The notes: a model not told the origin generated them from the letters alone. A stretch of DNA of 64,000 bases from Vulcanimicrobiota bacterium (GCA_963833095.1 CAWHWQ010000005.1:512001-576000), one strand, 5' to 3'; counted from the first letter of the stretch, positions 1 to 64,000 are shown. A program made the numbers and translations.

Positions 1-1317
1 CGCGCGAGACCGGATTTTCGCGCGGTCTTCTTCAATCGCAGCGACCTCGGTCCGGGCACGGCCTACGCTCCGCAATCGGCCAGTCTTTTGATGAACGGGC
101 CGGTGCGCGCGATGTCGGCCGTACCAGGCGACGATCGCCATCTCGCGCGCTATCTGGTCGACGAAACCGACGACGCGATGATTTGCCGCGCGCGTTTCGG
201 CGCGTACCTTCGAGCGACGAGTGCGAATGCGCTCGCGCAGCACGCCGGAATGACGCACGAGCGCGCCGAGATCATCGACATCGAGCGAACCGACACTGGA
301 TACCGCCTCACCGATGACAACGGTCGCCGGCACGACGCGCGAAGCGTGGTGCTCGCGCTGGGCAATCTGCCGCCGAACGATCGTTTTCTCCCTGAGAGCG
401 TGCGCCGTCATGCTGGATATGCCGGCGACCCTTGGACGGCGGACATCGCGCATTTCGACCCCGCAGCCGAAGTCGTCGTCATCGGTAGCCGGTTGACCGC
501 AATGGACACGATCGCACTGTTGGATGAGCGCGCATTCCGCGGGCGCGTGCATATTGTCTCGCGCCACGGTCTTTTGCCGCTAGTCGAGGATACAGGCGTG
601 CGAGGAGTCGACGCGGCAACTCTTGGCCTCGATATTCGCACGCCGTATACACTGCTGCGCTCGCTCCGCGCTGCCGCCGCTGGATTTTCCGGCGATTGGC
701 GCGCACTCATCGAGGCGCTGCGTCCAATTACGCCGGCGATCTGGAGCGGGTGGAGCGATCGCGAACGCAAGCGTTTCTTACGTCATCTGCAATCGATGTG
801 GGCAATCCATCGCTATCGCGTTCCTCCCGCGACCTATGCGGCGTTTACCCGCATGAAAGCCGAGGGACGTATCAGAGTTCATCGCGGCCATGTCACCGGC
901 GGCATCGCGCGGTCGAATGGGATCACCCTGAACATCGCGGCTCCAACCGGACCGCTTGAACTTCATGCCGCGTACGTCGTTAACTGCACGGGCCCGAATT
1001 CCGATCTGCGTACCGTCGCGCACCCATTCGTCCGCAACGCGCTTGCGCGTGGGCTAATGCGCCCCGATCCGCTCGCACTCGGCGTCGACGTGACAAGTGA
1101 TTATCGCGTCCTCGACGTAAAGGGCCAGCCCCAGCCGCAGCTCTTTGCAATCGGTCCGCTGCTACGCGGCCTGTGGTACGAGACGACGGCGGTCGGCGAG
1201 ATTCGCAAACACGCTAGCGAGATCGTCTCGCTGCTATTTGAGGTAACTCTCGATCCAGCCCGACCAGCGGCGGTAAACGTCGAGCGAGCGGACGGGATCG
1301 CCCGGAAAGTGTCCTGA
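1..1317 (+). CDS. FAD/NAD(P)-binding oxidoreductase (YdhS-like), 5'-truncated by window edge
   Basis: GxGTAY-like start, VVLALGN, VVIGSRLTAMD, VNCTGP, LFAIGPLLRG-WYETTAV motifs; frame appears open upstream of the ORF-track start at 88. Confidence 0.8.
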   Translation, partial: RARPDFRAVFFNRSDLGPGTAYAPQSASLLMNGPVRAMSAVPGDDRHLARYLVDETDDAMICRARFGAYLRATSANALAQHAGMTHERAEIIDIERTDTGYRLTDDNGRRHDARSVVLALGNLPPNDRFLPESVRRHAGYAGDPWTADIAHFDPAAEVVVIGSRLTAMDTIALLDERAFRGRVHIVSRHGLLPLVEDTGVRGVDAATLGLDIRTPYTLLRSLRAAAAGFSGDWRALIEALRPITPAIWSGWSDRERKRFLRHLQSMWAIHRYRVPPATYAAFTRMKAEGRIRVHRGHVTGGIARSNGITLNIAAPTGPLELHAAYVVNCTGPNSDLRTVAHPFVRNALARGLMRPDPLALGVDVTSDYRVLDVKGQPQPQLFAIGPLLRGLWYETTAVGEIRKHASEIVSLLFEVTLDPARPAAVNVERADGIARKVS

Positions 1318-3249
1318 GACCGGATACGCCCAGAATTGCACCGTCGTACCGCGGTCTTTGAGCGCATGGTAGAACTTGTACGACTGCGTGATCGGCACGC
1401 GTTGATCGCCGACGTCGCTTAAGATCAACGTCGGCGTTGTGACGCTCCAGGCAGCGCTGATCGGTGACTGATCGATGTAGTTCTTCGTGAGGCCTTTGAC
1501 GTAGGGCGAGCCATTCATGTCGAACCGCCAGCCGACGCCGTTGTCGGCAAGCGCGTACTCGTCGATCAGGTCGTTGACCGCCGCACCAGAAACCGCGGCC
1601 TTCCAAATATGGTAGTGGCCGATCATCCACGAGGTCATGTAACCGCCGTACGACCAACCCGAGACGGCGATGCGCGAGGTATCGATTTTGTACTGCTGTT
1701 CGAGCGCGGCGATGCCGGCCATCACATCGCGCCCTGGACCCGCACCTGAATCATTCACGATGCCGTACCAGTACTTCGCGCCGAGATTGTCGCTGCCGCG
1801 ATAGTTCGGATTGAAGACGATGTACCCGCGCGCCGCCAGCAATTGATTGAACCCGCTAAACGAGGTGATCGAGGCCGAATTCGGTCCGCCGTGGATAACC
1901 AGCACCAGCGGATAGGTCCTGGCGGAATCGTAACCGGGTGGAAGCGTCACCACACCGTCCTCGAGAAAGCCGTCGTTTTGCCATTGGATAGCACGCACCA
2001 CACCGAGATCGAGCGCCGCGATGGCATCGTTATAACTGGTAAGGCGCTGCGGCGCGGAATCAGGCGACGGCATGTAGTAGAGCTCGCTTGGATGGTTGGG
2101 CTCGCTCCCGGCAAAGGCGATCGCGCCACTCGTGGCGACCGAGGCATCGAGCCAAAAACCTTGCGATGGCTGCACGCCGTGAAGATCGAGGCGCACGGAT
2201 TTTCCGTCGAGCGGTTTGATCCACAGTGCCGCGTCGGTATCCTTATGCCCCGAGATCAGCAGCTTCTTTGAATCCGGCATCCAGATGAAGCGCTGCACGT
2301 TGGTATCGATGCCGGACGACGTCACGTCGGCACCGTCGCCACCGCCTGCAGGCGCAACGTAGATCTCGTTGACGGCGGCTTCGTCGCCGGCCTGCGGGTA
2401 CCAGTACGCGACGTGCGTTCCGTCGGGCGAATATTCGCCGAAGCCTTCATATTTGCCGTGCGACGTCAGCGGAGTGATCTTGCCTCCGGCAAGCTCCAGC
2501 GCGCAGACGACCGCGCCGTCGGAATCCGCGTCGTACGCGTTCGGCATCTTGGTGAAGACGATCGATTTGCCGTCGGGCGACCACGAGATCGGCGGCCCCG
2601 GCGAACTTGGCGGTTGCGCCGAGGGCAGACTCCAGCTTCCGCTCGTAAGGCGCTTCGTCGTAGTCGATCCGTCAGCATTAAATGCGAGCAGCCAAATATG
2701 ATTGCTCGTCGGCGCCGAGCGATCGTCGTACGCCTGATCTCCGACTACGAACGAATCGAGATGTTTCTCGACGTCTTTTTTGTTTGAAGGCTCGTCGGGA
2801 GCGACGAAGGCAATCGCCCCGCCGTCCGGACGCCACGCGAATTCTTCTACGCCTTTGGGTGCCTTAGTGGCCGCCACTGCGTCACCGCCGCGCATCTCCA
2901 TGATCCAGAGTTGCTGATTGACGTCGTCGCCGGTGCCGTAATCGGCGAGGAACCCGAGCTTCGTTCCGTCCGGCGACCAAGCCGGCGACGCTAGACCTTT
3001 GCGTTCGAAGGTAAGGGCGCGCGCCGTCTTCGTTGCGACGTCGTACAGCTCGAGCGTACGGTCGTTGATGTCCGTCTTGAGATTTTGGCGTGTCAAGACA
3101 AAAGCAATTTGCTTTCCGTCGGGCGAGATCGCGACGTTCGAGACGCCGGCGATCTTGGGAAAGTCGTCGAGCGTAAAAACGCGCGGCGCCGACGCCGGAG
3201 CCGCCGCGATGCATACAGCGAGCAGTACTGAAGCCGTGAGTCTTTTCAT
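1234..3249 (-). CDS. Secreted S9 family (prolyl oligopeptidase/acylaminoacyl) peptidase
   Basis: Signal peptide, WSPDG propeller repeats, IHGGP, GWSYGG nucleophile elbow, DQRV, GHFP. Confidence 0.93.
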   Translation of the reverse strand: MKRLTASVLLAVCIAAAPASAPRVFTLDDFPKIAGVSNVAISPDGKQIAFVLTRQNLKTDINDRTLELYDVATKTARALTFERKGLASPAWSPDGTKLGFLADYGTGDDVNQQLWIMEMRGGDAVAATKAPKGVEEFAWRPDGGAIAFVAPDEPSNKKDVEKHLDSFVVGDQAYDDRSAPTSNHIWLLAFNADGSTTTKRLTSGSWSLPSAQPPSSPGPPISWSPDGKSIVFTKMPNAYDADSDGAVVCALELAGGKITPLTSHGKYEGFGEYSPDGTHVAYWYPQAGDEAAVNEIYVAPAGGGDGADVTSSGIDTNVQRFIWMPDSKKLLISGHKDTDAALWIKPLDGKSVRLDLHGVQPSQGFWLDASVATSGAIAFAGSEPNHPSELYYMPSPDSAPQRLTSYNDAIAALDLGVVRAIQWQNDGFLEDGVVTLPPGYDSARTYPLVLVIHGGPNSASITSFSGFNQLLAARGYIVFNPNYRGSDNLGAKYWYGIVNDSGAGPGRDVMAGIAALEQQYKIDTSRIAVSGWSYGGYMTSWMIGHYHIWKAAVSGAAVNDLIDEYALADNGVGWRFDMNGSPYVKGLTKNYIDQSPISAAWSVTTPTLILSDVGDQRVPITQSYKFYHALKDRGTTVQFWAYPVSGHFPGDPVRSLDVYRRWSGWIESYLK

Positions 3250-3260
3250 TTTGTCTTCCT

Positions 3261-5240
3261 TTACTTCAGGTACTGCTCGAGCCAGTCGAGCCAGTGCTTT
3301 TGCACGTCTTCCGCGCGTACCGGATCGGAGGGGAAGTGTCCCGCCACCGGATAGGCGATGAACTTCACCGTGGTGCCGTTGTCCTTAAGCGCATGATAGA
3401 GCTTGAATGAGTTGGTGATCGTCACGTTATTATCGCCGATGTCACCCATGATCAGCGTCGGCGTGGTGGCCTTTGGCGCGTCTGCGATCGGCGATTGCTC
3501 GCGCCACTCAGCTGTATTGATCGGGTTCCACGGTTTGCCCGCGAAGAACGGAACGTCGGTATCGTAATAGAACGCAATGTTGTAGTCGTCAAGCCAATCG
3601 TCGAGCGACGCGCCGCTGACCGCGGCCTTCCATACATGGTAGTGGCCGATAAGCCACGACGTCATGTAGCCGCCGTACGACCAGCCCGAGACGCCGATCC
3701 GTGACGTGTCGACCGGATACTCGCGCTCGACGGTTGCCAGCCCCGCCATTACGTCCTTGCCTGGACCATCGCCGGCATCGTTAGTGATCGCGTGTTCGTA
3801 GGCGTCGCCTAAATTCGTGCTCCCGCGATAGTTGGGCGAGAACACGAAGAATCCGTGCGAGGCAAAGATCTGCGCCTGGCTGCTCCATCCGAGCGTCGAT
3901 GCCCCCTGTGGGCCACCATGAATCAGCAAAATCAGCGGCGCTTTCCCACCTTTATAATGCAGCGGATAAACCAGCACACCGTCTTCCGCGAAGTTGCCTT
4001 TGGTCGAACGCCAATTCACCGCGACCTCGCGCGCTACGCCGGTCTTGGCGACGAATCCATTTTCATCCGTAAGTGCGATCGGTTTACGGTCAGGCGAGGC
4101 CGCGTAGTAAATCTCGGTCGGGTGGCTTGCCGATGATGCGGTAAACACGAAGGCGCCGCTCTTTGTGCTGTTGCCCAGACCGGCCGGCTGCGCGCTTCCG
4201 AGATCGATCCGCCGAATGTGGCCGCGCAGCGGCCAGTACCAGAGCGATTGACGTGTCGCGTCGGGGGTAGCAATCCAGAGCGCATCGCCGCGCCCGTCCC
4301 ACGCGGCGCCGGTAACGTCGCGATCGAGTTGCGTGCGAAGGTCGGCAATCCGTTGCCCACCTATGGCGGCAACGTAAAGGTTGACGCCTTGCGTGTAGTC
4401 CCCGCGCGTGTTTCGCGCGTATGCAACGATCTGCGAGTGCGGCGCAAAGAGCGGACCGTCTTGTAATGATTCCCCCGGTACCAACGGTCGCCGCGCTCCG
4501 CTATCGGCATCGAGCAATTCAATGTACGACGCCAATGAATCGCCGACGAATGGCGTCGGGAAGTGCTCGATCGCGAGGGTCTTGGAATCCGGCGACCAGG
4601 AGAGCTCGCCGCCGCCGTCCGGACCGACAACGGCGGTACTCCATGAACCGCTGGTCAAACGCCGCAGGTGCGAACCGTCGGAATTGCAGATCCAGACGTG
4701 TACCGGCGGTGTTCCGGCGCGGTGCAGGTAGTCGTTGTCTTGCACTTGGAACGCGTCGAGATGGGTTTTGTTTGCGTTTGAATTAGGATCGTCATCCTGC
4801 ATCGTGTAAGCAAAGCGACGCCCATCCGGACTCCATGCATAGCTGGTGACGCCATTCTTTGCATGGGTGATCTGCCGCGCATCACCGCCATCCATCCGTA
4901 GCACGAAAATCTGGTCCTGCGGATTCTTAACGGCAACGTCGGATGCGCTGAAGGCGATTGCTCCGCCGTCAGCCGACCATCGCGGTGAGGAGACCCCCTT
5001 GCGATCGAAGGTCAGCTGCCGCTGCGCGCGCGTGCGCACGTTGAGGAGCCAGAGCTGCCGGTCGGTGTGATCCTTGGCAAAATCGGGAACACCCCGGACG
5101 TACACGATAAGTGCTCCGTCAGGAGAAATCTGCGGCTCCGATAGCGAGACGACATGCCGCGCGTCTGAGAAGTCGAAAGCGCGCGCGGGTACTGTTGCGG
5201 CACATAGCGCGATTAGGGCCAAGGCATAAACAAACCGCAT
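3261..5240 (-). CDS. Secreted S9 family peptidase, tandem paralogue
   Basis: Signal peptide (ARA-F), WSPDG repeats, IHGGP, GWSYGG, DNNV, GHFP. Confidence 0.93.
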   Translation of the reverse strand: MRFVYALALIALCAATVPARAFDFSDARHVVSLSEPQISPDGALIVYVRGVPDFAKDHTDRQLWLLNVRTRAQRQLTFDRKGVSSPRWSADGGAIAFSASDVAVKNPQDQIFVLRMDGGDARQITHAKNGVTSYAWSPDGRRFAYTMQDDDPNSNANKTHLDAFQVQDNDYLHRAGTPPVHVWICNSDGSHLRRLTSGSWSTAVVGPDGGGELSWSPDSKTLAIEHFPTPFVGDSLASYIELLDADSGARRPLVPGESLQDGPLFAPHSQIVAYARNTRGDYTQGVNLYVAAIGGQRIADLRTQLDRDVTGAAWDGRGDALWIATPDATRQSLWYWPLRGHIRRIDLGSAQPAGLGNSTKSGAFVFTASSASHPTEIYYAASPDRKPIALTDENGFVAKTGVAREVAVNWRSTKGNFAEDGVLVYPLHYKGGKAPLILLIHGGPQGASTLGWSSQAQIFASHGFFVFSPNYRGSTNLGDAYEHAITNDAGDGPGKDVMAGLATVEREYPVDTSRIGVSGWSYGGYMTSWLIGHYHVWKAAVSGASLDDWLDDYNIAFYYDTDVPFFAGKPWNPINTAEWREQSPIADAPKATTPTLIMGDIGDNNVTITNSFKLYHALKDNGTTVKFIAYPVAGHFPSDPVRAEDVQKHWLDWLEQYLK

Positions 5241-5249
5241 GGGCTCTCC

Positions 5250-6166
5250 TCAATCTTGTAGCGCGATCGTTTCTCCATCGCGGGCAATCAAGCCATCACG
5301 CTCCAGTATTGCCACGAGCTCCCCCACATCCTCCAGCGAGCGTTCCGGCATCAACGGCTGCAAATCGCCGTGCAAATCGAGCAACGAGATGCGCTGCCCC
5401 GGCGGCAGCGCGCGCAGACGATCGATGATGCGCCCCCGCGCAAAGCGCGTCGTCCGCGCGAAGGGGAGCGCGTTTTGAGGTGACCGAGTTTTGGCATGCT
5501 CCTTGCGCGCAACCTCGAGCCGCGCCGCATCGATCGGAGCGGCAGCGCAATGCTCGCGCAACGGGCAAATCAGGCATTTTGGCGCATGCGCCGTGCATAT
5601 CGTCGCGCCCAAATCCATCATCGCGGAATTCCAGTCATGCGCGCTCCGGAAACGGCGACTTCGCGTGCGCGCTCGTCGAGTTCGCGCTGCCCTGCGCGGC
5701 TTGGATACTCCACACCATAGTACACACGATGCACGATGCGACGGATATTCGTATCGAGCGGTGCGTCATCGACATCAAAGCCGAAGGCGCGAATCGCGGC
5801 AGCTGTATACGGCCCGACACCGGGAAGCTGTCGCAACAAATGGGTTTGCGACGGCATCACTCCGCCGAAACGACCGACGATCACGCCCGCCGTCTCGTGC
5901 AAGCGCACGGCTCGCGAGTTATATCCTAGACCCTTCCATTCGCGTAGAACGTCCCCTACGCTTGCCCGCGCAAGCGCGGCGAAGTCCGGAAAGCGCGCCA
6001 CGAATGCTTCGAACTTGGGAACGACACGATCGACTTGCGTTTGCTGCGAGCATGAACTCGCTAACGAGCGTGTAGTAAGGATTGCGAACGACGCGCCACG
6101 GCAACTCGTGCGGCCGTGCGTTCGTACCACCTTCTTACGTCAGCCGCGCGTGTCGAACGGATTCAC
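5250..6166 (-). CDS. mutY: A/G-specific adenine glycosylase MutY (frameshifted as assembled; start approximate)
   Basis: LPWR..PYYTLVSEFML / QQTQVDRV / WKGLGYNSRA / LPGVGPYTA / DTNIRR / MDLGATICTAHAPKCLICPLREHC, spread across several frames. Confidence 0.88.
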
Positions 6167-7652
6167 GCGCGTAGCGACACGCATCGCTTCGCCGATGCGC
6201 CGGATGCCTTCGCCGATCTGGTCGCGTGTGACGGCGGTGAGCGCGAGGCGAAAGTAATGGTCGCCGCCCGAGTTCGCGAAGAACGCTTCGCCGAAAAGAA
6301 ACGATGCGCCGAAACGTTCGGCGACGTCGAGCAGCGCGCGCGCGCGCATTTCGCGCGGCGTCGATGCCCACAGGTAAAATCCGCCGGCAGCGCCGGCTCG
6401 CCTTGAGCGCCCGGCGGCCAATGCTCGGCGATCGCTTCGTCGGCGAGGGCTGCGGCGCAGCAACAGTTCTTCGCGCAGCTGCTCGACGTGCGCGTCGTAA
6501 CCGCGCTCGAGATAGTCGGCGATCGCCGCCTGCACGTACAGACTCGTCGCCATATCGTAGGCTTGTTTGCGCAAGCAGCAGCCGCTCGAGAATCGTCCGC
6601 GGCGCGAGCGAGCCAGCCGACGCGCAGACTCGGCGCGATCGTCTTCGAGAACGTCGAAAGGTAGACGACGTGATCCGGCGCGAGCGAGACGAGCGGCGGC
6701 AACGGTTCGCTGCGCGAGCGGGCCGTACGGATCGTCTTCGACGATCGGCACGCCGGCGCGGCGCGCGATCGTCGCCAGCCGTTCGCGCCGGTCGGCGTTC
6801 ATCGTCGCATTGGTCGGATTGTGCAGCGAGGGCATCGTGTAGATGAAGCGCGGCCGGCGCGTGCGCAAAATCGCCTCGACGTGATCGACGCGCATCCCGT
6901 CGTCATCGACCGGCACGGGAATCGCGCGCAGGCCGTTGATCTGAAAGACCTGCAACGCGCCCGGATACGACGGCGACTCGACGATGATCTCGTCGCCCGG
7001 TTCGGCGAGGCTCTGCGCGACGATCGCGATGCCTTGGGTCGAGCCGGTGAGCACGATGATATCGTCCGGGCGCGATGCGCGCCGCCCCGCGCGCGTTCAT
7101 CCGCGTCGGCGATCGCGCTGCGCAGCGGCTCGTAGCCTTCGGAATCGCCGTAGGAAAGCACGAAGCGCGGATCGCGCGCGACGCGCGCGAACGATTTCGC
7201 GAGTTCGCCGAGCGGCGAGGGCTCGTCGGGCGCGACGCCTTGCACGAACGAGATCCGGCCCGCCTCCTGCTTGGCCGCGAGCTCGCCGAGGACGTTGGGG
7301 AACTCGCCGACCCGCCAAGGCGGCAGCGTGACCCACCAGGGAACGCCCGCCGCTCGCTCGGGCTGTCCGCCGCGCAGCTGCGGCACGACCCGCGAACCCG
7401 AACCGACCCGCTGCTCGATCAGGCCGTCGCCGACCAGCTCGCGATAGGCATGCACGACCGTGCTGCGGTTGACGCCCAGCTGCTCGGCCATGCGTGCGCT
7501 CGGGCGGCAGCCGGGTCGACTCGGGGAGCGTGCCGGCGAGGATCGCCTCGCGCAGATGCTCGTAGATCTGCCGGTAGAGCGGGACGATCGACTCGCGGTC
7601 GAGATCTGGCAGAATGCCGGCCCATCCAATCTTGGGCATTGATGGGGTCCAT
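6140..7652 (-). CDS. GntR/MocR-family PLP-dependent transcriptional regulator (frameshifted as assembled)
   Basis: PLYRQIYEHLREAILAGTL..RLPPER wHTH; TGSTQG, HNPT, IVEDDPY, STFSKTIAPSLRVGW aminotransferase motifs in different frames. Confidence 0.88.
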
Positions 7653-7697
7653 TTTTCGATGAACCAAGGCCTAAGGCTTGCCGACAACCAGAATACG

Positions 7698-9836
7698 ATG
7701 CTTGACTATCAAGCGGTCGATACGCGCGTTCCCTTTGTGGGACGCGCGTACGAACTCCGCGTCCTCCTGGCTTTTTTGAAGCGAGGGGGGTTACTGACGC
7801 TTGCCGGTCCCGGAGGTGTGGGCAAGTCGCGGCTCGCTCACGAAGCGATCGCGCGCTTTTCGCGCGAGCACGCGACTGAAAGTATCTTTGTTCCACTCGC
7901 CGGTGTGATGCCCGAAGCCGTCGTCGGAACGGTGATGAGTACGATTGGAATTTCGCAAGAGCCGGCTCGTTCGGCGCTGGACACATTGGTCGACCGATTG
8001 GGCGATCGACCGTTGATCTTGGCGCTCGACAACTGCGAACACGCTCCCGACGAAACGTCGGCGCTTATCGACGCGCTCCGCGCCTTGCCGCACGTGACCA
8101 TCTTGGCTACGAGTCAACGTCGTTTGGATTACGCCGACGAGACCGTTTTTGAGGTCGAACCGCTTCCCGTCGAGGACGGCGTTGCGTTCTTCCTCGCTCG
8201 CGCCAACCTGGATCCGCTGCGTGTCGATGAAGCGACGATTGCGACCGTCTCGACGATCGTCGAACGCCTCGACGGGTTGGCGGTCGCTCTCGACCTCGCC
8301 GCAGCGCGTTTAGCCTCGCTCTCGCTCGAGCTTCTAGCAGAAGAACTTGGCGAACTGCGCCCCTATCAACTGCGTTCGACCCGCGGCTCAGACCCGCGCC
8401 ATCGCACGATCGGCAACGTCATCGCCTGGACGCACTCGCAACTCGGCGACTGCGCGAAGCGCGCTTTCGCGCAGGCTTCGCTGTTCGCCGACGAGTTCGA
8501 CGAAGATGATCTCACCGCATTGGGCGACCTCGCCCCCGACGAAGTACGCGTCGCGCTCGATGAACTTGCGCTCAATTCCCTCGTTATGACGACGGAGTTC
8601 GGGTATCGCATGCTGCTGCCGATACGCGCCGTGGCGACGCGAATGTTGACTGCGGTGCGCAACCGCCGAGCGTTCGACGATGCATTTGCCCTGCGCATGA
8701 ACGCGCTCGCATCGCAGTTGTGGGCGCAGATTCGCGGTAGCGGGGAAGGCGCAGCCAAGGCTATTGCTCGTTTGCACGTGCGTTACGCGGACTTTTGCGC
8801 GACGATTGCCTGGGCGCTCAAGCGCCCGCAAGATCGGCTGGCTTCGATCGATGACGTTTTAAGCGTTATGATGACGATCTGGGCCGAAGGCGGACGTTTC
8901 ACCGAGGGGTTGCGCTGGACCGAACGCCTCGAATCAGTCGCGGGACGTTTGAGCGCGCAACTGCGCGGGCGCGTCTACTTCTTAGGTCTGTGCGTTGCGC
9001 ACGCCGCTTCGGAATACCACCGCATGGTCGAAACCGGGCCGCTCACCATTTCGGCATTTACGATTGCGGGAGACCAACTCGGCCTTGCCCGGGCTTATAA
9101 TGCGCTCGCAGTTGCGTCGCTCAATACGGGCCGAATCGAAGATGCGTCCACCTACGTCGAAACGTCGATACGGTTCTACGAGCAAGTCGGACACCAGCGC
9201 GGCGTGGCGACGGCCTTGATCAACCAAGGAAGCATTCTCTTCGATGGCCATGCGGATCACCCGCGAGCGCATGAAATCTTCCAAAAAGCCGTCGTCGCGC
9301 TCGAACGAGAGGGCCCTCCGGCGCTTTGCGGCATTGCGCTCGGCGACCTCGCTGAAGTCGAGTACGCGATGAGCGAGTACGATGCCGCCGCCGCGCATGC
9401 TCGCAACGCAATCGAACGATTCGAGCAAAATTCCGCTCCGCCGATGATCGCTTGGGCGCACCAGACGCTTGCGCGTTGTGCGCTCGCGCGCGGTCAGCTC
9501 AGCGTCGCGGGCGAGGAACTGCTCATCGCCTGCGAGTTGCTCCGGCACACGCCGCAGCCGCTCTACATCGCGCGCCTGGCAGAGGTCAGCGGGCGCAGCT
9601 TTCTCCTCGGCGGCAACCCCCGAAACGCCGCGCTGGCGCTGGCTGCCGCCCGCCGTTACCGCAGCGAGCGCGCCCTGGTCTCGTTCGGCATCTTCTCGCG
9701 CGAGGTCGCGGCCGACGAAGTCGCGCTTGCCCAGCATCTCGCTCCAGCCGACCTGGCCGAAGTGGCCCGCTCGGCGACTACCCTCGATCTGGCTCGGCTG
9801 TGCGGCCTCCTCGCCGGGCTGCTTAGCGCGGGATAG
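7698..9836 (+). CDS. STAND/NB-ARC-like ATPase with TPR-like C-terminus, no DNA-binding domain seen
   Basis: FVGR, Walker A GPGGVGKSRLA, Walker B LALDNCEH, ILATSQRRL, GLAVALDLAAARL; helical repeats at C-terminus; start chosen at ATG 7698. Confidence 0.85.
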   Translation: MLDYQAVDTRVPFVGRAYELRVLLAFLKRGGLLTLAGPGGVGKSRLAHEAIARFSREHATESIFVPLAGVMPEAVVGTVMSTIGISQEPARSALDTLVDRLGDRPLILALDNCEHAPDETSALIDALRALPHVTILATSQRRLDYADETVFEVEPLPVEDGVAFFLARANLDPLRVDEATIATVSTIVERLDGLAVALDLAAARLASLSLELLAEELGELRPYQLRSTRGSDPRHRTIGNVIAWTHSQLGDCAKRAFAQASLFADEFDEDDLTALGDLAPDEVRVALDELALNSLVMTTEFGYRMLLPIRAVATRMLTAVRNRRAFDDAFALRMNALASQLWAQIRGSGEGAAKAIARLHVRYADFCATIAWALKRPQDRLASIDDVLSVMMTIWAEGGRFTEGLRWTERLESVAGRLSAQLRGRVYFLGLCVAHAASEYHRMVETGPLTISAFTIAGDQLGLARAYNALAVASLNTGRIEDASTYVETSIRFYEQVGHQRGVATALINQGSILFDGHADHPRAHEIFQKAVVALEREGPPALCGIALGDLAEVEYAMSEYDAAAAHARNAIERFEQNSAPPMIAWAHQTLARCALARGQLSVAGEELLIACELLRHTPQPLYIARLAEVSGRSFLLGGNPRNAALALAAARRYRSERALVSFGIFSREVAADEVALAQHLAPADLAEVARSATTLDLARLCGLLAGLLSAG

Positions 9837-9861
9837 GTCGGCGCGGCCCGCGGCGAAGGCC

Positions 9862-9870
9862 TGTTATAGT
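9862..9870 (+). promoter_or_regulatory. Candidate extended -10 promoter for the lpdA-lipB-lipA operon
   Basis: TGTTATAGT (TGn-TATAGT) about 45 bp upstream of lpdA; AGGAG RBS at 9901. Confidence 0.5.
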
Positions 9871-9872
9871 GA

Positions 9873-11367
<1,495 letters not shown>

Positions 11368-11378
11368 CGAAATAGCGC

Positions 11379-12030
11379 ATGGCGCGCCTGCTCGACCTCG
11401 GGGTCCGCCCGTACCGTGAGGTATGGGATCTGCAGCATCCATTGCACGAAGCGGTGCGCGAAGGGCGCGAGCCCGATACCTGGATTTTCGTCGAGCACCC
11501 TCCGGTCATCACGCTCGGCCGACAAGCCAAGCGAGACAACGTCTTGCTTTCGCCCGAGCTACTCGCCGCGCAGGGCGTCGACGTCGTCGAGATCGAGCGC
11601 GGCGGCGACGTTACCTACCACGGCCCGGGCCAGCTCGTCGTCTATCCGATCCGCAAGCTCGAGCGCTTTCGCGAGATCGTGCCGCTGGTGCGCGCGCTCG
11701 AAGAGCGCCGTGATCGAGGCGTGCGCGCGTTTCGGCATCGCCGCCGAGCGCTGGAGCGAACATGCCGGGGTCTGGGTCGGGCGCAACCAGATCTGCGCGA
11801 TCGGCCTGGCAGTGCAAAAGATGGTTTCGCTGCACGGCATCGCGCTCAACGTCTCGACCGAGCTGGACTACGACCGGCTGATCAACCCCTGCGGGCTGAC
11901 CGACCGCGGCATCACGTCGATCTCGCACGAGACCGGACGAAGATGTCACGATCGACCGAGGTCAAGCCCGTGCTTCGATTCGAGGAGCTAGCTCGGCGAG
12001 TTTCGATGCACGGTTGCAGTGAGCGTATGG
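11379..12030 (+). CDS. lipB: Lipoyl(octanoyl) transferase (frameshifted; end approximate)
   Basis: [42 protein letters not shown]. Confidence 0.9.
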
Positions 12031-12923
12031 CGATCGAGATCGATCTTAATCGACGGACAGCCGGCCGCACGCGCGCAAGCCGGATGGCTGCGCGTTGCGC
12101 TTGCCGTCCGGCGACGACTACGAACGCGTGCGCGCCAAGGTCAACACGCTCGCGCTCAATACCGTTTGCAAGGAAGCGGCTTGCCCGAACATCGCCGAAT
12201 GCTGGGGCGCCGGCACCGCGACGATCATGATTCTGGGCGACACGTGCACGCGCGGCTGCCGCTTCTGCAACGTGAAGACCGGGAACCCCGGGGCGAAGTC
12301 GATTGGCTCGAACCGGTTCGCGTCGCCGAAGCGGTGCGCGACCTCGGCTGGAAGTATCTCGTGCTGACCGCCGTCGACCGCGACGATCTCGCCGACGGCG
12401 GCGCGCTGATCTTCGCAAACACGGTTCGCGCGATCCACGAGCGCGTGCCGGATCGCAAGGTCGAGATCCTCAGCGGCGACTATCGCGGCGATCTCGCGGC
12501 GCTCGACATCGTGATGGATGCGCGGCCCGACGTGTTCGCGCACAATCTCGAAACCGTTCGCCGGCTCACGCCGACCGTTCGCGACAAGCGCGCCGCCTAC
12601 GATCAATCGCTGCGCGATCCTCGCGCACGCGAAAACGCGCGCGCCCGAACGCTTCACGAAGACCTCGCTGATGCTCGGCCTCGGCGAGACCGAAGACGAG
12701 ATCGAACACGCGATGGACGACGCGCGCGCGTCGGGCGTCGACATTTTCACGATGGGTCAATATCTGCAGCCGACCAAGAAGCATCTTCCGGTCGTCGAGT
12801 TCGTCACGCCCGAGAAGTTCGACCGACTCGGCGAGCTCGCGAAGAACAAAGGATTTCATCAAGTCGTCTCGAGCCCGCTTTCGCGCAGCTCCTATCACGC
12901 CGAACAAGCCTTCCGAGCGGTAA
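12027..12923 (+). CDS. lipA: Lipoyl synthase (frameshifted as assembled)
   Basis: [39 protein letters not shown]. Confidence 0.92.
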
Positions 12924-15900
12924 TGACCAGCTTTCTTCATTTCCGGCCCGGTCTTTGCGGCGGTCTGTTCGCTCATCATCTTGATCGCCGGCTTGGTCGT
13001 CATTCCCGACGCTCGCCATCGCGCAATATCCGCAGATCGCGCCGCCGGTCGTAACCGTCACGGCGACCTACATCGGCGCGAGCCCGCAAGCCGTCGAAGC
13101 GCAGGTCACGACGCCGCTCGAGACAAGCGGTGAACCGGTGCAAGGCCTGCGCTACATCAGTTCGACGAGCGCGCAGGGCGTCTCGACGATCACCTGTACG
13201 TTTAACCTCGGCGTCAATCTCGACATCGCCGCGGCCGACGTGCAAAATCTCGTGCAGTCGGCGCTCGGGCAGTTGCCGCACAACCGTCCAGCAGATCGGC
13301 GTCACGGTCTGCAAAAACTCCGGCGCGTTCGTCATGGGCATCGCGCTCAAGTCGGACTAACCCGAAATACGACACGCTGTTCCTGAGCAACTACGCCCAA
13401 CTCAATGTCGTCAACGATCTCTCGCGCATCCCCGGCGTCTCGCAGGTCCGCATCTTCGGCCAGCGCCAATACGCGATGCGCATCTGGCTCAATCCGCGTC
13501 AAGCTTGCCGGCGCAAGGTCTCGACGCAACCGACGTCGTCAACGCGCTGCAAGAGCAAAACGTCGAGGTCGCCGCCGGCAGCATCGGCGCCGCGCCCGAG
13601 TCGCCCAATCAACAGTACACCTACACCGTCAACGCGCTCACGCAGCTCTCACGATCCGAACAATTCGCGAACATCATTCTGCGCGCGAATCCCAACGGCG
13701 GCTTCATCCGTCTGGGCGACGTCGCGCGCGTCGAACTCGGCGCTCAGGACTACTCGACCGCATTTGCGCTTCGACGGCAACGAGCAACGTCGTCGGTCTC
13801 GGCGTGCTGCAGTACCCCGACGCCAACGCGCTGCAGGTTTCGCCGACGTGGTCAACGCGAAGATGGACTCAGCTCCGAAGCCAATTTCCCCCGGGCATCA
13901 CTTGCAGGTCGCGTTCGACACGACGACCTTCGTGAGCGAGTCGATCAAGGAAGTCGTCACTACGCTGCTGCTCTCGATCTTCCTGGTCGTGCTGGTCATC
14001 TTCCTCTTCTTGCAGGATCCGAAAGCCACGCTGATTCCCGCGGCCACGATTCCGGTCTCGCTGATCGGCACGTTCTTCGTGATGAAGATCTTCGGGTTTA
14101 CGATCAACACGATCACGCTCTTCGGGTTGACGCTCGCGGCGGGTCTCGTGGTCGACGACGCCATCGTCGTCATCGAAAACATCGCGCGCCACATGGAGAG
14201 AACACGGGCAAGAGCGCCGGCTCGACGGCGCCGCAGAAGCGATGACCGAAATTCAGAGCGCGGTCGTCGCGTCGTCGCTGGTGCTGCTTGCCGTCTTCAT
14301 CCCGGTCGCGTTCTTCCCCGGCACGACCGGACAGCTCTACAAGCAGTTCGCGCTGACGATCGCGGCTGCGATCACGATCTCGCTGTTCCAAGCGCTCACG
14401 CTCGCGCCCGTGCTCTCGTCGCGTTTGCTGACACGGCGAGTACCGAATCGAACTTCTTCTTCTTCCGCTGGTTCAACGAGCGTTGCATAACTTCCGCGAG
14501 TGGTACGCGCGAACGCTGCCGAAGCTGTTCCGCCAGCGCTGGCCGGTGTTCGGCGTCTTCGTGCTCGCGCTCGTCGCTGACCGCATTGTTGTTCAACACG
14601 ACGCCGACCGGCTTTCATCCCGAGACGAAGATCAAGGCTACTTCATCGTGATCGTGCAAGCGCCCGAAGGCACGTCGCTTGCTGCAACGAACAGCAGATC
14701 GCGATCCAAGGCGGAGAAGATCATCCGCGCGCAGCCCGAAGTGCTGCACGTCTTCGACATCGGCGGATTCAGCTTCACCGGGTCGGCGCCGAACCGCGGC
14801 ATCATGTTCGCCCTGCTCAAGCCGTGGGGCGAGCGCAAACGGGTCCGCAACATTCGACGTCGCGCGTGCGTTGCTCGACGTCGACGCTTGATCGCCGCGT
14901 TCTACAAGCAACGTCCCCGAGGCGCAGATCTTCGCGGTCAATCCGCCGGCGATCAACGGCGTCGGCAGTTTCGGCGGGTTCCAATTCGAACTCGAAGATC
15001 GCGGCGAACGTCGGGCTTGCCGGCTCTTGATGAATACGGCGTTCGCGATGATGGGCGCTGCGCGCAAGGATCCGCGCTTGACGCAGTCTTCACGCAGTTC
15101 CGCATCAACTCGCCGCAAATCGAAGTCAACATCGATCGAAACAAGGCCAAGTCGATCGGCGTCGAATCTCAACGACGTCTTCCAGACGATGGAGGTCGAC
15201 CTCGGCTCGCTGTACGTCAACAATTTCACCTATCTCAACCGCTCGTGGCAGGTCGACATTCAAGCCGACGCGCCGTACCGCAACGATCCAGCGTCGCTGC
15301 AGAACCTCTACGTCGTCCGCTCCGCGCCGGACCGGTACGTGCCGATTCATCGCGACGTCGGACACCAACGGCATACCGGCGCACGGACCGTCATGACGCC
15401 GATCAGCGCGCTGGTCACCGTGAAGCAGACGCTGGCCGCGCCGATCATCACGCACTACAACCTCTACCGCAACATCGAGATCAGCGGAAACGCCGCGCCA
15501 GGCCACGGCTCGGGCGAAGCGATCCAAGCGATGGAACAGATCGCGGCAAAGTGTTGCCGACAGGGCGTCAGCTACGAATGGTCGCGGGCTGCAGCTCGAC
15601 GAGATCGCGGCCGGAAGCCAGAGCGTCTTGATCTTCGCGCTCGGCTTGGTCTTCGTGTTCCTCGTCCTCTCGGCGCAATACGAGAGCTTCATCGATCCGC
15701 TGATCGTGCTGCTGGCGGTGCCGGCGGCGCTGCTCGGCGCGCTCGGCTTTCATGAACTTCCGCCACATCCCGATTCCCGTTTCTCTTCGATGCCAGCCTC
15801 GCGCAGGACGTCTACGCGCAAGTCGGCTACGTCATGCTGATCGGCCTGGCGAGTAAGAGCGCGATTCTGATCGTCGAGTTCGCCAACCAGCAGATTCGCG

Positions 15901-16218
15901 CGGGCGCCGACATCGTCACGGCGGCGCTGCGCGCGGCTCAGACGCGGCTTGCGTCCGATTCTGATGACCTCGATCGCTTTCATCATCGCCGTCATGCCGC
16001 TCGTCTTCGCGAGCGGCGCCGGCAGCGCGGCGCGGCATTCGCTCGGCACCGTCGTGTTCGGCGGCATGCTGGTCTCGACGTTCCTCAACCTGGTGATCAC
16101 GCCGGTGCTGTACGTCATCATCAAGAGTCTCGAATTGCGCGGGACGAGTCACGTTGACGGCAAACCACGCGGAGATTTCGTAGACAGAGCGCCGGAAGCG
16201 CCCGCAATTCCAAGCTAA
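12923..16218 (+). CDS. HAE1/AcrB-type RND efflux permease (heavily frameshifted as assembled)
   Basis: [65 protein letters not shown] overlap with the probable lipA stop. Confidence 0.9.
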
Positions 16219-16308
16219 ACATAAGGGTTTTAACGTCGCCCAAACCGAAGAGGTCGCGAGCCGGACCCTGATACTTTTAATAGGCCGGTCCTCGAGTTGG
16301 AGACGATT

Positions 16309-17529
16309 ATGCTCAAAAGCCTCACCCGAGCGAGCGCGGCACTTCTTGTTGCCCTCTCGTTCGGTTTTTCCGTTGTGCCGGCGCAAGCCGATCAAAGCGG
16401 AGCCCTTGCAAACGGTGTTGTGAGCGGCGCCAATACGGCGATTCGCAACGCCATGGATCAACAAACGCAATCAAAGACTGCAACGAAACGTCAAGACGGT
16501 ACGCAGTCGACGGTAGCGCAAGTTCCTCCCGTCAATCAGCAACCTGTCGGCGGTGCCACGCAAGTCGGCCTCCCGACCGGTTTCACCTACTTCGCCGATT
16601 TCTCGATCGCGTATCCGTGGGGAAACATCGGCACCGCAAGCGGCAAGTGGCTGCAGGGCGGCGTTGACGGAATGGTTTCGTACGGCTTCAGTCCGACGTC
16701 ACGCGTCGTCGCGTCGTACTATGAACTACAGCATTATCCGTACGGCTTCAATAGTGGAACTGTACCGTTCTATTTACCACCCGGCTTTCCGAACGCCGGC
16801 TGTCAGAGTCTCGGTCAGAACGCCGTTGGAAGCTGCCCCGGAACGAGTCCGCAGTTGGATCTCACGACCAAGGACCGTTTCATGCTCCTTAGTTACGAGC
16901 AGTTGTTTTTGGTCGGAAAGTTCGGTGGTCGCGCGCTTCCGATCGTGGTGACGCCGACCTACGTCTCGCGCTGGTCGACGATCAATCAGTCCGGCAACGG
17001 AACCGATGTCGTGCCGTTCGTGAACCCGCTCAACGGAGCGCCGGTCACCGGCGTTGCAACGCGCACAGCGCAATACGATTCGGTCGCGGTCACAGTCCCA
17101 TTTCTCAAGACGTCACGTATGTTCGGGACGTTCACGGTTGCGCCGACGTGGCTGACGCATCTCAACGGTGTCAATCAAAGCAACACGGCGCAACTCTATC
17201 AGGTTCTCTACCTGGAGTACAACGCCAGCCGCAACCTGCGCTTCTTCTACGAGCCGCAGGCCTCGCGCGATTATCTGCCGACCGATCCGTATCCACAACA
17301 CTTGAACGCCTACTTTCTTGGGGCGACCGAGCGTGTTGGAAAAGCTGGGTTCATCCAGGTCGTGCTCAACAGCGGCGGTCCGTCGAACTACAGCCCCTAC
17401 GGCGTGAAGTACTTGCAGTGTTACGGACTACCGTGCAGTGCAAACACCGTACCGGCACTGGGCGGTTTAAAGGCCACGCAAATTCAAGTGCAATTCGGCG
17501 TCGGCTCGCCCGTCGTTCTGCCGTTCTAA
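16309..17529 (+). CDS. Secreted hypothetical protein, putative outer-membrane beta-barrel
   Basis: Signal peptide AQA-D; alternating aromatic/hydrophobic strands; C-terminal Phe. Confidence 0.55.
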   Translation: MLKSLTRASAALLVALSFGFSVVPAQADQSGALANGVVSGANTAIRNAMDQQTQSKTATKRQDGTQSTVAQVPPVNQQPVGGATQVGLPTGFTYFADFSIAYPWGNIGTASGKWLQGGVDGMVSYGFSPTSRVVASYYELQHYPYGFNSGTVPFYLPPGFPNAGCQSLGQNAVGSCPGTSPQLDLTTKDRFMLLSYEQLFLVGKFGGRALPIVVTPTYVSRWSTINQSGNGTDVVPFVNPLNGAPVTGVATRTAQYDSVAVTVPFLKTSRMFGTFTVAPTWLTHLNGVNQSNTAQLYQVLYLEYNASRNLRFFYEPQASRDYLPTDPYPQHLNAYFLGATERVGKAGFIQVVLNSGGPSNYSPYGVKYLQCYGLPCSANTVPALGGLKATQIQVQFGVGSPVVLPF

Positions 17530-17545
17530 GGGATTGGGTAACGCA

Positions 17546-19165
17546 ATGAAATTATCGTATCTCTCGCGTCCGCTTGCGATCCTCGCGTTGACGGCGCTCG
17601 CCGCTTGCGGCGGAGGTAGCAGCGGCCCGGGGCCGCACGTAAACGCTCCACAACCGATCGTCACGCCGGCCGGCGGAACGCCGCTCGTGGGCATCGGCGA
17701 CAGTCTCACCGCCGGATATCAATCAAACGGGTTCCTGGGTCAAGCAAATCCCCTGGTGACGTATTCGGGATCGGCATATCCGGGTCACGCGGTACCACCG
17801 GGTCAAGAGAACGGCTTCTGGGCCGACATCTACGTGCAGCTCACCGGCGTGCCGGCAGCCAGCATGTACGTCCCCTCGACCTCGCCGCTCCCGCTCATCG
17901 CAGGGATCGGCCTCGGCACGCAGCTCGTCGTCAACAATCCTAACCTCTTCACGCCGGTGCAGCTGTGCAACAGTACTATCAATATCGAAGCCTACTCGAA
18001 TACGGCGTGGGCGGCGACCCGATTGAGCCCGACGACGCAAAACGCCGATCTCGGCGTTCCGGGTATCACGATGCATGAAGCAGTCGCGATGACCGGTCCG
18101 CTCACCGGACCGCCGAACACATTTAACGCCACGACCGGGGCGTGCGGCTACAGCACGCTCGCGAATGACCCGACGTCGGGCGGCCTGCAATCGGTGGTAT
18201 CCGGCGAAAGCGAACTGTTCTATCCGGTCATGGGTAGTTATCTCAATTCGGCGGTACCGCAATTGACGGAGCTGAACGTGGCCGTTGCGTTGCAGCCGAA
18301 GCTGGCCACCGTGTGGCTCGGCGCAAACGACGTGCTCAAGTTCTCGTTCTCGGGCGGCAACCCGGTTGCGAGTGATTCGCCGACGCAAATGCAAGCCGAT
18401 CTCACGCAGATCATCAAAGCGCTCACTGCGAAGGGAACGAAAGTCCTGATCGCCGATCTTCCAAACGTGCTCTCTGCGCCGCAATTCTTTCCGCAGGGCA
18501 ATCGTCTGGTCGCCGATCTCGCAACGCTGTTGACGCCCGCGCTCGGCTCGGGTGCAACCGCCGCGGCAACGGCAATCGCGAGCTACGTCGCCACGCAGTA
18601 TGGTGTGACCACCGGCGGCTATTTAACCGAGAGCGGATTCTTGGCGATCATCAACACCTGCGAATCGCCGAAGACGCAAGCCTTATGCCTCACACCGCCG
18701 CTCGATCCGAGCGGACCGGGAAGCGGCCTTGGCGGCGCCTACCTGACGCCGGCGCTCGCGACCGAGGTCGCACAGCTCAACGCCGGATACAATCAGGTGA
18801 TCGACGCCGTCGCCAGCGGCTCGGGTCCGAACGTCGCATTGGTTCCGATCAACGCGACCTTCTCAGCGCTTGCGCCGTCAACGACGGTTCCGGGTTCGGC
18901 GCCTAATCTCAACACCGTCGTGCCGGGCGCGCCTTCGGCAACCTACTTGTTCGGCGGTAATCTGGTGACGTGGGACGGCCTGCATCCCTCAAATCTGGGG
19001 TATGCCGTTATCGCAAACACGTTCATTGCGACCGCGGACACCGCGTTCGGAATGACGATCCCACCGATCACCAACGCGCAACTCAACGCCATCAATGCAG
19101 CCGATCCGTATAACGGGCAATCGGTGAACGCGGCGCTCGGTGCGCCGATCTTCCCACTTCCCTAG
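17546..19165 (+). CDS. SGNH/GDSL hydrolase lipoprotein
   Basis: Lipobox LAAC, GDSLTAGY (block I), WLGANDVL (block III), DGLHP (block V). Confidence 0.88.
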   Translation: MKLSYLSRPLAILALTALAACGGGSSGPGPHVNAPQPIVTPAGGTPLVGIGDSLTAGYQSNGFLGQANPLVTYSGSAYPGHAVPPGQENGFWADIYVQLTGVPAASMYVPSTSPLPLIAGIGLGTQLVVNNPNLFTPVQLCNSTINIEAYSNTAWAATRLSPTTQNADLGVPGITMHEAVAMTGPLTGPPNTFNATTGACGYSTLANDPTSGGLQSVVSGESELFYPVMGSYLNSAVPQLTELNVAVALQPKLATVWLGANDVLKFSFSGGNPVASDSPTQMQADLTQIIKALTAKGTKVLIADLPNVLSAPQFFPQGNRLVADLATLLTPALGSGATAAATAIASYVATQYGVTTGGYLTESGFLAIINTCESPKTQALCLTPPLDPSGPGSGLGGAYLTPALATEVAQLNAGYNQVIDAVASGSGPNVALVPINATFSALAPSTTVPGSAPNLNTVVPGAPSATYLFGGNLVTWDGLHPSNLGYAVIANTFIATADTAFGMTIPPITNAQLNAINAADPYNGQSVNAALGAPIFPLP

Positions 19166-19167
19166 AC

Positions 19168-19232
19168 GGTTCGTTCCGCCCCATGGGCGGTCGCACATCG
19201 TGTGCTACGAACCTTCAGCCGCATCGTGCGGC
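19168..19232. repeat. Structured intergenic element, GGTTCG/CGAACC family, copy 1
   Basis: GGTTCGT..ACGAACC encloses hairpins CCGCC/GGCGG and GCACA-TCG-TGTGC, then TTCA and GCCGCA-TCG-TGCGGC; same fold at 28546-28610. Confidence 0.75.
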
Positions 19233-19236
19233 CACC

Positions 19237-19278
19237 CAAGAAGAAGAGCCCGGGCAACTGCCCGGGCTCTTCTTCTTG
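19237..19278. terminator. Probable bidirectional intrinsic terminator
   Basis: Perfect 20-bp inverted repeat CAAGAAGAAGAGCCCGGGCA-AC-TGCCCGGGCTCTTCTTCTTG between convergent genes. Confidence 0.8.
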
Positions 19279-19290
19279 TTTCGCAACCGG

Positions 19291-20558
19291 TTAGGCGTAG
19301 ATGCCACGCAAACGGAGCGCCCGTACCACGCGGTCGATGGCAAGCGCGTAGGCCGCGGTGCGGTAATTCGAGTTGCGCGCGTTCTTGATCGTACGCAATT
19401 CGCCCAGATTTGAGAGCAGCACGTCCTCGAGCTTCTCGTTGACCTCGGCCTCTTTCCAGAAGTAGCCCATGCGGTCTTGAGCCCACTCGAAATACGAGAC
19501 GGTCACGCCGCCGGCGTTCGCCATGATGTCGGGGATGACGACGATGCCGTTTTGCTTGAAGATCCGATCGGCTTCGGGCGTCGTCGGCCCGTTTGCGCCC
19601 TCGACGATCAGCTTCGCCTTGACCGTTCGCCGCGTTCTCGGCGGTGAAGACCTTCTCGAGCGCGGCAGGCACGAGCACGTCGCAATCGGAGGTCGAGCAG
19701 TTCCGCGTTGCTGATGCGGTCGCCGCCCTTGAAGCCCTCGAGGCTGCGATTCTTGACCGCATGATCGATCGCGCCGCGGAACATCGATACCGTCGGCGTT
19801 GTAATAACGCGCCGGTGACATCGGAGATGCCGCACACTTTGCAGCCGCGCTCTGCGAAGAGTTTCGCCGCGTACGAGTCCGACGTTGCCGAAGCCTTGAA
19901 TGACGACCCGCGTCTGTTCCGGAGGCGATCCCATCTGCGTGCATTTCGTCGAGCGCGCAGATGCGTGACGCCGCGTCCGGTCGCTTCGACGCGTCCGCGC
20001 GACCCGCCGATCTCGAGCGGCTTGCCGGTCACGACGCCCGGCACGTTCTGTCGCACGTGCATCGAGTAGGTGTCCATGAACCAGGCCATGACTTGCGGCG
20101 TCGTGTTGACGTCGGGCGCGGGGACGTCCTTATCCGGGCCGACGACTTCGACCAGCTCGGCCGCGTAGCGGCGCGTGATGCGCTCGAGTTCGTTCATCGA
20201 AAGGTCGACGGGATCGCAGGTCACGCCGCCTTTTCCACCGCCGAACGGAAGATCGACGACGGCGCATTTCCAGGTCATCCAGAACGCCAGCGCCGTCACT
20301 TCGTCGAGCGTAACGCCGGGATGGTAGCGAATGCCGCCCTTAGCGGGTCCGCGCGCGAAGTTGTATTGAACGCGATAGCCGGTGTAGACTTCGAATTCGC
20401 CGCTAGTCTCGCTGGAACGGAATCGAGAAGATGATTTGACGCGATGGGTGCGTGAGGATTCGCCGCATTCCCGAGTCGAGTTCGAGAAGATCGGCCGCTT
20501 CGTTGAAATAGGCGATGCCGTCTCCAAAAACCGAGACTTCGCGTACCGCAGTGGTCAT
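19291..20558 (-). CDS. gdhA: Glu/Leu/Phe/Val (glutamate) dehydrogenase (frameshifted as assembled)
   Basis: [56 protein letters not shown]. Confidence 0.92.
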
Positions 20559-20651
20559 AAAGTATTTTTCAGCCTCCGGGGAGATCAAACCCCAAAGGCT
20601 ACGGGAAATTACCGAAAACTCCCTTGGATGGAGCTATGCGGTGCAAAGCCC

Positions 20652-20674
20652 AACCTTCAGCCGCATCGTGCGGC
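20652..20674. repeat. Partial copy of the GGTTCG/CGAACC element; 23-bp direct repeat of 19210-19232
   Basis: AACCTTCAGCCGCATCGTGCGGC identical at both sites. Confidence 0.85.
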
Positions 20675-20733
20675 GTAGCTGCTATGCGATAAACGTCTTA
20701 ATGTGGCCGCTTGGTGTCTCTAGCGAGACGAAT

Positions 20734-21828
20734 TTACACGTTGAAGAGGAAGTTGACGACGTCACCCTCTTGCATCACGTAGTCTTTCCCCTCGGCGCGG
20801 ACTTTGCCGGCGTTTTTGAGCGCCGCCATGGTCTTGTACTCGACGTAATCGTCATATGAGACGATCTCAGCGCGAATGAATCCGCGCTCGATGTCGCCGT
20901 GAATCTTGCCCGCCGCCTGTGGCGCTTTGGTCCCCTTGGCAATGGTCCAAGCGCGAACTTCTGGTTCGCCGGCGGTAAGGAACGTCATAAGTCCAAGCAG
21001 ATCGTAGGCACGCAGTGCAAGCTCGTTGAGGCCGCTACGTTCGATGCCTAGCTCAGCGCAGAATTCGCGCGCTTCGTCGTCGGTGAGACCCGCTAGTTCC
21101 GATTCGATCTTCCCGCACAGCACGACGACGGCACTGCCGTCTTCCTTCGCGACCGCGCGCACGGCATCGACCAGCGGACCCGGCTTGCCGATCTGCTGTT
21201 CGTCGACGTTCGCGACATACAGCAGCGGCTTCGCGGTGAGCAGAAAAGACTCGTTTGCAATCTCGCGCTCGGAACTTTCGAGTGGGAAGCTGCGCGCGGG
21301 CTTTCCGGCTTCGAGCGCGGCGACGACATTTTGCGCGGCATCGTGCGCAGCGCGGCGCTTGGGATTCGTCCGGGCCTCGCGTTCGAGTTTGTCGAGCCGC
21401 TTCTGCATGGTGGCAAGATCGGCAAGCGCAAGTTCGATCGAAATGATTTCGATATCGCGCGCGGGATCCGGGCTTCCCTCGACATGCGTCACGTTGTCGT
21501 CCTCGAAACAGCGCACGACCATCGCAATCGCATCGGTCTCACGAATATGACTGAGGAAGGCGTTACCCAAGCCTTGTCCGGTCGAGGCTCCGCGAACGAG
21601 TCCGGCGATATCGACGAAGCGGACGGTTGCGGGCACGATGCGCTGGCCGTGCACGAGCGCTTGCAGAACCTGCAAACGGTCGTCGGGTACTGCGACTTCT
21701 CCCACATTCGGTTCGATCGTGGCAAACGGATAATTTGCCGCGAGCGCTTGAGCGGAACGGGTGAGGGCGTTGAAGATGGTGGACTTGCCGACGTTGGGCA
21801 AGCCGACGATACCGCAGGATAGCGCCAT
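20734..21828 (-). CDS. ychF: Redox-regulated ATPase YchF
   Basis: GIVGLPNVGKST, ANYPFATIEPN, DIAGLV, GFIRAE, EGKDYVMQEGD. Confidence 0.97.
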   Translation of the reverse strand: MALSCGIVGLPNVGKSTIFNALTRSAQALAANYPFATIEPNVGEVAVPDDRLQVLQALVHGQRIVPATVRFVDIAGLVRGASTGQGLGNAFLSHIRETDAIAMVVRCFEDDNVTHVEGSPDPARDIEIISIELALADLATMQKRLDKLEREARTNPKRRAAHDAAQNVVAALEAGKPARSFPLESSEREIANESFLLTAKPLLYVANVDEQQIGKPGPLVDAVRAVAKEDGSAVVVLCGKIESELAGLTDDEAREFCAELGIERSGLNELALRAYDLLGLMTFLTAGEPEVRAWTIAKGTKAPQAAGKIHGDIERGFIRAEIVSYDDYVEYKTMAALKNAGKVRAEGKDYVMQEGDVVNFLFNV

Positions 21829-21914
21829 GGTGCGGGCCCTTGCGTTCGTGCGGGTGTCGCCCGCACCCTTGCCGAGTAGCAAGAGAATCCCGCGGGTGCG
21901 TCGGATACCACCGG

Positions 21915-22391
21915 ATGCGCCAAATGAAGGTCGACAAGCTCGGGATCGACCTATTGACCCACGATCCGGTTGTGATCCTCAAGGATATGGACGGGTCGCA
22001 CTACCTGCCGATTCTCATCGGCCCGTTCGAGGCCACGGCGATCGCGCTGGCACTCGAAGGCGCTCCGGTCCCGCGACCGCTTTCGCACGACCTCATGCGC
22101 AACATTCTTGAGTCGCTCGAGACGACGTTAGAGCAAGTTATCATCCACGATATCAAAGACTCGACGTTTTACGCGAAGCTGATCTTGCGATGCGATGGCG
22201 AGTTGCAAGAGATCGATGCCCGCCCTTCCGACGGCATCGCCTTGGCGCTACGCATGAAGGCACCCATCTACGTAACCGACAAGATCGTCCTCGAAGAGTC
22301 GACACCCGACAAGAAACCGGTCGACGACTCCGAGATGTCGCGCTTCAAGAAATTCCTCGACGACCTTAAGCCATCTGACTTTAATAGATAG
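21915..22391 (+). CDS. Bifunctional nuclease family protein (DUF151)
   Basis: LPILIGPFEA, RPLSHDL, IDARPSDGIALALR. Confidence 0.92.
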   Translation: MRQMKVDKLGIDLLTHDPVVILKDMDGSHYLPILIGPFEATAIALALEGAPVPRPLSHDLMRNILESLETTLEQVIIHDIKDSTFYAKLILRCDGELQEIDARPSDGIALALRMKAPIYVTDKIVLEESTPDKKPVDDSEMSRFKKFLDDLKPSDFNR

Positions 22392-22412
22392 CACGCTCAA
22401 GAACTGGAGACT

Positions 22413-23213
22413 ATGGAAACGACGACGGAACGCGCCGACATCGGCGTTTTTGGCGGTTCGGGATTTTATTCGCTAATCGAAAACGCCCGTGAGGTGTGGA
22501 TTGAGACGCCCTACGGCGCTCCAAGCGACCGCGTCGCGCTCGGCGAAATCGCCGGCAAACGCGTCGCTTTTTTGCCCCGCCACGGAAAGGATCATCGCTT
22601 CCCGCCGCAATCGATCAACTACCGGGCAAATTTATGGGCGATGAAAGCGCTTGGCGTGAAATTCATCATTGCGCCCAATGCCTGCGGCTCGCTCAAGAAA
22701 GAGGTCAAGCCGGGATCGATGGTCGTCTGCGACCAACTCGTGGACCGCACGGCGGGGCGCAAGGACACGTTTTTCGACGGCCCGATCACGACCCACGTTA
22801 GCTTTGCCGACCCCTACTGCCCGACGTTACGGCCGATCGCTGTCAACGCGCTGCGTTCGCTCGACATCGAAACGCACGAGCGCGGCACAGTCGTCGTCAT
22901 CCAGGGGCCGCGCTTTTCGACACGCTCGGAATCGAAGTGGTTTCAGAGCCAAGGCTGGGAAGTGATCAATATGACGCAATATCCCGAAGCGTACCTAGCC
23001 CGCGAACTCGAGATCTGTTTTGTGAACATCTCGCTTATCACCGACTACGACGTCGGTATCGACGGGATCGCGCCGGTCTCGCATCACGAAGTCATGGAGG
23101 TTTTCAAAAAGAACAACGATCGCGTGAAGAACGCCATCGGACGGATCGTCGAAGGGATCGATTTGAAGGCCGACTGCTCGTGCCACCACGCGCTCGCCGG
23201 AGCACGGGGTTAA
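22413..23213 (+). CDS. mtnP: S-methyl-5'-thioadenosine phosphorylase
   Basis: GVFGGSG, FLPRHG, GPRFSTRSES, INMT, TDYD. Confidence 0.92.
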   Translation: METTTERADIGVFGGSGFYSLIENAREVWIETPYGAPSDRVALGEIAGKRVAFLPRHGKDHRFPPQSINYRANLWAMKALGVKFIIAPNACGSLKKEVKPGSMVVCDQLVDRTAGRKDTFFDGPITTHVSFADPYCPTLRPIAVNALRSLDIETHERGTVVVIQGPRFSTRSESKWFQSQGWEVINMTQYPEAYLARELEICFVNISLITDYDVGIDGIAPVSHHEVMEVFKKNNDRVKNAIGRIVEGIDLKADCSCHHALAGARG

Positions 23214-23217
23214 TTTG

Positions 23218-23922
23218 ATGCGCCGCCGTGGACCACGCGTCAACCTGGCCATCTACGGGCAAGCGTTCGTCCACCTCGTGCGCCATCCGTCGATTCTCGC
23301 GTTGCCGCTGCTGGCCGCGATCATCGACATGTTTACGTCATATTGGCAGACGCTCTTTACCGATCCGCTTGGAGGGTACGGCGGAGGGCTGTTCCAGTTT
23401 GTTCTTCAGATTCTGTATTTGTTCGCGTTCGGCGGTGCGGTCATCCAAGCCAACAATATCGCGCGCGGCTACCGCGCCGGCTTCGATGACGCGTGGGAAG
23501 AGACACGGCGAAAGGCCGGCGGTATTCTGATGGCCGCGCTTGGGTTTCAGTTTGTCATCTACGCCGCGCAGTATATCGGCGGTCTGCTCGGCAGCGGGTT
23601 GCTGCAAACCGGACTGCAGCTCCTCGCGTACTTCTTCTTGATTCTCACGATCCCAGCGGCCGCGATCGGTGGACTCCCGGGAGGCCTCGCGCTTTCGGGT
23701 TCGATTCGGGCGGTGCGCGCCAACCCACTCGCATGCGTGATCCTCGCAGTCGTCTTTATCGCTCTCTGGGTTTTTGCCCCGGCGTTCCTTCTTGCGCCAC
23801 TCGCACAATATGGCGTGATCGCCTCACTCATCGGCGTCGCGCTCTTGCGCGCAGTCGTCCTCGCGTATCTCGCGTTTCCGTTTGCCGTAACCTACGACGA
23901 AACCGCGTTTCGCGGTTACTAA
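23218..23922 (+). CDS. Hypothetical integral membrane protein
   Basis: About 6 hydrophobic segments; co-oriented and adjacent to mtnP. Confidence 0.75.
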   Translation: MRRRGPRVNLAIYGQAFVHLVRHPSILALPLLAAIIDMFTSYWQTLFTDPLGGYGGGLFQFVLQILYLFAFGGAVIQANNIARGYRAGFDDAWEETRRKAGGILMAALGFQFVIYAAQYIGGLLGSGLLQTGLQLLAYFFLILTIPAAAIGGLPGGLALSGSIRAVRANPLACVILAVVFIALWVFAPAFLLAPLAQYGVIASLIGVALLRAVVLAYLAFPFAVTYDETAFRGY

Positions 23923-24926
23923 GCTTTTCCAGTCAGCGCCATGCGCACCAGTTCGCTCACCATCGTTGGGCTGACGTTCGTGCGCGCGAGGCGCTGCGCG
24001 TCGTCGAGCTTGCCGAACATTGCGATCGATTCTGCCGGCGGCAGCGCCGGTAGCGCGCGCAAGTCGTCCGCATAGTCCACGCTCATTACGGTTGCCCGAT
24101 CGCCCGCGCAGGCCAATGCCGTCCAGTCACGCGCAAGTGTCTTAATGAGCTCTAAGCCTTCATCGAGCGTTTCTCGACTCGCCCAGCCCTCCTCGGGCGT
24201 CTCGCCGCGCGTCACGGCAAAGAACCACGTCGCAATCTGCGACCGCAACGTCTCATCATCGCCCCCAAGCGCGGAAAGGGCGCGTGTAACGCTTCCTTGA
24301 CCTAGCGACGCGCCGAGATGCGCACGTTCCTGATCGTATCCAAGCTTAAGCAAAATCTCGCGCACTTGGCTCTGCGCGAGCGACGGGAAGCGCAGCTCGA
24401 TCACGCGCGAACGGATCGTCGGCAAGAGGCGCCCGGGTGTCGGCGAGGTGAGGATCAGCACGACGCCGCGCGGCGGTTCTTCGAAGAACTTGAGCAGCGC
24501 GTTTGCCGCGTGATGCGTAGCAAAGTCGATATCGCCGAGCAGCAAGACCCGCATGCCGCCGCTGTATGACTGCATCGAGAGCTGGCGCACCAGATCGCGT
24601 GCAGTGAGGTCCTCGCCCTCATAGAAGCCCATCGCCGCGTCGGCGTCACCGATCTTGAGAATACCGATGTGCTCGAGAAAATCCGGATGGCGGCCGCCTT
24701 CGCTTGCAAAGAGCCGGCACGACGCGCAGGTGCCATCGTACCCAAGGACTCCCTCCTTGCGCGCCTCGCAAAGCAGCGATTGGGCAAGACGTCGTGCGAA
24801 GAATTTTTTACCCACGCCGGGCGGCCCGCTGAAGAGATATGCGTGCGCGAGCGACGCAGGCGTCAGCCGGCCAAAATAGGTCTTTGGTCCCTCGGCTCCG
24901 ATGACGTCGAACTGCAGGTCGCTCAC
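23919..24926 (-). CDS. holB: DNA polymerase III delta' subunit
   Basis: HAYLFSGPPGVGK, HPDF, AANALLKFFEEPP, LLPTIRSR; follows tmk. Confidence 0.9.
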   Translation of the reverse strand: MSDLQFDVIGAEGPKTYFGRLTPASLAHAYLFSGPPGVGKKFFARRLAQSLLCEARKEGVLGYDGTCASCRLFASEGGRHPDFLEHIGILKIGDADAAMGFYEGEDLTARDLVRQLSMQSYSGGMRVLLLGDIDFATHHAANALLKFFEEPPRGVVLILTSPTPGRLLPTIRSRVIELRFPSLAQSQVREILLKLGYDQERAHLGASLGQGSVTRALSALGGDDETLRSQIATWFFAVTRGETPEEGWASRETLDEGLELIKTLARDWTALACAGDRATVMSVDYADDLRALPALPPAESIAMFGKLDDAQRLARTNVSPTMVSELVRMALTGKA

Positions 24927-25537
24927 CCGAGAACACCGACGAGCACTGCGAACGTCTGCGCGATCAACTCCTCTTCGGGCTTGGTCGCGTCAAGTACACG
25001 ATAGCGCGGCGACTGTCGCGCGAGATCGAGAAAACCGCGGCGCACGCGTTCGTAAAAACCGGGATCTTCGCGTTCCATGCGATCGCCGGCGCCCCCGTCG
25101 CGCGAAGCCACACGTTCACGCGAAACCGCGACCGGCAGGTCGAGTACGAAGGTCAAATTCGGAATCAGACCGCCGCTGGCCGTATCGCAAAGCTCTTGCA
25201 AGAATGCAAGCTCGATCCCGCGCCCATAGCCCTGGTAGGCCAGGGTCGAGTCGACGAAGCGGTCGCAGAGGACGATTGCGCCGCCGCGGAGAGCCGGTTC
25301 GATCAGCTCGACCACGTGCTGCGCGCGCGCAGCATTGATGAGCAGCGCTTCGGTCAACGGAGCCACCGCCAAGCCCGGCTCGAGGAAGATTTGACGGATC
25401 GCGTCTCCCGCCGGCGTCCCCCCCGGCTCGCGGGTCACGATGGTTTCTTTGCCCGTAGCGCGTAATCGTTCGGAAAGGCCGGCCACGAGCGTACTCTTGC
25501 CGCAGCCTTCAATGCCTTCAACCGTGATAAATGGCAC
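24923..25537 (-). CDS. tmk: Thymidylate kinase
   Basis: FITVEGIEGCGKST, TREPGG, CDRFVDSTLAYQG. Confidence 0.96.
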   Translation of the reverse strand: MPFITVEGIEGCGKSTLVAGLSERLRATGKETIVTREPGGTPAGDAIRQIFLEPGLAVAPLTEALLINAARAQHVVELIEPALRGGAIVLCDRFVDSTLAYQGYGRGIELAFLQELCDTASGGLIPNLTFVLDLPVAVSRERVASRDGGAGDRMEREDPGFYERVRRGFLDLARQSPRYRVLDATKPEEELIAQTFAVLVGVLG

Positions 25538-25565
25538 GGTATGTTATTCGACGGAGCGGCTTTGT

Positions 25566-26255
25566 ATGTCATCTCCCAGCTCCATGTTCGGCGATCTCAT
25601 CGAGTGGTTTCTCGGGCGCGCCGGCGACCGGCGCCAGTATAAGCGTAAACCTGGTGCTTACCACATGTGGTATCAGCCGAATGCCAACGACCCCAACTTG
25701 CTCAAATCGGGTGTAGGCCTCGAGATCTCGCCGAATGGCGCAATGTTCATCCTGCAGGAACCCGTCGCGGCGAACTCCTTTAATATCATCGCTCGCGTGC
25801 GGGAGCGCAACATTCCGCTCCGTGTCAAACATGTGCGTTCGGATCAGGTGCAGCACCAAGGCGGAAAGTGGCACCGGTACATGTGCGAATTCGTGGGAAT
25901 CGCCGCCGACGATTGGGATGCGATCGTTCGCTACGTCAACGATGAACCTGAAAGCGACCGGCGCAAGATGCAGAATCAGGAGCCCAGCGAGAAAGTTGAC
26001 GACGCCTATCGCCTGCTGCCGCTAGCGCTGCAACAAAAGATCATGGGGATGCTGGTAGCGCAGAACAAACTCGAGCAGCCGAAACCCGGCCAGACGCCGC
26101 TGCTCAAGCTGTTTTACGGTGGCCTCGTGAACCGTCCGGGACAAAAGCCGGCGCACCGTTTCAACGTCCACAGTCGCATCAAACGCGGCGATGAAATGCT
26201 TGCCTTCGACACTCGATTTTTAGTGGGCGAAGACGGCGAGATCACCGCTCTCTAG
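25566..26255 (+). CDS. PilZ-like domain protein with unknown C-terminal domain
   Basis: RRQYKR followed by EISPNG resembles PilZ RxxxR and (D/N)xSxxG. Confidence 0.6.
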   Translation: MSSPSSMFGDLIEWFLGRAGDRRQYKRKPGAYHMWYQPNANDPNLLKSGVGLEISPNGAMFILQEPVAANSFNIIARVRERNIPLRVKHVRSDQVQHQGGKWHRYMCEFVGIAADDWDAIVRYVNDEPESDRRKMQNQEPSEKVDDAYRLLPLALQQKIMGMLVAQNKLEQPKPGQTPLLKLFYGGLVNRPGQKPAHRFNVHSRIKRGDEMLAFDTRFLVGEDGEITAL

Positions 26256-26271
26256 CCGGAACTTGTAAATC

Positions 26272-26907
26272 GTGCATAGTGCAGCGATCCTCTTACTTGT
26301 GCTCCTCAAGGGTGAACCGTTGGCAGGGCGCTGCGCAACGTTCGTTCGTGACACCCGCACATTCGCCAATGTCCGCAGCGCTCCGAATGGCGCGCCCCTA
26401 CGAGCGCTGCCCAACGATACCGAAGTGCACGTCGACGAGGATCGCGGCGGCTGGTTGCACATATCGGCTCCGGTGCCCGGCTGGATTTACGTGTCCGCTA
26501 CCGTGGTCTACTGTGGGTCAAAAAGTCTCGACGACCAACATGCGGTCATGCCCGCTCTTGACAAGCTCGGCGCGCGGGCGCAAGAAGACCAACGCGCTGC
26601 CGATATGCTTATGCGCTATCAGGTGTTCGGAGCGGCAGATGGATACGCGGGCGAAACCGCCAGCGATGCTCTCGCGGCGCTGATGTCGGCGAACCCAAAA
26701 CTTCTGATCTCGGTCTTGGACCAACTGCCCGAGACCAAGCGCGAAGATCTCCTACGGGGTCTGGTCTTGACCGGGTCCGGGAACGTCATGCGAGTCCATG
26801 CGTTCGATAAGGCCGTCGCCGCTGAACCCTCGCATCCAACCTCGGCCACATGGAGAAAGCTCCAGCGGAAATGCGGGCAGAATCTGGGCCGACTGCCCAA
26901 TTGCTGA
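26272..26907 (+). CDS. Exported SH3b-like domain protein
   Basis: Hydrophobic N-terminus; ANVRSAPNG...GWLHI...GWIY pattern. Confidence 0.6.
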   Translation: MHSAAILLLVLLKGEPLAGRCATFVRDTRTFANVRSAPNGAPLRALPNDTEVHVDEDRGGWLHISAPVPGWIYVSATVVYCGSKSLDDQHAVMPALDKLGARAQEDQRAADMLMRYQVFGAADGYAGETASDALAALMSANPKLLISVLDQLPETKREDLLRGLVLTGSGNVMRVHAFDKAVAAEPSHPTSATWRKLQRKCGQNLGRLPNC

Positions 26908-26970
26908 CAAGCGCGAGCGAAGGCGCGCGACTGTAGTGAGCAAAGCTTTAGCTTTGATCGATAAAGTCTG

Positions 26971-28518
26971 CTAGTCTGCTATTTTAAAGATTCTTACGCG
27001 GCGATTTGGTTCGAGGCCGGTGCTGCGCGACTGCAAGCGATATTTCTCTGCCAGCTGATGCTGCATGCGCCGTACGTACGACGTTTGCGGTGAAAGCTCC
27101 ATCGCCTGATTGGTGAGTAGGACCTGATAAACGGCTTCCTCGGCTTCACGCAGCGCAATCTCTTCGTGATCGATTGAACCCAGATTAAAGACGTCGCGAA
27201 GCGCACTTTGGATTTGCGTCGTCGTGTTCGTCTTAATCGAATAGATCGGCACGTTGTCCGAGGCGATCTGCTTGAGCTTGGGCTGGCCTTTGCGCTCGAG
27301 CGTCTTGAGCGTCAGCACGACGTCGGCATCGTCCCAATTGCGGGCAATCGACGCATTGATGCGCAGGTTGTGGACCGCGCGCTCGATCTTGTTGCGCGAG
27401 ACACCGTAGGGGAAAATCAAGAGAGGCTTGTCCACCGACTCATCGTGCTGCTCGTGATGGTGATGCTCGAGCGACTCGGTGAGCTGCGGCATCGTCTCGG
27501 TGTCGGCTTCTTGCACGATCGCCACGTCACCGCTGGCCGTGCGCTGGCGGATCTCAGGCTGCGGCTGGTAACCGCGAAGAAGCGCGTCGACGACTTCAGC
27601 GACATTTTTGTGGATCGCGAGACGATCGCGATCCTGAATCTCGACGAGCAAGTCAAACGTCGGCGGCGCCTTGCGTTCCAGGACCGTCTTGCGTGTGCCG
27701 CGACGGCGCGCTTCCTCGTCCGAGAGCGTCACCGCGCTAATGCCGCCGAGCAAATCCGAGAGCGTCGGATTCATTAACAGATTTTCGAGCGTCTGCCCGT
27801 GGGCCGTGCCGATGAGCGTCACGCCGCGTTCGGCGATCGTCCGAGCTGCGCCGGCTTCCATTTCGGTCCCGATTTCATCGATGACGATCACTTCGGGCAT
27901 GTGATTTTCCACCGCCTCGATCATCACCGCGTGCTGCAGCGCTGGATCGGCGACCTGCATGCGACGCGCCAGGCCGATCCCCGGATGCGGGATATCCGAA
28001 TCGCCGGCGATTTCATTCGACGTATCGACGATCACGACGCGCTTACGATCTTCAGAAAGAATGCGCGCGCATTCGCGCAGCATCGTCGTCTTGCCGACGC
28101 CCGGACGCCCGAGCAAGCAAATCGACTTGCCGCTGCGCAGCACATCGAGCAAAATGTCGATCGTACCATACACGGCGCGACCGACACGGCAGGTTAGCCC
28201 GACGATCTTGCCTTGACGATTGCGGATCGCGCTGATGCGATGCAACGTCTGCTCGATCCCCGCGCGGTTGTCGGGCCCGAAATGCGAAATTCGCGAACAG
28301 ACATGCCCGATGTCCTCGTTGGTGACCGGCGTCTCGGAGAGATATCGAAAGTCGTTGGCAAATCGAGCCTCGGGCGGACGGCCCAAGTCGAGCACGACTT
28401 CGATGATGTCTTCGAGATTGTGGAGCCGCACCAGCGACTGGCGGATGGGGAGTGGGAAGATGTCGAGGAGCTGTGAGAGTTCCCAGCTCGGGGAAACGGA
28501 CTGCGCTTTAACGGCCAA
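26971..28518 (-). CDS. Ycf45/SpoIIIAA-like AAA ATPase with C-terminal R3H domain
   Basis: GRPGVGKTT, VDTSNEI, ENHMPEVIVIDEIG, GTAHG; C-terminal RRMQH..SRSTG.EPNRRV; TTG start with GGAGG RBS. Confidence 0.9.
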   Translation of the reverse strand: MAVKAQSVSPSWELSQLLDIFPLPIRQSLVRLHNLEDIIEVVLDLGRPPEARFANDFRYLSETPVTNEDIGHVCSRISHFGPDNRAGIEQTLHRISAIRNRQGKIVGLTCRVGRAVYGTIDILLDVLRSGKSICLLGRPGVGKTTMLRECARILSEDRKRVVIVDTSNEIAGDSDIPHPGIGLARRMQVADPALQHAVMIEAVENHMPEVIVIDEIGTEMEAGAARTIAERGVTLIGTAHGQTLENLLMNPTLSDLLGGISAVTLSDEEARRRGTRKTVLERKAPPTFDLLVEIQDRDRLAIHKNVAEVVDALLRGYQPQPEIRQRTASGDVAIVQEADTETMPQLTESLEHHHHEQHDESVDKPLLIFPYGVSRNKIERAVHNLRINASIARNWDDADVVLTLKTLERKGQPKLKQIASDNVPIYSIKTNTTTQIQSALRDVFNLGSIDHEEIALREAEEAVYQVLLTNQAMELSPQTSYVRRMQHQLAEKYRLQSRSTGLEPNRRVRIFKIAD

Positions 28519-28545
28519 CGCGTTCCTCGCCTCCAAGGGTGACAG

Positions 28546-28610
28546 GGTTCGCCCGGCCTCCGGCCGGACGCGCATCCTGCGCTTCGAACCTTGATCCGCA
28601 TCGTGCGGAT
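28546..28610. repeat. Structured element, GGTTCG/CGAACC family, copy in the leader of the AAA-R3H gene
   Basis: GGTTCG..CGAACC encloses CCGGCC-TCC-GGCCGG and GCGCA-TCC-TGCGC, then TTG and ATCCGCA-TCG-TGCGGAT. Confidence 0.75.
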
Positions 28611-28697
28611 TGTTGTGAGTAGTTACCCACAGCCAGGTAGTCGCCCTCCCATATCTTGGGTCGGGTGGCTAAGCAACCACTAGGGAGCGGGTTTTTC

Positions 28698-29081
28698 CTA
28701 ACTTCCTTGATGCGCCTTGAAGGTGTAGATCCGTCCGCTGGCGGTCGCAGTCCCACTGAACCACTGGCCGTTGAGCGTCCCGCGGAACGAAAGCGGTCCG
28801 ATGAGCAGCGTGGCGTGGCCGGATGCGTCGACACCGCCGGTGATCGGCACGTTTCGCCGCCGGTAAAGTGGGCCGCCCGGCTTGAGCGAGGTATCGCTAT
28901 AGGTCCCGCTGATGGTTCCGTGGTTGAAATTCAGTTTCATACTGCCCGAATACGGTTGCGCGTTCGAATTCGCCGGCGTAAACGCGACAACATACGAAAC
29001 GTTGTGGGCGACCGTCGGCGTAGCCATCGCAAACGTCAGCGCTAATGATGCGACCGCCAGGCAGCGCAGTAAAGCAATCAT
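28698..29081 (-). CDS. Small secreted hypothetical protein
   Basis: Signal peptide; Gly/Ser/Thr-rich beta-type sequence. Confidence 0.65.
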   Translation of the reverse strand: MIALLRCLAVASLALTFAMATPTVAHNVSYVVAFTPANSNAQPYSGSMKLNFNHGTISGTYSDTSLKPGGPLYRRRNVPITGGVDASGHATLLIGPLSFRGTLNGQWFSGTATASGRIYTFKAHQGS

Positions 29082-29097
29082 GGCGCTATCCTACACC

Positions 29098-30693
29098 TTA
29101 TTCGGCGACAACGCGAATCGTGCGCAATAGGTCATCGTTGGGTCCCTGAATACGCACCCCGGCTTTGAGTTCGAGCCGCAAGTAGTCGATGAGGTCGGGA
29201 GTGATCTCCTCGCCCGGTGAGAGCACGGGGATGCCGGGCGGGTAGGGCGAGATGGTTTCGGCGCAAATGCGTCCGGCGGACTTACGAAAGTCGACGAACT
29301 CCGTGTTCGCCAGGAACGCGTCACGCGGCAGCATGCGCATCGGCGGAATCTGCGGCATTTTATAAGTACCGCGCTTGAGCCGCTGCTCGAGAATACCCGA
29401 GGGCGCAAACATGTCGAGCGGACGATCTTCGCGCGCCATCTCTTCGAATGCGGTGATTAGACGTTCCGCCGCTTCGCGCGTCGTCCCAATGGTAAACAGT
29501 GCGACGACGTTAAACAAGTCCGCCAGTTCGACTTGAATGTTGTAGCGTTTACGAAGAAGTTCGGAAGCTTCGTAGCCGGTGTAGCCGAGCCCAGTCACGC
29601 GCACCGTCATCTTGGTCGGGTCCAAATCGAAGACACCCTCGCGGCCTTGAATCTCTTCGCCAAATGAATACAGGCCCTCAATCTCGTTGAGCCGGCGGCG
29701 CGTCTCTTGCGCAAGGTCGATCGTTTGCGAGAGGAGCGCGGCGCCTTGCGTCGCCATCTGCATGCGCGCTACGTCGAGCGATGCGACCATCGGCAGATTG
29801 GGTGAGGTCGAGAGAAACATCTTGAGGACGGCTTTGAGGCGATCCAGACGCACGCGATCGCCGATCTGATGCAGCATCGCGCACTGCGAAAATGCCGAGA
29901 GCATTTTGTGCGTGGAGTTGATCGACAGATCCGCGCCGGCTTGCGTTGCCGAAATCGGCAAGGCCGGATGAAACTGAAAGTGCGGTCCCCACGCCTCGTC
30001 GACCAGCAAGAGCATACCCGCGTCGTGGGTGATGCGTGCGATCGATTCGAGATCAGCTGCAACGCCATAATACGTAGGCGAAACAATGTAGATCGCTTTG
30101 AGATCCGGGTGCTCGGCAATCGTGCGCGCTACCGTTTCAGGCGTCACCGAGTTGTCCATGTGCATCTCTTGATCGACCGCGGGCTGCATGTAGATCGGAT
30201 GCGCCCCGCTCATGACGAGCCCACCAAGCATCGACTTATGCGAGTTGCGCGGGACCGCGATCTTCTCACCAGGATTCAGCGCGGCCATCATCATGCACTG
30301 ATTGCCGCTAGTCGAGCCGTTGATCAAGAAAAAAGTGTGATCGGCGCCATACGCCTCGGCGGCGAGTTCTTGCGCCTCTTTGATCGATTCGGTCGGCTGC
30401 AAGAGATCGTCGATGCCGGGCATCGGCGTGAGATCGATCGCCAAGATATTGTCGCCGACGAATTCGCGGAACGACAGTTCGGTGCCGCGCCCCTGCATGT
30501 GACCGGGCGTATGAAACGGCAGCACGCCCGAATCAACGTATTCGAGCAACGCTTGAAAATACGGGGTCTTGGTCTGGTCCTTTGGAGGGCGCGCCGGCCG
30601 AGCCTCCGCGCCCCCCGCGCTTTGCGCGGCCCCCCCGATTCCGGGCGCGCTCTTGAAACTGCCAAGCTTAAAACTCCCCGAGGGCGCGCCCAA
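29098..30693 (-). CDS. PLP-dependent Orn/Lys/Arg decarboxylase
   Basis: FHTPGH, FLINGSTSGN, PRNSHKS, VDEAWG, STHK, SPYPPGIP. Confidence 0.92.
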   Translation of the reverse strand: MGAPSGSFKLGSFKSAPGIGGAAQSAGGAEARPARPPKDQTKTPYFQALLEYVDSGVLPFHTPGHMQGRGTELSFREFVGDNILAIDLTPMPGIDDLLQPTESIKEAQELAAEAYGADHTFFLINGSTSGNQCMMMAALNPGEKIAVPRNSHKSMLGGLVMSGAHPIYMQPAVDQEMHMDNSVTPETVARTIAEHPDLKAIYIVSPTYYGVAADLESIARITHDAGMLLLVDEAWGPHFQFHPALPISATQAGADLSINSTHKMLSAFSQCAMLHQIGDRVRLDRLKAVLKMFLSTSPNLPMVASLDVARMQMATQGAALLSQTIDLAQETRRRLNEIEGLYSFGEEIQGREGVFDLDPTKMTVRVTGLGYTGYEASELLRKRYNIQVELADLFNVVALFTIGTTREAAERLITAFEEMAREDRPLDMFAPSGILEQRLKRGTYKMPQIPPMRMLPRDAFLANTEFVDFRKSAGRICAETISPYPPGIPVLSPGEEITPDLIDYLRLELKAGVRIQGPNDDLLRTIRVVAE

Positions 30694-30701
30694 ACGACGT
30701 T

Positions 30702-31688
30702 TTAAGCAAGAACTTCGAAGCCGAGCCGTTCGAGCATCGCGAAGTCATCTTGATCGCTGCGACCGCCGGTCGTCAAGTAGTTTCCAAGCACGATGCCGCT
30801 CGCGCCGCTGCGCATGCCCAGATCTTGTAGGCCTTGCAGCGTAATCTCGCGGCCTCCGGCAAAGCGTACGAGCGCGCGCGGGAGCGCCAGACGCGCCATC
30901 GCCACGAAGCGCAGCGCCTCAACCGGTTCGACCAAAGAGCGATCTTGGAACGGCGTGCCCGGCCGCGGATTAAGAAAGTTTATCGGCACCTCTTCGGGCG
31001 CGAGCTCCGCAAGCGTACAGAGAAAGTCAATCCGATCGTCAAGGGTCTCTCCCATGCCGATGATGCCGCCGCAGCAGACCTCGAGTCCGGCACTACGCAC
31101 CAGCTGCAATGTCTCCATTCGCTCGTCGAACGTGTGCGTGGTGCACACCGACGGAAAATAACGCCGCGAGGTTTCGAGGTTGTGATTGACCTTGTCGACT
31201 CCGGCCGCAACGAGTTGCGCGACTTGGTCCTCACGCAGGATGCCGAGTGAGACCGCGACTTTGAGGGGCAGCTCGCTCTTGATCGCGCGCACCGATTCGC
31301 ACACGCGCTCGAGCAGCCGCGTCGAGGGACCGCGCACCGCGACAACGATGCAGAATTCACCGGCGCCGCGCTCGTACGCGTCGCGCGCCGCGGCGACGAA
31401 GCTTTCAACGCTCGAGAGTGTTTCAGGCTCGACATCGCTTGCAAAACGCGCGCTCTGCGAGCAAAAATGACAATCCTCCGAACACCCGCCCTTCTTGGCG
31501 TTGTAGAGCACCTCGACCGCGATTCCATTGCCGCAACTTGCGGCGCGCACGTCATCGGCGAGGGTCAGCAGATCCGGAACGTCCTCATCCGGAAGCTGCG
31601 CAAGCGATTCGAGCAGCGCTCGATCGGCGGGAAGTCCGCGGCTCAGAACACGCTCACGCGCGTTCGCAATGGTCGAGTGCAAGGGCAT
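30702..31688 (-). CDS. bioB: Biotin synthase
   Basis: CSEDCHFCSQS, NHNLETS, CCGGIIGMGE, GNYLTT. Confidence 0.95.
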   Translation of the reverse strand: MPLHSTIANARERVLSRGLPADRALLESLAQLPDEDVPDLLTLADDVRAASCGNGIAVEVLYNAKKGGCSEDCHFCSQSARFASDVEPETLSSVESFVAAARDAYERGAGEFCIVVAVRGPSTRLLERVCESVRAIKSELPLKVAVSLGILREDQVAQLVAAGVDKVNHNLETSRRYFPSVCTTHTFDERMETLQLVRSAGLEVCCGGIIGMGETLDDRIDFLCTLAELAPEEVPINFLNPRPGTPFQDRSLVEPVEALRFVAMARLALPRALVRFAGGREITLQGLQDLGMRSGASGIVLGNYLTTGGRSDQDDFAMLERLGFEVLA

Positions 31689-31695
31689 CCTCGTG

Positions 31696-32343
31696 CTAGG
31701 TAAAGTATGGTGCGAAGATCTGCGCGCCGGTCTTTACCGAAGCAGCCTCGTCTTCGTCAAACGGCAGAATGCCAAGAATCTTGACCTTTCCCTGCAGCGT
31801 CCGCTCGACGTCGGCACGATAGTGATCCTCGGTCGGTCCCCAGCGCTCGACCAGCACCGCGCCCACGAGCCTGATCCCCGCCTGCTGGCACTGGTTAGCT
31901 GTTAGCAACGCATGATTGACGCAGCCGAGCTTGAGGCCAATCGCAAGCACCGTGTCGAACGCACCGAGAACCGCGATGTTCCCGAAATGCTCCCGAGCAT
32001 TGAGCGGTACCATCAATCCGCCCGCTCCTTCGGTGACGAGACCATTCTCGATGTGCGCAACCGCCTCAACCAGTTCGCTTGCATGGACTTCGGGTTGGCC
32101 CGACGCAAGCGCAGCCGACCACGGGTCCGCCGCTTTCTCGAAGCGCGCAAGTTCGAGCGAACGCACCCCCGAAAGCTTAGCCGCGCGCGCGGCGTCACCG
32201 GGGATGCCCGGCGCAAGCCCGGTCTGGACGAACTTTACGATCGTTGGCGTGATACCGGCGTTCTTGAGCGCAAGCGCGAGCGATGCGGTGACCCGCGTCT
32301 TTCCGACGTCGGTGTCGGTACCGGTTACGAAGTAACGATGCAT
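31696..32343 (-). CDS. bioD: Dethiobiotin synthase
   Basis: FVTGTDTDVGKT, EGAGGLMVP, LGCVNHALLT. Confidence 0.95.
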   Translation of the reverse strand: MHRYFVTGTDTDVGKTRVTASLALALKNAGITPTIVKFVQTGLAPGIPGDAARAAKLSGVRSLELARFEKAADPWSAALASGQPEVHASELVEAVAHIENGLVTEGAGGLMVPLNAREHFGNIAVLGAFDTVLAIGLKLGCVNHALLTANQCQQAGIRLVGAVLVERWGPTEDHYRADVERTLQGKVKILGILPFDEDEAASVKTGAQIFAPYFT

Positions 32344-33425
32344 CTTGCCAGTCCTTGTACCAGCAGGTCGATATGTTCCCGCTGATGATCGGCCCGCACC
32401 GAAAGCCGTAGCCGCGAACTGCCCGGCGGAACCGTCGGCGGCCGGATCGCCGGCGCGTAGATTCTCATACTTTCGAGCTTGCGCGCGGCCTCGACCGCTC
32501 GCTCCTCGCTTCCGAGAACGACCGGCACGATCGGCGAGGGATCGTCGATCGCCGGAAAGCCCAGCGAGCCCAGGCCATCGCGCAGGCGTCGAACATTATC
32601 ATGCAGTTGTCCGCGCGCGGCATCGGCAGTGCGAATGAGCGCAAGCGCAACGCGCGACGCGAGCGCGAGCGCCGGAGGCATCGCCGTATCAAAAATAAAC
32701 GGGCGCGCCCGGTTGACGAGCAAGTCGATCAGCGTTGCAGGCCCGGCAATGAAGCCGCCCTGCGCGCCGAACGCTTTCGAAAGCGTGCCCATCACGACGA
32801 CTCGCGGATCGGCGAACGCTCGCGCCCGGCCGGCTCCGCCGGGACCCGTAACGCCGAGGGCGTGCGCTTCGTCGATCAAGAGCACGTCGTCATCGCCGAG
32901 GTCGGCAACCATGCTCTCGAGATCGACCGCGTCGCCGTCCATGCCGAAGATCGACTCGGTAACGATCAACGCATTGCTGCGGCGCTGAGCTCGCGGCGGA
33001 AGTGCGGCGTGGTCGTAGACGATTCGCTCGATGCGCGTAGCGCGAATCCCGTCGATCAAAGAAGCATGATTCAAGCGGTCGGAATAGATCCGCTCGACCG
33101 TGTGCGCAAGTACTGCGATCGCGCCGAGCGCGGCGTGGTAGCCGGAAGAAAAAAGCAGTACGCGTTCGCGACCGAGCCAGGCCGCCAGTTCTTCTTCGAG
33201 CAGCGAATGCTCGCGATGACTTCCGCCTAAGAGGCGCGCGCCTCCCGAGCCCACGCGCGTCGCGCGGCGAAACGCCTCGACGACCTGTGGATTCGTCGCG
33301 AGCGCCAGATAGTCGTTCGATGAAAAGTCAAGCGCGCCGGCCAAGCTGTGCGTGCGCACCTCCCGGTACCGCCCCTGCGCTCGAATCTCATCCAGCAACA
33401 CCGCGGCGCGGTCCAAATACGTCAA
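32325..33425 (-). CDS. bioF: 8-amino-7-oxononanoate synthase
   Basis: FSSNDYL, NHASLIDG, DEAH, GTLSKAFG, AIRPPTVP. Confidence 0.95.
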   Translation of the reverse strand: MTYLDRAAVLLDEIRAQGRYREVRTHSLAGALDFSSNDYLALATNPQVVEAFRRATRVGSGGARLLGGSHREHSLLEEELAAWLGRERVLLFSSGYHAALGAIAVLAHTVERIYSDRLNHASLIDGIRATRIERIVYDHAALPPRAQRRSNALIVTESIFGMDGDAVDLESMVADLGDDDVLLIDEAHALGVTGPGGAGRARAFADPRVVVMGTLSKAFGAQGGFIAGPATLIDLLVNRARPFIFDTAMPPALALASRVALALIRTADAARGQLHDNVRRLRDGLGSLGFPAIDDPSPIVPVVLGSEERAVEAARKLESMRIYAPAIRPPTVPPGSSRLRLSVRADHQREHIDLLVQGLARCIVTS

Positions 33426-34618
33426 TGCGTGCGCTCCAGCGCTTCTCCAAACGCATCGAAAAAGTCGTGGATCTCACCGTCGCTCGACGAGAGGGGCGGC
33501 ACGAGTTGCACGACCGCGCCGATCGGCCGAGTGAAATGGCCCAAGTCGTAGAGCGCGCTTGTGACGGGCCACGCGCGAGCCGCATCGTGCAACTCGATTC
33601 CGAGCATCGTGCCCACTTGTCGAATCTCTCGAATCGCCGGATTCGCCCCGAGAACGGCCGCGCGTTCGGCAGCGACGCGCTCGATGCTTCCCGCCCGTTC
33701 GAACGTGCCTTCGGCAGCAAAGAGTTCGAGTGATGCAAGCGCGGCAGCGCACGCAATCGGGTTTCCGGCGAACGAATGTCCGTGGAAAAACTGTTTCTGT
33801 TCTTCGGGCGCACCTAGAAAGGCTTGATAGACGCGCTCTCGTGCTAGAACGGCCGAGAGCGCGAGCACCCCGCCGGTGATCCCTTTCCCGAGACAGATCA
33901 GATCGGGCCGAAGGTCGAGCTGTTCGTACGCGAACATCGTCCCCGTGCGTCCGAACCCGGTCGCGATCTCGTCCACGATGACCAGCGGCGCGCAGTCACG
34001 CAGCGGTAAATACTGCTCGAGCGGCACCAACCGCATACCGGCCGCAGCTTGAACGATCGGTTCGACGATGACGGCGGCAATATCGTCGGCATCGAGGTCG
34101 CCGGAACGCTCGTAGGTTTTGGTTTCGAACGTGATCGCTCGGTAGTGCGACTTGAAGACTGCGATGCCCGAAACGCTCATGGCTGCGGCGGTATCGCCGT
34201 GATAGGCGTCCACGAGGCGTAAAAACCGGGTGCGCCGGGGCTCGCCCACGTGCTGCCAATAGTGCAGAGCCATTTTAATACTCGCCTCAACCGCGCTTGC
34301 ACCATCGCTTGCAAAGAAGGCGTAGTCGGTCTCACAGTATTCGCACAGCGCTTGCGCGAGCGCCTCGGCCGGAAGATTGGTCGCTCCCAGCGTCGTTGCA
34401 TGATCGAGCGTCGCCGCCTGAAGCGCAATCGCGTCGACGATCGCCGGATGCGAATGTCCATGAATGATGGTCCAGATCGAACTGACCGCGTCGAAGACCC
34501 GCCGCCCGCGTGCGTCGAACAGGCTCGTGCCGTCGCCACGGACGAACGTTCGCGCGCTCGCGTCGAAGGACTGCATCTGGGTGAACGGAAGCCAGAGGTG
34601 GGACACCGCTTGAATCAT
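33422..34618 (-). CDS. bioA: 7,8-diaminopelargonate (DAPA) aminotransferase
   Basis: LWLPFTQM, YHGDT, DEIATGFGRTG, LGKGITGG, HGHSF; start ATG 34618 or GTG 34606. Confidence 0.93.
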   Translation of the reverse strand: MIQAVSHLWLPFTQMQSFDASARTFVRGDGTSLFDARGRRVFDAVSSIWTIIHGHSHPAIVDAIALQAATLDHATTLGATNLPAEALAQALCEYCETDYAFFASDGASAVEASIKMALHYWQHVGEPRRTRFLRLVDAYHGDTAAAMSVSGIAVFKSHYRAITFETKTYERSGDLDADDIAAVIVEPIVQAAAGMRLVPLEQYLPLRDCAPLVIVDEIATGFGRTGTMFAYEQLDLRPDLICLGKGITGGVLALSAVLARERVYQAFLGAPEEQKQFFHGHSFAGNPIACAAALASLELFAAEGTFERAGSIERVAAERAAVLGANPAIREIRQVGTMLGIELHDAARAWPVTSALYDLGHFTRPIGAVVQLVPPLSSSDGEIHDFFDAFGEALERTH

Positions 34619-34636
34619 GGATCAAACGAGCTTCGC

Positions 34637-36130
34637 GTGGAAGCGCCGGTAATCATCGTCGGTGGAGGGCCGGTTGGGCTTGCCCTCGCGCTGGGCCTTG
34701 CGCGCTACGGCGCGCGATCGATCGTCCTCGAGCGCAACGTCGAACCCGTCAAGGAGTCGCGCGCTGCCGTGATCTGGCCGCGCACGCAGGAGATCCTGCG
34801 CGATTGGGGAGCCTACGGCCCGCTGCGCGAAGCCGGCCGGTTCGCTCGGGTGCTGCGCGGCGTCAATGCCCGCACGCAAGCCACGTTCGTCACGATCGAT
34901 TTTTCCTCGATCGATGACGTCTTCGATGACCCAGGCGCGCTGATGCTGCCGCAAAGCCACACCGAGCGCATTCTACGCGATCTCGTGAGTTCGAACGCTT
35001 TCTGCGAGCTCCGCACGGGAATCACCGTTACCGGCCTTTCGCAAGAACCCGACGGTGTCGAGGTTCTTTTCGAAAACTCGAACGGACCGGGCCGCCTGCA
35101 CGCAGCTTTTGTCGTCGGATGCGACGGCGCACACGGTGTCGTGCGAACGGCGATCGGCCTCACGTTGCAAGGCATGACGTATGATACGCGCGTCGTGCTC
35201 AGTGACGAAACCGTCGATGCCGACATCCCAGCCGAGGTCACCGCCCGCGTGCGTTTTGACCTGCCGGGGCTTCGCGGCGCGATCCGATTCGGCGACCGCT
35301 CGTGGCGCGTGATGGCGTCGGTTCCCAAGGAGCTTAGCGACGAGGATGCGCTTTCGCTGCTTGCTCATCGCGCGCGCGTGCGCGATCTCTTCGGCGACGC
35401 GCAGTTTGAAACGCAATGGAGCAGCCTGTTCAAGATTCATCGTCGTCATGCGCAACGCTTCGTTGTTGGCCGGGTGATGCTCGCGGGCGACGCGGCGCAC
35501 CTCAACAGTCCGGCCGGCGGCCAGGGCATGAACGCGGGAATTCAAGATGCCGGGAATCTCGCGTGGAAACTCGCGTTTGCCGTGCGCAGCGAGGGTTGCG
35601 CCGAGCCGCTCCTTGCCAGTTATGACCCCGAACGGCGCGAGATCATTACCGATACGGTTGAACGAGTAACGGATCGCATTACTCGCTTCGGCATTACCTT
35701 TCCGACGCGCGCTCGCCAGTTCGTGATGCGCACGTTCGCGCGCGCGATCCGCGGCCGCGGAATGCAGCGCAAACTTTGCCGCGGCATCGGCATGCTCAAC
35801 GGCCGCTATAGTACCTCGCCGATCATCGACAACCGCCATCCCCTAGCCGGACGGCGCATCGACGATCTCCGTCTCTCCGACGGATCGCGGATCAACCTAC
35901 GCCGGGCAGGTGAAGCGATTTTGATCGTTGCCGGCGATTTTGCGTTGGGCTTGCCGCATGTACGGGTCGAGATGCCGCCGAAACGATGGCACGTGAAACC
36001 GCCGGTAGTCCTCATCGTGCGCCCGGACGGCTGCGTTGCGTCGGTAATCGAGAAGCCCAACCGCGCGCGCGTCGAAGCGGCTTGGCGGCGTGCCTTCTGC
36101 GGCGCGATCCCGCTGCCGGTCTTGGCCTAG
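34637..36130 (+). CDS. FAD-dependent monooxygenase (FAD_binding_3 type)
   Basis: IVGGGPVG, GCDGAH, LAGDAAH..SPAGGQGMNAGIQDA, VRPDG; GTG start inferred. Confidence 0.9.
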   Translation: MEAPVIIVGGGPVGLALALGLARYGARSIVLERNVEPVKESRAAVIWPRTQEILRDWGAYGPLREAGRFARVLRGVNARTQATFVTIDFSSIDDVFDDPGALMLPQSHTERILRDLVSSNAFCELRTGITVTGLSQEPDGVEVLFENSNGPGRLHAAFVVGCDGAHGVVRTAIGLTLQGMTYDTRVVLSDETVDADIPAEVTARVRFDLPGLRGAIRFGDRSWRVMASVPKELSDEDALSLLAHRARVRDLFGDAQFETQWSSLFKIHRRHAQRFVVGRVMLAGDAAHLNSPAGGQGMNAGIQDAGNLAWKLAFAVRSEGCAEPLLASYDPERREIITDTVERVTDRITRFGITFPTRARQFVMRTFARAIRGRGMQRKLCRGIGMLNGRYSTSPIIDNRHPLAGRRIDDLRLSDGSRINLRRAGEAILIVAGDFALGLPHVRVEMPPKRWHVKPPVVLIVRPDGCVASVIEKPNRARVEAAWRRAFCGAIPLPVLA

Positions 36131-37389
36131 TGTCACTACCGGCGAACAGCATCCGCGGCGCGGTCGCGCGCATTTCGGTGGGCGGCTGGTTCGAGCTTTA
36201 CGACCTGTTCATGACGGCCTACATCTCGCTCGGTTTGATTCGCGCGGGATTGTTCAGCGCTACCTCGCCTTCGCCATTCGCCTTCGCCGGATTTGCCAGT
36301 TTCATCTCCTGCGGTTTTGCCGGAATGTTCTTCGGCACACTGATCTTTGCCGGTATCTCCGACCGCTTCGGCCGCAAGGCGGCGTTTACGTATTCGCTGG
36401 TGTGGTATTCGATCTGCACGCTGGTGATGGCGTTTATGCCGAGCGGGCCCGCGATCGACTTTTGGCGCTTCCTTGCGGGCCTAGGCATCGGCGTGCAATT
36501 GGTAACCTCTGACGCGTATGTTTCCGAAATCGTCCCAAAAGAGCAGCGCGGGCGCTGGATCGCCTTCACACAGGTGATCGGCTACTCGGCCATCCCGGCT
36601 GCCGCGCTCTTCGCGTACTTGCTGGTGCCGCACACCTTCGCAGGGATCGACGGCTGGCGCTTCGTCGCGTTAATCGGTTCGCTTGGCGGCGTCGTGATCT
36701 GGTTCGTGCGCCCCGGATTGCCCGACTCCGCGCGTTGGCAAGCGGCACGCAACGAGCAAGCCGCGACGGGCCCGATCTTCACACTGAAAACGATCTTCGA
36801 TGCCACCTACCGCAAACGAACCATCATGCTCATCATCTTCAACCTGCTGCAGGCGATCGGCTTTTACGGCTTTGCTTCATGGGTTCCGATTTTTCTGGCT
36901 AAGCAAGGCGTCGAATTCACCCACTCGCTGCAATATTCGTTTTTGATAGCTATCGTCAATCCACTGGGCCCGTTGCTCGCGATGTACTTCGCCGATCGCA
37001 TTCAGAGAAAATGGCAGATCGTCGTGCTCGCGCTCATCGTCGCAGCCGCCGGCCTCGGTTTTGCCCAAGTTCGCACAGCGGTTCCCATCGTCTTCTTCGG
37101 CATCGTGGTAACGCTCGCCAATGCCTGGTTCTCCGCGACCTATCACTCGTATCAAGCCGAACTGTTTCCAACGCGCATCCGCGGACAGGCGGTGGGCTTC
37201 GTGTACTCTTGGAGCCGCTTTAGTTCGATCTTCGTGCCATTCGTGATCGCTGCCGTGCTGCGCACTCAGGGAACGCTCGGCGTGTTTCTGCTGATCGGCT
37301 CGGCGATGCTGATCGTCGCACTCGACATCAGCGTGCTCGGCCCGAACACGAATGGCCGAGACCTCGACGAACTCTCGCCGCTGAAATGA
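36130..37389 (+). CDS. MFS transporter
   Basis: FELYD, SDRFGRK, YVSEIVP..RG, ELFPTRIRG; about 12 TM segments. Confidence 0.92.
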   Translation: MSLPANSIRGAVARISVGGWFELYDLFMTAYISLGLIRAGLFSATSPSPFAFAGFASFISCGFAGMFFGTLIFAGISDRFGRKAAFTYSLVWYSICTLVMAFMPSGPAIDFWRFLAGLGIGVQLVTSDAYVSEIVPKEQRGRWIAFTQVIGYSAIPAAALFAYLLVPHTFAGIDGWRFVALIGSLGGVVIWFVRPGLPDSARWQAARNEQAATGPIFTLKTIFDATYRKRTIMLIIFNLLQAIGFYGFASWVPIFLAKQGVEFTHSLQYSFLIAIVNPLGPLLAMYFADRIQRKWQIVVLALIVAAAGLGFAQVRTAVPIVFFGIVVTLANAWFSATYHSYQAELFPTRIRGQAVGFVYSWSRFSSIFVPFVIAAVLRTQGTLGVFLLIGSAMLIVALDISVLGPNTNGRDLDELSPLK

Positions 37390-38014
37390 CGGCACTGGTC
37401 ATCGTCGGTTGCGTGTGCATCCTCGGCGGAGCGTTTGGGATCCTGATGAATTTTCGCATGAGGGCGTCGCGCCCGAATCCCGTCTTTGCCTTTGGGAACG
37501 TGCTCTTCTTCATCGGCCCGATCGTGCTCGGCATTCGCTCGATCGCGCACTCGATGAAGGACATCGAGTACTTCGCCTTCGGCTTCGCCGCCGTGGGTCT
37601 GGTCGTTATGAGTATCGGTCTCGTGCTGGGCCGTCGCCGCAATCGCATGTAGGCACGGCGATAGAGCCCGTAGCCGAAGAAGGCGACCACCGCGCAGAAT
37701 CCCGCCAACACTTCCGGGATAGACGACTGCATAACCACGCACAGGAAGTATGCTATGGGACCCAGCGCGAGGAGCACGAGTGCGAAGAACAGGGGAAACG
37801 CGATTCTGCGCTTGCGTAGCGCCCAGGCGGCGATCGCCGCAACCATCGGCGGAAGAACTAACGTCGCGCCCAAATCGAGAAAAAACCTCCCGAAGGCCGC
37901 TCCTTCGGGATTGCTTTCGGGCACTGGAGCATTCACCAGCCAGATGAATGCGCTCCAGAGCAGTAGCGGGAGGAATAAAAGCGCATAAGGCGCGACGCGT
38001 CCGATAGCTTTCAT
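37328..38014 (-). CDS. Hypothetical membrane protein (3' extent doubtful)
   Basis: MKAIGRVAPYALLFL.. with about 4 TM; TATGCT 6 nt upstream of ATG; tail runs antisense over 37386-37652. Confidence 0.5.
   Translation of the reverse strand: MKAIGRVAPYALLFLPLLLWSAFIWLVNAPVPESNPEGAAFGRFFLDLGATLVLPPMVAAIAAWALRKRRIAFPLFFALVLLALGPIAYFLCVVMQSSIPEVLAGFCAVVAFFGYGLYRRAYMRLRRRPSTRPILITTRPTAAKPKAKYSMSFIECAIERMPSTIGPMKKSTFPKAKTGFGRDALMRKFIRIPNAPPRMHTQPTMTSAVISAARVRRGLGHSCSGRAR
37386..37652 (+). CDS. Small membrane protein (3 TM)
   Basis: ATGA overlap with the MFS stop; three hydrophobic segments. Confidence 0.65.
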   Translation: MTALVIVGCVCILGGAFGILMNFRMRASRPNPVFAFGNVLFFIGPIVLGIRSIAHSMKDIEYFAFGFAAVGLVVMSIGLVLGRRRNRM

Positions 38015-38067
38015 AGGAAAAGCATAGCGGGCCGGACTGCGGCAAGCGTCCGTAGTTCTACGGAACG

Positions 38068-38598
38068 TTAGGCTTCGACGCGTTCGTCGATCGAGACGTT
38101 GTAGAGGAAGAGGAACTTGCCCCATTCGCCCGGCAGCGTGTTGCGCTTGATCTGAATCCACGGGATGTACTTGGGCTGACGCGGTTTGCGCTTGAGCGTC
38201 ATGTTCGCTTCATCCGGCGTGCGGTTGTTCTTACGGTTATTGCAACGCATGCACGCGCAGACCAAGTTTTCCCAGGTTGACGGGCCGCCCCGGCTGCGCG
38301 GCACGACGTGATCGACGGTCATCAGCTTCTCGCCGCGAATCCCGCAGTACTGGCAAGCGTGATCGTCGCGAATGAGCACGTTCTTCTTCGTGAGCGCCAC
38401 TTTTTGCATCGGACGGCGAATGTAGTAGAGCATCCGGATGATCGACGGCATGCGCATCTCGTAGCGCGTCGACGCCAGCACGCGGTCGCGATTATGAACG
38501 ATCTCGGCTTTGCCCGCGAAGAGCAACTTCACGGCTCGCTGGAAGCTCGTGATGTTCAAGGCTTCGTAGGTGAAATTCAAAACGAGAACATCACTCAC
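38068..38598 (-). CDS. HNH endonuclease (McrA-like)
   Basis: VLVLNFTYEAL N-terminus, RDDHACQYC, TVDHVVP, WENLVCACMRCNNRK. Confidence 0.93.
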   Translation of the reverse strand: MSDVLVLNFTYEALNITSFQRAVKLLFAGKAEIVHNRDRVLASTRYEMRMPSIIRMLYYIRRPMQKVALTKKNVLIRDDHACQYCGIRGEKLMTVDHVVPRSRGGPSTWENLVCACMRCNNRKNNRTPDEANMTLKRKPRQPKYIPWIQIKRNTLPGEWGKFLFLYNVSIDERVEA

Positions 38599-38602
38599 AA
38601 TG

Positions 38603-38697
38603 TCATGCTCCCTGAACGTTTCTCGTTAGGCGCAAGGAGGGAAGCGTGAGGTACGTGACCGACGCAGCAACGACACGAGAGACCTTCAGAAGCATGA
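38603..38697. repeat. Palindromic element with tandem-GA core (core A)
   Basis: Imperfect arms 38603-38626 and 38675-38697 around core TAGGCGCAAGGAGGGA..GTGACCGACGCAGCAACGAC, similar to the cores at 46515 and 46673. Confidence 0.7.
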
Positions 38698-38725
38698 AAG
38701 CGAGGCATTCACATGCCTCGCTTTC
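38696..38725 (-). terminator. Hairpin spanning the stop codon of 38709-38996; possible terminator
   Basis: GAAAGCGAGGCAT-TCAC-ATGCCTCGCTTTC, perfect 13-bp stem. Confidence 0.5.
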
Positions 38726-38996
38726 TTACGAACGTCAGTCGAGTTTCGGTCAGCATCTGAGTTATTGCTAACCTTTCGTCGGGCCGCAACCTTTCTTTGA
38801 CGCGTTCGAAGGCCACGCTTGCAACCTCGATTGCTGCATCGGCCGATCGAAAGTCCGGTTCCTTGCCCTGTTCGTCAGCGAGATAGGCGTGCGCCGCCAG
38901 CGCGAGCGTTGCGATCACTTCGGTCAGCAACGGCTCGAGCGGTGGGATCTGCCCCTGAAATCCGGACGCGCCGGACTCTGCCGCTTGCGAACTCAT
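38709..38996 (-). CDS. Hypothetical helical protein (possibly DUF1844-like)
   Basis: 95-aa ORF following pdxT; family resemblance weak. Confidence 0.6.
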   Translation of the reverse strand: MSSQAAESGASGFQGQIPPLEPLLTEVIATLALAAHAYLADEQGKEPDFRSADAAIEVASVAFERVKERLRPDERLAITQMLTETRLTFVRKRGM

Positions 38997-39007
38997 TGAG
39001 GGAGAGG

Positions 39008-39634
39008 TTACGCGGCGGAGGAAGCCTTCCCTTGCGCGCGCGCCTCTTCGATCATCCCCAGAAAGTACGCGTGGACCCGCGGATCATGGGTCAACTCGGG
39101 GTGAAAGGACGTTCCGAGCACGTTGTCCGCGCGGACCATAACACCGTGCCCGTCACGCGAGGCAAGCAACTCGACGCCGGCGCCGACGCGCTCGATCCAC
39201 GGAGCGCGAATGAAGATCGCGGGAAACGGTTTGCTGCCCAGCGCGGGGATCGACAGCTCGACTTCGGCCGATTCGTTCTGGCGGCCAAACGCATTTCGCT
39301 GCACGGTGATATCGATGAGGTCGAGGGTAGGCTGTTCGAGACCGGAGACATCGTGCGCGGCAACGATCATCCCCATACAGGTTCCCCACAGCGGCATGCC
39401 GTCGCGCACGCGTGCCACGATTGGTTCGGAGAGCGCGAAGCGGTCGAGCAACTTCATGACGGTCGTCGACTCGCCGCCCGGAATCACCAGGCCCTCAACA
39501 CGCTCGAGATCCCCGACGGTTTTTACCGGGATTGCGTCGGCCCCGGCGCGCTGCAACGCCGTGACGTGTTCGACCACGTCACCCTGGAGCGCCAGCACCC
39601 CTACGAGGGGATTTTTCTTCTCAACACTCATCAT
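39008..39634 (-). CDS. pdxT: PLP synthase glutaminase subunit
   Basis: GVLALQG, PGGESTT, GTCMG, RNAFGRQ, FHPEL. Confidence 0.97.
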   Translation of the reverse strand: MMSVEKKNPLVGVLALQGDVVEHVTALQRAGADAIPVKTVGDLERVEGLVIPGGESTTVMKLLDRFALSEPIVARVRDGMPLWGTCMGMIVAAHDVSGLEQPTLDLIDITVQRNAFGRQNESAEVELSIPALGSKPFPAIFIRAPWIERVGAGVELLASRDGHGVMVRADNVLGTSFHPELTHDPRVHAYFLGMIEEARAQGKASSAA

Positions 39635-39698
39635 TGTTAAAGGGGACCGTTCGGGGACCGAAGGCGCCCGAACGTGACGGATTCAGCAACGCTGAATC

Positions 39699-40595
39699 CT
39701 AGTTTCCACGCGTTGCGAGCAACTCCGATTCATCGAGCTTACGCACGTCGATGCCGGGCATCGCGTCGGCGGTTCCGAGCGAGCGGCATGCTTCGGCGAC
39801 GACTTTCGGATCGGTGTAATGCGTGGTCGCGTCGACGATCGCGCGCGCAAAACGCTTGGGGTCCTTGGACTTAAAGATACCGCTTCCAACGAAGATGCCT
39901 TCGGCGCCGAGTTGCATCATCAGCGCGGCATCGGCCGGCGTTGAAACACCACCGGCGCAGAACAGCACGACCGGAAGTTTCCCCGCTTGCGCGACCTCCC
40001 TGACCAATTCGTAGCTGGCGCCGATGTCGCGCGCGCGCGCAACGAGTTCTTCTTTGGGAGCCACCGACAGTTGCGAGATCATGTCTTTGATCGCGCGAAT
40101 GTGGCGCACAGCCTCGACGATATTGCCGCTGCCGGCTTCGCCCTTGCTGCGGATCATCGCCGCACCCTCGGTGATCCGGCGTAACGCCTCACCTAAGTCG
40201 CGCGCGCCGCAGACGAACGGCGTCGTGAACGCATGTTTGTCGACGTGATAGAGGTCGTCGGCCGGCGTGAGCACTTCGGACTCATCGATATAGTCGATGC
40301 CGATAGACTGAAGCACTTGCGCCTCGGCAAAGTGCCCGATGCGCACCTTGGCCATCACCGGAATCGTGACGGCATCCATGATGCCAGCGATCAGCTCGAT
40401 CGAACTCATGCGCGCAACACCGCCCATGGCGCGAATATCCGAGGGAATGCGCTCGAGCGCCATGACGGCGACTGCGCCGGCCTCTTGGGCCACGATGGCT
40501 TGCTCGGGTGTGACGACATCCATGATGACGCCGCCCTTGAGCATTTGGGCGAGCCCGCGTTTTACGGTGGCGGTGCCGGTCGACTTCTCATCCAT
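39699..40595 (-). CDS. pdxS: PLP synthase lyase subunit
   Basis: [44 protein letters not shown]. Confidence 0.97.
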
Positions 40596-40647
40596 ATCCC
40601 CATCGTATCAAGGAAAACCAATGGTGACATTAGCGACAAGTCGGAAC

Positions 40648-41094
40648 CTACCGCGTCCGAGGAGGCGTCACCGTCGGCTCGGGGCTCGGGCTTGCTTGGG
40701 TCGAGTCCTCCGAGAAGGTCGTCGAGGAGGGCGACGGGCTTGGGATCCGCGTCTGGTCCCAAATCGGTAGCTTCGGGTTCGGCGTCCAACTCGGGGTCGG
40801 CGAAGGCGAAGGCGGCTGAATCGGCGTCGGGACGGGTTTCGGCGGAACGCGCGGGTCGGGGAAGTGCGGATCGCCGGCTGCGGCGAGGGTCTGCGAACGC
40901 TTCCAATCCGCCCCGTACGGCCCGTCGGTCGGCTGCGGAACCGGGGTGATCAACGGCGTCTGGGTCAGGTTGTCGTTATCCGCCGCCTCGGTCATCACGC
41001 GATCTCCCATATGCTCGCCCAAAAGAATCGCAGCCAGAAGCACGACCACACCGGCCGCCAGGAGCATCGTCGCAAATCTCTTCGGGGGGCTCAT
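40648..41094 (-). CDS. Membrane-anchored Pro-rich hypothetical protein
   Basis: N-terminal TM segment, PTP/PSP tracts; abuts the stop of the upstream gene. Confidence 0.65.
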   Translation of the reverse strand: MSPPKRFATMLLAAGVVVLLAAILLGEHMGDRVMTEAADNDNLTQTPLITPVPQPTDGPYGADWKRSQTLAAAGDPHFPDPRVPPKPVPTPIQPPSPSPTPSWTPNPKLPIWDQTRIPSPSPSSTTFSEDSTQASPSPEPTVTPPRTR

Positions 41095-43532
41095 CAGGCA
41101 GGCACCACGTCGAGTTTTGCAGCTCGCGCACGCCGCTCGGTGGGCCGGCCGATCATCTGCACCTCGCGCATTTCACCCGCCTCCATTTGCACGCGCGCAG
41201 TATGCCCACGAAATTCGACTTGAACCGGCCGAGACCGATCGAGCATGTTGCACACGAAGATCCGCACCGCGCCGTGCTCGTCCTCAAAACCTATCGCACC
41301 GACTTCGACCGGAGAGATCGTTACTTCGTCGCTTACGTCGCGACCCGCAAAAATGCACGTGAAAGGCTCTTCAGCCGAAAGTTCGGACATGTTGCCGTAG
41401 ATGCGATCGTGTAAGAGGTCGATCACGTAGCTGCAGCGCTTGCCGCCCCAATGTACGCGCGCGGCGGCGATCCACTGCCAATCCTTGGGACGGAGAGGCG
41501 CCAAATGCGGACGGCCGCTGGTGCGATAGCCGTTGAGCCCACCGATCGTCTCAGCAACCGCCCACAAATATTTCGCTCCGGTCCAGGGCGAGAGATACAT
41601 ACCTCTATTAGCCATCGACCCGCCATCAAACCATTCGCCGAACTCACCCGGCACGGTGTTGCGCGCGCTCCCGACCTCCATGGCCGCATAGACGACATTG
41701 AGAAAATGCACGCACTCTTCGACGAATCCATCACGCGCGAGCGCAACGGCGAACCACAACGTGAGATCGGGCCAGATTCCGCCAAGCAGACCGAATCCAT
41801 ACGACGGAAAGTACCATGCATCAGCCGTCGAGATCGTGCGCAATCCGACCGGCGTCACAAAATCCGCTTCCAGCAGCCGGCGTAAAATCGCTTTTCGCTG
41901 CTCGGCCGCTGCTACGCCGAACAAGACCGGAAAGACCTCGTCGGAAGTAAAGTTGTCCTGATAATTGCGATCTTGGTCGTAGTTCAACGCGAACGCACCG
42001 GTGTCGTCGTCGTACAAGTGGTCCATCATCGCTTCGCGAAGCGCCTGCGATTCGTTTGCGTACTTTTCCCAATTATCCCAATCGCTCGCTACCGCGCACA
42101 GCATCGCCGCAGCCTCGAGCGCGAAGACGCCTTCGGCGTTGATTTCAGTCACCGCCCCGTCGAGCGTGTAGTACGGGATGATGTTGCGCCACGAGGAGAT
42201 GCCGTACATGTCGACGCCCTTGGCTTTGCAAAAGAGCAGTCCCTGATCGTCACGCTGGGTGAGCATATAGTCCGCTAACTTCACGATCAACGCAAGGCGT
42301 TCGCGGACCCAGCTTTCGTCGAGCGTAGCGTTGTAATAGTGGAGCATTGCAATGAGATGCAACGGAGTGTCGTCGTTGATATTCAAATCGTACGCCGTAG
42401 CATAGCCGTTGACGCCGCGGACGTACTCGATCATCAGGCCCGATTCATCGACGCACTTATTGAACACTTCGAGCGCGTCGCGACTGAACTCGGGCCAAAA
42501 GTAGTCGAATCCATGCACGAACCACGAGGTGTCGCGCGAGACCAGAATATCCGACGGCGGCGAATTGGTGGAACCCCAACCCTGCGGATATTCCTTGACG
42601 ATGCGAATCATGTTGGCTTTTGCCCACGCGACGCCGCGGCTGATCTCGGGGGAAGGCGTCATGAAGCGCGCGTCGGCCAAACGGCGCGCGTAGTAGCGCT
42701 GCGTGTCGTGCAAGGCGCGTTCGTCATCCAGCAATCGCTCCAGGACGGGAAGGCTTTTTGCGGTACCGTCCTTGTGAAAGACCACCGCAAGCCGCAGTGC
42801 CTCGCGCGCACCCGGCGCGATGGAAATGCGATATTCGAGCGCGCCGTAGACGCGCCGTCCGATCATGGTCGAACGCTCGGCGGCGCCTCGCCCAAAACCA
42901 GGCATGCCTTCGGGCACAAGCGAACCGCGCCGCATACTTTCAGAGAGCACTTGTTCGCGTAACGAAAGCGAGACGGCGCGCGGCTCGCGTGAGCCGCCCC
43001 ACCAGCGCTCGGCACCGGTTTCGTTACTCTTCGAGCAAATAAAACGCCCCTGCGACCAGGCGGTCATCTCGGTCTCGGGCTCACCGTAGAAGCGCTGACC
43101 CACCAGCATCGCCCAGGGAAAGACCGCGACCTCGACCGGTTCCGATCCCGGATTGTAGAGCGTGACGTCGACCACGAATGAAACCGTGCGATCGAACGAC
43201 TCGCCGAAAGGCACATAAAATGCCTCGGTCACGTGCACGCGATGCTCGAGCGTAAATTCTGCGATCTGCGCGTAGGGAAGGAAGGTCAGTTCGCGCGTGA
43301 TCTGGTGAGGAAAGAGGGTCGTCCGCTGGTCTTCGACGATACGGTAAGCAATGTGATGCGTGCCGAAGATGATCTTGTCGGTGTCGGCATCCCACAGCCC
43401 ACGAATGCCACCTTTTGCGGTGGACTGCGCGTAGGACTTGTAATTCCCGAGCAAGAGCCCGTAGGGCGTTTGCGATTCAGGAACGACGTATGCGCAAAAC
43501 TCGTTCCGCTGCGCGTCATAGCTCGGACCCAC
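41094..43532 (-). CDS. (alpha/alpha)6-barrel glycoside hydrolase (amylo-alpha-1,6-glucosidase/GH63-like)
   Basis: SRDTSW, DDTPLHLI, GLRTIS, GIWP, EFGEWFD; no signal peptide. Confidence 0.75.
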   Translation of the reverse strand: MGPSYDAQRNEFCAYVVPESQTPYGLLLGNYKSYAQSTAKGGIRGLWDADTDKIIFGTHHIAYRIVEDQRTTLFPHQITRELTFLPYAQIAEFTLEHRVHVTEAFYVPFGESFDRTVSFVVDVTLYNPGSEPVEVAVFPWAMLVGQRFYGEPETEMTAWSQGRFICSKSNETGAERWWGGSREPRAVSLSLREQVLSESMRRGSLVPEGMPGFGRGAAERSTMIGRRVYGALEYRISIAPGAREALRLAVVFHKDGTAKSLPVLERLLDDERALHDTQRYYARRLADARFMTPSPEISRGVAWAKANMIRIVKEYPQGWGSTNSPPSDILVSRDTSWFVHGFDYFWPEFSRDALEVFNKCVDESGLMIEYVRGVNGYATAYDLNINDDTPLHLIAMLHYYNATLDESWVRERLALIVKLADYMLTQRDDQGLLFCKAKGVDMYGISSWRNIIPYYTLDGAVTEINAEGVFALEAAAMLCAVASDWDNWEKYANESQALREAMMDHLYDDDTGAFALNYDQDRNYQDNFTSDEVFPVLFGVAAAEQRKAILRRLLEADFVTPVGLRTISTADAWYFPSYGFGLLGGIWPDLTLWFAVALARDGFVEECVHFLNVVYAAMEVGSARNTVPGEFGEWFDGGSMANRGMYLSPWTGAKYLWAVAETIGGLNGYRTSGRPHLAPLRPKDWQWIAAARVHWGGKRCSYVIDLLHDRIYGNMSELSAEEPFTCIFAGRDVSDEVTISPVEVGAIGFEDEHGAVRIFVCNMLDRSRPVQVEFRGHTARVQMEAGEMREVQMIGRPTERRARAAKLDVVPA

Positions 43533-43580
43533 TTGTGGGCTCTACGCCCTTGACCGCAGCGCCCCTTTCGATTGAAACTA

Positions 43581-44456
43581 ATGCCGATGACCTTCGCTTG
43601 CCCTGCAAAAATCAATTTGACCCTTGAAGTGATCGGGCGCCGCGACGATGGCTACCATGCGCTGCGCAGTGTCATGGTGCCACTCGAGCTTGCCGACGAG
43701 CTGCAAATCGTGCCGGCCGGGCACTTTTCATTCACTTGCAGCGATCCAGCGCTCGAGAGCGATGACAATCTCGTCGTTCGGGCGGCGCTGGCGCTCAAAC
43801 CGCCACCCGACTATACGATGATCCTGCGTAAGATCATACCGACGCAGGCCGGGTTGGGCGGCGGGTCGAGCGATGCCGCCGCCGTCCTCCGCGCCGCGAT
43901 GGCCGGCGCGTTCGGGCGGAGTTATGCCGCTGACTGGCTCGCGCTTGCGCGTTCACTTGGCTCGGACGTGCCTTTTTTTCTTTCGGATTCCGGCGCGCTG
44001 GTTGAAGGGACTGGCGAGCGAGTGACCGCGCTGGGCGCCCTGCCTCCCTGGCACGTCCTGGTCGTCAAACCGCCGGTTGCCGTTTCGACGGCCGCCGCTT
44101 ACGCGCAACTCGATCGCTCGCCGTTGCCGTCGCGTCCACGCAGTACCTCGAGCTCGCTCGCCATGCTGGCCGCGCTTCAGCGCGGCGATTTTGATGAAGT
44201 CACGCGCGCGCTCACCAACGATTTTGAAGAGATCATCGCCGGGTCGACACCCGAAGTCGCGCGCGCGATCGACGCATTACGCAGAGCCGGCGCAACGAAC
44301 GCGCTGTTGGCAGGTTCGGGCTCGGCCGTGTTCACGCTCGCGCGCGACGCGCAGGTAATCGCGCAGATCGTCGCGCGGCTCGATCTGGATGCGGCATACG
44401 CGCGGTACCCGACGACGTTTGCGCAGAGCCATTCGTGGCGCAAAAACACATCATGA
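43581..44456 (+). CDS. ispE: CDP-ME kinase
   Basis: PAKINL, RRDDGYH, IPTQAGLGGGSSDAAA, LGSDVPF, GSGSAVF. Confidence 0.96.
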   Translation: MPMTFACPAKINLTLEVIGRRDDGYHALRSVMVPLELADELQIVPAGHFSFTCSDPALESDDNLVVRAALALKPPPDYTMILRKIIPTQAGLGGGSSDAAAVLRAAMAGAFGRSYAADWLALARSLGSDVPFFLSDSGALVEGTGERVTALGALPPWHVLVVKPPVAVSTAAAYAQLDRSPLPSRPRSTSSSLAMLAALQRGDFDEVTRALTNDFEEIIAGSTPEVARAIDALRRAGATNALLAGSGSAVFTLARDAQVIAQIVARLDLDAAYARYPTTFAQSHSWRKNTS

Positions 44457-45226
44457 CCACCGCCGTCGTTCTCGCCGGTGGGCCGGCGGATGATGTGGCG
44501 GCGCTAGAACGCGGCGCAGTCAACAAGGCCTTCGTGCACATCGGCGGCGTGACGCTGGTCGAGCGCACGCTGCGCGCGCTTCGCTCGAGTTCGCAAATCG
44601 ATCGGATCGTCGTAGTCGCACCGGTTGAGGCTCATACGGATCTCGCATTGGCGCTTGCCGACGAACGGCGCGCGGACGGCGCGAAGATTCGAACGAGTTT
44701 GCGCAACGGCCTCGATGGCATGCCCCCGGACGAAATCGTGCTCGTCAGCACGTCGGATTTGCCCATCCTCACGCCGGCGTCGGTCGATGATTTCGTCGAG
44801 CACGCGCTCGAGCAGGACGCCGACCTCGGGTACGGCTGCGTCGAGCGGACCGTGCACGAGGCCCTTTATCCCGAGGTTCCCCACACCTGGGCACGCCTGC
44901 GTGACGGGACGTTCTGCGGCGCCGGATTCGTTGCGATCAAACCCCGCATTCTTCCCACGCTCGAAGGCTTCATCGAACGCCTCGGCGCAGCGCGCAAGAA
45001 TCCGTTACGATTGGCCTCGATCTTCGGTTGGGACGTGCTCGCCCGCTTTGCGCTAGGCCGGCTGACGATTGCCGGCGCCGAGCGGCGCGCATCGAGCTTA
45101 CTCGGCGCCCGCGTCTGCGCGCTCGTATCGCCCTATCCCGAAACCGGGGTCAACGTAGACCGGATTAGTGACGTTGCACTTGCGGAACGACTCGTGCTAG
45201 CCTCTCTTTTACCAGCCCAGGAATGA
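44453..45226 (+). CDS. MobA-like NTP transferase
   Basis: VVLAGG, NKAFVHIGG, TSDLP; ATGA-coupled to ispE. Confidence 0.82.
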   Translation: MTTAVVLAGGPADDVAALERGAVNKAFVHIGGVTLVERTLRALRSSSQIDRIVVVAPVEAHTDLALALADERRADGAKIRTSLRNGLDGMPPDEIVLVSTSDLPILTPASVDDFVEHALEQDADLGYGCVERTVHEALYPEVPHTWARLRDGTFCGAGFVAIKPRILPTLEGFIERLGAARKNPLRLASIFGWDVLARFALGRLTIAGAERRASSLLGARVCALVSPYPETGVNVDRISDVALAERLVLASLLPAQE

Positions 45227-45233
45227 GGAGTAC

Positions 45234-45833
45234 ATGTCCATTCTTTCCGACGTCAAAGAAATTGAAGCAAAGGTCCGCGAGTCAATGGAAAACGGGCCGG
45301 TGACGCCCTACTATACGTTGCCGCTCGACAAAGTCTATGAGGTTCTCAACGCGGCGCTGGCTTCAGAGATCATTTGCGTGCTGCGCTACAAACAGCACTA
45401 CTACATGACCACCTCGATCCATCAGGAACAGCTACAAGATCTCTTCAAAGAGCACTGGATGGATGAGGAAGGCCACCTCGAACGGATTGCGGATCGGATC
45501 AAGCAGCTTGGCGGCGTTCCCAACCTGGACCCCAACGGCATCAGCAAGCGAGCCTTCTCCAAGTTCGAGAGCGGTCACACCTTGGCCGACCTCCTTCGCG
45601 AGGATCTCCTCGCCGAGCGCGTGGTGATCAAGATGTACGGCGACATCGTCACCTTTTTCGGACAAGCCGATCCGGTGAGCCGGCGCATGTTCGAGGAAAT
45701 CCTCAAAGACGAAGAAGATCACGCCGACGAGATCGCTGATCTCCTCTACACCGTCGATCCCAAGACGGGCAAAACCGCCGAGCAATTCGCCGGCGACGGT
45801 GTGCTACAGCCCTTCAAAGCCAACGGTAAATAA
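45234..45833 (+). CDS. Ferritin-like (bacterioferritin-type) protein
   Basis: ASE..Y, DEEGH..RIKQLGG, EDLLAER, DEEDH di-iron ligands. Confidence 0.88.
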   Translation: MSILSDVKEIEAKVRESMENGPVTPYYTLPLDKVYEVLNAALASEIICVLRYKQHYYMTTSIHQEQLQDLFKEHWMDEEGHLERIADRIKQLGGVPNLDPNGISKRAFSKFESGHTLADLLREDLLAERVVIKMYGDIVTFFGQADPVSRRMFEEILKDEEDHADEIADLLYTVDPKTGKTAEQFAGDGVLQPFKANGK

Positions 45834-45834
45834 C

Positions 45835-46401
45835 TTAGGTCGGAGTTCTCCAGCGCTTGAACAAGTCGTTCGTGATTCCGAACTGGTCGAGCGCCTTGCC
45901 CACCGTATGCGCGACGATGTCGTCGACGCTCTGGGGAGCTGCGTACATCGCGGGGATCGGCGGCAGGATTACCGCGCCGATCTCGGCGAGCTGCGCTAGC
46001 GTACGCAAGTGACCGAGATGCAGTGGGGTTTCGCGCACCACCAGCACCAGCTTGCGCCTTTCCTTTAGACACACGTCGGCGGCGCGCACCAGTAGATTAT
46101 CGTTGATCGAATAGGCTATCGCACTTGCGCTCTTCATCGAACATGGAATCACGAGCATCCCGTCGGTGACGAACGATCCACTCGAGATCGCGGCAGCAAG
46201 GTCGTCGCCGCGATGCGCGACGTCGGCCAGCGCCTCGAAATCATCGGGCGTCATTTCCATTTCAAGTTCGATCGTCCGACGTGCCGCGTCGCTAATCACA
46301 ACGTGCGTCTCAACGCCGCCGATCGCGCGCAACGCTTGCAGCGCCATGTAACCGTAAGCGCTGCCGCTCGCGCCGCTGATCCCAATAATGATGCGCCGCA
46401 T
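45835..46401 (-). CDS. ubiX: Flavin prenyltransferase
   Basis: GISGASG, ISSGSF, PCSMKS, RAADVCLKERR, RETPL. Confidence 0.96.
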   Translation of the reverse strand: MRRIIIGISGASGSAYGYMALQALRAIGGVETHVVISDAARRTIELEMEMTPDDFEALADVAHRGDDLAAAISSGSFVTDGMLVIPCSMKSASAIAYSINDNLLVRAADVCLKERRKLVLVVRETPLHLGHLRTLAQLAEIGAVILPPIPAMYAAPQSVDDIVAHTVGKALDQFGITNDLFKRWRTPT

Positions 46402-46460
46402 GATTCCCCTTTATACGCCGGATGCAGGGGCGCCTGGTGCGACCTGTAACTCAAACTGTA

Positions 46461-46730
46461 GCGACCTACAAGTCGGGTGCACGTAGTGTTGCTGCATGTT
46501 TTCGGGACGAGCCACAAGGAGCGATGAGCGACAAAAGCACAGCTTTGCGAGCGAAGAGCGACGACGTCGCTCGCCCGAAAACGCGCAGCCCTCTGGGTCA
46601 CGGGCAGCGCGGGCGCGCTGGCTTCGTTGCTCGTCGGTCACAGAGCTATGGCTATGCTCCCTCCTCGCGCCTTGCCAATCGCACCCGCGGTGCCCACGAC
46701 AACACCACGCGCACCCAACTTGCAGGTCGC
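46461..46730. repeat. 270-bp branched palindromic element with two inverted tandem-GA cores
   Basis: 31-bp outer arms 46461-46491 and 46700-46730; inner stems 46492-46512/46569-46588 and 46597-46622/46674-46700, each capped by a GA-ladder core. Confidence 0.8.
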
Positions 46731-46735
46731 TGATC

Positions 46736-47992
46736 GTGAACGCTTCGCTGGCTGCTGCATTTATCGCCGATCTTCGCGCCTGGTGGGATACCCGAGAAGA
46801 CGCAACGCTGATTCGGGCGCTGCGTTCGCCATTTTCCGGCGTGCCGCACGACACTGCTGCAGCGTACGCGACTGCCGCGACTCGTGTCCCGCCTCTTCTG
46901 GATGCGATCTCGCGTGGACTCCTTGCCGTGCCGACGGCGGAACGCGACGCGCTGTTGCAATTCGCCGAGCGCGTTCGTACGCTCGAGCCCGAAACCGATG
47001 TATACGAGCTGTTTGCAATCACCGCCGGCGCTGGCGACTCCGGCGAAGACGATGGTTCAGATTTCGCGTTGACACCTGGACAAACGCCGGATCCGCGCTC
47101 CGGTGTACGCGCCCGTCAGACGCATTTTTCCGCCTCGGCACTCAACGCGTACGCGGAATGCGCGCGCAAATGGTACTACCGCTACGTTTGCGCCGCCGTT
47201 GAGGACGCGCCTTCGTCGGCGTCGACCTACGGAACGGCATTCCACGCCGCGCTCGAAGACTTTCACGGTGAATTTCCGCAGCCACGTTCCGAGGACGAGG
47301 CGGCAATGCGTGCAAAAATCGCCGGCTACGTGAATTGGGCATTTGAACGCTATCGCGATCAGTTCGATGCGCCTGTCGAATTCGAACTGCAAAAGCGCCG
47401 GGCCCTGCGCACGGCGGAACGATACGTCGATTGGCTGCTGGCCGAAGCGGCGCGCGCGCCTTTTACCGTGATAGGCCGCGAGATCCCGGTCAACCTCGAT
47501 CTGGACGGCTTCGATTTTGTCGGGTTCATCGATCGCCTGGATCGCGACGAACGTACCGGCGCCGTGAGCATCTTCGATTACAAAACCGGCTCGATCGCGA
47601 CCAGTGCCGCCGAGTATCGCGACGAGGTCCGACGCTTCAACGATTTTCAACTTCCCTTCTACTACTGGGCGCGCAGCGCGGCGGGCGATCGCGTCTACCG
47701 GCTCGCCTTGATTCCGCTCAAAGACGCCTTGCTTGACGTCGTCCCGATTTCACTCGAAGTTGTGGCGGTGGCCGGCCCAAATGGAAAACGCAGCGCGTCG
47801 CCGAGCGGCACGATCGCCATCGCCGATCTCGAGCGTGCGCGCTCGCGAATGATCGAAATCTGCCGCGAACTCAGTTCCGGTAAGCTCGAACGCTTCGCTG
47901 TGACCAGCGACCCCGCAGCCTGCACGTACTGCGCCTACCGCGACGCCTGCGCCGACCGGCCACACGACGAGCGCGAGCGCTTCGGACGATGA
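46736..47992 (+). CDS. PD-(D/E)XK nuclease, AddB/Cas4-like, with Fe-S cysteines
   Basis: FSASALNAYAEC, GTAFH, GFIDRLD, IFDYKTG, QLPFY, CTYCAYRDAC; GTG start inferred after the repeat. Confidence 0.88.
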   Translation: MNASLAAAFIADLRAWWDTREDATLIRALRSPFSGVPHDTAAAYATAATRVPPLLDAISRGLLAVPTAERDALLQFAERVRTLEPETDVYELFAITAGAGDSGEDDGSDFALTPGQTPDPRSGVRARQTHFSASALNAYAECARKWYYRYVCAAVEDAPSSASTYGTAFHAALEDFHGEFPQPRSEDEAAMRAKIAGYVNWAFERYRDQFDAPVEFELQKRRALRTAERYVDWLLAEAARAPFTVIGREIPVNLDLDGFDFVGFIDRLDRDERTGAVSIFDYKTGSIATSAAEYRDEVRRFNDFQLPFYYWARSAAGDRVYRLALIPLKDALLDVVPISLEVVAVAGPNGKRSASPSGTIAIADLERARSRMIEICRELSSGKLERFAVTSDPAACTYCAYRDACADRPHDERERFGR

Positions 47993-50052
47993 TGACCATC
48001 GATTTGCGCACCGAGCAACAAGAAGCGGTTGACGCCGGCTTCGAGGCGTCGCTCGAGATTGCCGGCGCGAGCCGTAGCGGAAAGACCACCGCGCTGCGAG
48101 CGCGCGCGCGACGATATGAAGATGAATGCGGACGCCCCCATCTGTTTGCAAACCATCCGTGCGAACTCGTCGCCTTGGCCCGCGCAACGCTTGACGCAGC
48201 AAACACACCGGTTCGTATCGTCGATGAAATGGAGGCGCGGCGCGCATTCGCTCGGTGCGCGCAGCCGCTTCTCGAGCTTACGTGGCCGGAGCTCCTTAAG
48301 GGAACTATCGATCCCGAGGTAGCGGCGTTGCGTATGCCGCAGCGCTTTGTCGAGGCAGCCTATCGTATGGTACGCAAGCTACGCGACGCGAACATCGATC
48401 CGCAGACCTTCCTCGACCGGTCGCTCGCTGGTGCAACCGATTTTTACGCTAAGCCGCCCAATTTCGCCCACTCAGCGCTCATCGCCGCGACCAAGGATGC
48501 ATATCGCGACTCGCTCGACGTCACGCCGCAAGAGCTGCAGCGGCAATACCGTCGCGAGATCGACCTCGCGAAGATTCTGCATCGGCTCTACGCAGACTAC
48601 GTAGCGTCAACACACGCAAGCGACGCATTGTGCGAAAGCGATGCCGTTGCGCTAGCCCTCGAGCGGCTGCGCGAACGATCCGAGTTGGCGCATGCCGTGC
48701 GCGAACGTTTCGCGCACGTCTTTGTGGATGAGATGCAGGAAGCGACGCCCGCGCAACGCGCCCTGCTCGACACCATCTACGGGATGCCGCTGCGTAGCGT
48801 GAGTTTCGCGGGGGACGCAAAGGCGGCGACGAGCCGCTTTCGAGGCTCGCGTCCCGATGTTGCGCTCGCGGGCGCACAGCTCACCGTGCGGCTCACTCAC
48901 GCTGCGGGCAAGCCGGCAATCTCGATGCATCGCACGAAGACACAGGTCGACGAAGCGGCATTCGTGGCCGAACGGATACGAGAAGAAATCGAGCGCGGTG
49001 TGCCCCCCGAAGAGATCGCCGTGCTGTTCCGGAGCAGCGGCGACGTGCAAATGTATCTCGACGCGCTTCTCGAGCGAGACATTCCAGCAGCCGCCGCCGG
49101 TGACGTCAACGTGTTTGCCGATCGCCGCGCGCTCGACGCGATCGCCCTCCTTTGGAACGTTTGGGATCCGTTTCGACATGAATGGCTCCTACGAACGCTC
49201 AGCGGCAAGGCAATGGCGCTCGCGGATGCGTCGGTTGCCGTGCTTTGCGCCGATCCACCTAGTCCGCAGGCCGCGCTCTTCGCGCTCGACCTCGAGCAAG
49301 CTCCCACGGCGCGAACGAGCCGTTGGGATCCCAAGCGCGACGTGCGCCTCGGATGGAACGTGCTGCGCGGTGACGCCGATATTTCCCTCAACGAAAGCGC
49401 TCGCGAACGCATCTTGCGCTTCCGAACCACGCGAGACGGGTGGACCCAGGCCATGACCGCATTGCCGCTGGCCGCGTTCGTGCGCAAGGTTTGGTCGGAA
49501 GGCCTCGCGTCCGAAGGTCCGCCGGACTCGGCGCGCGCGCGAGCCCAGCAGCATATCCTGCGTCACGTGCTGCGCCGTCTCCTCATGCTGCAACGCGAGC
49601 GCCCGAGCGCGACGCTCGGCGATCTACTCGCCGACATCTCGGAGCGCGCCGAGAGCGATTGCGAAACCTGCGACGCCACCCTCGATCCGGGATTCGTGCA
49701 AATGCTCAATATCGACGAAGCCCGCGGACGTTCGTTCGCCTTCGTTGCGATCCCGGACGCGCGCGCAGGTTCGTTTCCGCGTTGGTACGTTCCCGATGCC
49801 TTTCTTTGGAGTCCGATGCTCGGCATGATTCCGCGCGAGAACGCCGGTGCGGCGCGAGCCTCGCGCACGGCGAAATTCAGCTACTATCTCTACCGCACTA
49901 AGGCACGCGACGCATATAACGCGCAGGAGCGCTGCGCGTTCGAGTACGCACTTTCGCGCGCGCGTGCCACGGTACTGGTGACGGCTTGCGGATCGCCTAC
50001 GCGTGGCATTACGGCGCCCGAATTCTTGGAAGAGCTGCGCAACGCGCGATGA
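47989..50052 (+). CDS. Degenerate UvrD/SF1A helicase-like protein
   Basis: EQQEAV, GASRSGKTT, FVDEMQE, IAVLFRS, ALSRA; motifs III-VI divergent. Confidence 0.82.
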   Translation: MMTIDLRTEQQEAVDAGFEASLEIAGASRSGKTTALRARARRYEDECGRPHLFANHPCELVALARATLDAANTPVRIVDEMEARRAFARCAQPLLELTWPELLKGTIDPEVAALRMPQRFVEAAYRMVRKLRDANIDPQTFLDRSLAGATDFYAKPPNFAHSALIAATKDAYRDSLDVTPQELQRQYRREIDLAKILHRLYADYVASTHASDALCESDAVALALERLRERSELAHAVRERFAHVFVDEMQEATPAQRALLDTIYGMPLRSVSFAGDAKAATSRFRGSRPDVALAGAQLTVRLTHAAGKPAISMHRTKTQVDEAAFVAERIREEIERGVPPEEIAVLFRSSGDVQMYLDALLERDIPAAAAGDVNVFADRRALDAIALLWNVWDPFRHEWLLRTLSGKAMALADASVAVLCADPPSPQAALFALDLEQAPTARTSRWDPKRDVRLGWNVLRGDADISLNESARERILRFRTTRDGWTQAMTALPLAAFVRKVWSEGLASEGPPDSARARAQQHILRHVLRRLLMLQRERPSATLGDLLADISERAESDCETCDATLDPGFVQMLNIDEARGRSFAFVAIPDARAGSFPRWYVPDAFLWSPMLGMIPRENAGAARASRTAKFSYYLYRTKARDAYNAQERCAFEYALSRARATVLVTACGSPTRGITAPEFLEELRNAR

Positions 50053-51005
50053 AATTGCGGGCCATCGATTTCGACACGTACGCAGCCGAAGTACTTCCAC
50101 ATACGGCAGAGTTGTGGGCGGGAGAACGCACGCGGGATCGCTACATCGCGCAGACCGCAGAGATCGCGCGTTGCGGGTATGGGCGGCGGCATTACCGCAC
50201 GGTGGGACTCTACGAAGATAAGCACCTGCTCGCATCGTTCAAGCGATACGAGCGGACGCTGCGCGTCGGCGGTGAGCGCTTGCGAGCGATCGGAATTGGG
50301 GCAGTCTTCACCCCTGCCGAGCTGCGCGGACGAGGTTATGCAAGCGCCATGCTCGCGATGGAGCTCGATCGCTCGCGCTCCGAGGGCGTCGACGTCGCGT
50401 TTCTTTTCTCCGATATCCGTCCGGAGTTTTATTCGGAACTCGGCTTCGTGGCGATGCCGTCGCGCTCGGTAACTTTGCGTGCCGACAGCCTGCCGCGCTC
50501 GCGCGTCGAAGTTTGGGGACTCGACGATCGCGACTGGATCGGGGTACAGCGTTGCTTTGAGCTCGGGGAAAGGAATCGAGACTGGGCCTTCGTGCGAACG
50601 CCGCTGGTGTGGGAGTGGCTTCGCCTGCGTATGCGCCATGGATCCGAGCACCCCGAAAGTATCGAGACGAACCTGGTGGTGCGGCGCGGGCGCGCCATTG
50701 CCGCCTACGTGCTCGGTGCGCGCGCCGCACGACACGATGCCTTTATTCTCGATGAGTTCGGCTTTGCCGACGCGCAAAGCGCCGCGTTGATCCCGGCACT
50801 ACTTCGCAGCGCGGCGGGCGACTTGCGACGCGTGACCGGTTGGCTTCCCCCGGAAACGTCGCGTGATATTTTGCCCCACGTCGCGGTGCGTAAGCGCGCG
50901 AAGGCCGTGTTCATGGCTGCGCCTCTCTCGCCTGCGGCAAAGCAATGGGTGAAGCTCGCGGCGGACGCGAAGATGGACGGCGTGTGGAGTTCCGATCACA
51001 TCTAG
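50049..51005 (+). CDS. GNAT acetyltransferase (Eis-like)
   Basis: GIGAVFT..LRGRGYAS, FLFSD..FYSELGF; ATGA-coupled. Confidence 0.85.
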   Translation: MKLRAIDFDTYAAEVLPHTAELWAGERTRDRYIAQTAEIARCGYGRRHYRTVGLYEDKHLLASFKRYERTLRVGGERLRAIGIGAVFTPAELRGRGYASAMLAMELDRSRSEGVDVAFLFSDIRPEFYSELGFVAMPSRSVTLRADSLPRSRVEVWGLDDRDWIGVQRCFELGERNRDWAFVRTPLVWEWLRLRMRHGSEHPESIETNLVVRRGRAIAAYVLGARAARHDAFILDEFGFADAQSAALIPALLRSAAGDLRRVTGWLPPETSRDILPHVAVRKRAKAVFMAAPLSPAAKQWVKLAADAKMDGVWSSDHI

Positions 51006-51014
51006 CGTCTCGAG

Positions 51015-51470
51015 GTGGAAATGCTAACGCGCGGAGATCACATTCCCGACGTGCCCCTGGTAAATGCAGACGGCGCAATCGTCCTGCTCGGCTCCTTGGT
51101 CGACCGGCCGGTGGTGTTGTTCTTTTATCCTAAGGACAATACGGCGGGATGCACCGTCGAGGTATGCGGCTTTCGTGATGACTACCAGGCTTTCGTGGAG
51201 GCCGGTGCCGACGTCATTGGCGTCAGTTCCGATGATACGCAAAGCCATACGCGCTTTCGCGAACGCCATCATCTGCCGTACCGGCTGATGAGCGACCCCG
51301 GTGGCGTCGCGCGAAAGGCCTTCGGCGTACCCAAGACGCTGGGCATTATTCCCGGGCGCGCGACCTTCGTGATCGATCGGGATGGAACGATTCTCTACGC
51401 ATTCAATTCGCAGTTCGCGCCCGAGAAGCACGTGACCAACGCGCTCGCCGCGTTAAGCGTTCCCACCTGA
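51015..51470 (+). CDS. bcp: Peroxiredoxin, BCP/PrxQ type
   Basis: FFYPKDNTAGCTVEVCGFRD, GRATFVID. Confidence 0.92.
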   Translation: MEMLTRGDHIPDVPLVNADGAIVLLGSLVDRPVVLFFYPKDNTAGCTVEVCGFRDDYQAFVEAGADVIGVSSDDTQSHTRFRERHHLPYRLMSDPGGVARKAFGVPKTLGIIPGRATFVIDRDGTILYAFNSQFAPEKHVTNALAALSVPT

Positions 51471-52520
51471 TACATCGAAGAGACTGATCTGCTTTGCGTT
51501 GCCCAGGCCGATCGAGGCAACGCGAAGGCCCAGCAATCGCACCGGCGTTCCCGCGAGATTCGCGCGCCGTAAACAATGCACTGCGGCCCGGTAGATGAGT
51601 CGGGCTTCGCGGGTCGGCTCGGCGAGATGGGTCTGACGGCCGAAGACCCGAAAATCGGCGCGCTTGATCTTGATTCCAACCGTTGAGGCACTGCAGTCCT
51701 CGCGTTCGAGCTTCTCGGCTACCTCGAGCGCCAATTCGCGCAACACTTCGACCAGCTTACGCTCGTCGCGAACGTCGTACTCGAACGTCGTTTCCGAGGA
51801 GATCGACTTGGTCTCCCGTTCGGGTTCGATCTTGCGAGTGTCGATGCCGCGCGCGAGGTCTCGTACGCTTGGCCCCCAGGAGCCGAAAATCGTTCGCGCC
51901 GCAGCATCGTCGAGCGCCGCGATCTGACCGATCGTCGTAATCCCGAACGTCTGTAATCGCGCGGCGGTCTTCGGGCCAACGCCCCAGAGACGTCCCGCCG
52001 GCAGCGGTGCAAGAAAGGTTGCTTCATCGCCCGGGGCGATTGCAAGTAATCCGTCGGGCTTGCAACCGTCCGACGCGGTCTTCGCTACCATTTTTCCAGT
52101 CGCAACGCCCGCGCTCACGGTCAGGCCCGTGCGTTCGCGAACCTTCGCGCGAATCGCCGCGGCAAATGCAGCGGCTTCATCCAGCGTCATCTCACCAAGA
52201 TCGACGAATGCCTCGTCCATCGAAAGCCCCTCAACCGCGTGACCGTCGGAGCCAAAGATCGCAAAGACCTCGCGCGAGATCGCTTTGTAGCGCTGCATGT
52301 CGGGTGGAACAACGATTAACTGCGGGCACAGCTCGAGCGCGCGGTAGAGTGGGATAGCCGAACGCACGCCGAAGGGGCGCGCTTCGTAGGACGCGGTAAG
52401 CACTACCGCGCGGCGATGGCGCCCGGCTACGGCAACGGGCTTACCGCGCAAGCTCGGATCATCGCGAACCGCAACGCTTGCGTAGAACGCGTCGATATCA
52501 AAGTGCGCGACGAACGCCAC
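51453..52520 (-). CDS. dinB: DNA polymerase IV
   Basis: HFDIDAFYASV, TASYEAR, LSMDEAF, AKTASD..KPDG, LWGVGPKT. Confidence 0.95.
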   Translation of the reverse strand: MAFVAHFDIDAFYASVAVRDDPSLRGKPVAVAGRHRRAVVLTASYEARPFGVRSAIPLYRALELCPQLIVVPPDMQRYKAISREVFAIFGSDGHAVEGLSMDEAFVDLGEMTLDEAAAFAAAIRAKVRERTGLTVSAGVATGKMVAKTASDGCKPDGLLAIAPGDEATFLAPLPAGRLWGVGPKTAARLQTFGITTIGQIAALDDAAARTIFGSWGPSVRDLARGIDTRKIEPERETKSISSETTFEYDVRDERKLVEVLRELALEVAEKLEREDCSASTVGIKIKRADFRVFGRQTHLAEPTREARLIYRAAVHCLRRANLAGTPVRLLGLRVASIGLGNAKQISLFDVSGGNA

Positions 52521-53349
52521 GTTCGATGGCCCGGATCGTTTGCATGTTCTTAAGGTCGTCTTCGAACTCGCCGGGCGTTTCGAGTATCGCCATTTTGTCG
52601 CGAACGGAACCGTGCGCGAGCAGCGCTCGGAATCCATCGAAACCGACGAAGCCTTCCCCGATGTGATAGTGGCGATCGCGGCTTCCGCCGAGCGGCACCT
52701 GTGTGTCGTTAAAGTGAAACATCGGGATGCGGTCGAGCCCGATCTGCTCGTCGGCTTCGGTGAGAAAGCGATCGACGCCGTGCTGCGAGTTTATCTCGTA
52801 ACCGGCAGCCCACGCGTGCGCCGTATCCAGACAGACGCCGAGCTGCGGGTGATCGAGAGCTTTGATGAACCGTCCGAGCTCTTCGAGTGTGCCGCCGGCC
52901 AAATTCCCTGCACCCGCCGAGTTTTCCATGACCAGCGTAACACCGGGCGCTATGCTACCGAGCGCGTCGTCGAGCGCCGCGACGATGGCGGTGAAGCCCT
53001 CAGCGCGATCGCGTGTTCCATATGAACCCAGATGCGTGTTGACGTAGTCGATCTTGCCCGCTGCGGCGACCGCGAGATCGCCGTGCAGCAGCCCGAGCGA
53101 CTTGCTCACGATCGTGGGGTCGTCGCTTCCAAGATTGATCAAGTAGGCGGTATGGATGGCGCAGCGCTCAATCCCCGCTTCGCCGCGCATCTTTGCAAAC
53201 GCCGCGAGCGCCGGCGGATCAAGCTTCGCCACGCGATAGCTGCGCGCGTTGCTCGAGAAAATCTGTACGGCAGTGCAGCCGAGTGACTTGGCATAGGCAA
53301 CGGCTTTTGGGTAGCCGCCGGAAACGCGGACGTGGACGCCGAGATACAT
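52498..53349 (-). CDS. nfo: Endonuclease IV
   Basis: HTAYLINL, HLGS, ENSAG, DTAH, HFND, DRH, ETP. Confidence 0.93.
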   Translation of the reverse strand: MYLGVHVRVSGGYPKAVAYAKSLGCTAVQIFSSNARSYRVAKLDPPALAAFAKMRGEAGIERCAIHTAYLINLGSDDPTIVSKSLGLLHGDLAVAAAGKIDYVNTHLGSYGTRDRAEGFTAIVAALDDALGSIAPGVTLVMENSAGAGNLAGGTLEELGRFIKALDHPQLGVCLDTAHAWAAGYEINSQHGVDRFLTEADEQIGLDRIPMFHFNDTQVPLGGSRDRHYHIGEGFVGFDGFRALLAHGSVRDKMAILETPGEFEDDLKNMQTIRAIERGVRRAL

Positions 53350-53353
53350 GCGT

Positions 53354-54085
53354 CTAGATTTTTGCGAGGTAGAGAAAGTGCGTGTACGAGAGCGGCAAAA
53401 TAGGGTCGCCTTCACCGAAGGTTTCGCGAAGACGAGCTTCGAGGCGCTCGAAATACTCGGGCGCGCTCGTCCCGAACTCGTCACGCACTATCTTGCGCGA
53501 GCGCTCGTATTGCAAAAATTTTCCGAGCGTTACAATCGTACTCCACGGAATGACGCGGACGGCCGTCTCGGAAAAGCCGGCGGAATAAAAATCGCGAAAC
53601 CCGCCGCGCCACGAGCTCGAGAGCGGCGCAATGCCCATGTCACGCGCGATTGAATCTCGCAGTTGTTTGACGGGGTCGTCGCTCATCAGACTTTTCCACC
53701 AAATTGCAATGAGCCCACGCGGCTTGAGCACGCGCTTGATCTCGGCGATACCGGCTCGCGGATCAGCGTGATGAAAGGCCTGCGCGCTGATCACCGCATC
53801 AAACGACCCCGCCTCAAGCGGCAGCACTTCCGCGGTCCCGCGAACCCACTTCGCCTCGGGATAGCGGTCTCTCGCGACGGCAAGCATCGGTTCGGAAGGG
53901 TCGACACCGGTGACGTTATAGCCGTTTTCGATCAGCGGGGCGCTGGCAAGTCCCGTACCGCAACCGATATCCACGATCGCGTGCTTGGGCAGAAGTCCAA
54001 AGGCGACCAGATTGTTGTAAACATCGTTCGAATATCCTAGCCGCCCGGCCTCATATTCCGTGACGAGCGCGTCAAACGAAGTCAC
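53354..54085 (-). CDS. Class I SAM-dependent methyltransferase
   Basis: VDIGCGTG, GVDPS..ML, AQAFH, VLKPRG. Confidence 0.9.
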   Translation of the reverse strand: MTSFDALVTEYEAGRLGYSNDVYNNLVAFGLLPKHAIVDIGCGTGLASAPLIENGYNVTGVDPSEPMLAVARDRYPEAKWVRGTAEVLPLEAGSFDAVISAQAFHHADPRAGIAEIKRVLKPRGLIAIWWKSLMSDDPVKQLRDSIARDMGIAPLSSSWRGGFRDFYSAGFSETAVRVIPWSTIVTLGKFLQYERSRKIVRDEFGTSAPEYFERLEARLRETFGEGDPILPLSYTHFLYLAKI

Positions 54086-54732
54086 GTAGGCTCCTGGGGC
54101 ACCGGTTCCGTCGACGACTCCGGCGTCGTCGGAGGAAGGATCAAGTTCAGCTCCAGGGGTTGACCTGGCTCGAGTTCGAGCTGGGGCAAATCGTCAAGCG
54201 AACGTAGCCCAAAGGATTCGAGGAAGAGCGGTGTCGTCTTGTAGGTCATCGGCCGCCCAACAACATCCTTGCGGCCCGCTTCGGCAATCAAACTGCGATC
54301 GAGCAACGTGCTGACCACGCTATCCGAGTTGACCCCGCGGATTGCCTCGATCTCGCCTTTGGTCACCGGCTGCATATGGGCAACGATTGCCAGCGCCTCG
54401 AGCGCCGGCGTGGAGAGTGTGGTTTTGGGAGGTAAGAGATAGGCTTCAACGACCTCGCGAACTGCCGAGGACGTCGCGAACCGATAGCCGCCGGCAATTT
54501 GGCGCAGCACAATACCGCCTTGACTGTAGCGATCTTCGAGCGTTTGCAACGCGAGCGCGACCGCACGCTCGTCTCCGCCGGTTAGTTTAGCAATGCGTTT
54601 GGGATCGAGAGCTTCACTTGCAACAAAGAGCAACGCCTCGATCGCCGCCTGCACGCCCTCGGCAGCTGCATGTAGCTCCTGCGCCTCGGCGCTGAGGGTT
54701 TGCTGCGAATCGGTCAACTCTTGTGTGTCCAC
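54082..54732 (-). CDS. scpB: SMC-Scp subunit ScpB
   Basis: IEALLF, LEALAIVAHMQPVT..EIEAIRGV, GRP..Y.TT. Confidence 0.95.
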   Translation of the reverse strand: MDTQELTDSQQTLSAEAQELHAAAEGVQAAIEALLFVASEALDPKRIAKLTGGDERAVALALQTLEDRYSQGGIVLRQIAGGYRFATSSAVREVVEAYLLPPKTTLSTPALEALAIVAHMQPVTKGEIEAIRGVNSDSVVSTLLDRSLIAEAGRKDVVGRPMTYKTTPLFLESFGLRSLDDLPQLELEPGQPLELNLILPPTTPESSTEPVPQEPT

Positions 54733-54745
54733 GGTTTAAGGAAGC

Positions 54746-55489
54746 CTACCCTTGTGCAATTGAATGTGAAATAGGAAGAAGCTGGATATCATCGTCGATG
54801 TCCGCCTGTTCGAACTCGATGCGATGACGGCGCACGAGCTCTAAAATCGCAAGAAACGTGACAATGATGACCTCGCGTGTCATGCCTAGCTCGCGGCAAA
54901 GCGCGAAGAACGACACCGTCCCTTGCTCTTTGATCTTACGTGAAATGTAGTCCATCTGGGCAAGTAGCGAAACGCGTTCCCGTACCACTTCGCGCTTCTC
55001 GGGCCGCGCCTGCTGCAGCATGATGATGAAGGCGCGCTTGAGCTTCTCGGGATCGATGCGATAATGCTGCACCAGTTCGCTGGTCGGATCGCCCGAGTCG
55101 CGATAGTAGAAGCCGCTGGCTTCGTCTTGGCGGGCGCGCAATTGCACGCCGAGCTCGCGGTAGCGCGAATAGGCGATGAGCCGCCGCCGCAGACGCTCCT
55201 CGACCTGCTCGGCAGACTCTTCGCTCTCATCGATAAACTCTTGCGGAATGGGCGGCAAAAGCGCTTTTGACTTGAGGAAAACCAGCGTAGCGGCGATGAC
55301 CAAATACTCAGCCGCGACCTCCATGTCGAGATCTTCCATGACGCGCACGTAGGCCAAATATTGTTCGGCTACCGAGGCGAGCGGCACGGTCGAGATGTCG
55401 AGTTGCTGCTCTTTGATAAGGCTCAAGAGCAAGTCGAGCGGCCCGTCGAAAACGTCGAGCCGAACGTGGAGGGCGTCAGTGTCGTTCAA
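54746..55489 (-). CDS. scpA: SMC-Scp subunit ScpA
   Basis: FDGPLDLLL, AAEYLVIAATL..LKS, TFLAILEL. Confidence 0.95.
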   Translation of the reverse strand: MNDTDALHVRLDVFDGPLDLLLSLIKEQQLDISTVPLASVAEQYLAYVRVMEDLDMEVAAEYLVIAATLVFLKSKALLPPIPQEFIDESEESAEQVEERLRRRLIAYSRYRELGVQLRARQDEASGFYYRDSGDPTSELVQHYRIDPEKLKRAFIIMLQQARPEKREVVRERVSLLAQMDYISRKIKEQGTVSFFALCRELGMTREVIIVTFLAILELVRRHRIEFEQADIDDDIQLLPISHSIAQG

Positions 55490-55959
55490 GAGCTCTGCGG
55501 TTCAGCCAGGGCGACAGCGATTTCGGGAAAGATAGCCGGATTTGCGGCTACGTACTCGAGGGCCATGTCGACCAGGCGTTTCTCATTGACGTATTTGAGC
55601 GCTTTGCGCGCGGCCCGCACCTCGAACCAGCGGGCTTCGTCGACCTCATGATCGTGGTTGGCCGTGTCTCCGGAAAGGTAACGCATCAAATAGAACGTCA
55701 CGCTTTTCTTGTGCTTCGCCTTCCCGACGTAGAACCAGTATGAGATCTCAGAGAGGCGCGTGAGGATCTCTCCCCAACATCCCGTCTCCTCACGAACTTC
55801 GCGCAGTCCCGCTTGCTCGTTCGACTCACGCGCTTCGACGTGCCCCTTGGGCAGCGTCCAAATGCGAGGCGACCCGCGCCCGATCAAGAGCGCGTCGAAT
55901 CCGGACTCGTGCGGCCGTAGAACTAAGCCGCCGGCCGACACTTCATACTTGATTCGCAT
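55486..55959 (-). CDS. NUDIX hydrolase
   Basis: SAGG, LPKGHVE, REVREETG Nudix box. Confidence 0.92.
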   Translation of the reverse strand: MRIKYEVSAGGLVLRPHESGFDALLIGRGSPRIWTLPKGHVEARESNEQAGLREVREETGCWGEILTRLSEISYWFYVGKAKHKKSVTFYLMRYLSGDTANHDHEVDEARWFEVRAARKALKYVNEKRLVDMALEYVAANPAIFPEIAVALAEPQSS

Positions 55960-56020
55960 GTCGATAGACCCGTAGCGGGAGACAGGTAAGGGGGCTCTGT
56001 CGCGCCCCCTGATTACCCCC

Positions 56021-56026
56021 ATTATA
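56021..56026 (-). promoter_or_regulatory. Candidate -10 box for the NUDIX-scpAB-nfo-dinB operon
   Basis: Perfect TATAAT on the minus strand about 60 bp upstream of the NUDIX start. Confidence 0.5.
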
Positions 56027-56097
56027 GCTTTTGGGCCCAAGAAGCGCCTGCCACAAGGAGCGCCCTCTTTTCCCCCTCGAAGGATCGCTCGCTTGCT

Positions 56098-57231
56098 TTA
56101 TTTCAAGGCGGTGACATTTGCCGTCTCCGACAGGACGGTCACCGCGGCGTGCGCTTTGTCGTAGCCCAGCGCATAGGCATAGATATCGACCACGCGCGTT
56201 GTGCCGGCCCCAGGAATTCCGCGTAACAGGACGTGGTTCGAGTGTCTTGGGAGGGTCACGGCTCCGATGAATGTTTGACCGGCGCGTGCTACGAGTGTGA
56301 CCGCCGAGGCGCCGGGAGTGAGGACGTCCACGCGAATCGGGTGTCCGCCGTAAACGGTAGACGGTACGCGCAAGCCAAGGTCGCGCACGACGGCCGCCGC
56401 CTCCGGCGCGTCGGCGATCTCGGACGCGGTCGGGTGATCGTGATGGAAAACGTAGTAGAACACCCCACGATGCCGCGGTGTTGGCGTTGGCTGCGGGTCG
56501 GGCGCGTCGCTCGAGAGATCGGCTACGATCATCGTCGAGGCTTGCTTGTGCGTGCGCGCGATCGCGTGCGTACTTGCACGATTGCGATGCTGCGCCGTTT
56601 GCTGCACGGATGCGACGGCGACGCCATGAAGCGCGATGGTGTTTGTCTCGTCGATGCGCGTCGAAAGGCCTACGGTAAGCCGATCGTAGAGCGCCATCAC
56701 ATTGCGGACGTACGCTTGCGTTTCGCTGTATGGCGGAATGCCGCCAAAACGCTCAACTGCGCCCGGGCCCGCATTATATCCCGCGAGGGCGAGTCGATAG
56801 CGTTGCATTTGCGGATACGCGGCATAACGATCGAGCAGGCCACGCAAATACCGCGCGGTTCCATTCAAATTGTCGTGCGCCGAGAATGCGTCAACGCCGA
56901 GTCCGGCGGCCGTCCCCGGCATCAGCTGCCCAAGACCACGAGCGCCAACCGGCGAAACTGCGTACGGATGCCACGACGACTCCGTCGCAACAAGGGCAAC
57001 GAGCAAGCGTGGATCCAATCGGTAAAAGAGCGATTCGACGCGCACACGATCGGCAAGCTCGCGGCTCTGCGACGCTGAAAGATTGGGATTAAACGTGCTA
57101 AGGACGCGCGCGTATTCTGCGAGGCGGGAACTCGTTATCGTGGTTGAAGCAGCCGACGCAGGCGACGCCGCTGTGCTGAGCAGAACAGCCAGCGCGCCGG
57201 CGACAATATGCCGCGGGCGAGCAACTCCCAT
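56098..57231 (-). CDS. Secreted lytic transglycosylase (SLT domain) with C-terminal extension
   Basis: Signal peptide, ATESS, GLGQLMPGT, AGYNAGPG, ETQAYV. Confidence 0.92.
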   Translation of the reverse strand: MGVARPRHIVAGALAVLLSTAASPASAASTTITSSRLAEYARVLSTFNPNLSASQSRELADRVRVESLFYRLDPRLLVALVATESSWHPYAVSPVGARGLGQLMPGTAAGLGVDAFSAHDNLNGTARYLRGLLDRYAAYPQMQRYRLALAGYNAGPGAVERFGGIPPYSETQAYVRNVMALYDRLTVGLSTRIDETNTIALHGVAVASVQQTAQHRNRASTHAIARTHKQASTMIVADLSSDAPDPQPTPTPRHRGVFYYVFHHDHPTASEIADAPEAAAVVRDLGLRVPSTVYGGHPIRVDVLTPGASAVTLVARAGQTFIGAVTLPRHSNHVLLRGIPGAGTTRVVDIYAYALGYDKAHAAVTVLSETANVTALK

Positions 57232-57298
57232 GCGTAGCTAATCGGTTGCGTGCTTTGAAAATTCTAGAGCGAGAAGATGTTCGCTCGGCAGCTCGCTT

Positions 57299-57976
57299 TC
57301 AACGCGCCGAGGGGCACGTCCGTCGCAGCAAGCAGGCTCCGCAAAGCGGGTTGGTTCGTTTGCACAGCTCCCGGCCGTGGGCTCGCAGAACGGCATAGGC
57401 GTCGACCGCCAAGGGGCCTATAATCGCCGCCTGGGTTAGAGCGGCGACGCCCGCGCGATAGGCCGCCGCATAAGGCTGGCCGCCCTGCACGACGTGGAGG
57501 CGTTCGAGCACCCGCAGTCCGTTGGAATCCAGCGCCGGCGCCTCCGAGAACCCGCAAAGCAGTAGCACCTTGTCGGCGCCAGGGTCAGCGATCCCCGGAA
57601 ATCGTTTGAGCAGGGTTCGTCGCGGCTTTTCCGCGAGCGCGGCCAGAGCCCCGGCCAGGTTGCCGCCGGCGTATGCCGCGGTATGCTCCGCGCAGGCGAG
57701 CACCTTGGCGGCTCGATGGGACGGCTGCATCCCGCCATCGCGAATCGCCGCCTCGATCTTTTTTGCTCCCGCACCGATCAATGTTGCGGGCGTGATGCCT
57801 ACGGCCGTTCGCAGGCGCTCGAAGGTTTGGGCGCGCCGCTGGTCATCCACGAGATACGCGCAGTTCTCCCAGACGATCAGTTCAAACGGCTCGGTCGGCT
57901 CGGGCAATTCGACGGTGCCATACTGCGTGCGCAGGGCGTCGATGATCGCTCCCGGTTGACCGGGGACGGGCTTCAT
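57299..57976 (-). CDS. HhH-GPD/endonuclease III-like glycosylase
   Basis: PFELIVW, FPGIADPGA, ALDSN, C-terminal CKRTNPLCGACLLRRTC Fe-S motif; start inferred at MKPVP. Confidence 0.75.
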   Translation of the reverse strand: MKPVPGQPGAIIDALRTQYGTVELPEPTEPFELIVWENCAYLVDDQRRAQTFERLRTAVGITPATLIGAGAKKIEAAIRDGGMQPSHRAAKVLACAEHTAAYAGGNLAGALAALAEKPRRTLLKRFPGIADPGADKVLLLCGFSEAPALDSNGLRVLERLHVVQGGQPYAAAYRAGVAALTQAAIIGPLAVDAYAVLRAHGRELCKRTNPLCGACLLRRTCPSAR

Positions 57977-57991
57977 GCTATCGTCGGGTCC

Positions 57992-58075
57992 ATGTCCAAT
58001 CTGCACATTATGTGTCACATGTGCCCCGTCCCGGCGCCCGATCGGCGTAGGTTGGCTTCTCGCATCTCGAAATAG
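57992..58075 (+). CDS. Putative leaderless leader peptide MSNLHIMCHMCPVPAPDRRRLASRISK
   Basis: TG-C-TATCGT (57976-57984) ends 7 nt before the ATG; MCHMC cluster; overlaps the antiterminator. Confidence 0.6.
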   Translation: MSNLHIMCHMCPVPAPDRRRLASRISK

Positions 58076-58135
58076 CGCGACACGAATTTCGATGAACGAA
58101 GCCCTCCGCCGATCCGGCGGAGGGCTTCTTGCTTT
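58040..58135 (+). promoter_or_regulatory. Terminator/antiterminator attenuator upstream of ssuA
   Basis: Terminator GAAGCCCTCCGCCG-ATC-CGGCGGAGGGCTTC-TTGCTTT (58098-58135); 58040-58059 is complementary to its 5' arm. Confidence 0.75.
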
Positions 58136-58159
58136 CCCATCTCACCAGGAGGCACGCCA

Positions 58160-59149
58160 ATGTATCCCACCCGACGCGAGGCAATCGGCCTTGCTACCGC
58201 CGCACTCGCCACCCTCGCCCTTCCGGGGCGCGTGCGCGCAGCGGATAAACTCGACGCAATCACCGTCGACTACGCCTACTACAATCCGGTCAGCCTGATC
58301 CTCAAGCAAAATGGCTGGCTCGAACGCGCACTGGCAGCTAACGGCACCACGGTATCGTGGGTGCTCTCCCTCGGCTCGAATAAGGCCAATCAATTTCTTG
58401 CTTCGGGTTCGGCGCAATTTGCGTCAACGGCGGGAAGCGCAGCGCTGCTTGCGCGCGCCAACGGCGTCCCGCTGCACACTGTCTTTCTCTATTCCCAACC
58501 CGAGTGGACGGCGATCGTCGTCGGCAAGGACTCGAAGCTCTCGAACCTGCGCGACCTCAGAGGCAAGAAGATCGCCGCGACCCGCGGCACCGATCCATGG
58601 TTTTTCTTGCTGCGCTCGCTCGCATCGGTCGGCCTTACCTCGAACGACGTGCAGATCGTTGAACTCCAGCATCCCGACGGACGCGTTGCACTCGAGCGCG
58701 GGCAAGTCGATGCGTGGGCCGGGCTCGATCCGCACATGGCCGCATCGCAACTCGACGCCGGGTCGCGGCTCCTCTATCGCAACATCGCCTGGAACACCTA
58801 CGGTGCGCTCAACGTGCGCGAAGATTTTCTGGCGGCACATCCAGACGTCGTGCGCATCGTGCTGCGCGCCTACGAGCTCGGGCACACATATGCCAAAGCG
58901 CACCCGGCGGAGACCGCGAAGATTCTTGCCGACGCTTCAAACCTTGATCTCAAGGTCGCAAATCTCGTCATCGACGACCGTACGCGGTTCCCGGATCCGG
59001 TTCCGGGAAAAGCCTACATCGACTCCGTTGGCGGGACGATTCCCGTGATTCGCTCCGAGCAACTCGTCGCCGACGTCGGTTCGGTGCAAACCGCGCTCGG
59101 TTCGCTCGCCGATCCTGCGCCTGCGCGCGTCGCACTGGCGCATGCGTAA
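58160..59149 (+). CDS. ssuA: Aliphatic sulfonate ABC transporter substrate-binding protein
   Basis: Tat-like TRREAI signal, DYAYYNP, SLGSNKA, GKKIAATRGTDP, DAWAGLDP. Confidence 0.88.
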   Translation: MYPTRREAIGLATAALATLALPGRVRAADKLDAITVDYAYYNPVSLILKQNGWLERALAANGTTVSWVLSLGSNKANQFLASGSAQFASTAGSAALLARANGVPLHTVFLYSQPEWTAIVVGKDSKLSNLRDLRGKKIAATRGTDPWFFLLRSLASVGLTSNDVQIVELQHPDGRVALERGQVDAWAGLDPHMAASQLDAGSRLLYRNIAWNTYGALNVREDFLAAHPDVVRIVLRAYELGHTYAKAHPAETAKILADASNLDLKVANLVIDDRTRFPDPVPGKAYIDSVGGTIPVIRSEQLVADVGSVQTALGSLADPAPARVALAHA

Positions 59150-59894
59150 AGCACTCCTCGCCTGGCTCGTTCCGGCGGCGATTCTTCTCCTCTGGATCGT
59201 CGCCGGTCACGCGCACTGGTTTGCTCCCGATCAGCTCGCGCCGCCCTCGCGCGTTTTGGCCGAACTCGGATCGCTGTGGCAACGTGGGCTGCTGCAGCAA
59301 GACATTCTCGCTAGCGCAGCACGCGTGTTCGCGGGATTCGCAATCGCGCTCGCGCTTGCGGTGGTGCTTGGGACGCTCGTTGGCTTGAATCGCACGGTCG
59401 AACGGGCGATCGATCCCACGTTACAAGCGATTCGCGCGGTGCCGTCGCTTGCGTGGGTACCACTGCTGTTGCTCTGGCTTGGCATCGGTGAATCGGCCAA
59501 GATTACGCTGATCGCGATCGGCGCCTTCTTTCCGATCTACGTGAATTTGGTGGCCGGCATTCACGGAGTGGATCGCAAACTGGTCGAGGTCGCACGCATT
59601 CTCGGACTGCATCCATTCAGCGTCGCCGTACGCGTCGTTTTGCCGGCCGCGTTTCCGTCATTGCTCGTTGGAGCGCGCATCGGTCTCACGCAGGCATGGC
59701 TCTTCCTCGTTGCCGCGGAATTGCTCGCATCGACGCGCGGACTTGGCTTCTTGCTCACCGAGGGACAACAAATTTCGCGGCCCGACGAAATTCTCGTGGC
59801 GATTCTGTTGCTCGCTATCGCAGGCAAGCTGTGTGAGTCCGGTATGCTTGCGATCGAGCGGCGCACGACTGCCTGGACGGACGGGCTGCGATGA
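59142..59894 (+). CDS. ssuC: Sulfonate ABC transporter permease
   Basis: VPSLAWVPL, FFPIY, LVEVARILG, LVAAEL. Confidence 0.85.
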   Translation: MRKALLAWLVPAAILLLWIVAGHAHWFAPDQLAPPSRVLAELGSLWQRGLLQQDILASAARVFAGFAIALALAVVLGTLVGLNRTVERAIDPTLQAIRAVPSLAWVPLLLLWLGIGESAKITLIAIGAFFPIYVNLVAGIHGVDRKLVEVARILGLHPFSVAVRVVLPAAFPSLLVGARIGLTQAWLFLVAAELLASTRGLGFLLTEGQQISRPDEILVAILLLAIAGKLCESGMLAIERRTTAWTDGLR

Positions 59895-60607
59895 GCACGA
59901 TTCGCATCGAAGACTTGCGCGTCGCGTTTGGTGAACTGCGCGTGCTCGACGGACTTTCGCTCACAGTAGAGCGCGGCGAGATCGTTGCCGTGCTCGGGCC
60001 CAGCGGCTGCGGCAAGAGCACGCTGCTACGAGCGATTGCGGGGCTGGACGTTCATCCGCTCGGCACGATCGCCGTCGAGGGTGACGTCGGCTATGTCTTT
60101 CAGGAGCCGCGGCTTTTTCCGTGGCTCAACGTCGAGAAGAACGTTCGTTTCGCCGCGCGCACGCCCGAAGAACGCGAACGCGTCAACGCGGTGCTCGAGC
60201 TCACCGGATTGCAAGACGCTCGAACAACGTTGCCCAAGGCACTCTCGGGCGGCATGGCCCAACGCGCCGCGCTCGCCCGCGCATTGGTGCGCAAGCCGTC
60301 GGTGCTTCTGCTCGATGAACCGCTGGCTTCGCTGGATGCGCTGCGCCGGATGCAATTGCAAGAGGGGATCGCCGAGATCATCGCCGCCGTCGATGCAACA
60401 GCTATTCTCGTAACACACGACATCGAGGAAGCGCTCTACCTCGCCGACCGCATCGTCGTGCTGGGCGGCTCGCCCTCGCGTATCGCGCTCGAAATCACCA
60501 TCCCAGCGCATAAGCGTCGCAACCGCGACGCGAATCTCAACAGCGAACGCAGCACGCTGTTTCACGCATTGTCAGGTGAGGAGACCCGAGAACAAGAATC
60601 GGCATAA
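59891..60607 (+). CDS. ssuB: Sulfonate ABC transporter ATPase
   Basis: GPSGCGKST, FQEPRL, LSGGMAQR, LLDEP, VTHD. Confidence 0.88.
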   Translation: MSTIRIEDLRVAFGELRVLDGLSLTVERGEIVAVLGPSGCGKSTLLRAIAGLDVHPLGTIAVEGDVGYVFQEPRLFPWLNVEKNVRFAARTPEERERVNAVLELTGLQDARTTLPKALSGGMAQRAALARALVRKPSVLLLDEPLASLDALRRMQLQEGIAEIIAAVDATAILVTHDIEEALYLADRIVVLGGSPSRIALEITIPAHKRRNRDANLNSERSTLFHALSGEETREQESA

Positions 60608-60865
60608 GCTTGTCATCCCGAGCGTAGGCGCTCGCCTTGTCATCCCGAGCGTGGGCGCGAAGCGCCGAAGTCGAGGGACTGACGCCACGGCCTGCCTTCG
60701 ACGTTCGGCTGAACGCGTTAGCCGAGCGGCGAGCACCCTGACCATGCGTTGTGCGAGACGCGAGACGCTTAGTGAGGCTGAACGTCCGAGGCAAGGACGT
60801 AAGGCGGTCCCTCGACTACGCGGGTGAACGCGCAGCGTTCACGCCCTACGCTCGGGATGACAAAG
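60608..60865. repeat. REP/MITE-like palindromic element
   Basis: TTGTCATCCCGAGCGT twice (60610, 60637) and inverted at 60846-60863; AGTCGAGGGAC / GTCCCTCGACT inner inverted repeat. Confidence 0.8.
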
Positions 60866-62360
60866 CGGCGGGTGGTTCCCAGCGTAGATCGGGCTGACGG
60901 GCGGCCCGGGTTTCGTCGACACGGCCGACGACCGTCGTCACCGGCGCGGCGAGGAGCGCGTCGGGATTCGTCTTAGCTTCCGCGACGATATCGCGCAGCA
61001 CGGAGATGAAATAGTCCAGTGTTTCTTTCGATTCGGTTTCCGTGGGCTCGATCATCAAGCACTCGGGAACGAGCAGCGGAAAGTACATCGTCGGCGCCAT
61101 CATGCCGTGATCGAGCAGGGCCTTTGCGATGTCGAGCGCCTTGACGCCGGTCTCTTTTTTCAGTCCTTGCGCCGAAGCGACGAACTCGTGACGGCAAATC
61201 TCCGGATACGGCGTATCGAGAAACTCAGCGACGTTCACGCGGACGTAGTTGGCGTTGAGCACCGCGAGTTGCGAGACGCGCTTGAGGCCGTCCGCGCCAT
61301 TGGCGTAGATGTACGCGAGCGCGCGCACCGCGTGCGCGAAGTTCGACCAAAACGAGCGCATCGGCCCGATCGACTTGGGCCGATCGAAATCGAGCGAAAA
61401 CGTGAAGCCGTCGGAGGGTGCGCCGCTGCCATTGTTGGGAATTGCGCGAACGACCGGCGTCGGCAAGTAGTCGACCAAGTGCGCTGCAACACCGACCGGG
61501 CCGTGCCCGGCTCCGCCGCCGCCATGCGGAATGGTGAATGTCTTGTGCGTGTTGAGGTGCATGAGATCGAAGCCCATGTCGCCCGGACGCACGTTGCCCA
61601 TGATGGCATTGGCATTGGCGCCGTCATAATACATCAAGCCGCCGACGTCGTGCACGGCAGCCGCGATCTCGGCGATGTGGTCTTCAAATAGCCCAAGCGT
61701 ATTCGGGTTGGTCATCATGCAGACCGCAGTGTCGGGTCCAAGGACCTTTTGAATCTCTTCGACGCTCACGCGCCCGCGCTCGTCGCTCGGGAGCGAAATG
61801 ACTTTGAAGCCGCACATAGCGGCCGAAGCGGGATTGGTGCCGTGCGCAGTGTCGGGGACGATCACTTTGTCGCGCTTGGTCTCGCCGCGATCTTTGAAAT
61901 ATTTCTTCGCGATCAAGAGCGCCGCGAGCTCCGCATGCGCGCCGGCCGCTGGATTCAGCGAAAAGGCGGCCATGCCGAACAGTGACGCAAGCGAACGCTC
62001 GAGCTCGTACATCACCTGTAGAGCGCCCTGCGCTAATTCATCCGGCGTGTACGGGTGCAGCTGTGCGAATTCACGCTTGCACGCCATCGCGTCATTGACG
62101 CGCGGGTTGTACTTCATCGTGCACGAACCGAGCGGATAAAACCCGAGGTCGATGCCGAACGTGCGCTGCGAGAGCTTGGTAAAGTGACGCACCACCTCGA
62201 GCTCGCTGTTGTCAGGCAGCGGCAGATTGTCGCGCAGCACGTCCTTTGGAAGAAACTGCTCGAGCGGCTTACCCTCCTCGACGTAACGGTTGGCGCGCCC
62301 CTCTTGCCCCAGCTCAAAAATCAGCGGGCTGGCGGTACGATCAAACGTTGGCGTGGACAC
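60846..62360 (-). CDS. gcvPB: Glycine dehydrogenase subunit 2
   Basis: PLGSCTMKYN, AHGTNPASA, HLNTHKTFTIPHGGGG, IEPTETE. Confidence 0.97.
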   Translation of the reverse strand: MSTPTFDRTASPLIFELGQEGRANRYVEEGKPLEQFLPKDVLRDNLPLPDNSELEVVRHFTKLSQRTFGIDLGFYPLGSCTMKYNPRVNDAMACKREFAQLHPYTPDELAQGALQVMYELERSLASLFGMAAFSLNPAAGAHAELAALLIAKKYFKDRGETKRDKVIVPDTAHGTNPASAAMCGFKVISLPSDERGRVSVEEIQKVLGPDTAVCMMTNPNTLGLFEDHIAEIAAAVHDVGGLMYYDGANANAIMGNVRPGDMGFDLMHLNTHKTFTIPHGGGGAGHGPVGVAAHLVDYLPTPVVRAIPNNGSGAPSDGFTFSLDFDRPKSIGPMRSFWSNFAHAVRALAYIYANGADGLKRVSQLAVLNANYVRVNVAEFLDTPYPEICRHEFVASAQGLKKETGVKALDIAKALLDHGMMAPTMYFPLLVPECLMIEPTETESKETLDYFISVLRDIVAEAKTNPDALLAAPVTTVVGRVDETRAARQPDLRWEPPAALSSRA

Positions 62361-63702
62361 GAACGATCTCTCCGAGGGCGGTAGCGAGTTGGGCGATCTG
62401 CGCAGTCGTGGTCAGCTCCGTTGCGTTCATCAGAATGCAGGTCGAGAATTCTGGATACCAGCGTCCCAGATCCACGCCCCCAAGAATCCGACGCTCCACA
62501 AGCTTCGCCAGCACGTCGCGCGCTGGTTGATGCACATCGACGACGATCTCGTTAAAGAACGGCGCCGTAAACTTCAGGTCCACGCCGTCGAGTTTCGAGA
62601 CGGCGGTCGCAAGCTCGCGCGAGCGCTCCAGATTGAGCGCGGCAACGTCGCGCAGTCCGGTCTTGCCCATCAGCGCGAGATATATCGTGGCGATCAGCGC
62701 GCAGTGCGCTTGATTCGTGCAAATGTTGGATGTCGCGCGTTCGCGGCGAATGTGTTGTTCGCGCGCCTGCAAGGTCAACACGTAGGCAGTGCGGCCTTGC
62801 CCGTCGACGCTCTTGCCGACGAGCCGCCCCGGAATGCGCCGCATGTGGTCTTTGGTCGATGCGATAAATCCGACGTACGGGCCGCCGTAAGCCATCGCTA
62901 CGCCGAAACTCTGCGCCTCTCCGACAACGATCTGCGCGCCCCAAGATGCCGGCGTCGCGAGCGCAGCGAGCGAGATCGCTTCAGAAACCACCGCGATCGG
63001 CACCGTTTCGCTTGCGCTCACGGCTTCGCGCGCGTCGGCTGAGAGCGTATCGACGTTTCCGAAGAAGTTGGGCGATTGCAGCGCGACCGCCGCGTATTCC
63101 TTTGAAGCAACCAACGACGCGAGCGCCCGCATATCGGTCGTACCGTCTTTGTTGAGCGGCAGCTCGTCGATGTGCACGTCGAGACCGTCGCAGTACGTTT
63201 TGAGCACCGCGCGATAGTTCGGATCGACCGCTGGGGACACGAGTACTTTCTTGCGCCCATTCTCATTGAGCGCCATGATTGCGCCTTCTGCCAGCGCCGT
63301 AGCGCCGTCATAGACCGACGCATTGGCGATATCCATTCCGGTAAGCAGGCAGATGTAACTCTGCCACTCGTAGATCGCTTGCAGATAGCCCTGCGAAACT
63401 TCCGCTTGGTACGGCGTGTAGGCGGTCAGAAACTCGCCTCGCATCGCAAGCGCCGCAATGGCCGGCGGCGCGTAGTGCCGGTACGAGCCCGCGCCGAGGA
63501 ACGAGGCATAGTCAATGCCGGTGTTCTTGGCGGCAAAATGCTCGAAACGCCGCGCGATCTGATACTCAGGAAGCGCGGGAACCACGTCGAGCTGCGCCCG
63601 CAGCGCGATCGATTCGGGGACCACGAACAGATCGTCTAGCGAAGCGACGCCGATGGCGCTGAGCATCGCTTTGATATCGGCTTCGGTATGAGGGGTGTAC
63701 AT
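62341..63702 (-). CDS. gcvPA: Glycine dehydrogenase subunit 1
   Basis: FLTAYTPYQAEVSQG, NASVYDG, REQHIRRERATSNICTN. Confidence 0.97.
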   Translation of the reverse strand: MYTPHTEADIKAMLSAIGVASLDDLFVVPESIALRAQLDVVPALPEYQIARRFEHFAAKNTGIDYASFLGAGSYRHYAPPAIAALAMRGEFLTAYTPYQAEVSQGYLQAIYEWQSYICLLTGMDIANASVYDGATALAEGAIMALNENGRKKVLVSPAVDPNYRAVLKTYCDGLDVHIDELPLNKDGTTDMRALASLVASKEYAAVALQSPNFFGNVDTLSADAREAVSASETVPIAVVSEAISLAALATPASWGAQIVVGEAQSFGVAMAYGGPYVGFIASTKDHMRRIPGRLVGKSVDGQGRTAYVLTLQAREQHIRRERATSNICTNQAHCALIATIYLALMGKTGLRDVAALNLERSRELATAVSKLDGVDLKFTAPFFNEIVVDVHQPARDVLAKLVERRILGGVDLGRWYPEFSTCILMNATELTTTAQIAQLATALGEIVRVHANV

Positions 63703-63703
63703 G

Positions 63704-64000
63704 CTAATCGTGGGCGATCTTTTCGTAGTCACTCGCGGAGAGAAGGTTGCTCTTCTCACCAGTGTCCTTGAGTTTCACTTTGAAGAGCCAACCGGCGCCG
63801 TAGGGATCGCGGTTCACCGCAGCCGGATCGGCTTCGAGCGATCCGTTGATCTCGAGCACCTCGCCGCCAACGGGCGTGAAGAGATCCGAAACGGCCTTCA
63901 CCGATTCGACCACGCCGATGTTGCCGAACTGCTCGATCGCCTTGCCGACGCGCGGCAGCTCGACGTAAACGATGTCGCCAAGCGAATTCTGCGCATAATC
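63704..64000 (-). CDS. gcvH: Glycine cleavage system H protein (5'-truncated by window edge)
   Basis: YAQNSLGDIVYVELP, VESVKAVSD, DPYGAGW. Confidence 0.95.
   Translation of the reverse strand, partial: DYAQNSLGDIVYVELPRVGKAIEQFGNIGVVESVKAVSDLFTPVGGEVLEINGSLEADPAAVNRDPYGAGWLFKVKLKDTGEKSNLLSASDYEKIAHD

Follow-up and report, generated by a model that had tools for sequence, protein, structure and literature searches.

A probable ribosome-coupled attenuator with a putatively leaderless Cys/Met leader ORF ahead of an SsuA-type importer in Vulcanimicrobiota

Locus and leader

The window, i.e., the whole stretch of 64,000 nucleotides from a Vulcanimicrobiota bacterium (GCA_963833095.1, CAWHWQ010000005.1:512001-576000) that was analysed, contains three transporter genes preceded by a short leader, and the features of both are collected in Table 1. 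The first gene encodes a binding protein of the SsuA family, with 2x26 as the best solved relative (E 6.7e-18). A sequence-only reading of the stretch had called the importer a sulfonate transporter; this stands for the family of the binding protein, but the word 'sulfonate' derives from one family match, and a search of 18 genus genomes, 11 of which are at least 90% complete, gave no SsuD (TIGR03565), nor is one encoded beside the transporter. Since, moreover, a sulfite/nitrite reductase domain is present in 2 of the 18 genus genomes searched (G000-G017) and TauD was not found in the window's genome (81% complete), gene content makes alkanesulfonate a doubtful substrate, and our guess would be thiosulfate or another reduced sulfur compound.

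Table 1. Features of the leader and the transporter operon (positions counted from the first letter of the window).
Feature	Positions	Strand	Remarks
-35 hexamer TTGACC	57956..57961	+	predicted promoter; 17-nt spacing to -10
Extended -10 TG-C-TATCGT	57976..57984	+	7 nt upstream of leader ATG
Leader ORF, 27 codons	57992..58075	+	ATG start, stop 58073-58075; putative leaderless start
Regulatory codons Met7-Cys8-His9-Met10-Cys11	58010..58024	+	codons 7-11
Weak predicted protector hairpin	58034..58048	+	family's conserved register on last Cys codons partly broken here
Antiterminator strand	58035..58059 (core 58040-58047)	+	predicted partner 58098-58119
Inner stem across stop codon	58067..58092	+	arms 58067-58073/58086-58092; predicted to join antiterminator strands
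Intrinsic-terminator-like hairpin and T-rich tail	58098..58135	+	14 pairs, about -30.5 kcal/mol
Conserved 23-nt motif	58131..58153	+	predicted bulged hairpin, conserved 10-nt loop; covers AGGAGG 58147-58152
SsuA-family ABC substrate-binding protein, 329 aa	58160..59149	+	TIGR01728 199.7 bits, cut-off 163.5
SsuC/TauC-like permease, 250 aa	59142..59894	+	below equivalog cut-offs
SsuB-like ATPase, 238 aa	59891..60607	+	below equivalog cut-offs; last gene, then convergent gene

The same reading had placed an extended -10 seven nucleotides before ATG 57992, a 27-aa ORF with an M-C-H-M-C cluster, an inner TCGAAAT/ATTTCGA stem, a 14-bp terminator-like stem and the AGGAGG ribosome-binding site of ssuA, and each of these elements lies where it was placed, the 14-pair stem spanning 58098-58128. 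The -35 hexamer is an addition, and its TTGAC- is present in 27 of the 28 non-redundant homologous leaders, a set chosen by promoter score. Between 57000 and 59000 the promoter is the sole promoter-like site (shuffles give 0.5 ± 0.7). The ORF translates as MSNLHIMCHMCPVPAPDRRRLASRISK. With 7 nt from -10 to ATG, its transcript would begin at the start codon, a 5' end predicted from the promoter; none of the 28 leaders has a Shine-Dalgarno-like word ahead of the start, their gap from -10 to start is 7-11 nt, and their start codons are ATG in 16 and GTG in 12. The terminator tail had been described as short. Its T run is interrupted. If the tail is taken to begin where the GC stem ends, it comprises TTCTTGCTTT (58126-58135); T runs are longer in several congeners.

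On the minus strand, 57299-57975 holds a divergent DNA-glycosylase-like gene with weak profile matches; its probable start codon shares nucleotides with the extended -10, and the -35 of the leader promoter falls within its first codons. Five congeners with a different divergent neighbour still keep -10, ORF and hairpins. Rfam returned no family, be it a SAM riboswitch, a T-box or another leader, for 57800-58300 at E up to 10, where chance hairpin matches stayed far below gathering scores, and none for six related loci at E up to 1; SAM-I (RF00162) was not found in 41 related genomes, with the best 70 candidates scored per genome. A single scan for terminator-like sites is weak on its own (3 sites vs 1.9 ± 1.2 in shuffles). 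It is the conservation of the elements and a positive blind scan of the genome, rather than any single scan, which argue that the attenuator exceeds chance.

A family of leaders

SsuA homologues were collected and the best promoter-supported short ORF was taken at each locus, Cys content not being used in the choice; four loci identical between two homologue searches were counted once, L152 and L324 were left out of all counts, and G069 and G082 support none of the claims. Close homologues of the window's SsuA come mostly from Eremiobacterota or Vulcanimicrobiota records. An ORF followed by a terminator is present at all 17 same-genus loci (window included), at 26 of 31 other close loci (58-68% identity) and at none of 39 remote loci. 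The five close loci lacking the pair are L018, L021, L042, L068 and L070. About 110 nt upstream of its ssuA, L018 carries a promoter, an ORF-less leader and a T-tailed hairpin in place of the Cys leader; this leader has no Rfam match and is possibly another regulatory RNA.

Aligning the upstream regions of relatives, as had been proposed, revealed that Cys/Met clusters are kept while the peptides diverge. Inside the genus, Met7, Cys8, Met10 and Cys11 are invariant in 16 of 16 aligned copies, with His9 replaced by Gln in some; the peptides of other genera are dissimilar (e.g., MLSQAMMSSCMSMCCTSRCR at L019 and MTALMCCCCCIMCLPTGAGAALH at L052) and keep Cys, and usually Met. Overall, the 28 non-redundant ssuA leaders contain 15.9% Cys and 10.7% Met, and both Cys codons are in use (TGC 55, TGT 45). 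The window ORF has no consecutive Cys codons (C-H-M-C), whereas 21 of the 28 relatives, counted by eye, do. This pattern of change bears on the notion that the TG/CA-rich cluster serves a DNA-binding sulfur regulator as a palindromic operator, with the Cys/Met codons as a by-product. The segment 58003-58024 is indeed near-palindromic in the window, but synonymous TGC/TGT exchange and the change of His to Gln break the palindrome while Cys and Met stay, distant leaders do not have it, and an operator would leave the terminator and its complement unexplained; we thus regard this notion as barely credible.

For the blind genome scan, a promoter, a short ORF, a terminator and a downstream gene were required in this order. 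Six matches with a downstream gene were obtained in the window's genome, five of them with a strong -35, while six null genomes give 0-1 of the latter; it is only this strong -35 subset that discriminates, since under the loose setting 9 real matches face 5-9 in the null. All five strong -35 leaders match the operon that they precede: thr, ilv, proC, hom-metY and ssuA. A looser promoter scan (31 matches) added nothing credible, and among 64 matches of a promoter-free scan the hom leader alone was convincing; the window ORF was missed there because it sits in a long open frame.

The sister leaders are as follows: (i) a poly-Thr leaderless leader (G000:C4:207052, L311) before a PALP enzyme gene and thrB (thrC-thrB), and (ii) a Leu/Val/Ile leader on the minus strand (G000:C5:455693, L310) before a gene which, from its N-terminus, we take to be ilvB-like, both with terminator and modelled antiterminator; (iii) a Pro-rich leaderless leader with terminator on the minus strand (G000:C5:336719; L309, L312) before proC, such a leader and terminator being present at 6 of 23 proC loci examined, with 23.5% Pro; and (iv) a leaderless Met/Cys/Thr/Ile leader with terminator (G000:C4:209260; L031, L130) before hom-metY, the metY of this genome being split by an apparent frameshift. 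Other sulfur operons had been suggested as places to look for similar leaders; apart from the one before hom-metY, no Cys/Met leader was found at the other sulfur genes of the genome (PALP, Cys/Met-lyase, PAPS-reductase-domain and luciferase-like matches).

Hom leaders were found at 19 of 29 hom loci examined and contain 8.3% Cys and 16.9% Met, a reversal of the ratio in ssuA leaders. One of them, L204 from a metagenome, combines a Thr run with Met and Cys, which fits the shared role of the enzyme in Thr and Met synthesis. Two cysH-type leaders (L170 and L171) have Cys and no internal Met, and the gene at L170 opens a sulfate-assimilation operon. In the cysH-type genes of L170 and L171, from about position 1525, no ATG, GTG or TTG follows the Shine-Dalgarno sequence with normal spacing; their start codon is likely ATC.

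Alternative RNA structures

Leader segment 58040-58059 had been noted as nearly fully complementary to the 5' arm and loop of the terminator (58098-58114). The two form 16 pairs at -23.1 kcal/mol, better than all 200 dinucleotide shuffles of the leader segment (z -4.2), and the predicted antiterminator is four pairs longer than noted (58035-58038 with 58116-58119). In both the ssuA and hom sets, complementarity to the terminator arm, calculated in sliding 18-nt windows, is absent over the Cys codons themselves and highest 15 nt downstream, counted from the start of the last Cys codon, with a mean gain over shuffles of 4.9 (ssuA) and 5.5 (hom) kcal/mol. If the footprint of a stalled ribosome is assumed to extend +12 to +15 nt, this peak falls just beyond such a ribosome. 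Leaders also pair better with their own terminator than foreign leaders do, 51 (ssuA) and 0 (hom) of 10000 permutations doing as well, although these values are overstated since kin are not independent.

Such a fixed distance between the last Cys codon and its complementary strand is hard to reconcile with the idea that the ORF gives rise to a metal-binding CxxC peptide or a small RNA, with the hairpin as an unregulated terminator. Inside the genus, the C-x-x-C and a flanking His are retained as one would wish for a metal site, but between genera the Cys spacing and the remaining peptide vary freely, and codon content follows the downstream pathway in five operons, so that we judge this idea highly improbable.

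Folding of both states agrees with the proposal that a stall at the Cys/Met codons frees the antiterminator strand. In the model, a ribosome placed on the last Cys leads to capture of the terminator arm (P>0.5) at 26 of 28 loci, and this number drops to 8 of 28 when the ribosome is five codons further and to 5 of 28 when it is at the stop. For the window, arm capture stays at 0.83 as far as codon 13, drops to 0.34 by codon 15 and is 0.00 with the ribosome on codon 17; it partly returns at codons 22-24 (0.54-0.59). The complementary proposal, that a translating ribosome masks the strand, agrees with the model for passage over codons 15-21 but not for a ribosome resting on the stop codon, because the strand lies 14-33 nt ahead of that codon.

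At equilibrium, the terminator is favoured in most modelled stalled states (mean 0.76), so that control would be largely kinetic. RNAalifold applied to 19 leaders predicts the terminator and, over the last Cys codons, a protector; two-sided changes occur in these structures, six of them at one pair. In the family, the core of the antiterminator strand is predicted to be free at 0.19 in naked RNA vs 0.42-0.48 in stalled states; in the window the protector is weak and the strand about half free (~0.5) with or without ribosome. Covarying stems had been suggested as a check, and the outcome is divided. An anchored test passes for ssuA, with 66 Watson-Crick pairs vs 55.7 ± 3.7 (42 of 10000; 22 of 28 loci anchored), but fails for hom leaders (17 vs 24.8), where the anchor may be misplaced. 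Individually significant antiterminators (z<-2) are seen in only 2 of 26 non-genus loci.

As for the signal, the sequence-only reading had proposed dual sensing of Cys and Met. Its Cys part is supported by the model, in which P(terminator) for the window is 0.07 with a stall at Cys11, the sole stall where the antiterminator wins at equilibrium, vs 0.68 at Met10 and 0.89 at Met7. The same values can be read as favouring an attenuator that senses Cys codons only, with Met codons incidental or kept for RNA structure; one ssuA leader (L046) without internal Met, and likewise the two cysH leaders, are in line with this. Yet internal Met occurs in 27 of 28 ssuA leaders and the two Met codons of the cluster are invariant in the genus; of the 67 internal Met codons, 62 precede the last Cys, in positions from which a stalled ribosome would leave the strand free, and the Met share is higher ahead of a methionine operon (hom). 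Provided that attenuation operates, we therefore consider sensing of Met fairly probable, if likely less firm than that of Cys as far as the models go, and exclusive sensing of Cys doubtful.

A motif at the ribosome-binding site

The terminator tail runs into a 23-nt motif, GCYTTCCCNTCKCANNNGGAGGC. Among SsuA loci, 16 of the 17 from the genus and 26 of the 31 further close ones have this motif, while all 39 remote ones lack it. It is likewise found in 15 of 19 hom leaders, and in none of 23 proC loci; the genus's own hom copy (L130, L131) does not have it. Of 201 phylum genomes, 76 contain a match, almost all of them a single one, and a reversed control gives none. Among 119 metagenome matches, 80 could be classed (ssuA 33, hom 43, cysH 3, Cys/Met lyase 1); of the 39 left over, 7 have a Cys/Met leader, and the majority of the others resemble chance matches in coding DNA. 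The bulged hairpin with its 10-nt loop fits 35 of 38 copies. Its outer pair changes from C-G (15) to U-A (4). Named copies are those of the window, L162, L170, L171, L202, L226, L243 and L244, for which there is no Rfam match.

Terminator and motif are separated by anything from 1 to 24 nt, and at L202, L243 and L244, as well as at L162, the motif is intact without leader and terminator and abuts the promoter. Together, these two findings make it likely, from comparison of loci, that the motif is under selection on its own. Conservation of the loop suggests a ligand or a protein; a dull alternative is shared descent of a good initiation region. It is tempting to speculate about tandem RNA control, in which the leaderless Cys/Met attenuator would be followed by a minimal translational switch, the 23-nt motif, gating the Shine-Dalgarno sequence upon binding of a sulfur metabolite (SAM, homocysteine) or a sulfur-pathway protein. 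We consider this unlikely as it stands; were it true, it would constitute a new riboswitch-like class that has taken over the role of the missing S-box. The 23-nt motif, compact as it is, can be put forward as a candidate sulfur-linked RNA element of a new kind.

A hairpin over the Shine-Dalgarno sequence, together with the interrupted T tail and the translational mode published for the mycobacterial Cys system, might also indicate that the leader senses Cys/Met with a main output that is translational (by Shine-Dalgarno occlusion, as for Ms5788A) or Rho-dependent, the hairpin terminating weakly. However, the predicted accessibility of the Shine-Dalgarno sequence is equal in both states over the 28 ssuA loci (0.17 vs 0.18), at no ssuA locus does the ON state gain more than 0.2, and the 5' part of the motif pairs with the leader no better than shuffles do (0 of 27 with z<-2). 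Weak termination, in turn, sits poorly with 4-8 T within 9 nt past the stem in all 28 leaders, a count for which at least 4 T was a search criterion. An output of this kind hence appears quite improbable. In the models the motif does not switch with the attenuator, and Cys tract/Shine-Dalgarno pairing of the Ms5788A type is absent from the predicted fold of the window leader. A dual-layer switch, with a freed terminator 3' arm opening the Shine-Dalgarno hairpin, was considered and rejected as a general feature: the window shows a weak rise from 0.18 to 0.35, whereas the family values are those given above.

Discussion

Taken together, our models and comparisons make it likely that the leader is a ribosome-coupled transcription attenuator, in which a predicted leaderless 27-codon ORF would gauge how much charged tRNA-Cys, and probably charged tRNA-Met, is available and relay this to a terminator before the SsuA-type importer. 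Transcription would start at or beside A57992, and a ribosome would load directly on the leaderless ORF. With sulfur amino acids plentiful, the ribosome would cross codons 15-21, strip 58035-58059 and occupy the inner stem, upon which hairpin 58098-58128 would form and RNA polymerase would stop at about 58135. A stall at codons 7-11 would instead leave the RNA from about 58035 free, and the freed strand would pair with the emerging 5' arm and loop of the terminator, allowing transcription into the three transporter genes. Judging from the modelled states, the switch would be largely kinetic. Such leaders are found in soil bacteria, where a stalled ribosome would likely turn on the importer once sulfur amino acids become scarce. 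The Cys/Met leader thereby flags an orphan SsuA-type transporter as a putative sulfur importer, the substrate of which may not be alkanesulfonate. Furthermore, the tuned Cys:Met ratio (Cys-heavy for ssuA and cysH, Met-heavy for hom) makes multivalent sensing directly testable.

If confirmed, attenuation by terminator and antiterminator would extend to Cys and Met, and would work from a leaderless mRNA, in a phylum whose regulation is not described in the literature covered. A literature search, thin on subscription journals, yielded no report of attenuation at Met codons and, among the papers listed, nothing on a Cys leader with an intrinsic terminator or on ssuA with attenuation, and no attenuator or riboswitch for the phylum; the literature covered gives a translational mechanism alone for Cys, and no Met case. 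Further Cys leaders may be predicted by Lyubetsky et al. (2014).

A closely related system is the 'Cys ribulon' of mycobacteria, whose leaderless poly-Cys sORF attenuators, including that of Ms0113/Ms0114, were described by Canestrari et al. (10.1101/834739); Ms0113 is named as the taurine permease TauC in 10.1101/660928. As predicted here, a leaderless Cys ORF precedes a sulfur operon, among them the taurine ABC importer of Mycobacterium smegmatis. The sequence-only reading did not know of such an attenuator for ssu operons. This has to be narrowed, since a leaderless Cys ORF with sulfonate/taurine import is already published for M. smegmatis; an intrinsic terminator and Met codons were not found in print. 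The mycobacterial ORFs, as far as described there, have consecutive Cys codons, while that of the window has none and includes Met, in a different phylum. Ms5788A was shown to act on translation and not by termination, the mechanism at other loci being left open in the text of 10.1101/834739; the available text of a 2026 paper (PMC13236596) still calls the Cys system translational, and terminators go unmentioned in that of PMC13096801.

In Actinobacteria, Seliverstov et al. (2005, PMC1262725) predicted cys leaders with runs of Cys codons and without conserved terminator hairpins, and, in the sections available, reported no conserved RNA element ahead of methionine operons. A short Cys-codon ORF before a sulfur operon is shared with the window, which differs by its predicted terminator. 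Conversely, the 'ABC-leader' of Naville and Gautheret (2010, PMC2965389), a predicted premature terminator with antiterminator in an alkanesulfonate transporter operon of bacilli, shares the terminator before a sulfonate-type ABC operon, while its main text assigns neither leader peptide nor signal. The SAM-I (S-box) riboswitch also controls sulfur genes by termination according to methionine status, and has no Rfam match here.

Classical attenuators of the trpL, hisL, thrL and ilvL type are well established. Their scheme is outlined in the legend of Fig. 1A of 10.1101/834739, and the leader of the window resembles it in (i) a short ORF with a surplus of codons for the amino acids of the pathway downstream, (ii) a predicted intrinsic terminator with T tail between leader and first gene, (iii) a modelled antiterminator which covers the 5' arm of the terminator, excludes it and lies just beyond the stalled ribosome, and (iv) a protector predicted in the family consensus. 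It departs from the scheme in its Cys/Met cognate, its apparently leaderless start, an importer as target, a weak protector in the genus and a Shine-Dalgarno hairpin downstream. As judged by sequence comparison, what is new relative to known attenuators is the amino acid, the putative leaderless start and the phylum; otherwise this leader appears to work like a classical attenuator.
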